A stretch of DNA of 64,000 nucleotides. It comes from an uncultured Nitrososphaeraceae archaeon. GTDB lineage: Archaea > Thermoproteota > Nitrososphaeria > Nitrososphaerales > Nitrososphaeraceae. Below, piece by piece: positions 1 to 64,000 of this stretch. The DNA lies in assembly GCA_963825865.1 (NCBI GenBank), contig CAWGVG010000046.1:13739-77738 (forward strand), in the 5' to 3' direction. Both the position numbers and the translations under genes were made by a program. Under the pieces are notes generated by a model that was not told where the DNA came from, did not search any database, and was given only the letters and a program-made list of their open reading frames with translations. Position 1 is the stretch's first letter. Each line of letters starts with the position of its first letter.

Positions 1-195
1 GAACTATTAACCAATGCTACAGTAGTAGATGATGCTATAAAGTTTGTATCGGATAGGTCAAAAGAGAAGATGAAATCAAGCTACTACGTACCAACAAAGA
101 TGACAAATATGAAAATCGAGCTAGAGAAAAAACAAGAAAAGGAAACTGGAGAAACAGCATCAACTACAGGTACAACTTTGAATCAAGTTTTTTAA
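1..195 (+). CDS. 3' end of a hypothetical protein of a multi-copy Nitrososphaeraceae HTH family (gene starts before the window)
   Basis: Frame 1 reads ELLTNATVVDDAIKFVSDRSKEK...TTLNQVF* (TAA 193-195); family link is from recall of this C-terminal motif. Confidence 0.6.
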   Translation, partial: ELLTNATVVDDAIKFVSDRSKEKMKSSYYVPTKMTNMKIELEKKQEKETGETASTTGTTLNQVF

Positions 196-285
196 AATCT
201 TGTCATTAAAGAAACTTGGTATCGGCGAGCCAGTCCAAGTAGTAACCATTAATATTCAGTCTGGGTTTACTTTTGGCGGTATAAT

Positions 286-1001
286 CTGAAAAAGTTCCTT
301 ATTTTTTTTGATATTTTAGGTTTTGATGCATTACCAAAAAAATTAGCAGAGATAAGCGGTTTTGAAGAAGACTCATTAGAGAAGTATGTTTTTCAAAACC
401 ACTAAAAAAGAAGATTGAAGAAATAAAACAAGAAGGACATAAACTCATCGAAGGGACAGACAGTTATCTAGCCATAGTAGATAACCTTGAATCTGTTTCT
501 AAAATCATAAAAATGGTAACTACACTTAGAATTCCACATAGGGATTGTAAGTTTGTGCCCTTTGAATTAGCAGTAGATGTAAAGGAGATCAAGGAAAAAG
601 AAATAGAAAATATAAACAGGAAAGAGATTATCGAATTTTACAAGAATGACATAGTCAAGTCCTATAAAAAATACTACAAATCAAAACATAACGATAGCAT
701 AAAGCAAACATTTGTAGTTCATACTGATAAGTTTCACAAAGTGTTGGAATTGAAATCAAGACATCTCTTTTCCGAGAAAATCGAATTCAAAGGTAGTATA
801 TTTTTCTTGGCAGATCTAGACATTATGCAAGACATAGAGAGCAGTACACATGATAACAAAATAAATATTAAAAAATTTAAAATCAGTATAACAAAAGAAC
901 CTCTACTGTGGAAACACCTTGAGCTCAAGGCGCTCCTCTTTTCATCTCTAGATAGCAATAATTGGAAAATCCAATTTCTTTATGCCAGAATTCGTCACTG
1001 A
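286..1001 (+). CDS. Frameshifted protein with an N-terminal nucleotidyl-cyclase-like (palm) region
   Basis: 286-405 reads LKKFLIFFDILGFDALP; after a 1-nt shift near 372 it continues ...KLIEGTDSYLAIVD into ORF 513..1001. Confidence 0.4.
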
Positions 1002-1082
1002 TGATCCACTATTTTACCTTGCGTAAATACTCCACACCTGAAGCTAGTTCATGGAGTATATGATATCGATCAATTCAATCAC

Positions 1083-1433
1083 TTGCTTGATCAACTAACA
1101 GCTGGAAAAGAGATTACGTTAGGACAAATATCGGGTTCTTTAGATTTGATACCTAACAGAATAAAATATGATGTTTATGATGGATCTACTTCGTCTAGTA
1201 GAGATTTCGGAATTAATGAACCTTGTCATATGTTATTGAAAGACGGCAATACATCGACTGAACTTGAAGCAGTTGAACGACATTTAAGATATGAACTTCA
1301 ATCTCATAATCCAAGGTATGAGGATTTACAAGATGCTGTTACCAAAGCATTGCGGTTACCATGGTGGAGAGGACGTAGTTCTGTGATAATGTATGCTCCA
1401 TTTGTCGTAATTTGGTGTCCTGAAAACCCATAA
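1083..1433 (+). pseudogene. Hypothetical protein fragment in frame with 513..1001, after two TGA stops
   Basis: Same frame as the upstream ORF; TGATGA at 999-1004, then open to 1433. Confidence 0.35.
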
Positions 1434-1705
1434 TACTTAATTCTGAACAAGGCTTACTAGACTTTACAGCTAACATCTAAAGGTACCTAGTGGATTCTTA
1501 TATTGTACAGTTATATGGTAGGAGAAATAGCGAGTAAGGTTCTCGTGCTTGTACGAATAAAACCCACAAGAATACTTGCAGAAAAAGATATAGACTCCTT
1601 GGGAGTGACGCTTATTATTATCTATAAATTGGAGGAAAGGACTAGCAGACGAAAAGCCGAAAGCATCAATGGTATGACAAATTATGTATGAACAATTATG
1701 TAAGT

Positions 1706-2101
1706 TCAAGAGATATCTTGGGCTGTAAGTTCACTGATAATCTTTAAGATATTTTCAATTATTTTTTCATGGGATTGTTCTTGTTTTTCTATAGAAACCC
1801 GTAATAGATTATCATTGTGTAATGGAAACGATGCAACCTTTATTTTTTCTCTTTCCGAGAAACTATAGATGGTTTTACCAAACTCTTTATCAAAATCTTT
1901 ACGCATTTCACTTCTAAGAGCAGATTCTAAATACAGTTTTGAAGAATCTCCTTTATCTTCCATGGATTTTACACTCTGCCTCATTCCTCCTGCTACGAGT
2001 GTTCCCATATTATTTACTACACCAGCGAAGCGTATATTGGGGTTTAGCGCAAATATGGCATCGCATAGCTTTTGCAATTTGTTGTTATGAGTAGACATCA
2101 C
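1706..2101 (-). CDS. Thaumarchaeal DUF6659-like/roadblock-like protein
   Basis: IRFAGVVNNMGTLVAGGMR...RKDFDKEFGKTIYSFSEREKIKVASFPL pattern. Confidence 0.7.
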   Translation of the reverse strand: MMSTHNNKLQKLCDAIFALNPNIRFAGVVNNMGTLVAGGMRQSVKSMEDKGDSSKLYLESALRSEMRKDFDKEFGKTIYSFSEREKIKVASFPLHNDNLLRVSIEKQEQSHEKIIENILKIISELTAQDIS

Positions 2102-2506
2102 TCAACCGTACGATATCGTCTTTTTGTATTATTAGTCTTGTTATCTAGAAATTGTGGTTTTTTGGTACTGCCAGTAATAGGTAGATATATCGCTCTCTTT
2201 ACCATTGCCAACAAATCGACTAGACTGGACTATGCATATACGTGATAGTAATGATGATAAAAGTGGATGGCAAATAAAAATATATGCAAATAAAGGTAGG
2301 CGAATAACCGCCATAGTAAGACCACAGAGCAATAGTGCCTGTGTTTATGTCCCTGCTGATTTCATCCAAATCCTCATGAGCAACTGACTAGCCATTTATA
2401 TGGAAGAAAATACCTTCCTTGCTGTTTTCACCACTGACGTGAGAACATAGTAAATGATAGGTAGTAGTAGCAGGATATTATTATATGTACAAAGAAGATC
2501 GCATAC

Positions 2507-3274
2507 TTAGATTTGTGCCATACTCCCATCGACGAACAGTTCGATACCGGTGACATAACTGCTGTAATCCGACACGAGGAACGAGACGGCTTTCGCGATT
2601 TCGTCAGGAGCTTCCCATACGCCCCATCGGCACGCTGGCCACGAGGCTCGTCTTTATGTGCTCGATCTGTTCCTCAGTCTGTACCGCGCTATTGAAGATC
2701 GGTGTGTCGATATAACCAGGACTGATTGCGTTGACGCGGATCTTGCGTTGTTTCAGCTCGTCCGTCCAGGTGCGAGCAAATGACCGTACTGCGGCCTTGG
2801 TTGCGCTGTAAACGGTTGATGTTTCGAATCCTTTGGATGCAGCGATCGAAGCATTCAGAATGATCGAACCCCCTCCGCTGTCCTGAAACAGAGGAAGCGC
2901 TTTTTGAACACTGAACAGAAGCCCTTTGACGTTGATCCCTAACGTTTTGTCAAAGTGCGCTTCGGTAATCTCCCCCAATGGGGCGAATTCTCCAACACCG
3001 GCGTTGGCGAACAGGATATCGATGCGGCCTCTGCTCCTTCACCTTGGCATACAACCGGTCAAGATCTGCGAGATTTGAGACGTCGCCCTGAACACCGGTG
3101 ACGTTGTTGTTGTTGTTTTTGCCGATCTGCTTGACTGCTGTATCAAGTTCGCTTTGACGGCGGCCGGTGATAAAAACATAGGCACCCTCGTCGACGAACC
3201 GCTGTGCCGTGGCGAGGCCTATTCCGCTGCCTTCCTCCTGTGATGACTGCTACTTTTCCTTCAAGCTTTTTCAT
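2507..3274 (-). CDS. Short-chain dehydrogenase/reductase (frameshifted, GC-rich)
   Basis: [14 protein letters not shown] start, YSATK catalytic Yxxx[13 protein letters not shown], ends [11 protein letters not shown]; at least 2-3 frameshifts. Confidence 0.85.
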
Positions 3275-3960
3275 GATTTTTACTCTTGCGTTGATAAGAT
3301 TTAAGTTGTAAGAGTTGAGCATCGTCAGTATACAAAAGATAAAATATGTACATACTTTGTAATTCATGCGGAAAAGAGTTTAATGATCTAGTTGAAGGAG
3401 TGAGGTACTCAAGCTCCACTAAGGGAGTTCCATTCTTCTGCTCAGATGATTGTTGCAAAAACTACCTTAATAGAGCCGGTAAAGTAGCTAGTTGAAGTGT
3501 AGAACTAGTAGACAGATATACTTAGATTTAGATGACGTAACAATAGTTATTATTGCTCTTTTTAGCTGTAAAAGTGTTTATTGTCCAGTCGTAAATTACT
3601 TCTACCATTACATTTATCGCAGTATTTCTCTACGACAATAACACCGTCGCCGACATCAAAGAAAGCTTCCCGGGTGGCAATATTACCGCAATATACACAA
3701 AATTTTGGCTTATCTTTATTATTCGTAAATGATGCATTGTTGCATGATTCAGAAAAATCGTTATTGTTAAGTGTTTACAGCATAAACTATGAATGATTTG
3801 GATGCGAAGTAATCACTTTTGGTCTAGGTTTCTGAACATAGTCGACCAATATCAGATTCGTGCAACAAAGCAGTAAATGAGTTTACTGATTTCAAGATTT
3901 TTTGTATAAACTTAACCTCTTACCATCTGTAAACAGAGGTAAGCACACTTGGTACCAAAT

Positions 3961-4065
3961 TCAGCTAGGCTTATTTCTCTTACGTCTCTCATCTTTGGCA
4001 TACTTTTTGCTTCCTGATCGCTGTGCAGTATAAGCATGAGTTTTATTTCCTTTTCGATGAGCCAT
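3961..4065 (-). CDS. Putative 34-aa basic small protein
   Basis: MAHRKGNKTHAYTAQRSGSKKYAKDERRKRNKPS*; TATA-like GATATATT about 25-30 nt upstream. Confidence 0.35.
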   Translation of the reverse strand: MAHRKGNKTHAYTAQRSGSKKYAKDERRKRNKPS

Positions 4066-4502
4066 AGTTACATAAATAAAGTCAGAGAAATATATCCTAT
4101 CCTATCGGATCATCCATTTAGTAGACTCAAGTATAAACATCTTACTAAAAGTCCAAACATCTCAATTCCTGTTGGTATCTATCTTCTCTAACGAATAATT
4201 CTCTTGGTATAAGTTGGTGAAGCGTTGCCATGCGGTCGGATTTTGCTACTTTTTCATGATATCTTTCAACAAATTTGTTATTTCTATCCAGTTCTGCAAG
4301 TAGATCGCCATGAATTGTTTTTCTGCAGTCCTCAAAAAAGAGGGTCTTTTGAACTTACTTCTTCTACTTTCGTTGAAACCTTATACCACTTCTCATAGTA
4401 GTATTTACTATGCTTTTTCATCTACCATTTTGCGCATATGGATCTCTTATACGAATCTTTGCCAATCGTAATAAGACCAGAACCTAGCCAGCGTGTATGC
4501 AA

Positions 4503-5952
4503 ATGAAGATATTAATCCCAGTTCTTGCTTGTTACAGTATCCTTAGCTACGCTTCACATGGCTGATGCTGATTCTTTCCCATAGCCGCAGTTCCATCAGA
4601 TCATCGTCTAAAGGAGTAGTGATATTAAATAATACTACTGCTTCTTTTGCCAGTAATAATAATTACACATGTAAGCCTCCAGTTTTGTACTCCAAACTAG
4701 ATGGTAAAGGAGTAGTGATATTAAGAGGAGCTACTGTAATTGATGGCACTGGTAGTGTACCAAAACCTGATGCAGTAATAATTGTCAATGCCAATAAAAT
4801 AGTTGATGTACTTACTGACGATAGCAAATACCATACACAATGTAAACGTTCTAAACCTTACTGGCAAGTATATCATACCTGGACTTTTTGATATGCATGC
4901 ACATGTAGCAGGTGTACTAAAAAACTCATACAATCAGACTAAATCTGAGGATATGCTCAAAATGCTTTTAGCTAATGGCGTTACCACTATACGAAATCCT
5001 GGTGGACCCACTAAACAGTCAGTAGCGTTGAAGGAAAATGTAACTGCAGATAAGATAAAAGGACCAAGAATATTTACTGCAGGCAGGCTCATTAATGATC
5101 CACAGATACCAATACCATTTGTAGAAAAGCAAGTCAAGACGGAACAGGAGGTTAGACAAGAAGTTCGCCTCCAAGCAGCAAGTGGTGTAGATTATATCAA
5201 GATATATGTTGGCCTTAGCCCTAATTTAGTAAGAGCAGCTATCGATGAGGCGCATCACGATGGAATAAAAGTCATTGGACATTTATATTTGACAAGCTGG
5301 ACTGATGCTGCAAATCTTGGTATTGATGCTCTTACACATGGAGTTCCAGTAAGTCCATATCTGTTACCAAAAGATAAGCAGAGAATATTTATTGAAAATG
5401 GTCTAGGCCCATTCGATCACTTCTTGTGGCTTAGTTTAGTAAACCTAAACAGCAGGCAGCAATAATAATAGTAGTAGCAGTAGTAATACAGAAATTAATG
5501 AAATGATAAAATCTTTAGTAACACACGAAGTTCCAATAGATCCAACCTTGGATATATACGAAGCAATGCTAAAAGATGATACGAATTATCAATACCTCTG
5601 GTCTAAAGTGCTTCGGTTAACCAAAATGATGTATGATAATGGAGTAGAAATTCTTTCAGGAACTGATATCCCAAACTTTGGATTAATTCCAGGAGAAAGT
5701 CTACATCATGAGCTAGAGCTCTTGGTAGAATCAGGTATTAGTCCTTTGGATGTTATTAAGATTGCAACAAGAAATGGAGCAGATGCTCTTGGCATATTAA
5801 ACAAAGTAGGAACTGTAGAGAATGGAAAAGAAGCAGATATGATTGTCCTTGCAGCAAATCCTATTGATAACATTAGCAATACAAAGAAGATTGAAGCTAT
5901 AATAAATGATAGAAAGCTAGTTGACAGAGAAAAAATATTATTGAATAGATGA
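4503..5952 (+). CDS. Amidohydrolase-family protein with N-terminal hydrophobic leader (split by frameshifts/stop)
   Basis: VILRGATVIDGTG, IIPGLFDMHAH metal motif, NGVTTIRNPGG, SGTD, GTVENGKEADMIVL across ORFs 4565, 4803 and 5503. Confidence 0.85.
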
Positions 5953-6012
5953 GATCATATTTCAGGTCTGTTAACTGGTAAGGGATACCTAGTTGATAGA
6001 GACAACAGCCGA

Positions 6013-6899
6013 ATACAAGTCTCTATAAATGGGACCAAACTTGCTGAAATAACAGAGGAGCAATTTCCATTAGAAAAGGATATTCAAAGGCTAACTGAAG
6101 CAAATATGCAGCAAATTTTTGAGCTCGAACTTGTAAGATCTAAATTTGAAATTCATGGTCTAAGAATAGATACTCTTGGCTTTGATAAGGAGTCTGGAGC
6201 ATTTGTTATAATAGAGTACAAGAAAGATAGGAATTTTTCTGTGGTTGATCAAGGTGTAGCTTATCTGAACTTGATGCTTAATAACAAAGCTGATTTTATT
6301 TTAGAATATAATGAAAGATCATCATCATCATTATCCAAAACTCTGAAAAGAGATGATGTTGATTGGTCTCAATAACGAATAATATTCATCATACCTGAGT
6401 TTACGAAATATCAACAATATGCTATAGGATTCAAAGACTTGGGCATACAGCTTTGGGAAGTTCACAAATATAGTGATGGTCTTATTGGATTTCATGAAAT
6501 AAAGCCCATCGATAGACAAGAATCCCTATCTACTATAACCAAAATAAAATCCTATTGCAAAAAAGGTAACTGAGGAAATAAGAGTCTATACTGAAGAAGA
6601 ATCATTTAAATGAAGTTGATGATAACATCAAAGAACTATACTCAGAGTTGAAGTCAGCAATATCCATACTAGGTAATGATATTGAGGTAAGGCCAAAGAA
6701 ACATTATGTTGCCTTCCGTCGCAAACTTAAGCTATATCTTAATATTGAAATAAATCAAATTGATGACCCATTAAAGAAAGCAAGAGATGTAAAGGATATA
6801 GGACATTATTCAAGTGGTAAAACAGAAATAATAATAAAAGATAGAAGTGAAATCCCTTCTGTATTACCTCTTATAAAACAAGCATATGAAAAAAGTTGA
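6013..6899 (+). pseudogene. PD-(D/E)xK nuclease-like (NucS/DUF91-type) plus DUF5655-like domain protein, disrupted
   Basis: RIDTLGFD...FVIIEYK motif; in-frame TAA at 6373-6375 plus frameshifts; C-terminal RDVKDIGHYSSG. Confidence 0.65.
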
Positions 6900-6999
6900 T
6901 TTGCATAACATGCTTGTAACCACTATAACAGTTTGTTAGAAAATAAAGTTTAGACAAAGCCAGGTTACTTGAACCTCATAATTCTTTAGCCGTACTGTT

Positions 7000-7668
7000 T
7001 CAGTTCACTATCATTAATGCTTTGCCATGATGGTCCACTAACTTTTGTTTTTGCTCTTCTGTAAATCTTTTATCAATGTCTTCTTTATGATAAATGCAAA
7101 ATGCTTTTAATTTCATACCATCAAATTTTGATGGCAGGGATAATTCATATTCAACAAGTTTATCTGCTGTTTTATTATGATGGTAATGATAAAATGAACC
7201 TAAATCAGCAATTACAGAAACTCCATTCTTATCTAAACTTTCTGCCTTTTTAACTAATTGCTTGAAAAATGACATTAGCCTATCTTTCCCATTATAATTA
7301 TTATCTGAATCAAAATATGCTTTTACAGAATCCATTATTAAAAGAGAGCCTTCCTTTTCATATTTTTTTACTTCAAGAATGCTATTGCTATTAATGTCAT
7401 TAACAGTACCATCATTAGCCTTACCCTCTGCTATATTGTTGACAAAACCCTCAGACAAAGTCTTTCTAACCTTATTAGCAGTCTCATAATACGGGAGGAT
7501 AAGAACAATTTCATTATTGTCTTCTAACTGGCTTTTGGCGTACGTTGAATAAGTCTCTCTTAATGTTTCTATATTAGGATAGACAAGAATAGAATGAGTG
7601 CCATATTCTGCTTTATTGAGATGGTCTAAAATCTCATTATTAGATCCAATTATTAGATTTTCTTTCAT
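7000..7668 (-). CDS. MEDS (DcmR-like sensory) domain protein
   Basis: GTHSILVYP, GVSVIADLGSF, LVEYELSLP, AFCIYH, HHGKA motifs. Confidence 0.75.
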   Translation of the reverse strand: MKENLIIGSNNEILDHLNKAEYGTHSILVYPNIETLRETYSTYAKSQLEDNNEIVLILPYYETANKVRKTLSEGFVNNIAEGKANDGTVNDINSNSILEVKKYEKEGSLLIMDSVKAYFDSDNNYNGKDRLMSFFKQLVKKAESLDKNGVSVIADLGSFYHYHHNKTADKLVEYELSLPSKFDGMKLKAFCIYHKEDIDKRFTEEQKQKLVDHHGKALMIVN

Positions 7669-7752
7669 TATCTAGATACACAACGTATATGGCTTGATAA
7701 ACAGATGTTATAAGCATTGTAGTGTGCCAATTCACCTATTCTTCTGTTGTAT

Positions 7753-8171
7753 TTAACTAGGATAATTGTTTGCTATTAGACCTTTTAACTTTCTTATAGA
7801 GAATGGTTTTTGAAGAAAGGCGTCTATCTTAATACCTGGTAAAACCTTTGAGAGTTCTATGTTATTAATCTCAAAAGCAGTCATTAGTATAATCTTAACT
7901 TCTGGGTTGATTGCTTTTACTTTTCTCACAAACCCATAACCATTCATACCTGGCATTCTAATATCAGAGATAATTATGCTGAACAAATTTCAAAATTTGA
8001 CTTGAAATATTCTAATGCTACAATTGGATCTGTAAAAGCAGATACTCTGAATCCAAGACCTTGCAGAGATTTTTTAACTATTGTTGCAATGTCAGGTTCG
8101 TCATCAAGTACAAGGATAGATCTATTATTACTATTACTATTATTATTTCCTTGGTTAGTATCTGGTAGCAT
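7753..8171 (-). CDS. Single-domain response regulator (frameshift near 7980)
   Basis: ILVLDDEPD, IISDIRMPGMNG, LMTAF, FLQKPF. Confidence 0.85.
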
Positions 8172-8479
8172 CTTTCTTTTATTCTACCTTCTTTTGCAAA
8201 TAGTGTGAAAAATAATCACAGATAAAAGTATTAGTGATTAAGACTCTTCTTTATGACCTTTTGTAACTTGTAAAACCTGAGATGTCTGATCAGTATTATA
8301 GTAGTTTTAGCAAACAAGTATATCTGGCAGGAAAAGAACACAGTTGTATATGTATTCTTGCTATTATTGTAATACTTATCAAACTGACCTGGAAAAAAGC
8401 TACGAAAGACATGTTATACTAACTCACCCTAAAAGGCCAGCTTATCCTAGCAAGGTAGATTTAGAGAGGCTAGGAATAC

Positions 8480-8704
8480 ATGGACAGGGAAAGAGATGGG
8501 AAATATAGTATATGGTCATATATGAGTATTGAAGAAGCTCCAATTAGATGCAGATTTTGTAAAGACATTATAGAAGTTGACAAAGCAGGAGAACGCTTTA
8601 TCATTACAGCCTTCTCAGGCGGAGTAAAAGAATATGAACATTGGAAATGTTACCAGCAGCAGATGTTTACAAAAGTACTGCAGAATATCTTTGGCTGGTG
8701 CTGA
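8480..8704 (+). CDS. Small Zn-binding hypothetical protein
   Basis: CRFC...HWKC motif. Confidence 0.45.
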   Translation: MDRERDGKYSIWSYMSIEEAPIRCRFCKDIIEVDKAGERFIITAFSGGVKEYEHWKCYQQQMFTKVLQNIFGWC

Positions 8705-8735
8705 TAATTATATCTAACCATGTCATTATCTTTAC

Positions 8736-8832
8736 CAGCTTATTTTTGCTTTATGAAAAAATGGAGCAACAATAGTAATTGATAGTAATTTTATAATACC
8801 TTAAACAATTCTTTATTCTTACAGATGTCTGA
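8736..8832 (+). repeat. About 97-bp promoter/leader block, copy A (copy B at 51475-51570)
   Basis: CAGCTTATTTTTGCTTTATGAAAAA...TTTTATAATACCTT.AACAATTCTTTATTCTTACAGATGTCTGA shared with few mismatches. Confidence 0.85.
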
Positions 8833-9271
8833 AGAAAGAAGAGAAAGAAGAAGAATTACAACAGAATAGATACAAGCAAAAGCAGAAGATCTAGGTGGAG
8901 AAGACGCAAGCCTAATCACAGAATCAAGAAGAAGTGATACCTCTTACAGAGACAAAATATGAATCTCCATCAAAGAAAGTAAGAAAGACTAGGAAATCTA
9001 AGTCAAAGGCTGTGCTCCAAAGAAGGAATCTAATAATAACACTAACTTGATAAGCATGTCAAAACAGCTTGAAAAACAATCAAAACAGCTTGCTAGGATT
9101 GAAAAAGTAATTCAACCATTACAAAACTCATTTAATAAAATAGACAGACAATCAAATACAATAAAACAGCTTTATGGGATAGTAACACAATTACAAAGAC
9201 AAATTCACCATCAAATTCAACAACAACAAAACAACACACTCAAAAAAGAAAGGAAAGGATGGGATTACTAG
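8825..9271 (+). CDS. Charged coiled-coil hypothetical protein (frameshifted)
   Basis: ATG 8825 MSEERRE..., joins ORF 9047..9271 KQLEKQSKQLARIEK. Confidence 0.45.
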
Positions 9272-9752
9272 CCCAAAGAAGTGAGGAATAACAGCAGCAA
9301 TGAGACTCATTCACTATCCTACAATTCGAATTAACATATGACTAAGATGTTCAGAATTATCATGCTGCATTCTTTATAAGTACTTTGGCTCTGTCCTTAA
9401 CTTTATTTAAAACATTGTCATGTGTTGAAATAATGCGTCCTATAATATTGACAGGAGAATAAGGTAAAATCTTGCCAGATTTACTAATAGGTGTAGGGCC
9501 ATAAAACAAGCAGAATGCATTACCTTCGGGCCAAAATGCAACGTCAAATAGATTTACCTCTGATTTTGCATTTTCTTCTTGAGCAACTATTGAAGTCTTA
9601 TCAGTATATAGTTCTTCACCCCATTTATTGATATTTACTTCAATTGGGAGATTCTCTAGTATTGCTTTAACAGTTTTGGGTGATTGTGAGTCATCTAATT
9701 CCACAGATACAGTTTCGTTAAATTCAGGAAATATTATTTTTATGAGTTTTTC

Positions 9753-10752
9753 TGCTCTGTTGCATAATTCATTAGGATTTTAGGTTATGCAAACCGTTAG
9801 CTAGGTGATTCGATTGAACATGTTATACAGAGCTGCCTTTAGGAGGAATCTCTTTTACCATGTGAGGAAACTTTCTAGCTGTTACATGTTCACCAAATGT
9901 TCTTTTAATGGAAGAGAATGCTGTTTCTGCTATCCACCTGTACCCATAGCTCACGCTACGCTTCCATTTTTTGAGGTTTGTCTGTTGTCTTACTACAGAC
10001 ATATTCCTAGCATAACAGTTAGTTGACTTGACCTTGGAATTACTTCTTGTCTTTATACCAGGCTTAATGTGGTTCTTTGATAGGTATCTAAAATTCTTAT
10101 TGCTGTCGTACATACCATCTGCTAATATACCCTTCAGATTATTATTTTCAGAAGCATTGTCTACTAACTTCTTTAGCATCTTACCATCATGTACCTCTTC
10201 ACTTGTTACCTCCAGAGATACAATTCTTTTCTTCTCGATATCAACTGCTATGTGTATCTTTAGATATCCTTTTCTGACATGCCATTTGTGGTGCATCCAT
10301 TCCCCTCGATTAGCTACCTTAATGCCGGTGCTGTCTAAAGCAATGACAATATCATTTCCTAATTTTTCATCGATTTTAATCTCTAGCCTGTTTATACGTC
10401 TATTAATGGTACTATAATGTGGTGTGTTTGATACTTCTTTACTTGCATGAGCTATGACTACACCCTGTGTTTGTCTATATGGTAGATGGAAATATGCTCT
10501 CATGTAACCTAGAAGCTGAATAAATGAATTTGGGTAGCAGTAGGGCTCACCAACCTTACCAAGGTTCATTTGACATAATTCATGATCCCATCCATCAAGT
10601 ACATCAAAATCCAAGAGTACTTGACCACGCCTAACTAGTGATTCATTATAGCAAGGCCAGTCAACCATACCAGAATAATTAATACTAGCAAGCTAAATGG
10701 TGAGTGGTCAAATAAGTATCACTTACAAGATAATTAATCATGCAACAAAGCA
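9753..10752 (-). mobile_element. IS5-family insertion sequence, copy 1
   Basis: Imperfect TIRs TGCT(T/C)TGTTGCAT(G/A)ATT(A/C)ATTA; 8-bp TSD AGTTTTTC at 9745-9752 and 10753-10760. Confidence 0.92.
9823..10668 (-). CDS. IS5-family DDE transposase (C-terminal frameshift relative to copy 2)
   Basis: ALDSTG, LKIHIAVD, LADGMYD, RWIAETAFS. Confidence 0.9.
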   Translation of the reverse strand: MVDWPCYNESLVRRGQVLLDFDVLDGWDHELCQMNLGKVGEPYCYPNSFIQLLGYMRAYFHLPYRQTQGVVIAHASKEVSNTPHYSTINRRINRLEIKIDEKLGNDIVIALDSTGIKVANRGEWMHHKWHVRKGYLKIHIAVDIEKKRIVSLEVTSEEVHDGKMLKKLVDNASENNNLKGILADGMYDSNKNFRYLSKNHIKPGIKTRSNSKVKSTNCYARNMSVVRQQTNLKKWKRSVSYGYRWIAETAFSSIKRTFGEHVTARKFPHMVKEIPPKGSSV

Positions 10753-11005
10753 AGTTTTTCCATAACACATTTTTACTCCTTTTTTATTAGTACAATAATA
10801 TTGTTATTATATCATCTGGAATGAATTATAGTTAATGCAGTCGCTTCCTTAACTTAGAACTAAGGGGAGCAAATTGTTAACTATTATTCGACAAACCTTG
10901 ATTTACATATACATGAAAAATGTTATTAACTGTCTGATTACTAGAAAATAGTATGGACAAGTCGAATTACCTTGAACAGAATAATTTTTTAATATAATAC
11001 TTGAT

Positions 11006-11071
11006 TTTCTTTTACAACTAATTTAAGAAGTCTTTTAATGTTTCTTTTACAACTAATTTAAGAAGTCTTTT
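11006..11071. repeat. 31-bp direct repeat, period 35
   Basis: TTTCTTTTACAACTAATTTAAGAAGTCTTTT at 11006 and 11041. Confidence 0.8.
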
Positions 11072-11614
11072 GTAGATTCCTTTCAATTCTTCTCCTTTCG
11101 AAGTCGTGATTCCTTTAATTTTAGCAAGAACAGTAAGTTTAAATGATTTTGTAAATTTCATTGCATATTCTAATACATTAATAATTCTTTCTTCCGCTGC
11201 TATTACTACTGGATGTAAAACCTCCTTTAGTTCAATAGCTGTTTCTTTTGCTTTTTTAACAGGTAGTCTTGTTCTATCAAAAACAATTACGTTTGTAGAA
11301 TTATTATTTTTTCTTAATTCTTCTTTCTCTTGATCTTCTTCTTCTTTGTCCGTTATAATAATACTGTTAATGCCTTCTGTTCTAAAATACACTGCAATAT
11401 CATCATATCCTTCTAGTAAATCCTTTGGAATAAAATGTCTTTTTTGATTTAAAACTCCTTTCGCTTCTACTACTATGAAAGGCTCGCACAGTCCTTGTAT
11501 TGAACCAAGATATACGTCATTAGTAATACTTCTTGCTTCCTTTTTTATTATGTTATTCCAGTTTATGATAGTACTACTGCCTAGATTAAGATGACTGATA
11601 GTATTGCTTTTCAT
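11018..11614 (-). CDS. Hypothetical protein with PRC-barrel-like N-terminus
   Basis: INWNNIIKKEARS...LGSIQG...FIPKDLLEGYD pattern. Confidence 0.55.
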   Translation of the reverse strand: MKSNTISHLNLGSSTIINWNNIIKKEARSITNDVYLGSIQGLCEPFIVVEAKGVLNQKRHFIPKDLLEGYDDIAVYFRTEGINSIIITDKEEEDQEKEELRKNNNSTNVIVFDRTRLPVKKAKETAIELKEVLHPVVIAAEERIINVLEYAMKFTKSFKLTVLAKIKGITTSKGEELKGIYKRLLKLVVKETLKDFLN

Positions 11615-11684
11615 AATTTTTCGTTATGTATACAATTTTAATTTAATACAAAGGATAGTCACTAGTTGTTGGTTTTTTTGTTCA

Positions 11685-12303
11685 CTATTCTTTATTGCAG
11701 ATCCAGTTATTCACGTATCCTGCTCCACTTACGTCGGAACTAAAAGTGCTGCTACCTATATTATTAATTACACTGGAATCTATACTTTGAAGCGCATCTT
11801 GAAACTTTGCCAACATGGAACCTGTGGTATCATTCTTCAATTGGTTATAGTATTTTTCAAAAGCTTTTTTGAAGTCTCAATATTGATTAACACAAAACAC
11901 AATTTTGGGATTAGATTTGAGATCATAAGTAATACCACATGTTATAGGATTGTCCATCTCTATCTTAGAAATTCTTTTGATAAAATATTCATGAGTTAAG
12001 CCGACTTCTTACAGCTCCATATAGGCCTTTTAATCCATCTTTTTCAAGGTCAATGTTAACTTTCATGTAGTAGGGATGAAAAAAGTCTTTAATGAAACAA
12101 ATATAATTCTGATTCAATTTTGTTTTCTTTCCACTTAAATCACCACAATAAAGACCTCCTAAAACCTCAGTGTAAGTAGATAACCCTAAAGCGGCAAGGT
12201 AATTTGCAGTTCCTCTAATTGCTACTGGTATGTCCTTTTCAATAATAAACTCACGAACTGTATCAAGGTAATTTATAGCATTTTGTAAAGATATGTATGA
12301 CAT
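11685..12303 (-). pseudogene. HEPN-like protein (RxxxxH), disrupted
   Basis: Removing one C near 12002 gives LYGAVRSGLTHEYF; a further in-frame TGA near 11878. Confidence 0.5.
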
Positions 12304-12988
12304 TCTGGTTCCTCTAATTTATCATGATTTTCGACGAGTTCACATACAAATTCCTTTGCAGAAGCAAAGGATAAGGTCTATAATCAGATTGAGCAAGCAA
12401 TCTACATAACCTATAAGGATTGCTAGGCTAGTTTTTCCGTTGATTTTTGTAACGAGGTAAGGTATGACTGTGCATGTTCCAAAGCTTTTCTTTCAGTCTC
12501 TGATAATGGGGTATCACCACCAATCATTCTATATTTTCTTTCAGGATGCGGTGGTATATTAATGTCAACTTTGTCCCAACATTTGATAACTTATAATAGT
12601 GACATACGAAGATCACAAGTACAAATTTTAGGAATGAACTGCCTCTGCTTGACTGACACTTGATAATATCAAAGCAATAAACAATGATTCGGCTAAGAAT
12701 GACTCTCTGTAGAGCTCGCTGCTCGCTCTGACATAATCCTTATTTTCTCCGTATTCAGAAAACATATTGATTTGAAATATTAAGTGTTAAAGAGAATTCT
12801 ATTTTCTTCTCTCAGAGCATATTCAAAACCTTTCCATGATTCAATCTCTTTATGGTATAGCAGAAATATTTTCTATCTTTTTAGAAAGGTTGACAAAAAA
12901 CTGCAACTACTTACGATGGTTATTTGATTCAGTCAACTATGATGATAAGATAATTAACAGTGATATCGAGAACTCGTTTCATGCATGC

Positions 12989-13102
12989 AGCCAATGATAC
13001 AGTCAGAGAGATATAGCGCAGATATTACACGTATCGAATGCTACTGTTAACAGAGATTTATCCATTCTAAGAGAGCAGGCCAAAACAAATATCACGCTCT
13101 AT
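12989..13102 (+). pseudogene. HTH fragment of the multi-copy family
   Basis: SQ*YSQRDIAQILHVSNATVNRDLSILREQAKTNI. Confidence 0.6.
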
Positions 13103-13224
13103 GTATACTTGATTAAACTTAACGCCAGCATCATGTGGTAGATCTCTTTTTGACAGCTACGGAATCTTTCTATAGATAGTTGCAGAATAGACCTATAGGT
13201 AAGACAAGATAGATATGTATTATA

Positions 13225-14466
13225 ATGTTGTCAAAAACTGACTCTCATAATTATGTGTATGCTGCCAACATCAAAGATATAGATGCTGCTGGTGGTTGTT
13301 TATCTATCACAGTTGAAAAACACACTATTGCAATTTTCATTTATGATTCTAAGTTATATGCTGTAGACAACCGCTGTCCGCATATGGGCTTTCCTTTAAA
13401 CCAAGGTACTGTCAAAGATGGCATTCTCACATGCCATTGGCATCATGCACGCTTTGATCTTATGAACGGAGGAACATTTGACCAGTGGGCCGGTGATGTT
13501 ACTTCTTTTCCTGTAGAAATTCGTAATGGAAACGAGGTATGGATAGATATTTCACCTGCAGTAGTAGATACTGATTCCTACTATTATCATCATAAAACAC
13601 TGCTACAGAATGGACTGAAGCAAAACATTCCATTAATGATTGCAAAAACAATCATTGCAATGTTAGATGAGGATAATAGTAGGGATAGAGAAGATGGTAA
13701 CGAAAAAGACAATGATGGTTTGTTAAATGCATTCTCTGTTGGTCTTGATTTTGGTAGCCATTACAGACAATCTGGATGGGGTCAGGGCTTAACAACACAT
13801 ACTTGCATGATGAATATTGTTCCTTATCTTGATACAGAAGACAGGCCTTATGCTCTATATCATGGTCTTTCTGCTGTAGCACAGGACTGTGCTTCGATGC
13901 CGCCACGTTTTAAAATATTCTCATTACCAGAACCTTGGCCAGATTTGTTTACGCTTAAACGTTGGTTCAGACAGTTTATTGAATCTCGTGATGCCCAAGC
14001 GGCAGAAAGGTGTATCGTTACTGCTGTAAGGCTTGGTGCCAATAGCTCTCAAATATCAGATATACTTTTTGGCAGCAGCTACCGACCATCGTTATATTGA
14101 CGTTGGCCATGTTCTGGACTTTACTAACAAAGCATTAGAAGCACTTGATACAGCTGAGTGGGAAGATAACAACGACAACAATAAGGAGCTAGTAGAGTCA
14201 GTATTGAGTAGCCTGGTGTCTGGATACGCTAACGCCGAAAGAATGGAAGAATCTAACTCATGGCGATACCCAATAGATTTGATTGATATCCTTGAAAAAG
14301 CCTTCAAAAAATTACCTATAGTTTTGAATAATTATGGTAGTAGAGAAAGAGAACAGGCAGAAGAAGACAAAAGAGGAAGAAGTAATCAAAGAAGAAACCA
14401 AATAGTGACAGTGTTATTAGGTGATGATCCACAGTTAATCGTAAACTCATTATTAGATGCCTTAAG
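13225..14466 (+). pseudogene. Rieske [2Fe-2S] domain protein, frameshifted and truncated by an IS
   Basis: CPHMG...CHWH Rieske motif; continues AATDHRYIDVGHVLDFTNKA and stops at the IS end. Confidence 0.85.
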
Positions 14467-15582
14467 CGGGGTTGTTGCCTAATTCGTTTTAATTGACTGT
14501 AAATATGATTTCACGGTTTTCGATTTAGCTTAGAAAGGGTATGCACCCTCTTATTGACTTGCAAGCACAAGAGGAAAGATGGTTACTGGTTGTGTTACCA
14601 TCTAGCACATACCCTAGAACGAGATATGCTTATCGAAAATATAGTTTCTCTGGTCAAAGAAAATCCTCCTCCTACTTTAAAGAAGAACAGTAATAGAGGA
14701 AGGAAACCAATTCATTCTTGGGAAAAACTTGTCTGTATTTGTATATTGATGGTTGTTTTCGGTTCAACGTACAGAGATATACAGAATATAGTACCCTCTC
14801 TTAATTTGCCATGGAATAACGAGCCATATCCAGATCATACGTGGATATCACGTACATTCAAGAAGATACCGCTGATATATCTTGAACGTGTACTAATATG
14901 GTCAGCTTATCTATGTTTGAAAGAATCAGGCTGGAAGAAGGGTATTCTCGCATCAGATAGCACCGGTGTAGAGACAAACAGGTACGGATACGAAGTACGA
15001 TTTATCAAAAATAGTAGTAAGAAATTCGAAAAGATAAGGGTAAAACAGTATCTGAAATGGCATATCACAGGGATACTTGATCATCTCATAATACTTAATA
15101 CACGACTTACCAGTAAGAAAACACACGATTCTCCAGTACTCCGAACAATGCTAAACAGATTGAAGAAATATAGATTAGACTTTGCAGGTTCAACATTCAA
15201 TGGTAACAGAGGTTATGATGGCAACAAGAACTTCCAGTCAGTGTTTAACATGAACATGCTTCCAAATATCAAGCAGAGAAAAAACTCCAAGAACAAGAAT
15301 AGCAGTAGTAAGAAGAACAAATACAGAAAGAAGGCTGCAAAGATATTCAATGCATCAATATATCGTTATAGAGGATTGATAGAAGGAATATTTGGAGCTG
15401 AAGAAACTAAACATCATCATCATCAGCTATACTGCACATTCAGATTAAAGAACAATCAGAAAAGATTTGGATTAATTAAATCAATAGGCTGGAACCTAGA
15501 AGTCCTTAACAGACTACAATGTGCAAACAAACTGGGAATAAAGGTGACACCATATGCGATATCAAATTAGGCAACAACCCCG
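14467..15582 (+). mobile_element. IS4/IS5-superfamily insertion sequence with perfect 18-bp TIRs
   Basis: CGGGGTTGTTGCCTAATT at 14467 and its reverse complement at 15565-15582; no TSD visible. Confidence 0.9.
14554..15570 (+). CDS. DDE transposase (DDE_Tnp_1-like)
   Basis: ASDSTG, YLKWH, THDSP, GNRGYD, YRYRGLIEGIFG; stop codon lies in the right TIR. Confidence 0.85.
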   Translation: MTCKHKRKDGYWLCYHLAHTLERDMLIENIVSLVKENPPPTLKKNSNRGRKPIHSWEKLVCICILMVVFGSTYRDIQNIVPSLNLPWNNEPYPDHTWISRTFKKIPLIYLERVLIWSAYLCLKESGWKKGILASDSTGVETNRYGYEVRFIKNSSKKFEKIRVKQYLKWHITGILDHLIILNTRLTSKKTHDSPVLRTMLNRLKKYRLDFAGSTFNGNRGYDGNKNFQSVFNMNMLPNIKQRKNSKNKNSSSKKNKYRKKAAKIFNASIYRYRGLIEGIFGAEETKHHHHQLYCTFRLKNNQKRFGLIKSIGWNLEVLNRLQCANKLGIKVTPYAISN

Positions 15583-15688
15583 GATAGATTATAGCATTCA
15601 CATTGAAAATTATAAAAACTATCAGTAAAATTGAATTATGCAACTTGTAATTATCTGTAGATCAATATAGTTTAATGTGTTTTTTATC

Positions 15689-16015
15689 TTACTTCTTTTT
15701 TACTTCTCTTATTACAAAATCTACAGATTTTTTTAATTCCTTTTTGTCCAATTCTATTGGCTGTTTTGTGTCTATCTCTACGCTATCCTTGTCTTGAGCA
15801 ATTTTTTTGATAGTTCTTTGAATTTCGTTCTCCATTTCTGCATGTCCTATTAGGCCTAACAGCTTTGATTCTGAAGCATGTTTGCGTATAGATTTACGCA
15901 ATTCATTATTTGTTGAAACAAGTGTTGCTGAATTGTAAATTCCTAACAACATCAAAAATGCTGCTATATTCAAAACTGTTATCGTTGTAAGTCCAAAGGG
16001 AGGGTAGGGAGCAAC
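15689..16015 (-). pseudogene. C-terminal fragment of a membrane protein
   Basis: APYPPFGLTTIT...GIYNSATLVSTNNELRKSI; lacks its 5' part. Confidence 0.55.
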
Positions 16016-16018
16016 AAT

Positions 16019-16237
16019 TTGTGCGCATTTGAAGTTGCCTTTCCTGATAACGCAATTTTCGGAGTTATGAAAGGTGGTGTCTCTAAAACTGTAGCTGATG
16101 GGCGTTATATAATAACCCAACCACTTGCAAAAGGCACCTACACCATCCAGTACAAATTAAGTTTGATATGTCAGGGAACAGATTGCCTACAGCCTAATTT
16201 CGCCCAAAATGTAAAATATACCGTAATTGTAGAATAG
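16019..16237 (+). pseudogene. C-terminal fragment of a secreted-type protein
   Basis: FPDNAIFG...VADGRYIITQPLAKGTYTIQY; lacks its 5' part. Confidence 0.5.
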
Positions 16238-16424
16238 ATATCCATTTTTTCTCGAGCTAATTTATTATAATAATGGCTCAATTCACAGTCAACAAGTTAC
16301 ATGATAAATTATTATTATTACATTATAACACAACAATGCACTGCCATAACTTATTTGACTTTTCAGCATCAATGAGCTAAACCTTATTTATGCTGCAGCT
16401 TGTAATAATGATACTGAAAAATAG

Positions 16425-17648
16425 ATGCAGGCTTGGACAATTTCAAGATGTCTCATTCTGCAACCGTTTTTCTTGATTGTCACTATGGCAGTTATTATTA
16501 TTATTATATTATACAGTTTGTCTTGGCCGACAAATGTCTTTGCTTTATCCCCTGCTTTTGGGCGCCAAGAAATAGCAAATCCCTGGTACCATTGGACAGA
16601 TATGCAAAGTGGGGAGGAGACTAACATAGGACCTAACTATACAAATATACACTCAGTCACTTACTCTAGCGATGGCAGGTTTTTAAATTCTACACTTTGG
16701 TTTCCCTCATTAAGCGGATTAACTTCATCAAATGGTAAGCCTTCTGCTGATGTTATAGCTTATGGAATTATGATTGATGCTGATCTAAATGGCGACTCTG
16801 GATTCCAAGGAGTTGATTATGAGCTTCAAATTAGTTGGAACAACAACACCAAAGCATGGACACAAACATTGATAGAGTATGCCTCAGATGGCAACTCGAG
16901 AAGAATTTCGCCAGCTGCTGACACTAACTTTACAGGTTTCACTGAGAAGGACAAAAATTATGTTAAATTAGATTTGGACTTGAAGTCCATACTTTATCCA
17001 CCGCGATATAGGATATTCTTCTATGCCTACTCATTAGAGAATAATAAGAGTTGGCTCCTAGACCCAGTCAGATGGATATATGTTCCACCACCTGAATTTT
17101 CTATGTCTACCTCACCAGCTACTTTAGATATAACGGCTGGAGACAAAGGCACCATTGAGCTTAATGTAAACTCGACCACAGGTTTTCAACCAACTGTTTA
17201 TCTGGATATACCGTATCTGCCAGCAAATATTGGAGTAGAATATGAAAATGGAAACAAAACGTTAAAGATGCCAATTTATAATGTGGCTAAATCAAGCTTA
17301 GTTATCAATAGCGCAGCCAATATGAAGCCTGGCCTTCATACAATAGATGTATTCGGGAACGTAGTTTTTCAACCACAGTATTTTAAACCTCCATTCAGTG
17401 ATTCTCCTATTATTATAAATCCTGAAAATATAACGACCAAGACAAGTTTCAATATAAAAGTACAAAAAGCCCTAGAACCCTTAGAGAAAGTCCAACAAAT
17501 GTGGAATCAAATAGGCGGTGTATTCAGTTTCATATATGTTCCTGCCGTGGCCATCATCGGATGGATACTTACTAAACATGCAAAGAAGAGGCAAGAAAGA
17601 TCAAGGGAAAGGAGAAAGAGTAAGCATTCTAATTCCGATAGTTCATAA
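16425..17648 (+). CDS. Secreted/surface protein with C-terminal membrane anchor
   Basis: 407-aa ORF, N-terminal hydrophobic segment ending VFA, beta-rich body, C-terminal TM plus basic tail. Confidence 0.75.
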   Translation: MQAWTISRCLILQPFFLIVTMAVIIIIILYSLSWPTNVFALSPAFGRQEIANPWYHWTDMQSGEETNIGPNYTNIHSVTYSSDGRFLNSTLWFPSLSGLTSSNGKPSADVIAYGIMIDADLNGDSGFQGVDYELQISWNNNTKAWTQTLIEYASDGNSRRISPAADTNFTGFTEKDKNYVKLDLDLKSILYPPRYRIFFYAYSLENNKSWLLDPVRWIYVPPPEFSMSTSPATLDITAGDKGTIELNVNSTTGFQPTVYLDIPYLPANIGVEYENGNKTLKMPIYNVAKSSLVINSAANMKPGLHTIDVFGNVVFQPQYFKPPFSDSPIIINPENITTKTSFNIKVQKALEPLEKVQQMWNQIGGVFSFIYVPAVAIIGWILTKHAKKRQERSRERRKSKHSNSDSS

Positions 17649-17857
17649 TAGTCATTTTAACCCATAGGTTAAACAGAACAACACATCATCATGATAGATC
17701 TGATGTCCATAATACGTCAAAAACAAATAAAAAAGCATCTCTACGCATAGCATATATTTGCTGCTTAACAGATCCTTGAAAAATGATTCATTTATCGAAT
17801 TCGTATATATATTATAATAATAATAAGTTGATGGCCTGTTGTGGTTGTTATTTTTTG

Positions 17858-18062
17858 CTAGCTGGTCGAATTTGTGGTAGTGGTAGTAGTAGAGTTGGAT
17901 AGAGTAGAGTTGGAGCTTGTTGTTGATGGTGGAATAGGTGCATCAAGAAATGCAACTGTTGTTTGTACAGGAAACGACATTATACCAATAATTAGTCCCA
18001 TTAGGACAAATGTTACTGTCAAAACGAATAGCATCATAAATGCTGCATTATCTTTCATTAGC
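17858..18062 (-). CDS. Small membrane/secreted protein with S/T-rich tail
   Basis: Hydrophobic segment followed by poly-S/T. Confidence 0.4.
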
Positions 18063-18228
18063 ATATGAAAAGTTATGTTAGACAGACTAAAATACTTTGA
18101 GTATATGTTTCGAGTTTTAGATAGACAGATAGATACCTGCATGAATATCCCCCAATTAATAAAAATTAAAAGAATAAAAGTTAATTTCGTTTTTGTTTTT
18201 GTTGTTGTTCTTCTTCCTTCTCTCTCTT

Positions 18229-19256
18229 TTACTCTACTTCCTCATCCTTAGCTGCTTTCTTACTACCGCTGCCCTTCTTCTTCAATTCTTCATCCATATC
18301 ATCTGATCCCCTTTCGTTTACAGTAAATCTCGCATCCGAATATGGATGGTAAGGAGAGTCTATCATCTTTGCAACCCTATTTTCTCCAGATTTTCTAAGA
18401 TATACCCTGTAAGTTGAAGCATGTCCTAACACATTTCCACCAGCTGCTTTTGTGGGATCTCCAAAGAAGGTATCAGGAGATGATTGCACTTGGTTTGTTA
18501 TAACTATGGCAATGTTGTATATTTCAGCAAGTCTTATGATCTTGTGTAACATGCTATTGAGCCTCTGCTGTCTATCAGCCAATGTACCTCTTCCCGCAAA
18601 CTCTGCCCTATGAAGAGAAATTATACTATCAATTATCACCAATTTCGCTTTAAAGTCATCGACATATTTACCAAGGTTCTTTATTATTAGTTCCAAATGA
18701 GAGCTGTTGTAGACTTTGCACACTGCTACATTCTTTAACACTTGTAACTGGATCAAATCCTCTTGCTCGTGCTATCTCTTGTACTCTTTCAGGTCTGAAC
18801 GTTCCTTCTGTATCTATGTATATTGTACTGCTATCCAGTCCACCTGATTCTATAGGCTGTCTAGCTATGGCACACAGAGTATGGCATATTTGTGACTTGC
18901 CAGAACCAAATTCTCCATAGAATTCAGTTACGGCCTGGGTCTCTATACCTCCGAGTAAGAGTTCATCAAGGGTACTAGAACCGGTAGAACATCTTAACAA
19001 GGATTTCCTTTTCTCTAGAGCTGCATCTGCAGTAACGAATTCTTTCTCCAACACTTTGGAGTCTCTTAATAACTTTTGGGCTGGCAATTATGAATGTACT
19101 AGCACTCTCTTTTGAAGCGTTAATGTCCACAGATAATTCGTCGGCAGTTGCTACTGCGAGATCCATCACAGAGACAATACCTGCTTCTTTCAGCTTTTTA
19201 GCTGTCGTAGGACCAATGCCTTCTATGTCTTGTATCTCTAGTTCAATTATATCCAA
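18229..19256 (-). CDS. radA: DNA repair and recombination protein RadA (two frameshifts)
   Basis: [10 protein letters not shown] Hh[10 protein letters not shown] Walker [34 protein letters not shown]. Confidence 0.95.
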
Positions 19257-19929
19257 TGATGAAGTTTCAGATACTGTTGTTGCTGGCAGCAGGCAGCACT
19301 TGTATCACCCTTTATAGCAGTGATATTATTATTACTATTAGCAGTAGTAGATTCATTTTCTACAGACGGTTTTCTATCCACCATATGACGTTCGAACTAC
19401 ATATAATGAACGCTTGTATTAATATTGAAAGGTACCAAATAGGGGGGGAGGGCGGCGTGATAAATGAATGAATCTACAGGCATATACCACTCCTTATTCT
19501 TCTCACATTCTACCAATCATACCATTCTACCGCTCCTTTAGATAGTATCAAGCTGCTGCTTAACAATGAACAGAATATAAAAAAAACAAACTGTTAATAA
19601 GAAAAATTAGTTAGTCAGACTATCATAACGGTGAGAATATGCAGGTGTAATCAACGGCCATCAGTCACAGCCGTACCATCTAAAATATAAAAATTGGCTA
19701 GTGTATATACCTTAACGGTTATTATTTTAATATGATCAATATAGTAGTTATTTTAGTACAATCCATAAATCTTAACATAGAAAAAGAGAACCAAACTTAA
19801 AATAGCCTATCAATAGAACCTCAAGATCCGAGGTACTTTTTCAAGAATTCTAAATATAATAAGCGCTATAGAAAACAGGCTGGAAGAGATGATAACAGAA
19901 AAACAAAACAAAACAAACAACCAAGCTAA

Positions 19930-20149
19930 CTAGCTTGATGGCATTTCACAAAGATCAGCATAGAAATTGCTCCCATATACGAGGCCGAACTTTTTGAACA
20001 TAATTACACATTCCTCTGAATCGAACACGTAATGCGAATCCATCAATTATCTCTTTGATTACCGTAACTTTTTGTCCTTCTTCTTCTCCTTCGCGTCCTA
20101 CCAAGGTCTTTCCGCATAATGCACATTTAGCTTGTATTTTTTCGGCCAT
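19930..20149 (-). CDS. Small Cys metal-binding (TRASH/YHS-like) protein, one frameshift
   Basis: Removing one T near 20037 gives MAEKIQAKCALCGK...GSHYVFDSEECVIMFKKFGLVYGSNFYADLCEMPSS*. Confidence 0.7.
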
Positions 20150-20475
20150 TGTGATGTTATCTTTTTTTATTTTTTATTTTATTCCACCTTACTGCGCTAT
20201 CATAGGTAAGACTTGCTTCTGCCTCCTGCTTACTTCTTTTCATCTCTTTTTTCCTCATCAACAATATTAACGCCATTATTATGATCTTTCACTGATAGTA
20301 CTTTCCTTGGAAGTATATATTTAGATCCTTTTATTTCGCCTGTGAATTTTATTATATATATATCATACTTTTTATTGTTTTTGCTACTTGTTTCTATACT
20401 TAGGAACTTTCAACAGCCACATCCACACATAATTTTAAATTCCTTTATATATCAATAAGTAGCATTTTTAGCATA

Positions 20476-21451
20476 TTGACTAGCTGTATTGCTTTTCATT
20501 CTTATAAGGGCGGTACTGGTAAGACAACAATAGCTGCCAATCTTGCTGCCTTATTAGCAAAAAAGGGGTATCGTGTATTTTTATTAGATCTTGATGTATA
20601 TGCGCCCAGTCTTCAAGCTTATTTTGGAACTAAACCAAAAAGATGGATTAATGATTTCCTAAATGGTCACTGCAGAAGTTGGAGACGTAGTAATGGACAC
20701 CACACACATGGTAGAGGAAATTAATAGTAATAAGAAAATAGCTGGAAAATTATGGGTTGGCTTCTGCAGTTCAAAGAAGGAAGAAATTTACAAACTCGAG
20801 GGTAGTACTGGTGGTGGAAAGCAAGATAGTTCAAAGATACAGTTGCTTAGAAGGTTTATACTTTTGAGAGAACAACTGATTTCGCTGCATGACGCTGAAT
20901 ATATCATAATTGACACTAGCCCAGGTATAAGATATTGGTCAATAAATGCACTGGCCGTTGCAGATACACTCTTTCTAACCCTCAAAATGGGTGATCTTGA
21001 CATTGATGGTACAAGAAAGATGGCTGACGAAATCTACGGATCCTTTACAAAGTTCGGCGCCAAGTCCTATCTTGTAATGAACAGGGTGGCTGGCTATTGT
21101 GTACCCCACTATGATATCATGTCTGCTTCTCAGATATCATCACCATCACCATCCCCATCCCCATCATCACCAGCTACCTCTAATACTATTACGGATACTG
21201 ATGAATCACGATCACATCACAATCAAAAATCTGCCATTACAGTGCAGCAACAAAAAGATGAAACAAATACTATTAGCAATACGCTGTCTAGCGAAGTGGG
21301 AATGGATGTAATTTCTTCTATTGCATGCTATTGCGATATTCAATTTACTAGTAAAGAATTCTTAACTGCTATTAAATATCCGGACCATCCTTTTGCAAAG
21401 CAAATTGAACGGCTAATAGAAAAAATGAAAACAATGCCAACTAAAGCTTAA
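20476..21451 (+). CDS. MinD/ParA-family ATPase (frameshift near 20665)
   Basis: Deviant Walker [35 protein letters not shown]. Confidence 0.88.
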
Positions 21452-21505
21452 TCCTTAAAAAAACATAAAAAAAGTATATAGATGACGAATTAAAGACTTC
21501 AATTA

Positions 21506-23144
21506 ATGCAGATTCCGGGTATATCTGATCTCTTAGATAAAGGAACTATTCCTGATAGCGTGCTACTCCTTACCGGTCCTGCTGGAGCAGGCAAAAGTAT
21601 GTACTGCAGACAGTTCTTTGCAGACGGCTTATTTGACAGAGATTATTGTATTTATGTCAGCTCCAATTTAACTGATAAGCAGTTTAGAAGTCAATTCTCT
21701 AATATTGAAAAGTTAAAGCTAATTGAAAATTCCAAATTTATAAACCCATATCTATACCACACAGATCACCTTAATAGTCAAGAATATTCTTCTCCTTCGT
21801 CTTCGTCGTCGTCGTCTTCTTCTTCCTATTCATTTACCATTTCTGATAAAAAGAATGAAGATAATGATGATAAAACAGGTGGTGGCGGATTGGACAATGA
21901 CAACATCAAAAAATTATCATTGACTTTAGCAGAAATTCGTGATGATCTAATCAAGGCAAAAAAATTTGTCCGTGACGATAATAATAATAATAATGTCAGT
22001 ATTAATAATAATATTCATCATCCTGCATATCCTTTTTCTTCTTCTTCTTCTCCAGATGGCAATAATAGGTCTGTTCGCCTGATTGTTGATTCTCTGACAC
22101 ACCTTTTGGTGCTATTTGGACAAAGCGCTGTGTTGAAATTCGTCAACGATCTCTCTTTTCTTTTGAAAGAGTTTGGAGCAATGGCAATTTTTACATTGAC
22201 TACTCCATTATCAAATGAGTATTTGACCAATGCTTTAAGTTCTATTTTCGATGGCATAATTGAAATGAAGCTTGAAGAACATGGTGGATCTATGACTAGG
22301 AGTATCAGACTGCTTTCGATCAAGGGTCTGCACCATAACCCTTCATGGATCAATTTCAAAATCTCTGATGATGGCAGCCTGGCATTTGCTGACCAATCGT
22401 CTTCGTTGACCTGTATGTTATGTGGAAAATCAATTTTGGGCACACCTATATTTGATTCTGAATTTACATTTGACAGTCAAAGCTGTTTAGAAACATACAA
22501 AAAACTTGCAGTAGTTTATGGTTCGAATATATCAGAAATTGGACTACCCTCAGAGGTCGTAAATGTGAACTTTTTCTTTATAGACATAGTAAGCCTTTCA
22601 GATCCTTCTTTATCTATTAAAAAACAAAGAGAAAAGATCGAGGTCCTGAACAAAATGATTGGTTCTTGTGATGCCTACTTCAGAACACCCAGGGACAAGA
22701 AGATTATTCTCCCCACAGGAGATGGCATGGCTATAGGTTTTTTGTTGAATATAGAGCTACCTTTTCAACTTAGTATTCAACTCCACCGAAAACTTAGGGC
22801 ATACAATCGTGGCAAATCCCCCGAAGAATTTATTGGAGGTACGAATCGGTTTAAGTTCTGGCCCTGTGTTTGTAGTCAATGACATAAACGATAGGCAGAA
22901 TGTATGGGGACCAGGGATTATACTTGCCCGCCGCGTTATGGACATAGGTGATAACTACCACATATTATTAGCAGAAAGAATAGCTGAGGAATTGATTGCA
23001 CTCAAAGATGAATACAGAGCATCCATAAAACCCGTCGTCGATTATCAGATTAAACATGGCCAAACAATCAAATTGTATTCGGCTTTCTCGAAGGAATTTG
23101 GAAACCCAAAACCACCAGCAAAGATTATTGAACGTTATTATTAA
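21506..23144 (+). CDS. KaiC/RAD55-like ATPase fused to a TRASH-like Cys domain and a class III nucleotidyl cyclase domain (frameshift near 22830)
   Basis: GPAGAGKS, LIVDSL, FDGIIEM; CMLCGK...FDSQSC; FFIDIVS, PTGDG, VRIGLSSGPV, NVWGPGIILARRV. Confidence 0.85.
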
Positions 23145-23554
23145 AAGAGAAAGTACACTAAAGCAAGCGAAATAAAAAATTTATTAGAGAAAACACACTT
23201 CTTTGAACTTCCTTCAAAGCTGTGACAGTCTTCTTCTAAAACAACAAGAGGCGCAGCTGATTATTTTGTATATAAAATCACAATTCAAAATAATAATAAT
23301 AATAATAATAATCAAAGCCAACACTCTGTGGAATGCAATGATGTCAATATTCAACCCACTCTCAGACCGCTTATTGATATTTTGACCAAATATTTGCGAA
23401 AATGACGTAACAAGTATTGGCTACACTGTATATAGCTATCTTTAATTGTCAGGTCAGATAAATTTTAGCAATATCAAATATTTTCTTGCCAGAAAGAGAG
23501 ACATGTTGTATAATAAACGATTTTTTAGCATCACCATTTCTTTGACCATATTTC

Positions 23555-24815
23555 TGACATACTCCCTACGTTAAAGCCTTGGGGTTCTGGTGTCTGTATC
23601 GTTTTCTACAGTTGCACCTTTAAGCGTATCAGTGCTCGCTTTCCAATGTATCTCTGTCTACATTGGATTGATCTCTGGTGGATATGCGCAATACGATATC
23701 GGTTTGCCAATATTGAACGACGCATTAACATCTCCATGATCAACGTGTCCATTTGGACACTCAAATCTTTTATCGTCTCTTTTGCCTATATGTCCACACC
23801 TAGAACATGTTTTTGACGTATAGCGTGGATCAATATATTCAACGATTATCCCTTGCAGCTTGTCCTTGTATTCTATAAACTTCTGAAGTTGATAGAATGA
23901 CCAACTGTTCAAAGAATAACGAAAACTTTTGACATGCCTCTTGCCCTTTCGAATGTCCTGCAGTTTTTCTAGCCTTATACTAGATTTTGCACTACTTGCT
24001 GTTTCGACTATCTTTTTACTAATATGGTGGTTAAGGTTCCTAACGATCCTGCTTTCTCTATTTTTTATCTGTTTAACCTTTCTATACTTACCTCGTTTCT
24101 GCAATCCTTTCCTAATGTGTTTATATTTTGTATGAATATGCTCAGCAATCTTTCCTAATTTCCAAACCTTGCCTGTATCTGGATTTGATATAACTGCTAT
24201 ATGACCTGTAGTATTCAAGTCCACTCCAAGATATCCGTTATTGTTAGCATAATAACATTGTTGGTGGTATTCTTCTTTTTCTTTGACTGAAACAGAAACA
24301 TATGCATACTCTTCACCAATTTCTATCTGGTTTACATTTTCAAAAGAATGTGGAATTCGATATTCAAACGAACACTTTAGACACGGTATGCTTATCATCC
24401 TTAAGACTCTAAATCTAGTTTAATGCCTTGATTTGGAATTGTTAATTTGATATTCTTCACCTGTCTGATTACTTTGTTTCTACCATACTTTCGAAGTATC
24501 TGGTTGGATATAGCTGACTTTATGATGTCCATACCAAGGACATCATATCCATACTCTTGTCTGCTTACCTAGAATCAGTTCTTTCAGCCTTGAAGCAATA
24601 TCCTCTGTTAATACTTTCCTTCTATACTTTGGACAGAATATAACATGATACTGGGAGCTATATACTAAATGGCTATCTGTCTTATACTGCTTTGGATAGT
24701 TCTGGATATACGTATTAATTATATGATAATCATGTATATAATGATTTAGATATATGTTGTAGTAATGCCGCAATTCATCAAGTCTCTAAGAGAGCTGGCT
24801 TTCTTGCGTCTTCCA
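23555..24815 (-). mobile_element. IS200/IS605-family element with an internal deletion (tnpA' fused to 'tnpB)
   Basis: tnpA start YSSQYHVIFCPKYRRKVL; tnpB RuvC and Zn motifs; end hairpins near 24768-24810 and 23555-23590. Confidence 0.85.
23658..24520 (-). pseudogene. tnpB: TnpB, N-terminally deleted and frameshifted
   Basis: LGVDLN, IRLEKL, TSKTCSRCG, CPNGH, DVNASFNI. Confidence 0.85.
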
Positions 24816-25940
24816 GTAAGATTCTTATCATATAGAAAAAGTGAGAATAAGAAATAGAATTGGTGATGAGATCTGTGTGATATCAAATAGTACATTATCT
24901 ACATTTTCTCTGAACCTTTTTATTTTCTCAAACAACAACATTTTCTTTTCTTTTCTTATCTCTTCATCCATCATCCATCCATACTTTCATAAACTCAATT
25001 GTAAATCCCACTGTCATACTAACTGTTAATAGTACACCAAGGTTTGCCATTGCTCAGTCATTATATGGTCGCCGACATATCCAATAGTACGTCCTACTCC
25101 AGTATTGGTTGGAACTTGAGAAGTTGTATTTGCAAGGAACAAATTTCCTAGAGATTGTTTTTTTGTATAGAACTCTATAGTTAATTCAAAGTATAAAGAT
25201 ATGGAATTGTGTCTTTTTTATTTTTAAACAAAGCATATTTAATTATTATTATTATTATTAGAATGAAAAACTTCTCATTAACTGCAGTTACTGCAGTAAC
25301 TGCAAAAGTGACTGCAGGCAAGCCAATAATAATGCAAAAGAAAGTTTTAAGGAGTGAAGGTGCTTGACCGGAAAGGAAAAACAATGGTAATGTCCACATT
25401 GTTCTGAAACCTCAGATAGACCTTGGAATTTAAAAATCCATATTGCGAACTTTCATGATAAACGTAGTTTATTATACACCCTAGTGGAAATGGAGTAAGC
25501 AATACACCTTTGGTAAATCTTTTGTATATGATAAGTCAAGTGTCATTATTAATTTCAGTGTTACTAGTCATTAGTCCTGGACCATTTGAAAGATAACTAC
25601 GATCCTTAATTAAAGGAGGTTTAATTTTATGATTGACCTCTCTTCTGAAGATTCAGATAAAAGTTTCAATGCCTAGACACGCAGATTACACACCAAACTA
25701 TTCCAATAGACTCCAAACCTTCTGGATTTCCATATGGAGAATGGACTGCCAATTCCTGGCAATAGGCCTTATCAATTCCAAAAGATCATAATCCTCATTG
25801 ACAGTTCTGCTAACATTGTGCTGAAGGACAAAACCATATTTGTAAACTTACTTTCTTGTTGTTGATACATATTTCTAAAAAATACTCTTTATTTAAACTT
25901 AATAGTTGTTAGAGAAGTGTATGTGTGTTGAAGCAGGAAC

Positions 25941-26680
25941 ATGATATTTGAGTTAATAAGTCGTAAATTTCAGTTTAAATTCAAAGATAGAGTTGCTGCC
26001 AGCTGACATCTTAGGAGAGTCTTTAAAGGGCAGAGTTAAAAATAGAGAAGAACAAAAAACTGCAGTCGTTTTGGGTATTCCACGGGGTGGAGTAATAACA
26101 GCTGATATTGTAGCAAAGAAGTTGTATACCCCTTTCTTTGATATTATTATTCCAAGAAAACTTACAGATCCGGATAACAAAGAGCAAGGAATAGGTGCCA
26201 TTATGGAAGATGGTACTACATATATTGACCAGCAATTGATAAATGATTTGCAAATATCTTCAGAGTATGTAGAAAAAGAGAAACTAGAACAAATACAAGA
26301 GATTAAGCGCAGGACTGCATTATATCGTAATGATCCAACAAGAAAGGATTTTTTCAGTTCTTCTTTTCTTAAAGATAAGACTGTAATTTTAGTCGACGAT
26401 GGAGCTGCAACTGGAGCAACCATTATTGCTGCCTGCCAGATGGATAAAGCAACTAGAAAACAAACCTAAACGTTTGATAATTGCTATTCCTGTAGCTCCA
26501 AAAAGCACAATAAACTTACTAAAGAAAGAATGTAACGCAGAAGTTGAAGTTGTAATCAGTCCATCTTCTACATTTCATTCAGTCGAACAATACCATCAGA
26601 GCTTTCAACCCATTCCAGATGAACAGGTTATCAGAATTATGAAGGACAGAAACATATTACCACCATATTCAACATCATAA
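25941..26680 (+). CDS. Phosphoribosyltransferase-family protein (frameshifted)
   Basis: FKDR, VLGIPRGGV, ILVDDGAATGAT PRPP loop, IAIPVAP. Confidence 0.85.
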
Positions 26681-27051
26681 TTTTGGATATGGGTTCGTAA
26701 CATCTTGTTATCTCATTATTTATATATAGATATATACACACCATCTGTTAGTAAAGCCGTAGTTTACAATACAACCTTTACTTAGCTTCTTATGAAATAT
26801 AAAACAAGAGTAGAAGTATTATTGAAATCACTCACTCTTATAATGTATGATAATTAGGTAGAAATATAGATACTAATACAAAGCCTAAAGAACAACTAAC
26901 ACAGGTGATCATGATTTCCTAAGTCTTCCTAAGGCTTTCATGGTTTGGCAGGTATATCTTACACGTAATCACTTAGACAGGGAATATATGAGAGAAACAA
27001 TATTTTTGGTTATCTGTTCTTTCCCTCCCTCTATTCTTTTTCTTCTCCTTG

Positions 27052-27351
27052 CTATATAGATTCGTCCTTTTGGTTATCTTCAGCAAGTGTGAATACAAAA
27101 CGTGAGCCACAATATTCTTCAGATCCTTCTTTTTCCCAATTTACATTGTATGCACGTGTAACTTGTTTTCCGATGATTTTAATAGTTTTAGGCAGATCAG
27201 AATACAGCTTCTCGACCTTTTCTGGACTCTTTGTCGTAAGCAGAGACCGGCGTCTTTTCATCAAATATTTTACTGCCACATTTCTATGAACTTGCCCTTC
27301 TACAGGAATCTGCTCCTTGCTGGTATCGATAGTAAATTGTCGTTTAGGCAC
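27052..27351 (-). CDS. Conserved thaumarchaeal-type hypothetical protein
   Basis: Intact 99-aa ORF with upstream AT-rich promoter and downstream purine tract. Confidence 0.6.
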   Translation of the reverse strand: MPKRQFTIDTSKEQIPVEGQVHRNVAVKYLMKRRRSLLTTKSPEKVEKLYSDLPKTIKIIGKQVTRAYNVNWEKEGSEEYCGSRFVFTLAEDNQKDESI

Positions 27352-27846
27352 GGTTAATTTGTTAATATTTTGATCATGATTATCATAACTAATGGTTAAC
27401 GCTATTTGATAAATCTGTCAACTACCACCAGCTAAAGCATGGTGGCTTGTAACTGCCGAAAAAAGAGGCGCTACAATAGGCTGATTGACTGCAGCCCTAG
27501 CATTAGGAGCAATATTTCTTGCTGCCACATAATCTGCCATTTCCTTGTATCCACATTGAAGACATTCAAAGTCATTTCTTGATTTTCTGTTTCGTCTGTC
27601 TATGTATTCGCAAGATGGACATTGCCTTGAAGTGTTCTTTGAGTTTACAATCCTCAAAGGAACGCCTTCCTTCTTTGCCTTATATGTTACAAAGTTTCTT
27701 AATTCTCCAAAACTCCATTTTGAATGTCTGTCTCTCTGGCTACGTCTAAAAACAGTTGTCCTCAAACGAATGTTAGTTAAAAGCTTATGTAAACACACGC
27801 GTAGTTATTTTCTGTAAACTATGACTAGTTATGTTCTTGTGCGTGT

Positions 27847-28853
27847 TGCTTTGTTGCATGATTAATTATCTTGTAAGTGATACTTATTTGACCACTCACC
27901 ATTTAGCTTGCTAGTATTAATTATTCTGGTATGGTTGACTGGCCTTGCTATAATGAATCACTAGTTAGGCGTGGTCAAGTACTCTTGGATTTTGATGTAC
28001 TTGATCGATGGGATCATGAATTATGTCAAATGAACCTTGGTAAGGTTGGTGAGCCCTACTGCTACCCAAATTCATTTATTCAGCTTCTAGGTTACATGAG
28101 AGCATATTTCCATCTACCATATAGACAAACACAGGGTGTAGTCATAGCTCATGCAAGTAAAGAAGTATCAAACACACCACATTATAGTACCATTAATAGA
28201 CGTATAAACAGGCTAGAGATTAAAATCGATGAAAAATTAGGAAATGATATTGTCATTGCTTTAGACAGCACCGGCATTAAGGTAGCTAATCGAGGGGAAT
28301 GGATGCACCACAAATGGCATGTCAGAAAAGGATATCTAAAGATACACATAGCAGTTGATATCGAGAAGAAAAGAATTGTATCTCTGGAGGTAACAAGTGA
28401 AGAGGTACATGATGGTAAGATGCTAAAGAAGTTAGTAGACAATGCTTCTGAAAATAATAATCATGTGAAGGGTATATTAGCAGATGGTATGTACGACAGC
28501 AATAAGAATTTTAGATACCTATCAAAGAACCACATTAAGCCTGGTATAAAGACAAGAAGTAATTCCAAGGTCAAGTCAACTAACTGTCATGCTAGGAATA
28601 TGTCTGTAGTAAGACAACAACAGACAAACCTCAAAAAATGGAAGCGTAGCGTGAGCTATGGGTACAGGTGGATAGCAGAAACAGCATTCTCTTCCATTAA
28701 AAGAACATTTGGTGAACATGTAACAGCTAGAAAGTTTCCTCACATGGTAAAAGAGATCCTCCTAAAGGCAGCTCTGTATAACATGTTCAATCGAAATGAC
28801 CTGAGCTAACGGTTTGCATAACCTAAAATCCTAATGAATTATGCAACAGAGCA
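27847..28853 (+). mobile_element. IS5-family insertion sequence, copy 2
   Basis: Same TIRs as copy 1; 9-bp TSD TGTGCGTGT at 27838-27846 and 28854-28862. Confidence 0.92.
27931..28809 (+). CDS. IS5-family DDE transposase (intact)
   Basis: 292 aa, near-identical to 9823..10668. Confidence 0.92.
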   Translation: MVDWPCYNESLVRRGQVLLDFDVLDRWDHELCQMNLGKVGEPYCYPNSFIQLLGYMRAYFHLPYRQTQGVVIAHASKEVSNTPHYSTINRRINRLEIKIDEKLGNDIVIALDSTGIKVANRGEWMHHKWHVRKGYLKIHIAVDIEKKRIVSLEVTSEEVHDGKMLKKLVDNASENNNHVKGILADGMYDSNKNFRYLSKNHIKPGIKTRSNSKVKSTNCHARNMSVVRQQQTNLKKWKRSVSYGYRWIAETAFSSIKRTFGEHVTARKFPHMVKEILLKAALYNMFNRNDLS

Positions 28854-29896
28854 TGTGCGTGTTATTATAATCCTCGGTCCAATCCGATACTGCCTGTCCT
28901 ATATCAGACTCATTTCCAAATGTACTGTTATCGATGGCTTTCCTTTGCATCCACATCCATCTTACCTCTATCATATTGAGTTCTGGCGATTTTGTAGGAA
29001 GGAACACAGGCACTATTCTTGGATGATGGTGTGCTAACGCTTCTCTTGTCTTCTTGGATTTGTGTATTATGGACGCGTTGTCAAGTACCATGAATATTCT
29101 TTTGATGCTTGAATCATAGACTGAATCCACTTTATTCATGAAATCGATGAACTGATTACTTTTCTTCTGTTGTTGGTAGCAGTGCGTTAACAACATTCTA
29201 TCGTTTGTATAATCGTAAATGCCAAACACGTTCAACAAACCTTTTACTTTCTGATCATGTTCTATTTTGGTCTGAGTAGAACACCATGAAGAACCACCAT
29301 ATGTTTTAGCTGCTATGGGTCCTTTTTCATCCTGAAATAACAGTACCTGAATATGCATTGGAGTTATTCTTCAGCTCTTCAATATGCTTTTTTTAAATCA
29401 TAATCTGGGCCTTTGCTTTTACTACCTAGAACAATCTTGGAATGTCTCCACTCAATACCGTGTTTTAAAAGTACATTTCTTATTTCAGCATGACTAATGC
29501 TACCAACTATTTTCTTTTCCATAACGTACCCTGCTAGAACACGTAATGACCATGTAGAGAATTTCAATCCTAGTTCCCTCGGGTTAGCCGATGCTATACT
29601 TACAATCTCGTTTTCTATATCATCTGTTATATTTAGAGCATCATGATCATGTTTCCTTGATGATGATACAATGCCATCAATAATACCATGACCGTTGAAT
29701 CTGTGTATCCATTTACGTATGTTATATTATCATGATGATTGGTTTTCCTTCTTATCTCAGGTACCGTATATCCTTCATTCCGTAGAAGGATAATCTTGGC
29801 TCTATAACCTGCACCCTTACTACTATCGTCGTCAATCATGGCGTATAGTCTGTTCTTTTCTTCTTCAGTGATATCTCTGAGATAGGTCGGTCTCAT
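28854..29896 (-). pseudogene. IS630 transposase (frameshifted; last codons displaced to 27786-27846)
   Basis: ORFs 29633..29896, 29379..29567 and 28831..29358 give the HTH region, WSLRVLA and the DDE triad; AAAAAAAG site at 29387-29394. Confidence 0.85.
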
Positions 29897-31808
29897 AAAA
29901 TCTTAGAATAACATGTCAGCTAAAGTTATTACTACAAAAATAATCTGCTGATTCAATCATAATGTCTTTACAACATTAACATACAGACCGTTTTACAATG
30001 CTGTTAAATCTTCTAGCGCAATTGTTTGATTCGTGCCTTTAGCCTTTGAGACAATGGCCTTTGATATAACATGATTAGTATCTTTCTTAAAACGTCTTTC
30101 CTTACCAGAAACTTTCTTTAACTTTGTCTTTGCTGACTTGGTTCCAACTTTCTGTAATGTTGATCTTTGTTTACTATAATGCTGTCTTGTTCGTTCTACA
30201 TTCTTACTATTTCCAAACACCTGACGATCAGAATCAACGGCAATATTCTCAATTCATAAATCAACACCTAAAGCACCTACTGGATCATACCCTGATTTAT
30301 CAGGTGTGTCAACTACGACAATAAGATAGATAACACCATTTTTGTATATTAAATCACATTGTCGTCTTACTACTCCCCTACTATCAAATCTTGCTTTCTG
30401 GTATTCACCTACTCTGGTAGCAAGCTTTAGTCTACCTTGTAAAGTCATTATAGATGCTCTGTCAATGTTTATTCTAGAATTACGCAAGTCGTATTGGATT
30501 GCTCCAAGTGATCTGAATGCTGGCCTGATATCTTTATTTCGTTTATATGCTTCTACAACTTTGCTTATTATCCTTATTGCAAATTGAGCGGTTAATCCAA
30601 ACTTTTCTCTTATGTCCTTGTAGACTTGTTTTTACAGGTCATATTTGTTTGAAAGTCGTTGAGAGAACGCTATATCTGCCACATAATCAGCTGCTTTGTT
30701 ATACCTTCTCATAGTCTCTAACAATATGGCCTTATCATTATCTGAGGTTTCAAGCCTAATCATTAGAGACTGAAGCATCTTTTATTGAAGGAATATATCA
30801 TTCAACGATGTATTTAGCTTTTATTACTGTATGTCGGCAATTCCTCCCAATCTTAAAAGTGGGCTTCCTTGCCGATTATCTGTGAATTTTAGTTATTTTT
30901 ACGCAAAACTATAGATGATAGAAGTAGCAGGGTTTTATTATTTATTTCTGAATTTATTTTTAACATTCATAATCTTTAAAAGCAAAGAATAAAGCAAGAA
31001 ATTACTCGATGTTATCCAGGGGGGTTGTGTCGAAAAGGCATAGATCTTTCATTCCTTTGAACATTGCGGTCACTGCAACAAAAAAGTACCTATTCGTTTA
31101 AAGTACAAGCATTTGCATTAAAAAAAGAAAATGAAAGTCAATTCCCACATTCATATTATTTACATGCAACAAGAAGAATTTTCAAAAGCATCTTCTTCGA
31201 AGGTTGGAGCAGCAGAGGTAATAACAATATACTGTCAAGCCCCTGTTTAAGATTTGCCAAAAATCATCATGTGATACGGATCTTTCTTGATGTTTCTTAA
31301 TTATGTTGATTCCATTATTTAGGAATCATTTCTTCATAAATAGAAGCTTAAAATAGTAACACTATATCAGAAATAGGTTAAAGAATAATAGTGGCAATCA
31401 GTCCAATTAGTCAGTTGCATTGTCTAATTCTGGACAAGGGCTACCAGATACAGGTCGGCGATTATCACAATAGCCTTGATTTTTCCACACTTAGTTCTTC
31501 CTTTAAGTAATCTTTTTTATTCCATTCTTACTATTAGATTTAAAAAATTGTCTGTCAGGTATCAGACAATCATTAAATCAAGCCGAACAAAAATCGGAGC
31601 AGGTACTATCAAGACTATTATTCCTATGATTATATAAATCAGATACCAAATTGTCATATGCTAATTATTTTAAGAGCAATATAAGAAATAAGAAATTCCC
31701 ATAACTTATCGTATACATTTTACTATAACTATCGAGACAATAATATTTAAGGCTACTTTACAGACCAAAGGCATGCCATTCATCAAATCTAAATGCCATT
31801 TTTTTAAG

Positions 31809-32649
31809 TCAATCGAACCCTACCTCCCACAATCGTTTATCTTTTGATAATATCGCAGGAAGTTCTTCTTTATAGTGGAATCCACATTCATCAAGGACTG
31901 ATTCAAAATCAAACTTTACCTTAGTAAATACCTCTTCTTCTTTTTCCAGCCACGAGCATAAACTTGCAATAACCTTATCTCTTATTTCGGGCCTCGTATA
32001 TAAATACCAAAAATTATGTGCAGTACGGACTGTAGCCAATTCTTGCTTCTTCTTTTCATCTATTATTGGCGAAGGCGTATAGAACTTATTCATTAATTCT
32101 GTATTGACATCTATCCAAGATGGTGTTCTCCACCAAGCTATTTTCTCAAATCCAAATTGGTCATATTCACATCCTCCATTTATACCGCATTGGCCTCCGG
32201 CATCAAATGTGGTAATAATACACTTTGCAGATCGTGCCACAAATTGACGAAAATCTACTCCAGGTTCCATCCAACCTACAAATGCAACATCAAATGTTTT
32301 TGTTTCAACAAACCATTCCATAGGCAGCTGAATAGATATAATCGGGCCTAGGTTGCTGAAGAATATAAAAAATGCTCCCGTCCTTTTCAATACCTATGGC
32401 AGTAGGAAGAAATTCTCTTATCTTTCTCAAAAAGTCACCGTAGCCGCAGCCAATATCTACATAATCAGGGTTATGTGAAATTGATTTCGCAACTTGCACT
32501 ATCCTCATTACATCGATTTTACGATAGGTAAAATATGACCCTGCAAAAAACGGAAAAATATAACGTTCATGATACGGTAAAGGATTTAGAGCTTTGAATT
32601 GCTGATATGTCAGATAAGCTTTTTGCAGTTCATCTACTCTAAATGGCAT
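31809..32649 (-). CDS. Class I SAM-dependent methyltransferase (frameshift)
   Basis: YVDIGCGYG motif I, AIGIEKD, FDVAFVGWM. Confidence 0.75.
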
Positions 32650-32865
32650 CTATACTTCTTCTTCTTTTTAAAAGAATTCTCATATTCAGCCTCTTATATT
32701 TTCACCGAGTTCAACTTCAAATTTTAATAATAATATATCTATTTGTAAATAATTTAAATTTAATTAAAGAATTTATATTATACAAAATCAAAGGCAAAAC
32801 GGTCCCTCCATAACGCTGTTGAGAAAACCCAAAAGGCTTATTAAGTTCGACTATAATTTGCTGTT

Positions 32866-33090
32866 ATGGTTAGGAAATTCGACGATTGGTGGAAGACCGT
32901 TCCTGAAGATCTTAGGAATAAAACCCGCAAGGGAGATGAAGGAAACAAGCCTTTGCTAAACCAAGTTAACTATGTTCTTTTGCATCTTCATTTAGCCGGC
33001 AAACATGACGCCAAACCATCCCACGAAGAGCTTAAGGATTGGCTACATAGCGGTCAGGTAGATGTCCTTAGGATGACCGCCAAAAAATAA
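32866..33090 (+). CDS. Conserved small thaumarchaeal-type protein
   Basis: Intact ORF with upstream TTATTAA box and downstream T-tract. Confidence 0.65.
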   Translation: MVRKFDDWWKTVPEDLRNKTRKGDEGNKPLLNQVNYVLLHLHLAGKHDAKPSHEELKDWLHSGQVDVLRMTAKK

Positions 33091-33288
33091 AATAAAATAA
33101 TAGAAGGCTTCATTTTTTTCTTTTTCTTTACTTCTTTTTCGGGATAAAACTTGGAAGCTGTATTTATTTCTATTTTATAAAAAATCAGCGTCAGCAGTAG
33201 TCTTGCAGTGATTGTTGTTATAACAGTGTTTTGCTATTGGCATAGGGTTTAAATAGTTTCGAAAGTATGCACCTTTAGTGAATAGTAT

Positions 33289-33582
33289 ATGCCAATTGCT
33301 ATAATTCCAGACGTTGATGAACAAAGATGTATTGGCTGCGCACTCTGCGTAGAGATTTGCACTGCTCTTGGTCCAGATGTACTCAGGGTTAAACCTGTTG
33401 AAGGATGGAAGAGAGGTAAAGCATTTATTTTCTATCCGGAAAGATGCATTTCAGATGGCGCGTGTATCGGAGTATGTCCAACACACGCAATATTCTGGAT
33501 GAGACCAATGGAATACACCTCAGGACAACCGGTGCCACTGCACAAGAACGGTGTATTCGATAAGGGCTGGGAAGAAGGATAA
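33289..33582 (+). CDS. 4Fe-4S ferredoxin
   Basis: CIGCALCVEIC and CISDGACIGVCP; TTTAAATA TATA box at 33248. Confidence 0.95.
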   Translation: MPIAIIPDVDEQRCIGCALCVEICTALGPDVLRVKPVEGWKRGKAFIFYPERCISDGACIGVCPTHAIFWMRPMEYTSGQPVPLHKNGVFDKGWEEG

Positions 33583-33669
33583 ACAAAATAAAATAGAAAA
33601 CAACTCCATATCTCCCTTTTTACATTTTTATCATTTTTGAGGATAGAAGTATCTAGCTTCAACAGGGCG

Positions 33670-34657
33670 CTAATCCAGTTTGTATTGTATCATGCTTATC
33701 CTAAGAAGAAGAGATCTTACAACCTCTGTCCAAGCATTACCAATATTAAGCATATTATATCCTCCACCACCTAAAGCAATTATTCTTCCGTCACAATGCT
33801 TGTGCGCAAGTCGATGTAAGGCATCTGCTGCGTATCTGTGTGCCTTCTGTGTATACTTTAGGTGTGTTATCGGATCGCCATTTAGGCAGTCTGCACCACA
33901 TTGCAATATGATTAACTCCGGCTTTGCTACATTATCGATAAATTCATTAATTTTTTTGAATATGCCAATAAAATCGTTATCAGTGGAGTTTGGCGCCATA
34001 GGTATATTTAATTTGGTGCCTTGTGCTTCGCCTATGCCTGTCTCTAATTCTGAGCCCGTTCCCGGATATAGAAAGTGGCCATCTTCATGTATGTCTGCAA
34101 TGAAGAGTAAAGGATCGTCTTCGAATTCGTAATAAACTCCATCGCCGTGATGGGCATCTATATCCACATAGGCAATTCTCTTTATACCGTACTTTTTTCT
34201 CGCTTCTAGAATTGCGATACCTATATCATTAAAAACACAAAAACCACCAGCAGAATCTCTTCTTGCATGGTGAAGCCCTCCAATTGGATTGAATGCATGC
34301 TCTATTCCATTTCTCTTTTCGAGTACTCAGATCGAGTGCGTTTACAGTAGAACCAACTACGTAGGAAGAGGCCTCGAATACACCTTTGAATGCAGGGGTG
34401 TCACCAGTATCCAAAAAACCCGTTCCATACCGTGAAGCCTTCTTTACAAGATCTACATACTCTTTATTGTGAAATGACAGTATTGTTTCTTCTTCCGCAA
34501 AAGATGGCTCTTTTATCACGACTTGTGTAGATTTGTCAAGGTTCTCATTTTGGATTTTTGACCAGAAAGCATAGATTCTATCACAACCCAAAGGATGCGA
34601 TCCACCAAATCCATATTTGGCTAGTGCTTCTCCAAAAATCACTGCAGTATAACACAT
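33670..34657 (-). CDS. AcuC/histone-deacetylase-family lysine deacetylase (frameshift near 34300)
   Basis: HP, GDTP, GGLHHA...GGFCVFND (alternative frame), DIDAHHGDG, GADCLNGDP, GGGGY. Confidence 0.9.
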
Positions 34658-35339
34658 ATAATTAACACTATCAAATACAACGGAGATAGAAATAAGTATT
34701 TTAGAAAATATTAGTCACAGTTATTATTATTATTATTATAATGATACGTCTAGCCTTTGTTTGCAATTTATAATTAGTTATTAAGAATGGGACAGAGAGC
34801 ATAACAGAAGAATGAGGGGAAGAGGAGGAGGAGAAGATAGCCTACCTACCATTCTATTTTGTTTTTTTCTGTTATCTACCAAAGTCATTTGCAGTAAAAA
34901 TTGTGAGGGAAGCAAAAAAAAGAAAAAACCATCAGAGCTTACAAATACAAGACACATATTAGAAGAGAGGCATTTAGAGAATGAGAGCAATCTATATGCA
35001 TTTCAAGGTAATTTTTGCACCAGGCCAAAGAGCGAGTAGTAGAGATAGAGACTTCCAATAAGAAGAGATATTTTAGCACTGCAGTAAAAATAATTTATTG
35101 TAAAAAACTTAGTTTTTTTGTTCTCTACAACATCATTACCTTAAATCTGGCTTTCTTAATGATGCATCGTAGTAGTAATAGTAGTAGTTCGCCTTTAATA
35201 CAGCTGTAAATATAGAAAACAGCACCCTACCCCATTGAGGTCAACGAGTAACACCAAAGCCACGCTATGATTTTTGCTAAACAGCTAGATGATTTTTATA
35301 CAGAAACACTCGAAATAAACTTGACATATCTATAAGGGA

Positions 35340-35928
35340 GTGAGAATATACAATCAAACTGGTCATTACCGGAAATCCAGGAGTTGGAAAGCATACAATT
35401 GCGAAATTTGTTGTCGATAAAATGAAAGGAGCAAAAGTAATTGATATCAACACAGTTGCGATTAATAATAATGCCATTTTGAGGAAGGACGATAGATATG
35501 GAATAGACGTTGATGTGAAAAAGACTAGTAAACTGATGGCAGATAAACTCAAAACATCTGAAGACTTTGTAATCATTGGACATCTCGCGCCATATGTATT
35601 AAATCCTGCTATGATAGATCTTGTCACAGTTTTGCGACGTTCGCCATATGAACTAACACAAACTTTTAAACAAAGAAAATACACGCCAGATAAGATAAGA
35701 GAGAATGTCGCTAGCGAAATACTAGGCGTTTCCCTCTATGACGCATTAAAAACTTTTGGTAAACGCAAAATTGCAGAAATCGACACAACTGCAAAAATGC
35801 CTCAACATACTGCTGATGAAATAATTTTGATATTGCAAAAAAAGAAAAGAAAGCAAGTTGTAGGAATAGTCGACTGGCTTTCGCTGATCTATAAAAGAGG
35901 CGATATTCAGAAATTTCTTGAGTATTAA
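35340..35928 (+). CDS. Archaeal adenylate kinase (AK6/Fap7-type); start uncertain
   Basis: LVITGNPGVGKHT P-loop upstream of ORF 35422, IIGHL, KIRENVASEI, EIDTT. Confidence 0.8.
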
Positions 35929-36130
35929 AATTTGGAAATATCTTTACTAATGTATGGCTTTCGTTGTGAATTAAATGAATTAATAAATTAATTACTTAAA
36001 CGAGGATTCGCGTTCGTATTTTTTATACCACTTGCCGAAATTAAAATATATAGTTGTTTTTATGTTAGAGAAAATTCAGTATCAAAATTTATATATATAT
36101 TACTGAAACCATACCCACTTTGAAAACATC

Positions 36131-36545
36131 ATGGCTGCTATGCTTACTAGAAAGTTTGGAGAAGAGACACTTCAATTTTTAGGCAAGAAAGTGTCTGTAG
36201 AGACTTCTGATCAAAAAATTTATAATGGAACGTTAACGGGTATTGATGAAAAACTCGATGTGGTACTTGATAATATAGATGGTCAGGGAATCCTCAAATT
36301 GATTCTTAATGGTTCATTTGTTAAAGAGATAAAACTGCTAGAAAAGCCATTTGATTTTAAATCTTTGGCTGATAGACTCGCTAGAGTATTTCCGGGTCTG
36401 GTAAAGATTAGGGAGGATGTAGGAGCCATAATTGTAATGGACAAAATCAAAGTCACTCAAGCAGGTATTGAAGAGGGTTTTGGTCTAGGCAGCAGATAGA
36501 GTCAAGGCAATTTATGATGAATTTATTAGGGAGACTAAGAAGTAA
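36131..36545 (+). CDS. Sm/Lsm protein with C-terminal extension (SmAP3 type), C-terminal frameshift
   Basis: GTLTGIDEKLDVVLDN Sm1, LNGSFV Sm2, extension ending AADRVKAIYDEFIRETKK*. Confidence 0.85.
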
Positions 36546-36547
36546 AG

Positions 36548-38173
36548 TTGTCATTTGAGGTCAGATATACTGACCTAGCTGCTCGTATTGGAAAATTATA
36601 CACTCCTCATGGGATTGTTGAAACCCCCGCTTTTGTCCCTGTTGTCCATCCGGTAAGGCAGACCATCAGTTCACAGTTTCTAAAAAGACTGGGCTTCGAT
36701 ATAGTAATTACCAATGCGTATACCACATTACGACATTACGGCGATGAAGCTAGAAAAAGAGGAATCCATAGCATCATAAATTACGACGGAGTAGTAATGA
36801 CTGACTCAGGCGGATATCAAGTTTTGGAATATGGATCTATTGGGGTTAAGCCGTCAATTATAGCACAATTTGAGATAGATATTCGAAGTGATATTCCTGT
36901 TCCCCTTGACAAACCAACAGGTTATGGATTAAAGTATGAAAAAGCAAAAGACTATGTAGAAGAGACACTCAAAAACGCAAAGGAAACTCTTGATGTAGTA
37001 TCAGAAAGCAAGAAAAGATTAGGAGGAGGAGGAGAAGACAGAATTCTGGATGACAATATGGGAGGAGCAGGAGATGCAATATGGGTAGGACCGGTTCAAG
37101 GTGCAGAACATTCAGATTTGATAAAATATTCTGCCACTGCGTTAGATAAAATGGGATTCAAATTTTTTGCTCTTGGCAGCCCTGTGGAAATAATGGAGGC
37201 ATACGAGTTCTCAACGTTGGCACAGATGATAGCTAGTGTCAAACGTGCTATTCCCACAAAGCCGATCCATCTGTTTGGTGCAGGTCATCCTCTAACAATT
37301 CCTCTGGCTATTGCATTAGGATGTGATATGTTTGATTCAGCGTCATACATGCTCTATGCTAAAGATAATCGATATATGCACGCAAATGGTACCGTCAGGC
37401 TAAAAGAACTTTCATATCTTCCCTGCCACTGTCCCATTTGTACTACTTATACTGTCAAAGAATTGCTTGAAATGGATAGAGATAAGCGGACGATAGAAAT
37501 AGCAAAACATAACCTCTACATTCTGAAAACGGAAGTTGACACAGTAAAACAAGCGATAATGGATGGTAGATTATGGGAATATGTAATACAGAAGGCTCGT
37601 GCTCATCCAAAGCTTATGGAAGCTATGGAATTTTTCAAAAACTTTGAGCTTCTAGAAGAAGGAACTCCCCTCTTCAAAGAAAAAGCAGTCTTTCTTTATG
37701 ATTCGCTAGATCAGTATAGACCAGAGGCTAGACGATTTAGAAAGATAGTTTCTGAATTTCGATCGTCGAAAAATAAAAAGAAATTAATATTGTATCCAGA
37801 ATCACATCTTCATCCATTCTATTCTACGCAAAACTTTCTCCAAATTGTAAAAAAATTTCCTAACGCACAGATTTGTACTTATAATCCGTTTCTTGGAATT
37901 ATCCCCGCAGAAATATCTGATATATTTCCAGCAGCACACAACCTGATCTCAAAATCAACAATAATCCACCATCAAGCACAGGATTATCCAAGCTTTATAG
38001 AATCGCTAAATGGATTTCTCAGTGTAAATAGATTTGAGGATATAACTATAGTGGCAGACCATTTTATGCATCAGATAGTTGATGATGAAGGTGATGGTAA
38101 GAGGAACCTAATAATAAAAAAACTAAATTCGAAAGTTTTAGATTATGAACAAGATATCATTTCCAAATTGTAG
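36548..38173 (+). CDS. tgtA: Archaeosine tRNA-guanine(15) transglycosylase
   Basis: TPAFVPVVHP, MTDSGGYQ, HLFGAGHP, DMFDSASY, CHCPIC. Confidence 0.95.
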   Translation: MSFEVRYTDLAARIGKLYTPHGIVETPAFVPVVHPVRQTISSQFLKRLGFDIVITNAYTTLRHYGDEARKRGIHSIINYDGVVMTDSGGYQVLEYGSIGVKPSIIAQFEIDIRSDIPVPLDKPTGYGLKYEKAKDYVEETLKNAKETLDVVSESKKRLGGGGEDRILDDNMGGAGDAIWVGPVQGAEHSDLIKYSATALDKMGFKFFALGSPVEIMEAYEFSTLAQMIASVKRAIPTKPIHLFGAGHPLTIPLAIALGCDMFDSASYMLYAKDNRYMHANGTVRLKELSYLPCHCPICTTYTVKELLEMDRDKRTIEIAKHNLYILKTEVDTVKQAIMDGRLWEYVIQKARAHPKLMEAMEFFKNFELLEEGTPLFKEKAVFLYDSLDQYRPEARRFRKIVSEFRSSKNKKKLILYPESHLHPFYSTQNFLQIVKKFPNAQICTYNPFLGIIPAEISDIFPAAHNLISKSTIIHHQAQDYPSFIESLNGFLSVNRFEDITIVADHFMHQIVDDEGDGKRNLIIKKLNSKVLDYEQDIISKL

Positions 38174-38371
38174 ATACCACTTTTTATTACGATTCATTAT
38201 TATAATCTCTTTTGTCAACCGATTTTTGATGCAATATAGCATAGGCTTTGTTAAAAGGCATTAATTGATAATCTTTCTAATTAATTCATTCGAAGATCTT
38301 TTGTATTTTTGATTTCTTTTTTTGGATTACCAATTACAAATACGGCCTCATTGTTTGAAATATCTTTATCT

Positions 38372-39368
38372 TTACCTGTTCTTTGATCCCATTTTTCCTA
38401 ATTGCGCAAGCAAGGCCGACAATTGTATTTCAGGATGTGCACCAGTTGCGAGCCGGTAGTCATATTCTGCCATTAGTGCTGCGAAATTCATCTGGACGAT
38501 CTAACTTCATATTATATGCTTCCTGATTAGCATATTTTAGAAAATCGCCCTCTGACATTCCATATACATGCATTAATTCAAGCAATTTAACTCTAGCATC
38601 ATTAAATTTTCCTGTAATAGCCAGTCTAATAACTTCCCCAACTTTGGCTTTACCTGAAAGACCCATTGATGCAATCACATTGGCAATTGAAACAGAACCC
38701 ATTCCTGTCGATGCTTGAAGAATGTTAATGGAATGGCGTAGATCTCCTGAAGTAGCAGTATAAATTTGTTCAAGAGCCTTTTCTTCATATTTTACTCCTT
38801 CTTTTTCACAGATCATCTTCAGATAATCTACAATATCTTCCTCTGCTAACCTTGTAAAGTGAAATACCACGCACCTGCTCTGAATTGGTTCGATAATTTG
38901 TGATAGATAATTGCAGATAATTATGAAGCGCGTTGTCTTAGAGCTATCTTCAATGATCCTCCTTAGTGCTGTTTGAGCTTCAGACGTCATTTCGTCTGCT
39001 TCATCAAGAATGATTATTCTGAACGGTTTGTCATCGTTATTGCTAGTTGAAAGTTTCATTACAGCTGCAAACTCTTTCACTCTTTCACGAACCATCTTGA
39101 TCCCTCTTTCGTCCGATGCGTTTAGTTCAAGTGTGTCTCTTTGCCAGTATTCTCCAAGCAACGCTCTTGCAATACACAGAGCGGTTGTAGTCTTGCCTAC
39201 TCCGGCAGGTCCTGCAAATAGCAAATGTGGAATCTCATCAGGATTTTTGATAAGATTACTCAATCCATCAATAATTTGCTTTTGATTGATAACTTGCTCT
39301 AATTTCAGTGGGCGATACTTTTCAACCCACATCAAATTTGATAGAACGTTATTTGTTGTTGATGACAT
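38372..39368 (-). CDS. rfcS: Replication factor C small subunit (C-terminal frameshift)
   Basis: WVEKYRP, GPAGVGKTT, ELNASDERG, ILDEAD, IQSRC. Confidence 0.95.
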
Positions 39369-39508
39369 AGTGTGTCTGAGTATCTCAATGTTGTTCTACA
39401 GGATTAATAACTTAACTAAAAATCTCTCATTTAGCTTAAAGCTTAACAAAAGCTATCTTGACAAAAGATATAACTGATCGAAAAGATATACTAATATTAA
39501 ATATCGAA

Positions 39509-40046
39509 ATGACTGGTACCACCCCTTATTCACGGCGCAATGCTATTCAAGGCACATACCATATAGAATATCTCATGGAAGATGTTCGTGTGATGTATAA
39601 ACACGACACAAAGGCAGGCTGCAGGCAGTATTGTAATTGATGCAAAAGAAGGCGATATATCCTCTCTTCCTAGATGGGTAGCAAAAATCTTGGTTGAACA
39701 AGGCAACATTGAAATCCAAGATAATGATATTTCAGCGTATGTATCCAGGGCCTTGAACCGTGAAAGAATAGCAAAACCCCATGATCTATCTGGTCTGGAT
39801 CCTGATTTCTATATCATAGCTAACGATTATCTTGAAGGATTAAAGGAAAGAGAACGAGAGAATCTAGTAGTTTCGCTAAACTCTTTTGTGGCTTCTCGCC
39901 TTGAAAAGATTGTAAAATTGGCAGCTGCATCACCGCTTTCGCCAGAACTGGAAGGAAAAGTCTCAGCAGAAGAAAAAGAACTTTATCTTCAGATCCATCG
40001 TTTTTCTTCAGAATTCAAACAGCAGGTGTTAAAGAAATTTGGCTGA
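39509..40046 (+). CDS. GINS subunit (Gins23 type), frameshifted
   Basis: DAKEGDISSLPRWVAKIL, LDPDFY, RLEKIVKLA, AEEKELY; overlaps the mcm start. Confidence 0.8.
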
Positions 40047-42128
40047 GCAGCAGCAACATCAACAGCAGACCGCAGCAGCATTAGTAAATGAACTAGAAAA
40101 ATTCCTACGAGCATTTAAGGATAGGGAAGGGAACTACAAATATTTTGATAGAATTAATCACTTGATGGCTTCTAATTCTATTTCGCTTGTAGTGGATTAT
40201 ATTGATTTTGATTCTTATAATCCAGAGCTCGCTAAGCAAATTACACATAATCCAGATGAAATGTTTGATGCATTTAATGAGGCAGTATTTTACATTTTAA
40301 ACGAAATTCATCCAGATTATGCACATGAAATTCATGAGAACATCAAGGTTAGAATGGGAAATTACACTGTACAAAAGGGCTTGCGTGAGATTAATGCCGA
40401 GGTGATTGACAAACTGATTGGAGTTTCTGGTATGGTGGTGAGGTCATCTGAAGTAAAGCCACTTGCCAAGAAAATAGGATATCGATGCCTGAATTGCAAT
40501 GCTATTAACGAAACGCATCAAAAAGGGCTGGCTACTGAAGAAACCCCTCAAATGCATAAATTGTTCGGAAAAAGAGCTGGAAATGGATCCTGAAAATAGT
40601 ATTTTCAACGACTTTCAAATGGTCAGGCTTCAAGAACTACCCGAGGACCTACCAGCAGGCCAGCTTCCCCACTATGTTGAAGTCACAGTAATGGGAGACC
40701 TTGTAGATCGATGTCGTCCTGGTGATAGAATTATGTTAACTGGGATTATACGAATAGAACAAGAACAGAGTTCTGCCCAAATAAAAACCAGTCTTTTCAG
40801 ATTACGAATGGAAGGAAATAATATCGAATATCTTGGTGGGCTGATTAGTAATAATAAGGATAGCCGAACTGTCGAAAGAATAACTATCAACACTGAAGAG
40901 GAAAAACAGATCTTAGCTATTGCAGGCAAATCGGATGCCTATGATAAGCTAATTGCTTCTTTTGCTCCACATATCTATGGCCACGAGGTAATCAAAGAAG
41001 CAATCCTGTTATTGATTGTAGGTTCGGTAACAAAAAAACTTGAGGATGGATCTACAAGAAGAGGTGATATTAATGTACTATTGGTCGGCGACCCAGGTAC
41101 TGCAAAATCAGAAATGTTAAAGTTCGCTGCTAAAATTGCTCCAAGAGGACTTTATACTTCTGGCAGAGGTTCAACCGCTCGCTGGTTTAACTGCAGCGGT
41201 AATTCGAGACAAGTCAGGAATTATGATGCTCGAAGCTGGAGCTGTAGTATTAGGCGATCAAGGGTTAGTATGTATTGATGAGTTTGATAAGATAAAAGCT
41301 GAAGACCGCTCAGCGCTGCATGAAGTAATGGAACAGCAGACTTGTTCAGTTGCAAAGGGAGGTATTGTTGCTACACTAAACGCAAGAACTTCCATTTTAT
41401 CGGCAGCAAATCCGACATACGGAAAATATGATCCATTTAAGAATATTACTGAGAATGTAAATTTACCAATACCACTTTTGACGAGATTTGACCTCATTTA
41501 TGTGATCAGGGACACTGCGGAAAAGGAGAAGGATAACCGTATTGCTAGACACATTTTAGAAATTCATCAATATGCTGAGCACGCAGCACAGCCTGCTATC
41601 AGCACTGATCTCTTCAGCAAATACCTTTCATTTTCAAAACAAATTGAACCAAATTTAACCACTGACGCAATTGACCTCATTAGAAATTACTACATGAAAA
41701 TGAGAAACGTCGATTCAGAAGGTATGATTACAGTTACCCCAAGACAACTTGAAGCCCTAGTAAGATTATCTACAGCACGCGCCAGATTGTTGTTAAGAGA
41801 CAGAGTCGAATCTGAGGATGCTGAGCGCGCAATCTACCTGGTACAGAGAATGTTAGAAACTGCAGGAGTCGATGTCAATACAGGAAAAGTAGATTTTGGT
41901 GTCATTCATGGCAAACCACATAGCGAAGTTTCAAAGTTGAAGATGTTTATGGAAATTTTCAACGCATTGTCGGGACAAGACAGAAATGACGTGGAAGAAA
42001 AGAATTTCGTTAATGAACTTGCAAAGACAGGCAAGTTTACGGAAGATGAGGCACGAACCTTCATTAAAAAGGCAATGCAAAACGGACAGATATATGAGAG
42101 AAAGTCTGGCTTTTACGCTAAAGCATAA
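40039..42128 (+). CDS. mcm: MCM replicative helicase (two frameshifts)
   Basis: CLNC...CINC Zn finger, LQELPEDLPAGQLP, GDPGTAKS, CIDEFDK, LLTRFD, TPRQLE. Confidence 0.96.
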
Positions 42129-42231
42129 GATATCTGTCTAGCTTTTTACTATCAAACACAGTCTGGACATTGTACCCTGTACATCTCATCACTCTTTCAA
42201 TCCTACTATAGTTCGATTCAAACTCGATAAA

Positions 42232-42624
42232 ATGATGAAGCGGACAGTTGTTGAGGAGGTCTTTCAATCCAATCCAACTGAACTTGCAATCCAAATGATG
42301 TTAGAAGATGCTGGCTATGATTGCATCTCATACACAGACTCACTTAAAGCTCTACAAGAGTTCAAACCATGTTTTTATGATTTGATTTTACTTGATATCA
42401 AAATGTCTGTACTAAATGGATTTGAGCTTTGCAAAAAGATAAGGGAGATTGATAAAACTGTACATATCGTCTTTATAACAGCTTCAGAAGCATATTATGA
42501 GAAGTTTAGAAGTCAGCACTTTCCAGAGCTAGGCAAGGTTAACTATATTCAAAAGCCAATTGGAAATGACGAGTTAGTACAAACAGTAAATACGATTATA
42601 GGCAATTCAATAACCATTGGCTAG
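42232..42624 (+). CDS. Single-domain response regulator (atypical N-terminus)
   Basis: ILLDIKM, NGFEL, FITA, IQKP. Confidence 0.8.
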   Translation: MMKRTVVEEVFQSNPTELAIQMMLEDAGYDCISYTDSLKALQEFKPCFYDLILLDIKMSVLNGFELCKKIREIDKTVHIVFITASEAYYEKFRSQHFPELGKVNYIQKPIGNDELVQTVNTIIGNSITIG

Positions 42625-42927
42625 CCTAGCCTCTTCAGAATATAGTCATCATCATACGACGTATTGTTCTTCTTCTTCTTCTTCTTTTTGAATAGTGATC
42701 AGCTGGCAGCTACATCACACGTTAATAAGATATAGTATAAATGACTCTTCTATTCAATGAAGTTACCACCCTCTTAAAAGTACTATGCTTAAGAGGTAAC
42801 AGAAGTACAATACCTTAAATACAATTTACTATTCGCATGTTTTAAATCTGCGAGTGGCATTTGACAAATGTGTCTACAGACTATCACGTTTGTTATTTTT
42901 AAAGTACCAGGGATTTTAGAATAAAAT

Positions 42928-43350
42928 ATGCCAACAATAGTTCACTTTGAAATACCTGCAGATGATGTTGATAGGGCAAAGAAATTTTATAGTGATTTGT
43001 TTGGATGGAAAATGGAAAGATGGCCTAGATCAGATGATGATGATGGTAAAGATAGCTCTTCTTCCTCTAATAATAATATGGAATATTGGATCATAAGTAC
43101 AACAGACGACAAAGGAAATAAAGCAGCTATAGGCGGAGGAATGATGAAAAGACAAGGACAACATCATCAACAAATTACTAATTTTATAGATGTAAATTCA
43201 GTAGATGAATATTCATCAAAGATAGAAAAGCTAGGTGGTAAAGTAGTTGTTTCTAAAATGGCAGTACCAGGTATGGGATATTTTGCAGTATGTCATGACA
43301 CTGAGAATAACAGTTTTGGTATTTGGGAATCTAATGATAGTGCAAAGTGA
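42928..43350 (+). CDS. VOC/glyoxalase-family protein
   Basis: IVHFEIPADD, FYSDLFGW, GGGMM, VPGMGYFA, DTENNSFGIWE. Confidence 0.9.
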   Translation: MPTIVHFEIPADDVDRAKKFYSDLFGWKMERWPRSDDDDGKDSSSSSNNNMEYWIISTTDDKGNKAAIGGGMMKRQGQHHQQITNFIDVNSVDEYSSKIEKLGGKVVVSKMAVPGMGYFAVCHDTENNSFGIWESNDSAK

Positions 43351-43698
43351 TTATCTGTATTTGATCCCAGCAATATAGAGCATGCATAACTATATCTTAT
43401 CTATTATCTTTACCTTATAGTGATCAGGCAGGATTTATGGCTGCAGTTAGAAATGCTAGGATGGCTATCAGTCGTTTTGTCGGAACATTCGATCGTGCGA
43501 TGAGGAGGAATATGATATAACTCCAGTTCCTAATGAAAATGCAGATTTTTACCTTTTTGTAATAAAAAAGAGAGATAGTCTAATAATTGGAGGAACATAG
43601 TTTTTGAGGAAAGAGATAAGATAAAGAAAGCGAAAATCCAGAATGAGCAATTTGATAAACCTCCCCTAGACAAGACAGAAACTATTGACACTAATGCA

Positions 43699-43893
43699 TT
43701 GTATAGCAAAAATGTAGCTCTTGATAAATTAGGTAAGCATGAAGATGCTATAAAATACTTTGATAAAGCAATTGAAATAGATCCTAAATTTAGTAATGCA
43801 TGGTTAAACAAAGGTGTAGCTCTTGATAAATTAGGCAAGGATGAAGAGGCTCGTGAAAGTTATGAGAAGAGTAAAATGACAGCTAAAAGTTGA
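43699..43893 (+). CDS. TPR protein fragment
   Basis: Two TPR units, VALDKLGK repeated. Confidence 0.7.
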   Translation: MYSKNVALDKLGKHEDAIKYFDKAIEIDPKFSNAWLNKGVALDKLGKDEEARESYEKSKMTAKS

Positions 43894-43999
43894 AAGTGGT
43901 AACGGAAATAAACATTCTCAAATTCTTGATAAGAAAAGGAGAAAAGATACCTTAACTTAACACGACCTAGTCAACTATCGTAAAGACTATAAAGCCTAT

Positions 44000-44365
44000 A
44001 TGGTAGCTTTTTGCTGCTGGTTACTAATGAATCAGATACTTTTAACAAAGGCCAAGAACAGATTTGCCAAGGTAATTGAAATCATAGAACAAGAGAAACA
44101 CAATTATAAATTTAGGACAGGAACCCTAGGTCAGGATAGCTTTAGATGTACCATTGGTCTTATTTTGAGTCACTATGGCTGGACAGGTTATAGTTGTTCC
44201 TCAACTGACTATGAGGAAGCAGATTACAAACTAAATGAATTAATTTCCACAGAAGAACAGCGCATTATTGCAAGCATAAACGACAGTAGCGAAAGTTATG
44301 ACGTAGTAATAGAAAGACTAGAGAGATCTGGGCGAAACCATTCATTAAACTCTGACTCGAAATAA
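44000..44365 (+). CDS. Hypothetical protein
   Basis: 121-aa ORF, RCTIGLILSHYGW...INDS. Confidence 0.5.
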   Translation: MVAFCCWLLMNQILLTKAKNRFAKVIEIIEQEKHNYKFRTGTLGQDSFRCTIGLILSHYGWTGYSCSSTDYEEADYKLNELISTEEQRIIASINDSSESYDVVIERLERSGRNHSLNSDSK

Positions 44366-44788
44366 ATATTCCCACTGAATGTAATGGCATCAATACACAT
44401 AGAAAACTTATTGCAGCCTTGGCAAAGGAGTTGAAGGCAAAGGATTCCCAAATAGAAGAACAAGGAGGCATATCTATATTCTGTGGTATCATTACAAGTC
44501 TGATTAAGTCTAATAGATTTTGATCTGTTTATAAGGTCTATTACAATGAAGGAACAAGAACAAGCTGATGAGGAACTCTACTACTAATACATACAGCAGT
44601 ATTTCGAGAATCTCTAAAGAGCAGGTTCATTCCAGAAGTCCTTATTATAAGGTGGAATTAATTTGGAATGATAGTAAGGGTGCTTTTTCAGGATATCTTC
44701 ATTAATGTCCATGAATACATTTGGACGGCGCCACCTGAATTTTCTATAGCAATCTACATTTAATACTCTGACAATAAATATTGGGTTA

Positions 44789-45286
44789 TTGGCAAACGAA
44801 AAATGGTTTAACAAACAACTCGATCCAAATGCCTTCTACTCATCTATAGAGGAGATTTTTGCAGCTTTTGGCCCCCCATACGGAGCAGCTGATAACAAAA
44901 TCGTAGCAAATGGCTTTTTCTGGTCTTCATTGGCGATAAATACACTTTTACGAAGTCGTGAATACTCGGACAACCCTACTCAAAAAGAATGCAGCAATAA
45001 AGAAGAAGAAATCACCCAATACAGCTATTTACATAATGAAAGCACTCTGCTGATGTTAGGTTTAATGGTTCTATCATGGGTAAAAGTCAATCTTAAGAAA
45101 AAGACAGAAAACGGACACTGTCATAACCCTACCCATAAAACAACTCAAACTAATAAGACGACGAACTGTCCAATTGGAAGCGATTTCCACGGAAAGTTAT
45201 ACTCTGATTACATATTAATGTTGGAAGATTTTGTAGAAAGTGTAAAGGCCTGTACTCCTACTCCAATAGCGTCATCAAGTCAATAA
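44789..45286 (+). CDS. Hypothetical protein
   Basis: 165-aa ORF with plausible composition, no recognised motif. Confidence 0.4.
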   Translation: MANEKWFNKQLDPNAFYSSIEEIFAAFGPPYGAADNKIVANGFFWSSLAINTLLRSREYSDNPTQKECSNKEEEITQYSYLHNESTLLMLGLMVLSWVKVNLKKKTENGHCHNPTHKTTQTNKTTNCPIGSDFHGKLYSDYILMLEDFVESVKACTPTPIASSSQ

Positions 45287-45480
45287 TAAGTGGTGCAAGC
45301 TTAAAGGGTTCTGTATTTCTGTAGTGTCGGAAGCGTATTAATGCTAATTCGCGAGAAAAATCGCTGCCACCTTCACTCAAATAGATTTTCTAGAGCGATC
45401 GCCGCTATTAACATATTTGATTATGTAAGCAAGCATTGCTATGTTCTGATGAGTTACATGAACCCTTCAACCAGCAAAGC

Positions 45481-45501
45481 TCAAATCCCTCTGGACCCGC
45501 T
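45481..45501 (+). other. tRNA 3'-end-like relic (possible att site)
   Basis: TCAAATCCCTCTGGACCCGC resembles T-loop plus acceptor 3' strand; no 5' half upstream. Confidence 0.4.
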
Positions 45502-45973
45502 AACTACATGGATTTGATAATAGCTTTACTGCCGGGACGCTAGCGAATCGAACGTTAGCATTATCTTTGACCTGATACCGTCATCATCTTCTTTTTACGC
45601 TCTTCTAAACTCTTCATATTGAATCTCTTGTTCCCGCTCTTGGCCTGTATTATCTTCCTGTTCTTGACTTTTTTCTATCAAAGCAGCAGCGTCTATGTCG
45701 GGACGTTTTTCAGTATCTTCTTTTTCCAAAATATTTTTCTAAACAGACGTAAGATCTATGAGATGAGATATGAATTTACAGTCACTACTCATTACCACAC
45801 CATCGATTTTGAATAATACTGTATTGCTAGGAATGCTTTCTTCAACTTTAATCTGCTTCCCTCAACAATAAGTTAAGTTTGAAGACATTATAATGATATA
45901 TCGTATAAGGATAGGTTTATCTGTATGCTGCTACTGCAGCATTCAGGAAGCATAGAAACTTTTTAAACTGTCA

Positions 45974-46234
45974 TCAACAAATCTTGTATATTATTGGGCC
46001 TAGCTTTTGCAGGTGGGAGTTATTATGCTGGTATTGCCAAGACCATATAGATTGACTATATGATGACCATGTCTCTTTCCAACTAAAATGACAACTATTA
46101 CAGCTCTTCAATTGACTAGAACTAGTATCATCTATTCTATGTCTTTGAATTCTTAAACTGTCGGCTGACTTACAATTAGGACAGCAGTAGTAAGATGACA
46201 CTTTTGTAAGCTGATCAACCCCAAACTGAACCAA
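45974..46234 (-). CDS. Small Zn-ribbon protein
   Basis: CPNC...CNSCHFSW. Confidence 0.5.
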   Translation of the reverse strand: MVQFGVDQLTKVSSYYCCPNCKSADSLRIQRHRIDDTSSSQLKSCNSCHFSWKETWSSYSQSIWSWQYQHNNSHLQKLGPIIYKIC

Positions 46235-46843
46235 TTATATTATGAAATATTGCTACCTTCTATTATATAAGATTTGTCACGTAAAATCATCTAGTGCCTA
46301 ACTACAAACACTATCTTAAAAATATCCTGTAGTTAGATATCGCCATCAATATTCTTGTGTTGGATCTATTATTATTACTATCACTAGTAGCGTCAAGTCA
46401 CCACAGTAGACATAAAAAGCTACTACATGAAATTCTCATAGCTCGTTCCTTTTTCACGTCTGCTCAGTAGTGGATGACCATACAAAGTATAGGACAGTAC
46501 TATCAGGTCAGACATTAGTATAAGAACTTGCTAGTCGATCCGACATTGAAGATTTCTGTAAATGGCGTAGAAATATCTACGAGAGGTAAACGAATAACAG
46601 ACAGTAATAGGGTTGATGATGTTATTCGGAATTCAGGTCTAAATATGGCGAAGGGCAAGTGAAAAAGTATTATAGTAAATTTGATGTGGCAGTCGAGGCT
46701 CTGCTCTGACAGCTCTTATCAGAAATCCCTTAGGTTATGAATTATGTTGTTCAATCATATATCTGTGATTCTGAATATTTTTGACGCTTAGCCAATAAAG
46801 GAAAATAAAGTTAACAAAAAAGAATATCATGGTAACACCATCA

Positions 46844-47611
46844 TCACACCGTCTGGCCTCCATCAACGACCATGGTATGCCCTGTGACGAAGGAAGCCGC
46901 ATCCGAACATAACCAGAGGACGGCCGAGGCGATCTCTTCTGGCTGACCCATCCTTCCGACCGGCTCCTGTGAGATCATCGCTTGGCGGCCTTCAGGAGTG
47001 CCGCCGCTGAAGCGCTGGATCATCGGGGTGTCAATCATTCCGGGGGCCACGGCGTTGATGCGAATATTCGACTGAGCGTAGTCGAGGGCAGCTGCCTTGG
47101 TCAGGCCGATCACACCGTGCTTCGCAGCGACGTATGCGGCTTCCGCCTTGAATCCTTTGACACCGGCGCCAGAAGAGGTGTTTACGATGGCGCCGCCTCC
47201 CTGCTTGAGCATCAGCGGAATTTCGTGCTTTAAGCACAGAAATACGCCGCGCAGGTCAGTATCGACCACACGATCCCACTCTTCGACTGCAAGTTCCGCT
47301 GTCAGTGCCATCTTCTGTTCTACGCCTGCATTATTGAAGGCGAAGTCAAGACGTCCGAAGGTTTCGATGGCCTGTCCAAGACAGTTCTTCACATGTTCTT
47401 CTGTTTGAGATACATCGCACTTGACTGCAAGCGCTCGTCCTCCTGCCTCTTTGATGATGTTGGTCGTTTCGTGGCTCCCCTGCTCTGAAATATCGGCGAC
47501 GACAACGCTAGCGCCTTCGAGTGCAAAAGCAATCGCAGTAGCTCGGCCAATGCCACTTGCTGCTCCGGTCACAAACGCAACCTTTCCTTTGAAGTTATTA
47601 TTACTCTTCAT
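46844..47611 (-). CDS. Short-chain dehydrogenase/reductase (GC-rich, intact)
   Basis: [30 protein letters not shown]. Confidence 0.95.
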
Positions 47612-47621
47612 AATCACTTTA

Positions 47622-47720
47622 CTAGATTTTATAATTAATTTTGATTATCCTGTATTGCTCGTCGCTAAGCTTTTGCATCCAGTATGCCAAGTTGGTGTCG
47701 AGTTGTTCATGAATAGCGAT
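47622..47720 (-). pseudogene. C-terminal fragment of a second cupin
   Basis: IAIHEQLDTNLAYWMQKLSDEQY matches the upstream cupin [23 protein letters not shown]. Confidence 0.7.
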
Positions 47721-47726
47721 CGTTTG

Positions 47727-47777
47727 TCATATGGTCGAAATCTACAAGTCGCTCTTTCCAAGTTTGCGTTTTTGCAT
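47727..47777 (-). pseudogene. N-terminal fragment of an aldo/keto reductase
   Basis: MQKRKLGKSDL*IST preceded by AGGAGG Shine-Dalgarno. Confidence 0.6.
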
Positions 47778-47791
47778 TGTTCCGATACCTC

Positions 47792-48418
47792 CTATTTCGC
47801 CCCTACTCTGGCTTGGTATTGCTCGTCGCTGACCTTTTCCATCCAAGTTTCGATCGTGCCGTTGAGATGTTCCTGAATGGCAATAAGGGTCGCGGCAGTG
47901 GTTGGAGTTGCTCCGTGCCAGTGCTTTACGCCAGGTGGGATCCAAACTACGTCACCAGGACATATTTTTACAACAGGATTACCTTCAACTTGTGCTAATC
48001 CACAACCAGCAGTCACGACAAGTAGCTGACCTAGTGGATGGGTGTGCCATGCAGAACGTGCACCAGGCTCAAATGTTACACTAACTGCATCCAATCTTGC
48101 TGGGTCTTTAGCTCTAAACCATGGGTCAACGATAACGCTGCCAGTGAAATGCTCGGCCGAACCCACAAAGGAAGGTTGTGAACCAGCTCTTCTGATTTCC
48201 ATGCTCGAAGTTTGATTTGTTACATTACCTTGCGTCGTCGTATCTTGTATTGACTCATTTGTATTCTGTGCTATAGGTGAAACAGATTGGTCTTGTCGCT
48301 GTTGGGTTTGTCCTTGAGCAAACATCGGATTTCCTGTTCCATCATACATTGCAATTATGTCAAATGCCAGTGCTGACAGAATTGCACATCTTGACAGTTT
48401 CGTTACCTTATCATTCAT
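47792..48418 (-). CDS. Cupin-domain protein with N-terminal extension
   Basis: [35 protein letters not shown]. Confidence 0.9.
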
Positions 48419-48600
48419 AGAACTGCATTGTATTCTAAATCAGATAAGACTTTATTTCTGTATTCACTCAAGATAAAATACATAATCAATTTTTTACTTA
48501 GTTTATGGGAATTAATGATGCTATGTATTTTTCCGCGTTTGTAACAAGATGAAATAAATAGAAAGTCAAAATCAAAAACAAAGAAAGAAAGAGATTCTAT

Positions 48601-48792
48601 CTATTCATTCTTTTTTATTAGCTTGCGGAAATGGTCGGTATTGTTTATAACTTCATTCCATGATTGCTCTGTATAACCATGTACTTCCATGCCATGCTTC
48701 TTTGCATTTTGCAATAGCTCTTCGGTTTCTCCGTACATTGTGTGGGTGCAAACAGGATCTCCTGCGTCTTTGCAGTTCAGACTTAATGTCAT
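48601..48792 (-). CDS. DUF1059-like small metal-binding protein
   Basis: CKDAG..C...EELL...HGMEVHG. Confidence 0.75.
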   Translation of the reverse strand: MTLSLNCKDAGDPVCTHTMYGETEELLQNAKKHGMEVHGYTEQSWNEVINNTDHFRKLIKKNE

Positions 48793-48910
48793 TTTTTTGG
48801 TACCAATAACTCACTCGCTATCGATGTCAAAGGTTTCTCGGTCAAGCTTGTAAAGACTTCACTCACTTCCTCAACTTATAATCTAAAAGATCGTTATTAT
48901 TTCATCATAA

Positions 48911-49508
48911 TCAAGTAACCTTAATACTTACTTCTATTGCATCTCGTACATTTGGAGTAAACTCCAATGTAGTTTCGATAGTTTCACTTTTGTATATTCC
49001 ACCAGAACTCCTTACATACTCCAAATAATCTAGCATTTCATTTTTGGAGACTTCTACGTTATCTGCAACAATTACAGCACCTTTATTCAGAGCCTTGTCT
49101 TCAGCTAACTTCAGGTATGTCAAATATTCATCTTTGGCTGCATCTAAAAATAACAAGTCAAATTTCAAATCAAGCTTGGGAATTACTTTTAAAGCATTAC
49201 CAACTATAACATTTATTATCTCTGAAAGGCCAGCATCATCTATATTTTTTCTTGCGATATCTGCAACTGATCTGTCTATTTCTATAGTTACTATTTTTCC
49301 ATCTGCTTGAAGAATATCAGTAGCAGCAGTAGTAGCCATCAGTATAGCAGAGTAACCATACAAAGTACCAACCTCAAGAATGTTTTTTGGATTATATTTT
49401 TTGATAATTTCTGTTATGATTCTACCTTTGACAGGGCCTATAGATGGAACAAATTCATTTTTGACCATCTTTTCAAGACGTCTAAGAACGTCTGATGGCT
49501 TAGCCATA
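48911..49508 (-). CDS. O-methyltransferase (class I SAM)
   Basis: ILEVGTLYGYSA, TIEID, FDLLFLDAAK, IVADNV. Confidence 0.9.
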
Positions 49509-49547
49509 TTAACTTCTTGGTCATCATTATAATTATTACCAGTAGTA

Positions 49548-49880
49548 TTAGATCTCAAAAATATCTGATTCCTTTGTAGTCATGGGTCCTCTTCTTGCTT
49601 CAGGATTTACTTCGTCCATACTTTTTGCTAACTGAGCAAGTTTTGGATTTGAAAGCAGTTTATTAATTTGCGCTAGCTCATAACTAGACCTGATTACAAC
49701 TCCTCTTTTCTTTGTAGCAGAGCCAGATGAATCAACAGGATTTATTTCAATAGCTAAGGAAGGAGCTATCGATTTTAGTCCAGGTAACCTAAGTAAGAAT
49801 ATGCCAGGTATACTGGTAGCTTTCCTTTCCCAGTCCTTACCTTCTTTTATAAATTTGGTTAGTCTCTGATCAGCAGACAT
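49548..49880 (-). CDS. Conserved archaeal hypothetical protein
   Basis: DWERKATSIPGIFLLRLP...AIEINPVD...KKRG. Confidence 0.65.
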   Translation of the reverse strand: MSADQRLTKFIKEGKDWERKATSIPGIFLLRLPGLKSIAPSLAIEINPVDSSGSATKKRGVVIRSSYELAQINKLLSNPKLAQLAKSMDEVNPEARRGPMTTKESDIFEI

Positions 49881-50030
49881 ATACACTGTATGATCAAAGG
49901 TATTGAAGTAATAGTTCTTTAATAATATATATAGTATATTCATGGCATGTCAACAAGAGATAGGATCTGAACCTATGATGACTCTAAGACATGAATTTTA
50001 ATAGATCTTCTTTTTTAACTAAAAGTACAT

Positions 50031-50498
50031 ATGTCAACTACTGCTAGTCAAAAGACAATGTTCTCCAGAATACTAATTGCAATAGATGGCTCTGATGCGT
50101 CAATGGATGCAGCAGATTATGCTGTATCTATATCTGAACAATATAATGCAGAACTTCTTTATGCTTTGCATGTTATACACCCAGCTGACGCTGATTTATT
50201 TGGATCAACTGGAGAAATGACAACAGCAGCTTACAATACAATAGACATGAACAAAGAAGCTCAGAAATATTTGGATAAGGTTAAACTCAAAGCAAATGAA
50301 AAGAATATTCCGATAAAAACAGAAATTATTGCTTCTACAAATACAGCAGGAGGTATAGTAGATTATGCTAAAGATAAAGATGTTGATCTGATCGTTGTTG
50401 GAACAAGAGGAAGATCAGGTTTCAAGAAAATACTACTTGGAAGTGTTGCTTATAAAGTAGTAACTTATTCACATTGTCCTGTAATGGTAGTGAAATAG
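50031..50498 (+). CDS. Universal stress protein
   Basis: ILIAIDGS, DLIVVGTRGRSG, LLGSVA, CPVMVVK. Confidence 0.93.
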   Translation: MSTTASQKTMFSRILIAIDGSDASMDAADYAVSISEQYNAELLYALHVIHPADADLFGSTGEMTTAAYNTIDMNKEAQKYLDKVKLKANEKNIPIKTEIIASTNTAGGIVDYAKDKDVDLIVVGTRGRSGFKKILLGSVAYKVVTYSHCPVMVVK

Positions 50499-50591
50499 TT
50501 ATTTTACTTCAAACCTTTCAGATAACAAAATCAAAAAACAATAATTACAATTTTTGGTTTTAGATTCATTCATTCATTAGACAATCGCGCG

Positions 50592-50782
50592 CGATAAAGC
50601 TTGTATTTTTTCTCTCTTCTATCTTCTGTCTGCTGTGAAGTATTCCATGCTTCTCTTAGAATTGCAGTCAATCCAACCAGACATTTCTAGTACTCCTCTG
50701 GCAGCCTTTCGTCTATGTATCTTCTGATGTTTTCCTTTGATTGCTGTTTGAGGTAATCCAAGTCTCTGCTTATTGTAGACTC
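50592..50782 (-). pseudogene. Middle fragment of the multi-copy HTH family
   Basis: ESTISRDLDYLKQQSKENIRRYIDERLPEEY*KCLVGLTAILREAWNTSQQTEDRREK. Confidence 0.65.
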
Positions 50783-51122
50783 ACAAATTTTATTTATTTT
50801 ATCTTTATATGTAATAAAACAGCAGTAAGTTACTCAAGTCAAATATACAGATAAAATTGTAATAGTTGATAACTAAACTATATGAACAACACAAAAACCC
50901 TATCAGCAGTAGCTCTTAAAAGAGAAAGGCTTGAACTATGCGCTATATAGATCATCCAAATTTTCTCTAAAGAAAACTGAATAACGACATGTTGAATCCA
51001 AAATGGCGGGAATATTATGAAAGGAAAATATAGGAACATTTTTTAAATAACTCCACCCTCAAGATTTATGGGTTTTTACGCTCCTATCTCTTTGATTGTG
51101 GAGATATAATGTCTTAGATGCT

Positions 51123-51428
51123 CTATCCAGCGGGAGGAACATTACCTGTATTTGTACTAGGACTAGGACTACTGCTGTTTAGGGGAGGGTAGGCCTGAGT
51201 AATGCATAGCCTAATTTCTCTTTTTGTAGCATAACCTTTTGTGGAATCGGCATTGGAAAGACAATTCTTGAAAGTGTTATAATTGTTAGCAGCATTTTCA
51301 GCTTTACTATTATTGCTGGTTTGAGCTGATATTGGTTTAAGTGCACTTGACAATATAAAGATAGATGACAATAATATAGCGACTATTATCATAGCAACTG
51401 GCATATTCTTTTTGCTGTTGTTTTTCAT
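51123..51428 (-). CDS. Small secreted protein
   Basis: Signal peptide ending ISA-Q, two Cys. Confidence 0.6.
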   Translation of the reverse strand: MKNNSKKNMPVAMIIVAILLSSIFILSSALKPISAQTSNNSKAENAANNYNTFKNCLSNADSTKGYATKREIRLCITQAYPPLNSSSPSPSTNTGNVPPAG

Positions 51429-51474
51429 TTATTCTTTTTTTGACTTTCCTAATCTTATATAATAAACTTTGCAT

Positions 51475-51570
51475 CAGCTTATTTTTGCTTTATGAAAAAT
51501 GGAGCACCAATAGTGACTAATAGTAATTTTATAATACCTTGAACAATTCTTTATTCTTACAGATGTCTGA
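51475..51570 (+). repeat. Promoter/leader block, copy B
   Basis: Near-identical to 8736-8832. Confidence 0.85.
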
Positions 51571-51721
51571 GAACGAAGAAATTGGATGGAGAGCAGTAGG
51601 AGGTGCAGAAGAAGCTGCGCAGGAAGAAGAAGCTGCAGCACCCACAGAAGAGGAAGAGAGAAAAGAAGAATTGCAGCATAACCCCAGGAGTCTCATTCAT
51701 AGAAGTCTCAACAAAACATAA
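51563..51721 (+). CDS. Small acidic hypothetical protein
   Basis: MSENEEIGW...EEAAQEEEAAAPTEEEE; ATG position matches the duplicated leader. Confidence 0.4.
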   Translation: MSENEEIGWRAVGGAEEAAQEEEAAAPTEEEERKEELQHNPRSLIHRSLNKT

Positions 51722-52033
51722 CTACAAAATCTTTTTTTATGAATTTGTAATCAAGTGCGATTAATTAATAGTATTCAAATAATTTCAGCTTGTTGCAACA
51801 ATAAGAATCGTAAGAAACATTACTGTCAAACAAAATGAAAGATAAAAAGAAGAAGAGTTATCTTTTTCATTCATTTTGAAATCTAAACAGCACTTGTATG
51901 TAATAAAGATAGTAGTAATTCTGAACTAACCTATTGACTTAGAAAGGCTCACTGGCATGGCTCATTACTTATGACAGGCAGTAGGATATGTAGATAGGTA
52001 AATAGTATAGTAGTATATCTGGTTCGGATAGTA

Positions 52034-52330
52034 TTATTGATGAGTCTTAATTGGTAGACGAACCTCAAAGCGAGTATCTCCGGGTTTAGAAGTAAAGCTA
52101 ATATCTCCTTTGTGCATTTCAACAACAATACGATAGATAATATTCAGACCTAATCCAGTACCTTTACCTACGCCTTTTGTAGTGAAGAACTGCTCGAATA
52201 TACGTGACTGAATATCTTGTGGAATGCCTGGACCATCATCAGATATTTCCACCACTACGTTGTTATTTTCCCGCTTTGTGCGCTGCCAAATGTTTCCATG
52301 TCGTTCTCCTATAGCATCAAAGAGTCAATT
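52034..52330 (-). pseudogene. Histidine kinase HATPase C-terminal fragment
   Basis: [24 protein letters not shown]; no HisKA domain upstream. Confidence 0.8.
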
Positions 52331-52335
52331 GTAGA

Positions 52336-53368
52336 TCAATTCATACTACTTCCAAGAGATGGCGGAGTTGGATTACCAGGAATGACTGTAATTTGTACAA
52401 TGCCACTATCACTTAAGCCATTTCCATCTGTAACGGTCAATTTAAACAACATTATCGTATCAGTAGCCAGATTTGGAGCAGTAAATTTAGCTTTGGAAGT
52501 ATTAGCATCGCTTATCATAACAGAAGGGCCACCTGTCTGTGTCCATGCGAATGTCATTGGATTTCCATCTGGATCATAACTTGTACTCCCATCTAGCGTA
52601 ACAGGCGAGCCCGCGTTAACTACTAGGTTGGAAATAGATTGATGATCATTACGGGAATTAGTTACTTGTGATCTGTCGTTTTGTGATGGTGAAATTGTTG
52701 GCGATGATGTGGATATTGGGGCTGGAGAGAAAGGCGGAACCATAGAAGTAACTTTACTGCTACCCTGTGAATTTGAGTTTGATGTGCTTAGGCTATTTGT
52801 ATTACTAGAGACGTAACTAGATTGAGTGAGAATCTGTTGTATCTGTTGTTGTAGTTGCTGCTGCTGCTCTGGCTGTTGCTGTTGGGCTGCATTTGGTGAT
52901 GATGTGGATATTTGGGCTGGAGAGAAAGGCAGAACGTGTTGATCAATAGAAGAAACTTTAATACTACTATGCGGATTAGAGTTTGATGCTCCTATTTTAG
53001 CTGTATTATCATTGGAGATGGTATTATATGGTGGAATGAAACTTTGCTGCTGAAGTGGCTGGCTGCTGAATTTGTTGTGTTGGTTGTCGTAGTTGCTGTT
53101 GGGCTGCATTTGGTGATGATGTGGATATTTGGGCTGGAGAGAAAGGCAGAACGTGTTGATCAATAGAAGAAACTTTAATACTACTATGCGGATTAGAGTT
53201 TGATGCTCCTATTTTAGCTGTATTATCAGGTGCGGATGGCGTTGTTGTTGTTGTTACAGCTGGTATTTGTGATTGATCAGCATATACCATCGGAAGATTT
53301 TGAGTTAAGACTGGGACCGATAATAAAATTACTGCCATTAGAAAGAGAATTATTATTTTTGCTCTCAT
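52336..53368 (-). CDS. Secreted S/Q-rich protein with C-terminal PKD/K319L-like Ig domain (frameshift)
   Basis: Signal peptide to VYA; VTLDGSTSYDPDG..FAWTQTGGP..FKLTVTD. Confidence 0.75.
52875..53228. repeat. 137-bp intragenic direct repeat (52875-53011 and 53092-53228) plus a partial third copy near 52703
   Basis: Identical DNTAKIGASNSNPHSSIKVSSIDQHVLPFSPAQISTSSPNAAQQQ units. Confidence 0.9.
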
Positions 53369-53810
53369 TTTATAATGACCTCTTGTTGGTTATATTCAAT
53401 TCACAAACAGACAGCATGAAAACTAGCTATTTACATGGAACTCTTGTTTGTACTAATTGTCATTATTATGTGTTTTAAATATGACGATGTAACTTTGCTT
53501 TATTATGTATCTCTATGACAAATGATTTGTGGACTAACATTTTTCTATTACATTATTTTTTATAACTAAATTATTTATTGCTAACACTATTTTGTCATAA
53601 GATGCTTGTCAGATATAAGATAAGCAGGTGGTAGTAAAATATAGTTACCGCTATAGAACCCCGGTATCGAAAACCTTTTAGATATCAGGATCATTACCGT
53701 CAGGAAATTCTACACACTATAAAGGTACAAATAATCTCAAGCCAGTATGCATTATATTTAGGATAAGTTAATAAGCGTACAAATATGTCCTGCCTTTTAC
53801 GTCAAATGAC

Positions 53811-55991
53811 ATGACAATATCATCAACAGACACCAGCGTAAAGATTCTTCTTGATTTGCTAGGATATTCTTCACTTTATCCACCACAAGAACTGGCTCTT
53901 TCTAAAGGTGTTCTAGGAGGTAAAAACCTGCTTATTACCACTCCTACTGCGAGTGGCAAGACATTGATTGCAGTAATGGCTGCAATAAAAACAATTGAAA
54001 AAGGTTTGAAGGTTGTTTACCTTACTCCATTACGTGCATTAGCAACAGAAAAATATCAGTATCTTCAAAATCTTGAAAACCTTAATATTATTAGTAGAAA
54101 AATCCGAGTCAGAGTTGCTAGTAGCGACTATGATGCATCAGGAAGGGAAGTAGCTGATGTAGATGTTGTTGTTTTAACAAATGAAAAAATGGATTCTATT
54201 ATACGACATGGCAGTACATGGATCTCTGATGTCGGACTTTTCGTAGCCGATGAAGTTCATTTACTTGGTGATCGAGGGCGTGGCCCTACTCTTGAAATGA
54301 TGCTAACCAAGATACGTAAAATGTATCCTCAATCACAAATTCTGGCATTAAGTGCAACAGTTGCAAATTCTGATGATATTGCAAAGTGGCTTGGATGTGA
54401 ACTTATTGAAAGTAACTGGAGGCCAACAAAGTTGGTAGAAGGGGTCTATGAACACGGCATAGTTCGTATGAATGACGGAAATCAATTCAAAATAGAAACC
54501 TCTTCAAGTGTTTCGTCTGCTGTAATAGATATTGCGATTGATTCTCTTGATAACGGCGGACAGGCACTAGTTTTTGCAGAAACTCGTAAAAGAGCATCTT
54601 CACTTGCTGCTAAAGCAGCCGATGGCGTTTATAAGCGACTTGATAAAACTTCCAAAAAGATGGCCGAGGAGGCGTCTTCGCAGATACGTAGTAAAGGTGA
54701 CGATACGGAACTTACAAGGAATCTCTGTCAACTCATATCAAAAGGTGTGGCATTTCATCATGCAGGTTTAGGACCGTCTAGTAGAGAGATTGTAGAGGAA
54801 TCATTCAAAGCAGGTATAATCAAAGTGTTAACTGCAACTCCAACTCTGGCTGCAGGGGTTAACCTTCCTGCAAGGCGTGTCATTGTTGCTAGTATTTTAC
54901 GGTATGATTCTGATTATGGAGGGAATATCCCCATCAGTATTTTAGAATACAAACAAATTTGTGGTCGAGCAGGTAGACCAAAATATGATAGTTTTGGAGA
55001 AGCCGTTATCGTAGCTGAATCTGGGGCCAGCGCACAAGATCTATATGATCACTATGTCCTCGGTACTCCAGAACCCCTACGCTCGCAACTAACAAATGAC
55101 ATAGCGATAAGAGTTCATCTTCTCAGTACTATTGCCAGTGTTCCTGGAATGAAGAAATTTGAAATTTATGATTTATTCGGAAGCACATTATTTGCTCAGC
55201 AATACAGAAAATCAATTGTATCTTTCAAAGTTGATGCTGCATTAGGCTATCTTGAATCTGAGGATCTTATCAAATCAAAAAATGACAGATATATTGCAAC
55301 CGAATTTGGAAGACGTGCATCACTACTTTATATCGACCCACTGACTGCTGTAGAATTTAGAAAATCAATCGAATCAATTGAACAGATGCCAACAACAAGT
55401 AAAAACAATGGTAACAGCAACAACTATACTATGGGCTTTCTACATCTGATTACCAATAGTGCGGACTTTTACCCAAAACTATCATTACGAAAAAAAGACT
55501 ACGAAGAGTTGTATGCGATAATCCAACAGCATAACAACGAACTATTTTATCAAATAAGTGAATATGATTGCTCAAGAAGCTTATGGGCACTTTATGAGTG
55601 GATTAATGAAACTAGCGATAGAATGTTAAATGACAAGATTGGAGTTGAACCCGGCGATATGCATAGAATGGTAGAGATCAGCGAATGGCTTGCTTACTCC
55701 TTATACGAGGTCGCCAAACTACTTAAACGCGAAGATTTGCTATTATCAATACACAATCTTCGAATTCGAATAAAATATGGTATAAAAGAGGAACTCTTAC
55801 CACTTGTTGCACTCGAGAGAATCGGTAGAATAAGGGCTCGAGCCTTGCATGATGCTGGCTTTACAGATATGGGAAAACTTGCAAAAGCATCAGAATCAAA
55901 ACTGTCTGCTATTTCAAAAATTGGTCCTGCAGTAGCAAAGAAGATAAAAGAAAAACATGTAAAGAAAAAAAAGTCAGATATTACAACTTGA
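53811..55991 (+). CDS. hel308: Hel308/Hjm Ski2-like DNA helicase
   Basis: PTASGKT, PLRALA, DEVH, LSAT, FHHAG, TPTLAAGVN, GRAGRP, RIGRIRARAL. Confidence 0.93.
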   Translation: MTISSTDTSVKILLDLLGYSSLYPPQELALSKGVLGGKNLLITTPTASGKTLIAVMAAIKTIEKGLKVVYLTPLRALATEKYQYLQNLENLNIISRKIRVRVASSDYDASGREVADVDVVVLTNEKMDSIIRHGSTWISDVGLFVADEVHLLGDRGRGPTLEMMLTKIRKMYPQSQILALSATVANSDDIAKWLGCELIESNWRPTKLVEGVYEHGIVRMNDGNQFKIETSSSVSSAVIDIAIDSLDNGGQALVFAETRKRASSLAAKAADGVYKRLDKTSKKMAEEASSQIRSKGDDTELTRNLCQLISKGVAFHHAGLGPSSREIVEESFKAGIIKVLTATPTLAAGVNLPARRVIVASILRYDSDYGGNIPISILEYKQICGRAGRPKYDSFGEAVIVAESGASAQDLYDHYVLGTPEPLRSQLTNDIAIRVHLLSTIASVPGMKKFEIYDLFGSTLFAQQYRKSIVSFKVDAALGYLESEDLIKSKNDRYIATEFGRRASLLYIDPLTAVEFRKSIESIEQMPTTSKNNGNSNNYTMGFLHLITNSADFYPKLSLRKKDYEELYAIIQQHNNELFYQISEYDCSRSLWALYEWINETSDRMLNDKIGVEPGDMHRMVEISEWLAYSLYEVAKLLKREDLLLSIHNLRIRIKYGIKEELLPLVALERIGRIRARALHDAGFTDMGKLAKASESKLSAISKIGPAVAKKIKEKHVKKKKSDITT

Positions 55992-56031
55992 AGTAGTAGT
56001 TGTTCTAATGCGATTGCTGCACTGCTTGCGG

Positions 56032-56736
56032 TTATTGTATTTTTTTTAACATCTCGTTACCATGTGCGTCTTTTATTGATTGAACAACTCCATAGATCGG
56101 CTGCCCTTGAAAGTGATTTGCCATAGCCTCATTGTCTAGAATAATAGCAATTACTTTTCCGCTAGTAATCAAAATATTTGTTTTTATACCATTCCATATA
56201 TCAGTACCATTTAATTTGACAGCTACAGTTCCCGCCATTAAAGCACTTTTATCTGGAGTTAAACGAACTGTCGTATTGTTGGCGGCTTTCCAATTGGTTA
56301 GCTCATGGGTGTGCCAGAGTGTGCCGTCATTAAGGACATTGCTAAATTTTGTCGCAAAATTTGTTACTTTTCCTTCATTGACACTCAAACTCCAATTACC
56401 AGATAGACTAAATTTTTTCTCAGCAGTCAATTTCAAAGGATCAATGTCAGCAGGAGTGTTAGTTTTTTTTCCAGTTAGATAAATCAATGAACTTATTACG
56501 CCAGTAGCAGAGAATGTATTATTATTAGGTGTTTTTGTTGTTGTTGTTGTTGTTGTTGCTACTGCCGCCATGTTGCCACTTGTGCTTGTATTATTATTAT
56601 TATTATAAGTTGCAGCCCTTGTTGTTTCATTTGTTTGCGCAAACAGAGGAAATATGGAGACAAGGCTGCTGCCTGTCGCTACAAATAGCAATCCCATAGC
56701 CATCGCTAATGCAATAGCCAGATGTGTTCTTTTCAT
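56032..56736 (-). CDS. Secreted thaumarchaeal-type hypothetical protein
   Basis: Signal peptide, LSGNWSL, HTHEL, NHFQGQPIYGVV. Confidence 0.7.
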   Translation of the reverse strand: MKRTHLAIALAMAMGLLFVATGSSLVSIFPLFAQTNETTRAATYNNNNNTSTSGNMAAVATTTTTTTKTPNNNTFSATGVISSLIYLTGKKTNTPADIDPLKLTAEKKFSLSGNWSLSVNEGKVTNFATKFSNVLNDGTLWHTHELTNWKAANNTTVRLTPDKSALMAGTVAVKLNGTDIWNGIKTNILITSGKVIAIILDNEAMANHFQGQPIYGVVQSIKDAHGNEMLKKIQ

Positions 56737-57373
56737 CTCTATATGATAAGATGGAAAAATGAATTTTAATACTTTTAGATTCTAAACAAAGAATTATTCC
56801 ATACGTTCTTTTTTTGATAGACGAAAAATGGTAAGAATAATGTCATCTATTATATAAAAAAATACATGATATCAGTTACCTTGATTAGAATAATACACTT
56901 TAACATTATGTACATTAAATTTATACTAAGAAATGGTAACAGTAGCACAATATATTTCAAATGCGTCTTCGAAATCTTTGGCACTTTTTTCAGATATCGT
57001 GAATTTGTCTTCCCCCTCATATTCTTTCCGCATCATCTACTCTTGACCTACAGCAGATTGTTTTGTTGCTGTATAATATATTTCCATATATTATATATAA
57101 TGAACCCTTCAAACCAAATTTTTAATAGCAGATAACCAAAGCTGAAAATTATAACAGCATATATCAACTACGATTAAATACTTACATCAAAGCCATCGAG
57201 AGTTTGGAATTAGTTTCGAATTGTCATCATACATATAGGTTTTTTTGTCAGGTCTAATTTATATTAATAAATTTTATTATTTATTATCTGACCTCTATAT
57301 GTATCTAAAAATACGAACATTAGAAATTCTCTTATCCAATTATATAACATCCATATGGAGATATGAGTAGCAA

Positions 57374-58400
57374 ATGTTAGATCTCTATTCTGGATATCAT
57401 ATTTTAATTTATGGAATAATTGTATCTGCGATCTCCTTCTTTGTTGTGCTATTTACAACACCTAAAATAATAAGTTCATTGGTAACAAAAGGCGAAGTAG
57501 TAGAAGATTACCATAAGCCCGATAAGCCCGCTGTTCCAAGACCAGCTGGACCAGTACTACTTATCGGAATCGCATCAGCTGAAATTGTTCTTTATCTGCT
57601 AACATTGAATATAAAAGTAATTGCTATTTTACTCACATCTATAATCGCGTTCATTGTCGGATTTATTGATGATAGAAAAATTATGCCGGGATGGTTCAAA
57701 CCTATCGCTTTAATAGCAGGCAGCGATCCCGTTGATAGCTTTGGGAGCTCATGGAACTCATCTCAATCTTATATTTGGTAGTGCGTCTATTCCACTGTTA
57801 TACATCCCACTCATACTAGTCATCATTTCAATTGTTGGCAACACCATTAACTCGATCGATGTTTTTAATGGCGTGGCAAGTGGATTCGTAATCATTGCTA
57901 TGATTCCGCTTTTAGTCAGTATAGCTATCTTTGGCAGCAATGAAGTATTCATTGCTGCACTTCCTTTGCTTTTTGGAACAATTGCATTTTATAAATATCA
58001 TAAATATCCAAGTAAAATATTTCCAGGTGATTCCGGTACTTTGTTAATAGGCGCAATGTATGGGGCAGTTGCAATTACAGGCAATTCTGAAATTATTGGA
58101 ACTATTGCTCTTTTGCCTGCAGTAATGAATTCATTCCTGTTTCTTGCTACCGTCAAGAAAATTGTTGAGCATAGACAAGTTAAAGTTCGACCGGTAGTCT
58201 TGATGGATGATTTCAAGATAGCGGCAACAAAAGAAAGGAATGCACCTACTACACTTGTAAGATTAATCCTAGCGGAAGGTCCACTTTCAGAAAAAGAGAT
58301 CGGCTATCAAATATTCAAACTGGCAATATTTACTTCATTGCTGGCATTCATTTCAATTGTTATTCAATATTCTTTTCTATCAGGAGTACTCCATCGATGA
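57374..58400 (+). CDS. MraY/GPT (GT4) UDP-GlcNAc:dolichyl-phosphate transferase, AglH-like (frameshift)
   Basis: DYHK, GFIDD, NTINSIDVFNG, KIFPGDSG, multiple TM segments. Confidence 0.88.
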
Positions 58401-58627
58401 GCCTTGCAGGTCTGATGGGATTTATTACAATAATGTGGATAATGATATTGACAGTGGCAGCATTTCTAGTAATGATTGTAGTTCCGATAGACGTTGTTTT
58501 ATTTAGAGATAGAATTGATAGATGGATTACATCCATTATTCAGGCATCCATAGCTATTGGAATTGTATTAATATTGATATTTGCATTAAGCATGATGAAG
58601 AATATTTATATGCAAAGAAAGATCTGA
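58397..58627 (+). CDS. Small two-TM membrane protein
   Basis: ATGA overlap with the preceding stop; two hydrophobic helices. Confidence 0.6.
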   Translation: MSLAGLMGFITIMWIMILTVAAFLVMIVVPIDVVLFRDRIDRWITSIIQASIAIGIVLILIFALSMMKNIYMQRKI

Positions 58628-58691
58628 TTGCAAAACGATTACTTTGTATTACAGATAATATTCGTGTTAGGTTCGGTCAATACCTTTTTAA

Positions 58692-58901
58692 TTATTCTTT
58701 ATCCGCTGTGTAGATTTCTTTAGGCTTTGAATAACCTCGGTCTTCTAAAAAAGACCAGTTTTTGCCGGAAATTGTACAACCGATACGCTTGTCTTTTGAA
58801 AAAAATTCGAGCTCATAGTGACTACAGCGGATTTGATATTCGTGCTTTAGAGATTCCATTTCTCTGAGAGTGTCAATATGCCTGACAGAGTTTTCTGTCA
58901 A
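58692..58901 (-). CDS. Hypothetical protein
   Basis: 69-aa ORF with TATA-like sequence upstream. Confidence 0.35.
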   Translation of the reverse strand: MTENSVRHIDTLREMESLKHEYQIRCSHYELEFFSKDKRIGCTISGKNWSFLEDRGYSKPKEIYTADKE

Positions 58902-59774
58902 TATAATACTTACTTCTATATGATTTTACTTACTTATCAATGTTCTTAAAATATATAATAAATTTTCACTAGCGAAATAGAGATTTTGTATATGATAGTG
59001 ATACAGTCTTGCTTCGATTTACAGACATATATGAGGACAATAGACGAATAATGAATAGCTGATAGACTGACTCAAGCAATATCTAAATCAATTCCATAGT
59101 CGACAGTATAATGGATGACAACTGGGAACTAATCGGTTCGTCCGATAATTCGATTCCACTATGCGATCATAATAAAATTATAGAGTATATCACACATCGA
59201 TACTATACGTAATCAAAAAGGATCGTAAAGAAAAGAAATCTATTTTTTAGGATAAGTTAGCCCATATACAAGTGACATTGTTATTAAGAACCTGAGTAAT
59301 TTTTAGACTACCAAGATTTACTAGAAACAGAAAAGGAAATGCAAGGTATTGTTCAAAGTTAATTTTGGAATACTATACTAACTAGTATAGGATATTTACT
59401 TTTAGTGTCATTTTGTTTACACATATACATAATATCGAATATTATAATATTCAAAAGCATATTACAAAAGGATTTGAAAGATGTCCAAGACTTGTAAATG
59501 AAAGTAATTTCTTTCTTGCTTATTTTGATTTATCGCACATTTGTATGTATAGTATATAGTACTCTTTAGTATGATAGTGACACAATACTCTCTTTATTCC
59601 ATCATTAGCACAGTATTATAGAATTATTTACAAGGTTACAGCCCCAAAATCATTTTCCTACCGAGAAGACGTGGACAAATCAATGCCATATTATCCAGCT
59701 AGGAATTTCATTATCAATTAACGAACGAACAAATTACTATGATTAAAATTGTGGAAGGATCCTAATTAAGAGAT

Positions 59775-60158
59775 TTAATTGTTCATCGACTTGGCGACAA
59801 TTTCACCTGTTGCGCTATCTATATAGTAAGTGTAATTATTTTTTTTAACTTCCCATGAAAAATAATTTGCTGTTGTTATTGTTGTCTCCGTTTTACCAAG
59901 ATATTTCCCAATCGAATTAGAATTTATATTAGACTCAAACAAGGATCCATCACCCTTAATGTAGACGTATCTTATTGAGAAATCGTTTATATTATATCTG
60001 GTGAGGTTCTGTTTTTGCGCAACAATCGCAACTGCTGCTTCAGATGATAATGGTGCAGAAAATAAAGCCGGTATTTTTAAAGAATTTTGTAATCCTAAGT
60101 ATACTAAGACTGTCATAGTGATACCAATTGCAACTAAAACGACTATTTTCTTGTCCAT
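59775..60158 (-). CDS. Membrane-anchored protein with PepSY-like C-terminus
   Basis: N-terminal TM, LSSEAAVAI, WEV...YYIDSATGEIV. Confidence 0.6.
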   Translation of the reverse strand: MDKKIVVLVAIGITMTVLVYLGLQNSLKIPALFSAPLSSEAAVAIVAQKQNLTRYNINDFSIRYVYIKGDGSLFESNINSNSIGKYLGKTETTITTANYFSWEVKKNNYTYYIDSATGEIVAKSMNN

Positions 60159-60837
60159 ATTTATTATTTTATTATCGCGCAGAGCAAAAACCCTTTACTT
60201 TATCTTTTACATATATATCGACTCGTTTTGTCGTATATTGATAATAATGTTTGTTGGTTCGCAATAACATGTAAAAATACATAGAATATAAACTTGTTGC
60301 AACTGCTAAAAAATAAATCGGCCAACAACTAAAGGTAAAGCGACTGAAAGTATGACATGTCAAACCTGTTGCGACGCATATATTTACATTAAAAGTCAAA
60401 TATAAAAGATTTCACCACGTAAATGATCCTAACTAACTATAGGTTAATAACCATGCTATTACTATCCGTGTATGTTAATAGATAACATAATAGTAAGGAT
60501 GAGTAATTACATCAATAACAGGCCTCAGCCCGGCGGTTCGATGATCTATACACTTATGACTATTTACAGTCTAGTCCCATCTTTAGATTACTGGATTTTG
60601 CTTCATTTTTTACCCATATAAACAAGTATCTTGCCAAATGGAATTTTTTTGGCAGTAGTTCACGCGACACAATAACATTGCAACAACCAGGTGACAAACG
60701 TGAATCTATTGGCTACATAGAAAGCTAATAAAAATTGAAGCAAAGAAATATAGAAGATACGCCAATATATGTTCATCAGCTCCATTTGCAAGTATTATTT
60801 GAAAAGCTTTTATTATTACATCTTTTTATAGCAAAAC

Positions 60838-61180
60838 ATGAAACGCGTAGAAGCCATTATCAGTAACGAGAAGGTTTTAGAATTAAATGAAGCATTGAAA
60901 AAGGCAGGAGTGGGTGGTTGCACAATTTTCGAATCAAGGGGTCGGGGCAAAGGTGCAAAGCCGGTGGTAGAAAGTGATAGGGGGACAGCAAGATACTCTC
61001 TGAATTTTCAGTCAGAGCCAATATTCTCTAATAGTTGAAGATTCTGAAGTCGAAAAAGTGGTTAACACGATAATAGCCACAGTGAGCACAGGTTCCGCTG
61101 GGGATGGCAAGATCTTCATCTCACCTATTACAGACGCAGTTGACATAGGAACAAAAAAACAAGGAGAAGAGCTGCCGTTA
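60838..61180 (+). CDS. P-II nitrogen regulatory protein (GlnB/GlnK family), frameshifted
   Basis: MKRVEAII, RGRGK, TGSAGDGKIFISP, AVDIGT. Confidence 0.88.
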
Positions 61181-61214
61181 AAAGTTAAGCATAACGATAA
61201 GACTTATACATCGA

Positions 61215-62665
61215 TTAGGATTTAAAGAATTTCTTTGTTTCTCCGAGCGCTAACATTCGAAGCGATGCGATTTCGAAACGATAGGTAGATCTCAGACGAC
61301 CTTACCTATGGACAGGCAATGACGATGAGGCAATGTCTTTACTATTGATCTGACGGTATCATTATCAGCTAAGGATACTTTTGATATTTTGTCCAAGTCT
61401 ACGTCATTCGTAAAGTTGAACAAAAATATGTTGTCTGCTTGTCGGTAAATTCCGTCGCCTATGGCATCTGGCTGGTTCGTGATAAAAGTTGGATAAATTC
61501 CAAAATGTCTCATCCTAGTTATGATATCCTCCCAGTATGTTTCCCGAATATACAGATGGGCTTCTTCTGCAAACAGAAAGATCGGAGGAATTATTTCCTT
61601 CTCCAGCAAGTCAACCAGTTTATTTAGGACCAACTCTACTACCATGCGTCTCACCAAGGGGATTATCTTGGCCATGCTTACCACGATTACCGCGCCTTTA
61701 TTTTTATTTGAAAAAATATTTTCGAATTTAAGTCCATCTGCATGATTTTGTAAAAATAACCGAGATGCCTGCATTACGTGGAATCTTGAAACCAGCGCAT
61801 CGCGCACTAGCTCGTTAATATTCCATGTATTGATCGCCTTTCCGAAAGCTCGATTTCTAGGTATCCCTGTTTTCAAGCCAATCCCAGATTCGGAAGAATT
61901 CTCGCATTGATGCAGCTGGAGTGTCGAGAGCATTCTTGAGTACATTAGAGATAGCCGACTTGCCACAATATGCGAGAGAGAAACTTAATCCCTTTCCCGA
62001 TTGCAGTATCTTGACTTGATTTGTTAGCGAAGAGGGAGATCCATCATGGTTGGTTGCAATTCCGCCGTACTCATTATTCAAGTCAAATACAATCACAAAG
62101 GCGCCGTGCTGCACGAGTGTCTTTATAAGAATCTTTGAAAGATGTGATTTGCCAGATTCCTTTTTACCGGTAACAATATTTAGTTTGCCGTCAAGATCCT
62201 CAGCATATATTTCAAAATCTTCGTTATCTCCTCTGGTTCTGCCTAGTTTAATAGGAAAGATTCCCGTCCTTCCGAGAGACTCGTTCAATTCAGTGATGCT
62301 TAAGCGTCTTAGTTTGGAATATACCCTTGATGGGATCCAAGTTACATCGCTTGATAGTCTCCTGATGCATCTATAGTTCCGCGTATTTTAGTACGGAATA
62401 ACCTCGCATCTCTGATCAGTCTTGATAGGGTTGCGATGTTGAGCGGGTCGTGTAAATTTTCCGCACTCGATGCAGTTATTACTTCATCCCTTACAATATC
62501 TTCAATCAACGACTGGGACGAAAGATAATCCTCATCATAAATCTGAGCTATCATTTTTCTGTTCAACTTTCCGTCTTCGATCAAGAGATAGTCACCCTTA
62601 CTGACAGCGTCACCTTTCATTGCCAGTATCACAAGTTCATTACTATTTTTTGTTAGGACTTTCAC
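61215..62665 (-). CDS. HerA-like ATPase/translocase (several frameshifts)
   Basis: HAS-barrel-like N-terminus, GKKESGKS Walker A, VFDLNNEY, LFAEEAH, RMRHFG, TNQP. Confidence 0.85.
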
Positions 62666-63687
62666 GCCGGAATAGACCCTAGCAAAGTTTGACGGATATC
62701 TTCTGACGGCAGCTCAGTCACATCATAGTTGCTCAAGAGGTGGCCTCTAAGACACGCGATCTCTGTATTACTAAATGTTGAGACATGGTGTGCAAGACAT
62801 AATGTTTCAGGATAGCCTCGACCCATCGAATCATTTGTTAGCAATTTACCAATTGAGTTGTCTATATCGCCCTCGGGACAAACAATATCTGCACGTAGGA
62901 TAGGACTATTGTTATTTCCAAGCTTTACAAGGAGGTTATTTCCTATTGTGCTTCTGCTTAGGCTCTGGATAATCATTTCAATATCCATATACGCTGCCTC
63001 ATTGAAATTTGTGAGGGGAGCCGAGACTTTATCTAGAAGTCTTAAGGAGGTGCTTTTGCTGATTCCCAACAATACGTTCTTACGAACAGAACAATTCTCC
63101 GCTATCGTTGTAATGCTTTGGTTTTTATTCTCAAAGGGTGACGATTTTAATGCTCCGTCAACAATGATTATAGATTTTATAAAATGACTTGAAAGTTTAT
63201 CTGTATAGCCCGTTCAACTTGTAACCTAATTAGTCTTCTAGCCGATTCTCCATCAAAAAGAACCAACTTTGCAAGTCTGTGGTCAAGTTCGGAGGTCCTA
63301 ATAGTCTCCTTGTTTAAATAAACCAAGATGGGACCTATTTTGAAGTGCATGATTGCCTGACCGTTAATTGCGAATGCAATCCCACTTTTTATGGCGTACA
63401 GAGAGCCGTCTTCAGTTTCGGCGATCCTGATGCTGCTGGAATCGATGGCATACAGCTGCAGCCTCATTAACGGGCCGGATCGGCTTTATTGTTCTTTCAC
63501 AACCTGGATTACATCTGATCCCCCATCCACCAAGTGGTACATGATTTTTCTCGTAACAGCTAAAGACAATCTTTTTCCCATTAAGAACATTCTGCAGCTT
63601 GAACGACAGGCTGCCTCCTATTGACTGGTCCAAACTATGTTGAAATTCATTAAAGTCAATCTCGGCCGAATTCAATTGTGTATTCAT
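62662..63687 (-). CDS. NurA-like nuclease (frameshifted)
   Basis: YAIDSS, IIVDGAL, LGISKST, GYPETLCLAHHVS; overlaps the herA start. Confidence 0.8.
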
Positions 63688-63733
63688 GTTGTGCAACAAT
63701 ATAACACGGATAGTTATTAATGTTGTGCAACAT
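63687..63733. promoter_or_regulatory. Two TGTTG-TG-CAACA palindromes flanking a TATA-like box of the nurA-herA promoter
   Basis: TGTTGTGCAACA at 63687-63698 and 63721-63732; TTATTAA between them. Confidence 0.5.
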
Positions 63734-64000
63734 GCACAAGATGGGCTTGTTCAGCAACAAGTTTATGTGATAGAAATTGTCAATGTTGTATGTCCCTCCT
63801 ATGACCGAACGGATTTCAACTTCACCCATTGGAAGTTAAGATTAAATTAAAACATGCGGGACTGAATGTCTTAAATAACCTGTCTGGAGAGTAAAATTAA
63901 ACAAGTAGTAGAACATGTTCTTCTAGTATCTAATATTCTCCATTGGCCTGCAATTATTCAAGTTGGGAATGCTCAGATTACTGAATTGAAAAAAGAGATA

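What the first reader, a model, noticed from the sequence alone, without database searches (positions are those of the whole stretch)
19930..23144. Candidate signalling module: MinD ATPase, KaiC-like/TRASH/nucleotidyl-cyclase fusion and a divergent free TRASH-like protein
Seen: a MinD/ParA ATPase (KGGTGKTT) is followed 54 bp later by one polypeptide (after fixing one frameshift). It holds a KaiC/RAD55-like P-loop domain, a CxxC...C domain and a class III cyclase domain. A divergent small gene encodes the same Cys domain. Known: KaiC-like ATPases are proposed archaeal signalling hubs, MinD proteins position cargo, and class III cyclases make cNMPs. Inferred: a spatially or metal/redox-gated cyclic-nucleotide switch in an ammonia-oxidising archaeon. 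I do not know of a characterised system with this architecture, but could not search for one.
Basis: partly seen in the sequence, partly recalled or inferred. Interest (0 to 1): 0.85.

Follow-up and report, generated by a model that had tools for sequence, protein, structure and literature searches.

The report
ATPase-docked KaiC–cyclase signalling gene pair
A soil ammonia-oxidising archaeon carries a conserved gene pair in which a ParA/MinD-type ATPase is predicted to dock onto a small zinc-finger-like domain inside a KaiC-like/cyclase fusion protein, and the same docking domain also heads a family of histidine kinases, pointing to an undescribed way of controlling signalling enzymes.

Summary
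At 19930-23144 lie a small Cys-domain gene (-), a ParA/MinD-superfamily ATPase (+) and, 54 bp later, a KaiC-like / CxxC / class III cyclase-homology (CHD) fusion (+). Each has one frameshift. Contigs from four independent public runs lack exactly one base at each site, and all 10 relatives' loci examined have single ORFs, so the breaks are most likely assembly errors.

The ATPase-fusion pair is adjacent in 17 of 24 genomes of the same family. It was not found as a full unit in 16 other families of the order. The ATPase is not MinD proper. The KaiC domain lacks the catalytic Glu pair. The CHD has the cyclase fold, both metal Asp and the Arg, but Leu/Asn/Ile replace the canonical Lys/Asp/Asn.

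New here: the TRASH/YHS-like "T module" also heads about 500-aa histidine kinases and occurs as free small proteins, often beside paralogues of the same ATPase. A complex prediction (0.61 against 0.00 for controls) places the ATPase on the T module.

Best reading: a dedicated ParA/MinD-like ATPase gates or positions T-tagged signalling enzymes. Cyclase activity is unproven. Databases already auto-annotate the fusion, but I found no paper describing it. New variant of a known kind.

The parts
19930..20149 (-). Free T-module protein, about 72 aa once the frameshift at ~20037 is read through. It is a paralogue of the fusion's internal CxxC...FDxxxC...VYGS domain.
   Evidence: Frames. It aligns with intact 55-77 aa orthologues in L013, L020, L015 and L016. 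A profile of the module hits only this gene and the fusion in the whole genome. One base is left out at 20037 in contigs of the 2 covering runs.
20150..20475 (.). 326-bp AT-rich divergent intergenic region between the free T gene and the ATPase gene. Presumed promoter region; not analysed.
   Evidence: Coordinates. The same divergent arrangement occurs in G017 and G016.
20476..21451 (+). ParA/MinD-superfamily ATPase of a dedicated subfamily. It has the deviant Walker [12 protein letters not shown], then [21 protein letters not shown] and CYCDIQF. Frameshift at ~20667.
   Evidence: Pfam CbiA/ParA/AAA_31. NCBIfam's best hit is AAA_KGGVGR at 71 bits (cut-off 90); minD_arch scores 56 against 201.75. 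It is a single ORF of 295-346 aa in 7 relatives' loci. Motif conservation. One base is left out at 20667/8 in 4 of 4 runs.
21506..22396 (+). KaiC-like (RecA-superfamily) P-loop domain of the fusion. Walker A is at 21575-21598 and the Walker B Asp lies in RLIVDSLTH (22076-22102). A Ser/Asn-rich low-complexity insert is present. The catalytic Glu-Glu pair is replaced by Asn-Leu.
   Evidence: Pfam PF06745, E 6.5e-19. Profile against the PDB: KaiC E 1.2e-19, PH0284, FlaH. Foldseek: FlaH 4yds, KaiC, PH0284. KaiC's EE aligns to n-l of the family consensus.
22397..22558 (+). T module: a TRASH/YHS-like Cys domain (CMLCGK...FTFDSQSCLETYKKLAVVYGSN). It is the predicted docking site of the ATPase.
   Evidence: Invariant CxxC. 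Pfam hits on relatives are all below cut-off: VATC, YHS, Arc_trans_TRASH. The predicted interface with the ATPase is residues 238-240, 260-271 and 277-280 of the N. gargensis orthologue, which is this module.
22559..23144 (+). Divergent class III cyclase-homology domain. The frameshift at ~22837 splits it between two ORFs. Motifs: FFFIDIV, PTGDGMAIGF, VRIGL, NVWGPGIILARRV, IKHGQ.
   Evidence: PF00211 scores 21.8 bits on the C-terminal ORF and 26.2 and 28.3 bits in intact orthologues. The AF2 model has pLDDT 91.6. Foldseek's top hits are all adenylyl/guanylyl cyclases, with target TM up to 0.83. Residue census. One base is left out at 22837 in 4 of 4 runs.

Best explanation
This is a lineage-specific signalling unit of the window's own family (Nitrososphaeraceae, judging by the names of database homologues).

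A dedicated ParA/MinD-superfamily ATPase is co-transcribed with a three-domain protein. The N-terminal KaiC-like P-loop domain keeps Walker A and B but has lost the catalytic Glu pair, so it is probably a nucleotide-binding oligomerisation or sensor domain. The central TRASH/YHS-like 'T module' is probably a small metal-stabilised fold. The C-terminal domain has the class III cyclase fold.

The ATPase docks onto the T module through its switch-II-proximal helices. The T module sits about 15 residues before the first cyclase strand. Docking is therefore proposed to control, in a nucleotide-dependent way, whether two cyclase domains can pair into an active dimer and/or where in the cell the enzyme sits.

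The same T module is the N-terminal domain of a family of soluble histidine kinases, and it also exists as free 55-80 aa proteins. The ATPase subfamily would thus be a common regulator or positioner of T-tagged signalling enzymes. The free T protein would be a competitor or an ATPase cofactor.

The three frameshifts in the window are assembly errors, not gene decay.

Shown: the gene structure, the domain folds, the synteny, the module sharing, and intact genes in close relatives. Predicted by a model only: ATPase-T binding. Inferred: gating or positioning, the role of the free T protein, metal binding, and cyclase activity.
For: Synteny:
- A match to the fusion was found in 24 of 24 genomes of the family. 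In 23 it is full length; G001 has only a cyclase-domain match.
- The ATPase lies directly upstream on the same strand in 17 of 24 (coordinates).
- G003, G004 and G020 carry two fusion copies, each with its own ATPase neighbour.
- By my tally, 26 of 36 ATPase genes of this subfamily have a T-bearing fusion or kinase within about 2.5 kb.

Lineage restriction:
- The ATPase subfamily was found in 0 of 16 other families of the order at E<=1e-20.
- The T module was found in 1 of 16.
- In those families the fusion query gave matches to single domains only, never the whole protein.

Module sharing:
- The T profile hits only the fusion and the small gene in the window's own genome.
- In relatives it also marks the N-terminus of 478-547 aa HisKA+HATPase_c proteins.
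- Of 53 longer database proteins that match the T profile, 44 carry PF00512+PF02518.
- 5 of 11 such kinases in the sampled genomes lie beside an ATPase paralogue: G001, G008, G012, G021, G022.
- Those paralogues keep the same LLRxFIxLRE / [12 protein letters not shown] / [10 protein letters not shown] / GYC / CYCDIQF motifs.

Binding:
- Complex prediction scored 0.61 (runs 0.54, 0.64, 0.61) against a best control of 0.00. That mark was reached by 58 of 80 solved complexes and 2 of 110 mismatched pairs.
- The runs agree in at least 93% of contacts, and the partner's pLDDT is at least 73.
- The confident contacts fall wholly in the T module. They lie on the LCG knuckle and the C-x-E-T-x-R-K-L-x-x-x-Y helix, the positions most conserved across fusion, kinase and free T forms.

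Cyclase domain:
- The fold is confirmed.
- Both metal Asp, the Arg and the C-terminal Lys (KHG) are invariant or nearly so across 150 representatives of the subfamily.
- The genome also has 15 other PF00211 matches and a cNMP-binding protein.

Frameshifts.
Against: - Binding rests on one structure-prediction job with my own alignments.
- 7 of 24 family genomes do not show the ATPase next to the fusion. These are G002, G010, G015, G018 and G019; G012, where the neighbour is convergent; and G001, which has no full fusion.
- 6 of 11 T-kinases have no ATPase on their contig.
- The cyclase domain has Leu at the Lys position, Asn at the Asp position and Ile at the Asn position. Its PF00211 score is the second weakest of the 16 matches in the genome and falls below the cut-off in the closest relative (17.4 bits). 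It may be a poor or inactive cyclase.
- The T module is modelled with low confidence in the full-length model (pLDDT 41-48), and only its first 40 residues reach 75-89 in the domain model.
- Metal binding is inferred from the Cys/His pattern alone.
- No expression data were examined.
Confidence: 0.55

Rival explanations
1. Metallochaperone-client pair. Like other SIMIBI NTPases that deliver metals or clusters (CooC, HypB, UreG, Mrp/NBP35; recalled knowledge), the ATPase would load or remove a metal on the Cys-rich T module. Its binding would then serve maturation or metal sensing, not positioning or gating.
For: The ATPase has invariant Cys in GYC and CYCDIQF. The predicted interface lies on the Cys-bearing T module. 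In the T module, a C/C/D/C pattern in some fusions switches to C/C/H/H in others (L017, L018, L020, L021, L022), as expected of a real metal site. There are weak Pfam hits to NUBPL/ParA, Fer4_NifH and ArsA models.
Against: The confident interface residues on the ATPase (115-127, 151-159, 184-193) do not include its conserved Cys at 206, 258 or 260. No curated metallochaperone model passes its cut-off. No metalloenzyme target gene is conserved in the neighbourhood.
Confidence: 0.15
2. The cyclase-homology domain is a pseudo-enzyme. The fusion makes no cyclic nucleotide and acts as an NTP-binding scaffold or sensor, with the KaiC-like and CHD domains both as ligand-binding modules. Its output would be protein-protein interaction with the ATPase.
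For: Leu, Asn and Ile stand at the canonical Lys, Asp and Asn positions in 22-23 of the 24 fusion representatives. The KaiC domain also lacks catalytic Glu. PF00211 scores are near or below the cut-off.
Against: Both metal-binding Asp, the Arg and the KHG Lys are invariant in the fusions and nearly so in 126 other members of the subfamily. 42 of those 126 keep Asn at the canonical position. That pattern is typical of retained catalysis with altered base recognition. An active mycobacterial cyclase with Gln/Asn in place of Lys/Asp is on record (Rv0386; recalled, not checked here).
Confidence: 0.3
3. The module is decaying in this strain. The three frameshifts are real, and the genes are pseudogenes in the organism the window came from.
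For: The window itself carries the extra bases. The region is rich in transposase and TnpB-like genes.
Against: Near-identical contigs from 4 independent studies lack each extra base. radA next door carries two further breaks. Apart from the single bases, the reading frames are clean and conserved: 60-94% identity to the orthologues in L013 and L014. Genome completeness is only 81.76% despite 4.98 Mb, as expected of an indel-rich assembly.
Confidence: 0.1
4. Co-regulation only. The ATPase is a generic ParA-type partition or positioning protein that merely shares an operon with the fusion, with no direct contact.
For: In G012 a paralogue sits between a response regulator and a ParB-like gene. 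Databases name the family 'chromosome partitioning protein'.
Against: ATPase-fusion pairs are co-duplicated in G003, G004 and G020. The association follows the T module across two different output enzymes. The complex prediction passes against controls of 0.00. No ParB-like gene turned up among the ORFs scanned around the window's locus.
Confidence: 0.1

Closest known systems
ParA/MinD-type positioning ATPases with adaptor-tagged cargo: ParC-ParP for chemotaxis arrays, PpfA-TlpT, McdA-McdB, Haloferax MinD4 (recalled knowledge; only a search listing of a ParC/ParP preprint was seen)
   Same: It has the deviant Walker A ATPase fold with the signature Lys, DLD and DTSPG motifs. The partner is predicted to bind next to switch II. 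The cargo would be signalling proteins.
   Different: It fails all curated MinD and ParA model cut-offs. It carries its own conserved WSIN, GYC and CYCDIQF motifs. The predicted docking tag is a Cys-rich TRASH/YHS-like domain, not an amphipathic peptide or ParB-type N-terminus. The cargo is a soluble cyclase-type enzyme and soluble histidine kinases. No localisation data exist.
Archaeal KaiC-like ATPases as signalling hubs, and 'iKaiC' inactivated KaiC domains (Makarova, Galperin and Koonin 2017: not held, recalled. The concept was seen in passages of Galperin et al. 2018, PMC5847659)
   Same: A single RecA-like KaiC-family domain is fused to signalling modules in an archaeon. A weak MEDS hit occurs in the N. 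gargensis orthologue.
   Different: Walker A and B are kept but the catalytic Glu pair is lost. The domain is fused to a cyclase domain through a T module and partnered with a ParA/MinD-like ATPase. In the passages read, PMC5847659 mentions no cyclase, TRASH or MinD (0 occurrences each). Whether the 2017 paper or its supplements list this fusion could not be checked.
Class III nucleotidyl cyclases (closest solved by sequence: Mycobacterium avium Ma1120, E 4.3e-06)
   Same: The fold matches (Foldseek, target TM up to 0.83, rmsd about 2.7-3.1 A). Also shared are the two metal Asp, the GDG turn, the Arg and the C-terminal Lys.
   Different: Leu replaces the base-specifying Lys, Asn replaces the Asp, and Ile (with Gly two residues earlier) replaces the Asn. 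It belongs to a large separate subfamily: 372 representatives at E<=1e-30. That subfamily also occurs with methyltransferase, plastocyanin-like, FHA-kinase and CHAT-NACHT-TPR partners. No solved or named member was found.
TRASH / YHS / zf-FCS-type metal-binding domains
   Same: A CxxC knuckle is followed by an aromatic-x-F-[D/H]-S/T-x-x-C-x-x-x-F/Y helix start, like the FCSxxC motif (recalled). Pfam gives sub-threshold hits to Arc_trans_TRASH (21.5 bits against 27) and YHS (20.6 against 30.3).
   Different: The first Cys of the FCS motif is Asp or His. A conserved KR-L-x-x-V-Y-G extension follows. No model passes its cut-off. The predicted role is protein docking, not copper handling.

Membership tests
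MinD (septum-site / archaeal MinD) | Deviant Walker A KGGxGK[ST] with signature Lys, plus switch motifs | tested here: met
   [20 protein letters not shown] and DTSPG are invariant in 41 sequences.
MinD (septum-site / archaeal MinD) | Passes the curated family models (NCBIfam minD_arch, minD_bact) | tested here: not met
   minD_arch scores 56.0 bits against a cut-off of 201.75, and minD_bact 38.7 against 212.9. The best model, AAA_KGGVGR, scores 71.2 against 90.
MinD (septum-site / archaeal MinD) | C-terminal amphipathic membrane-targeting helix and MinC/MinE-type partners | not tested
   The C-terminus (HPFAxQ...) was not analysed for amphipathicity. No MinC or MinE was searched for.
KaiC / KaiC-like ATPase | RecA-like fold matching PF06745 | tested here: met
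   PF06745 at E 6.5e-19. Profile against the PDB: KaiC at 1.2e-19. Foldseek: FlaH, KaiC, PH0284.
KaiC / KaiC-like ATPase | Walker A Lys and Walker B Asp | tested here: met
   G38-K39 and D129-S130 are invariant in 42 sequences.
KaiC / KaiC-like ATPase | Catalytic Glu-Glu pair after strand 2 | tested here: not met
   KaiC's F-E-E-S aligns to s-n-l-t of the family profile in three KaiC alignments. The window has SSNLT.
KaiC / KaiC-like ATPase | Autokinase/ATPase activity and hexamer formation | not testable with these tools
   Needs biochemistry.
Class III nucleotidyl cyclase | CHD fold | tested here: met
   Model pLDDT 91.6. All top Foldseek hits are class III AC/GC domains, E down to 5e-11.
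Class III nucleotidyl cyclase | PF00211 above the gathering score | tested here: inconclusive
   The window's C-terminal ORF scores 21.8 against 21.9, and 22.1 when summed with its neighbours. Orthologues score 26.2 and 28.3 (pass) and 17.4 (fail).
Class III nucleotidyl cyclase | Two metal-binding Asp | tested here: met
   D in FFFIDIV and D in TGDG are present in 24 of 24 fusion representatives. Among the 126 other subfamily members they are present in 115 and 119; nearly all the rest are gaps.
Class III nucleotidyl cyclase | Base-specifying pair Lys/Asp (AC) or Glu/Cys-type (GC) | tested here: not met
   Leu is aligned to Ma1120's Lys and Asn to its Asp. Leu is present in 22 of 24 fusions and Asn in 23 of 24.
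Class III nucleotidyl cyclase | Transition-state Asn/Arg pair | tested here: not met
   Arg is present in 24 of 24. The canonical Asn position holds Ile in 23 of 24, and the alternative position used in the Ma1120 alignment holds Gly.
Class III nucleotidyl cyclase | Cyclase activity | not testable with these tools
   Needs an enzyme assay.
TRASH / YHS domain | Cys motif CxxC...CxxxC and a pass of the Pfam model | tested here: not met
   The pattern is CxxC...[D/H]xxx[C/H]. Arc_trans_TRASH scores 21.5 against 27, YHS at most 20.6 against 30.3, and there is no hit for the window's own small ORF.

The most novel reading that the evidence does not exclude
The T module is a portable docking tag. 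Through it, a dedicated ParA/MinD-like ATPase organises or gates several classes of signalling enzyme (a KaiC-cyclase fusion and soluble histidine kinases) in soil ammonia-oxidising archaea. Free T proteins act as competitive decoys. The divergent cyclase domain (Leu/Asn pocket) makes a second messenger other than cAMP or cGMP. This would be a previously unrecognised layer of archaeal signal transduction that joins positioning ATPases, KaiC-type hubs, two-component systems and nucleotide messengers.
Probability: 0.25. Interest if true: 0.8.

Novelty: new variant of a known kind. Interest (0 to 1): 0.62.

Why it matters
Signal transduction in ammonia-oxidising archaea is almost unstudied, although these organisms drive soil nitrification. 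This locus gives a concrete, testable hypothesis: a lineage-specific ParA/MinD-like ATPase recognises a small Cys domain that is built into two different signalling outputs, a cyclase-type enzyme and histidine kinases.

If confirmed, three things would follow:
- ParA/MinD-type ATPases would be shown to control soluble signalling enzymes through a domain tag.
- The orphan 'KaiC hub' idea would gain a defined partner.
- A large uncharacterised subfamily of class III cyclase domains (thousands of representatives) would be flagged, whose base-binding pocket differs from all characterised enzymes.

Orthologues exist in Ca. Nitrososphaera gargensis, which has a complete genome (Ngar_c35660 and its neighbour), so biochemistry is feasible.

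Tried and rejected
- Literature. The 2017 KaiC-hub paper is not held, and one search failed on a formatting error. Searches for KaiC + adenylate cyclase + Nitrososphaera, 'KaiC-like ATPases' + cyclase and Nitrososphaera + cyclase + KaiC each found 0 papers. KaiC + cyclase + Thaumarchaeota found 1 paper, which concerns squalene cyclase and is irrelevant. A broad five-term search was uninformative because 'para' and 'mind' are common words.
- PMC13577086 (passages read) only notes class III adenylate cyclases among Nitrososphaeraceae-specific gene clusters.
- Earlier findings of this scan: nothing was returned by place, sequence or words.
- ESM Atlas on the free T protein: only unnamed clusters at 0.90-0.91, which is uninformative.
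- The listing of cluster members on 10 cyclase-subfamily representatives gave one name only ('hypothetical protein', archaeon MnTg01) and no taxonomic picture.
- The full-length AF2 model was mediocre (pLDDT 67.6, with the T module below 50), so the T+CHD part was refolded with a deeper alignment.
Nothing can be said about expression.
- I did not read the window's broken genes through with a four-letter code, because that code would also act at other sites. Intact orthologues were used instead.
- Pycsar-type pyrimidine cyclases were considered (recalled). No such chain appeared among the 22 PDB sequence matches, and the genes are core and syntenic rather than in a defence island, so I did not pursue it.


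Full report
**The observation**

ORF listing and sequence show three genes.
- A small minus-strand gene lies at 19930..20149.
- A ParA/MinD-type ATPase gene lies at 20476..21451 (+), with KGGTGKTT from 20506.
- After a 54-bp gap, a long plus-strand gene runs 21506..23144.

Each gene is broken once, at about 20037, 20667 and 22837. Pfam on the pieces gives CbiA/ParA/AAA_31 for the ATPase. It gives KaiC PF06745 (E 6.5e-19) for the first ORF of the long gene, and Guanylate_cyc PF00211 at 21.8 bits (cut-off 21.9) for its last ORF. It gives nothing for the small ORF.

**The frameshifts**

The fusion is a single ORF of 477-551 aa in all 10 relatives' loci that I fetched. The ATPase is a single ORF of 295-346 aa in the 7 of them where it lies next to the fusion.

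I laid contigs of four public runs from four different studies on 19900-23200 at 90% likeness or more.
- One base is left out at 20037 in the two runs that cover it.
- One base is left out at 20667 or 20668 in contigs of all four runs.
- One base is left out at 22837 in all four runs.
- The other indels listed inside the coding regions are multiples of three.

The adjacent radA is split into three ORFs in the window but is one 386-aa ORF in L013. Five breaks in about 5 kb, one of them in a core recombinase, together with 81.76% completeness for a 4.98-Mb assembly, point to indel errors in the assembly and not to decay. The contigs come from close relatives, not certainly from the same strain, so a small chance of real pseudogenes remains.

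**Conservation**

With the first ORF of the fusion as query, 24 of 24 genomes of the same family gave a match. In 23 the match is full length; G001 has only a cyclase-domain match. In the 16 other families of the order sampled, 10 gave matches, all to single domains and never the whole protein.

The ATPase subfamily was found in 23 of 24 family genomes and in 0 of 16 other families at E<=1e-20. I compared the coordinates and checked three doubtful loci by tblastn.
- The ATPase lies directly upstream of the fusion on the same strand in 17 of 24 genomes.
- G012 has a convergent neighbour.
- G002, G010, G015, G018 and G019 show no adjacency.
- G003, G004 and G020 have two fusion copies, each with its own ATPase.

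**The parts**

ATPase. It has the deviant Walker A with signature Lys, DLD and DTSPG. It also has invariant WSIN, GYC and CYCDIQF motifs of its own. It passes no curated NCBIfam model: AAA_KGGVGR scores 71 against 90, and minD_arch 56 against 201.75. It is a ParA/MinD-superfamily member, not MinD. Databases call it 'cobyrinic acid a,c-diamide synthase', 'chromosome partitioning protein' or 'MinD-like ATPase'.

KaiC-like domain. Sequence and fold match KaiC, FlaH/ArlH and PH0284. Walker A Lys and Walker B Asp are invariant. The catalytic Glu-Glu of KaiC aligns with Asn-Leu. The domain probably binds nucleotide but hydrolyses it poorly. It resembles the 'iKaiC' idea seen in passages of PMC5847659.

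Cyclase domain. A model of the T+CHD part built from 73 sequences has pLDDT 91.6. Its best PDB matches are all class III adenylyl or guanylyl cyclases, with target-normalised TM up to 0.83.

A profile search of 1.84 billion representatives found 3961 relatives at E<=1e-3 and 372 at E<=1e-30. The top 24 are fusions of this type. The rest carry the same domain in other contexts:
- with a SAM methyltransferase;
- with a plastocyanin-like domain;
- with Clp_N-FHA-protein kinase;
- with CHAT-NACHT-TPR;
- with about 200 aa of unknown sequence.

Across these 150, both metal Asp, the Arg and a C-terminal Lys (KHG) are invariant or nearly so. The Lys position is mostly Leu and the Asp position mostly Asn. 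The Asn position is Ile in 23 of 24 fusions. In the 126 others it is Ile in 63 and Asn in 42. Triphosphate and metal binding therefore look intact, while base recognition and ribose positioning are non-canonical.

The window's genome has 16 PF00211 matches. The fusion's is the second weakest. Only one paralogue, on contig C33, belongs to the same subfamily. A cNMP-binding domain protein is present.

**The T module**

The Cys domain between the KaiC-like and cyclase domains reads C-x-L-C-G-K ... F-x-F-[D/H]-x-x-x-[C/H]-x-x-x-[FY]-[KR]-[KR]-L-x-x-[VI]-Y-G. Fusions that lack the third Cys have His-x-x-His there instead of Asp-x-x-x-Cys, which suggests a real metal site. Pfam gives only sub-threshold TRASH, YHS and VATC hits. 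The small divergent gene encodes the same module. In the whole genome a profile of the module hits only these two genes.

In relatives the profile also marks two further groups:
- free 55-80 aa proteins;
- the N-terminus of 478-547 aa proteins that carry HisKA and HATPase_c.

Of 53 longer database proteins that match the module, 44 are histidine kinases, 1 is a KaiC-cyclase fusion and 8 have no Pfam domain. Five of the 11 T-kinases seen in the sampled genomes sit beside a paralogue of the same ATPase subfamily (G001, G008, G012, G021, G022). Those paralogues keep the subfamily's special motifs.

By my tally, 26 of 36 ATPase genes have a T-bearing fusion or kinase within about 2.5 kb. Several of the other 10 lie on short contigs. 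A free T gene lies within about 2.5 kb of the ATPase, fusion or kinase in 8 of the 25 genomes: G000, G001, G003, G012, G014, G016, G017, with two such genes in G003... counted as genomes this is 7 of 25, with 8 such free T genes in all.

**Predicted contact**

I sent the N. gargensis fusion (42-row alignment) and its ATPase (41-row alignment) to complex prediction.
- The score was 0.61 (runs 0.54, 0.64, 0.61), and the best of three controls scored 0.00.
- That mark was reached by 58 of 80 solved complexes and 2 of 110 mismatched pairs. The counts hold only roughly because my own alignments were used.
- The runs agree in at least 93% of contacts, and the partner's pLDDT is at least 73.
- All confident contacts on the fusion lie in the T module (residues 238-240, 260-271, 277-280), on the CxxC knuckle and the following helix. 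These are the positions most conserved among fusion, kinase and free forms.
- On the ATPase the contacts lie in 115-127, 151-159 and 184-193. This covers the conserved LLRxFIxLRE helix, the WSIN stretch just after switch II, and YGSFTKFG.

This is a model's confidence, not a measurement. I know of no solved complex of this kind that it could have memorised (recalled).

**Mechanism proposed**

The ATPase, probably as an ATP-dependent dimer as in its superfamily (established knowledge of ParA/MinD), binds the T module. In the fusion this module lies about 15 residues before the first cyclase strand. Class III cyclases act as dimers with active sites at the interface. Binding could therefore set whether the cyclase domains pair, or where the enzyme sits in the cell. 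The KaiC-like domain would supply oligomerisation and nucleotide sensing. The free T protein would compete for the ATPase or tune its activity. The same ATPase subfamily would treat T-kinases likewise.

Shown: anatomy, folds, synteny, module sharing. Predicted: the contact. Inferred: everything downstream of the contact.

Rivals are a metallochaperone-client relation, a pseudo-cyclase scaffold, real pseudogenes in this strain, and mere co-regulation.

**Novelty**

The domain combination is already in databases. Ngar_c35660 is a 'hypothetical protein' at NCBI, UniRef gives it a name beginning 'Guanylate c...' (truncated in the output), and JGI labels homologues 'KaiC/GvpD/RAD55 family RecA-like ATPase/class 3 adenylate cyclase'.

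I found no paper describing it in the held library. The key 2017 KaiC survey and all supplements could not be read, so prior mention there cannot be excluded.

Not in any source I saw: the link between the ATPase subfamily and a shared T module on cyclase-type and kinase-type enzymes, and the predicted docking. I rate this a new variant of a known kind, namely ParA/MinD-type ATPases with tagged partners and KaiC-centred archaeal signalling. Interest is moderate to high.

Noticed in passing
window 18229..19256 (-): radA/Rad51-family recombinase is split into three overlapping ORFs (175, 139 and 93 aa). The orthologue in L013 is one 386-aa ORF. This is further evidence of indel errors in the assembly.
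   Followed up: partly
window 14554..15570, 23658..24398, 27418..27798, 27931..28809, 28831..29358: The region is rich in insertion sequences. There are DDE transposases (PF01609, PF13358) and two TnpB/Cas12f-like TNB-domain ORFs. The TnpB-like ORF at 23658..24398 lies about 0.5 kb downstream of the fusion.
   Followed up: no
L024 (G012:C16) 2778..8658, minus strand: A paralogous cluster runs T-module histidine kinase, response regulator, ATPase of the same subfamily, ParB-like protein (ParB_N + HTH_ParB), two unknown ORFs, then a free T protein. It links this ATPase subfamily to a ParB-type partner in one genus.
   Followed up: partly
genome contig C33:96331..99792 (outside the window): The only other member of the fusion's cyclase subfamily in this genome is a 423-aa ORF with an N-terminal CHD and about 200 aa of unknown sequence. 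It lies 1.6 kb from another PF00211 gene. The genome has 16 PF00211 matches in all.
   Followed up: partly
window 21092..21106 and 21326..21346 (ATPase): The ATPase subfamily has invariant Cys in GYC(V/I)P and (I/V)(P/A)C(Y/F)CDIQF, which could form a metal or cluster site. These Cys are not part of the predicted interface.
   Followed up: no
window 21770..22070 and 21120..21300: Long Ser-, Asn- and Pro-rich low-complexity inserts occur inside the KaiC-like domain and near the ATPase C-terminus. They are absent or short in the N. gargensis orthologues and are modelled with pLDDT about 30.
   Followed up: no
proteins P0038, P0061, P0076, P0088, P0106 (database representatives): The same divergent cyclase subfamily (Leu/Asn pocket) is fused elsewhere to EgtD-like or other SAM methyltransferases, a plastocyanin-like domain, Clp_N-FHA-Ser/Thr kinase, and CHAT-NACHT/NB-ARC-TPR. 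It is a large family with no characterised member that I could find.
   Followed up: partly
G002:C144 and G019:C87 (same genus): Here the ATPase is a longer 390-aa form that is not next to the fusion. A 57-aa free T gene lies about 6.8 kb away in both genomes.
   Followed up: no
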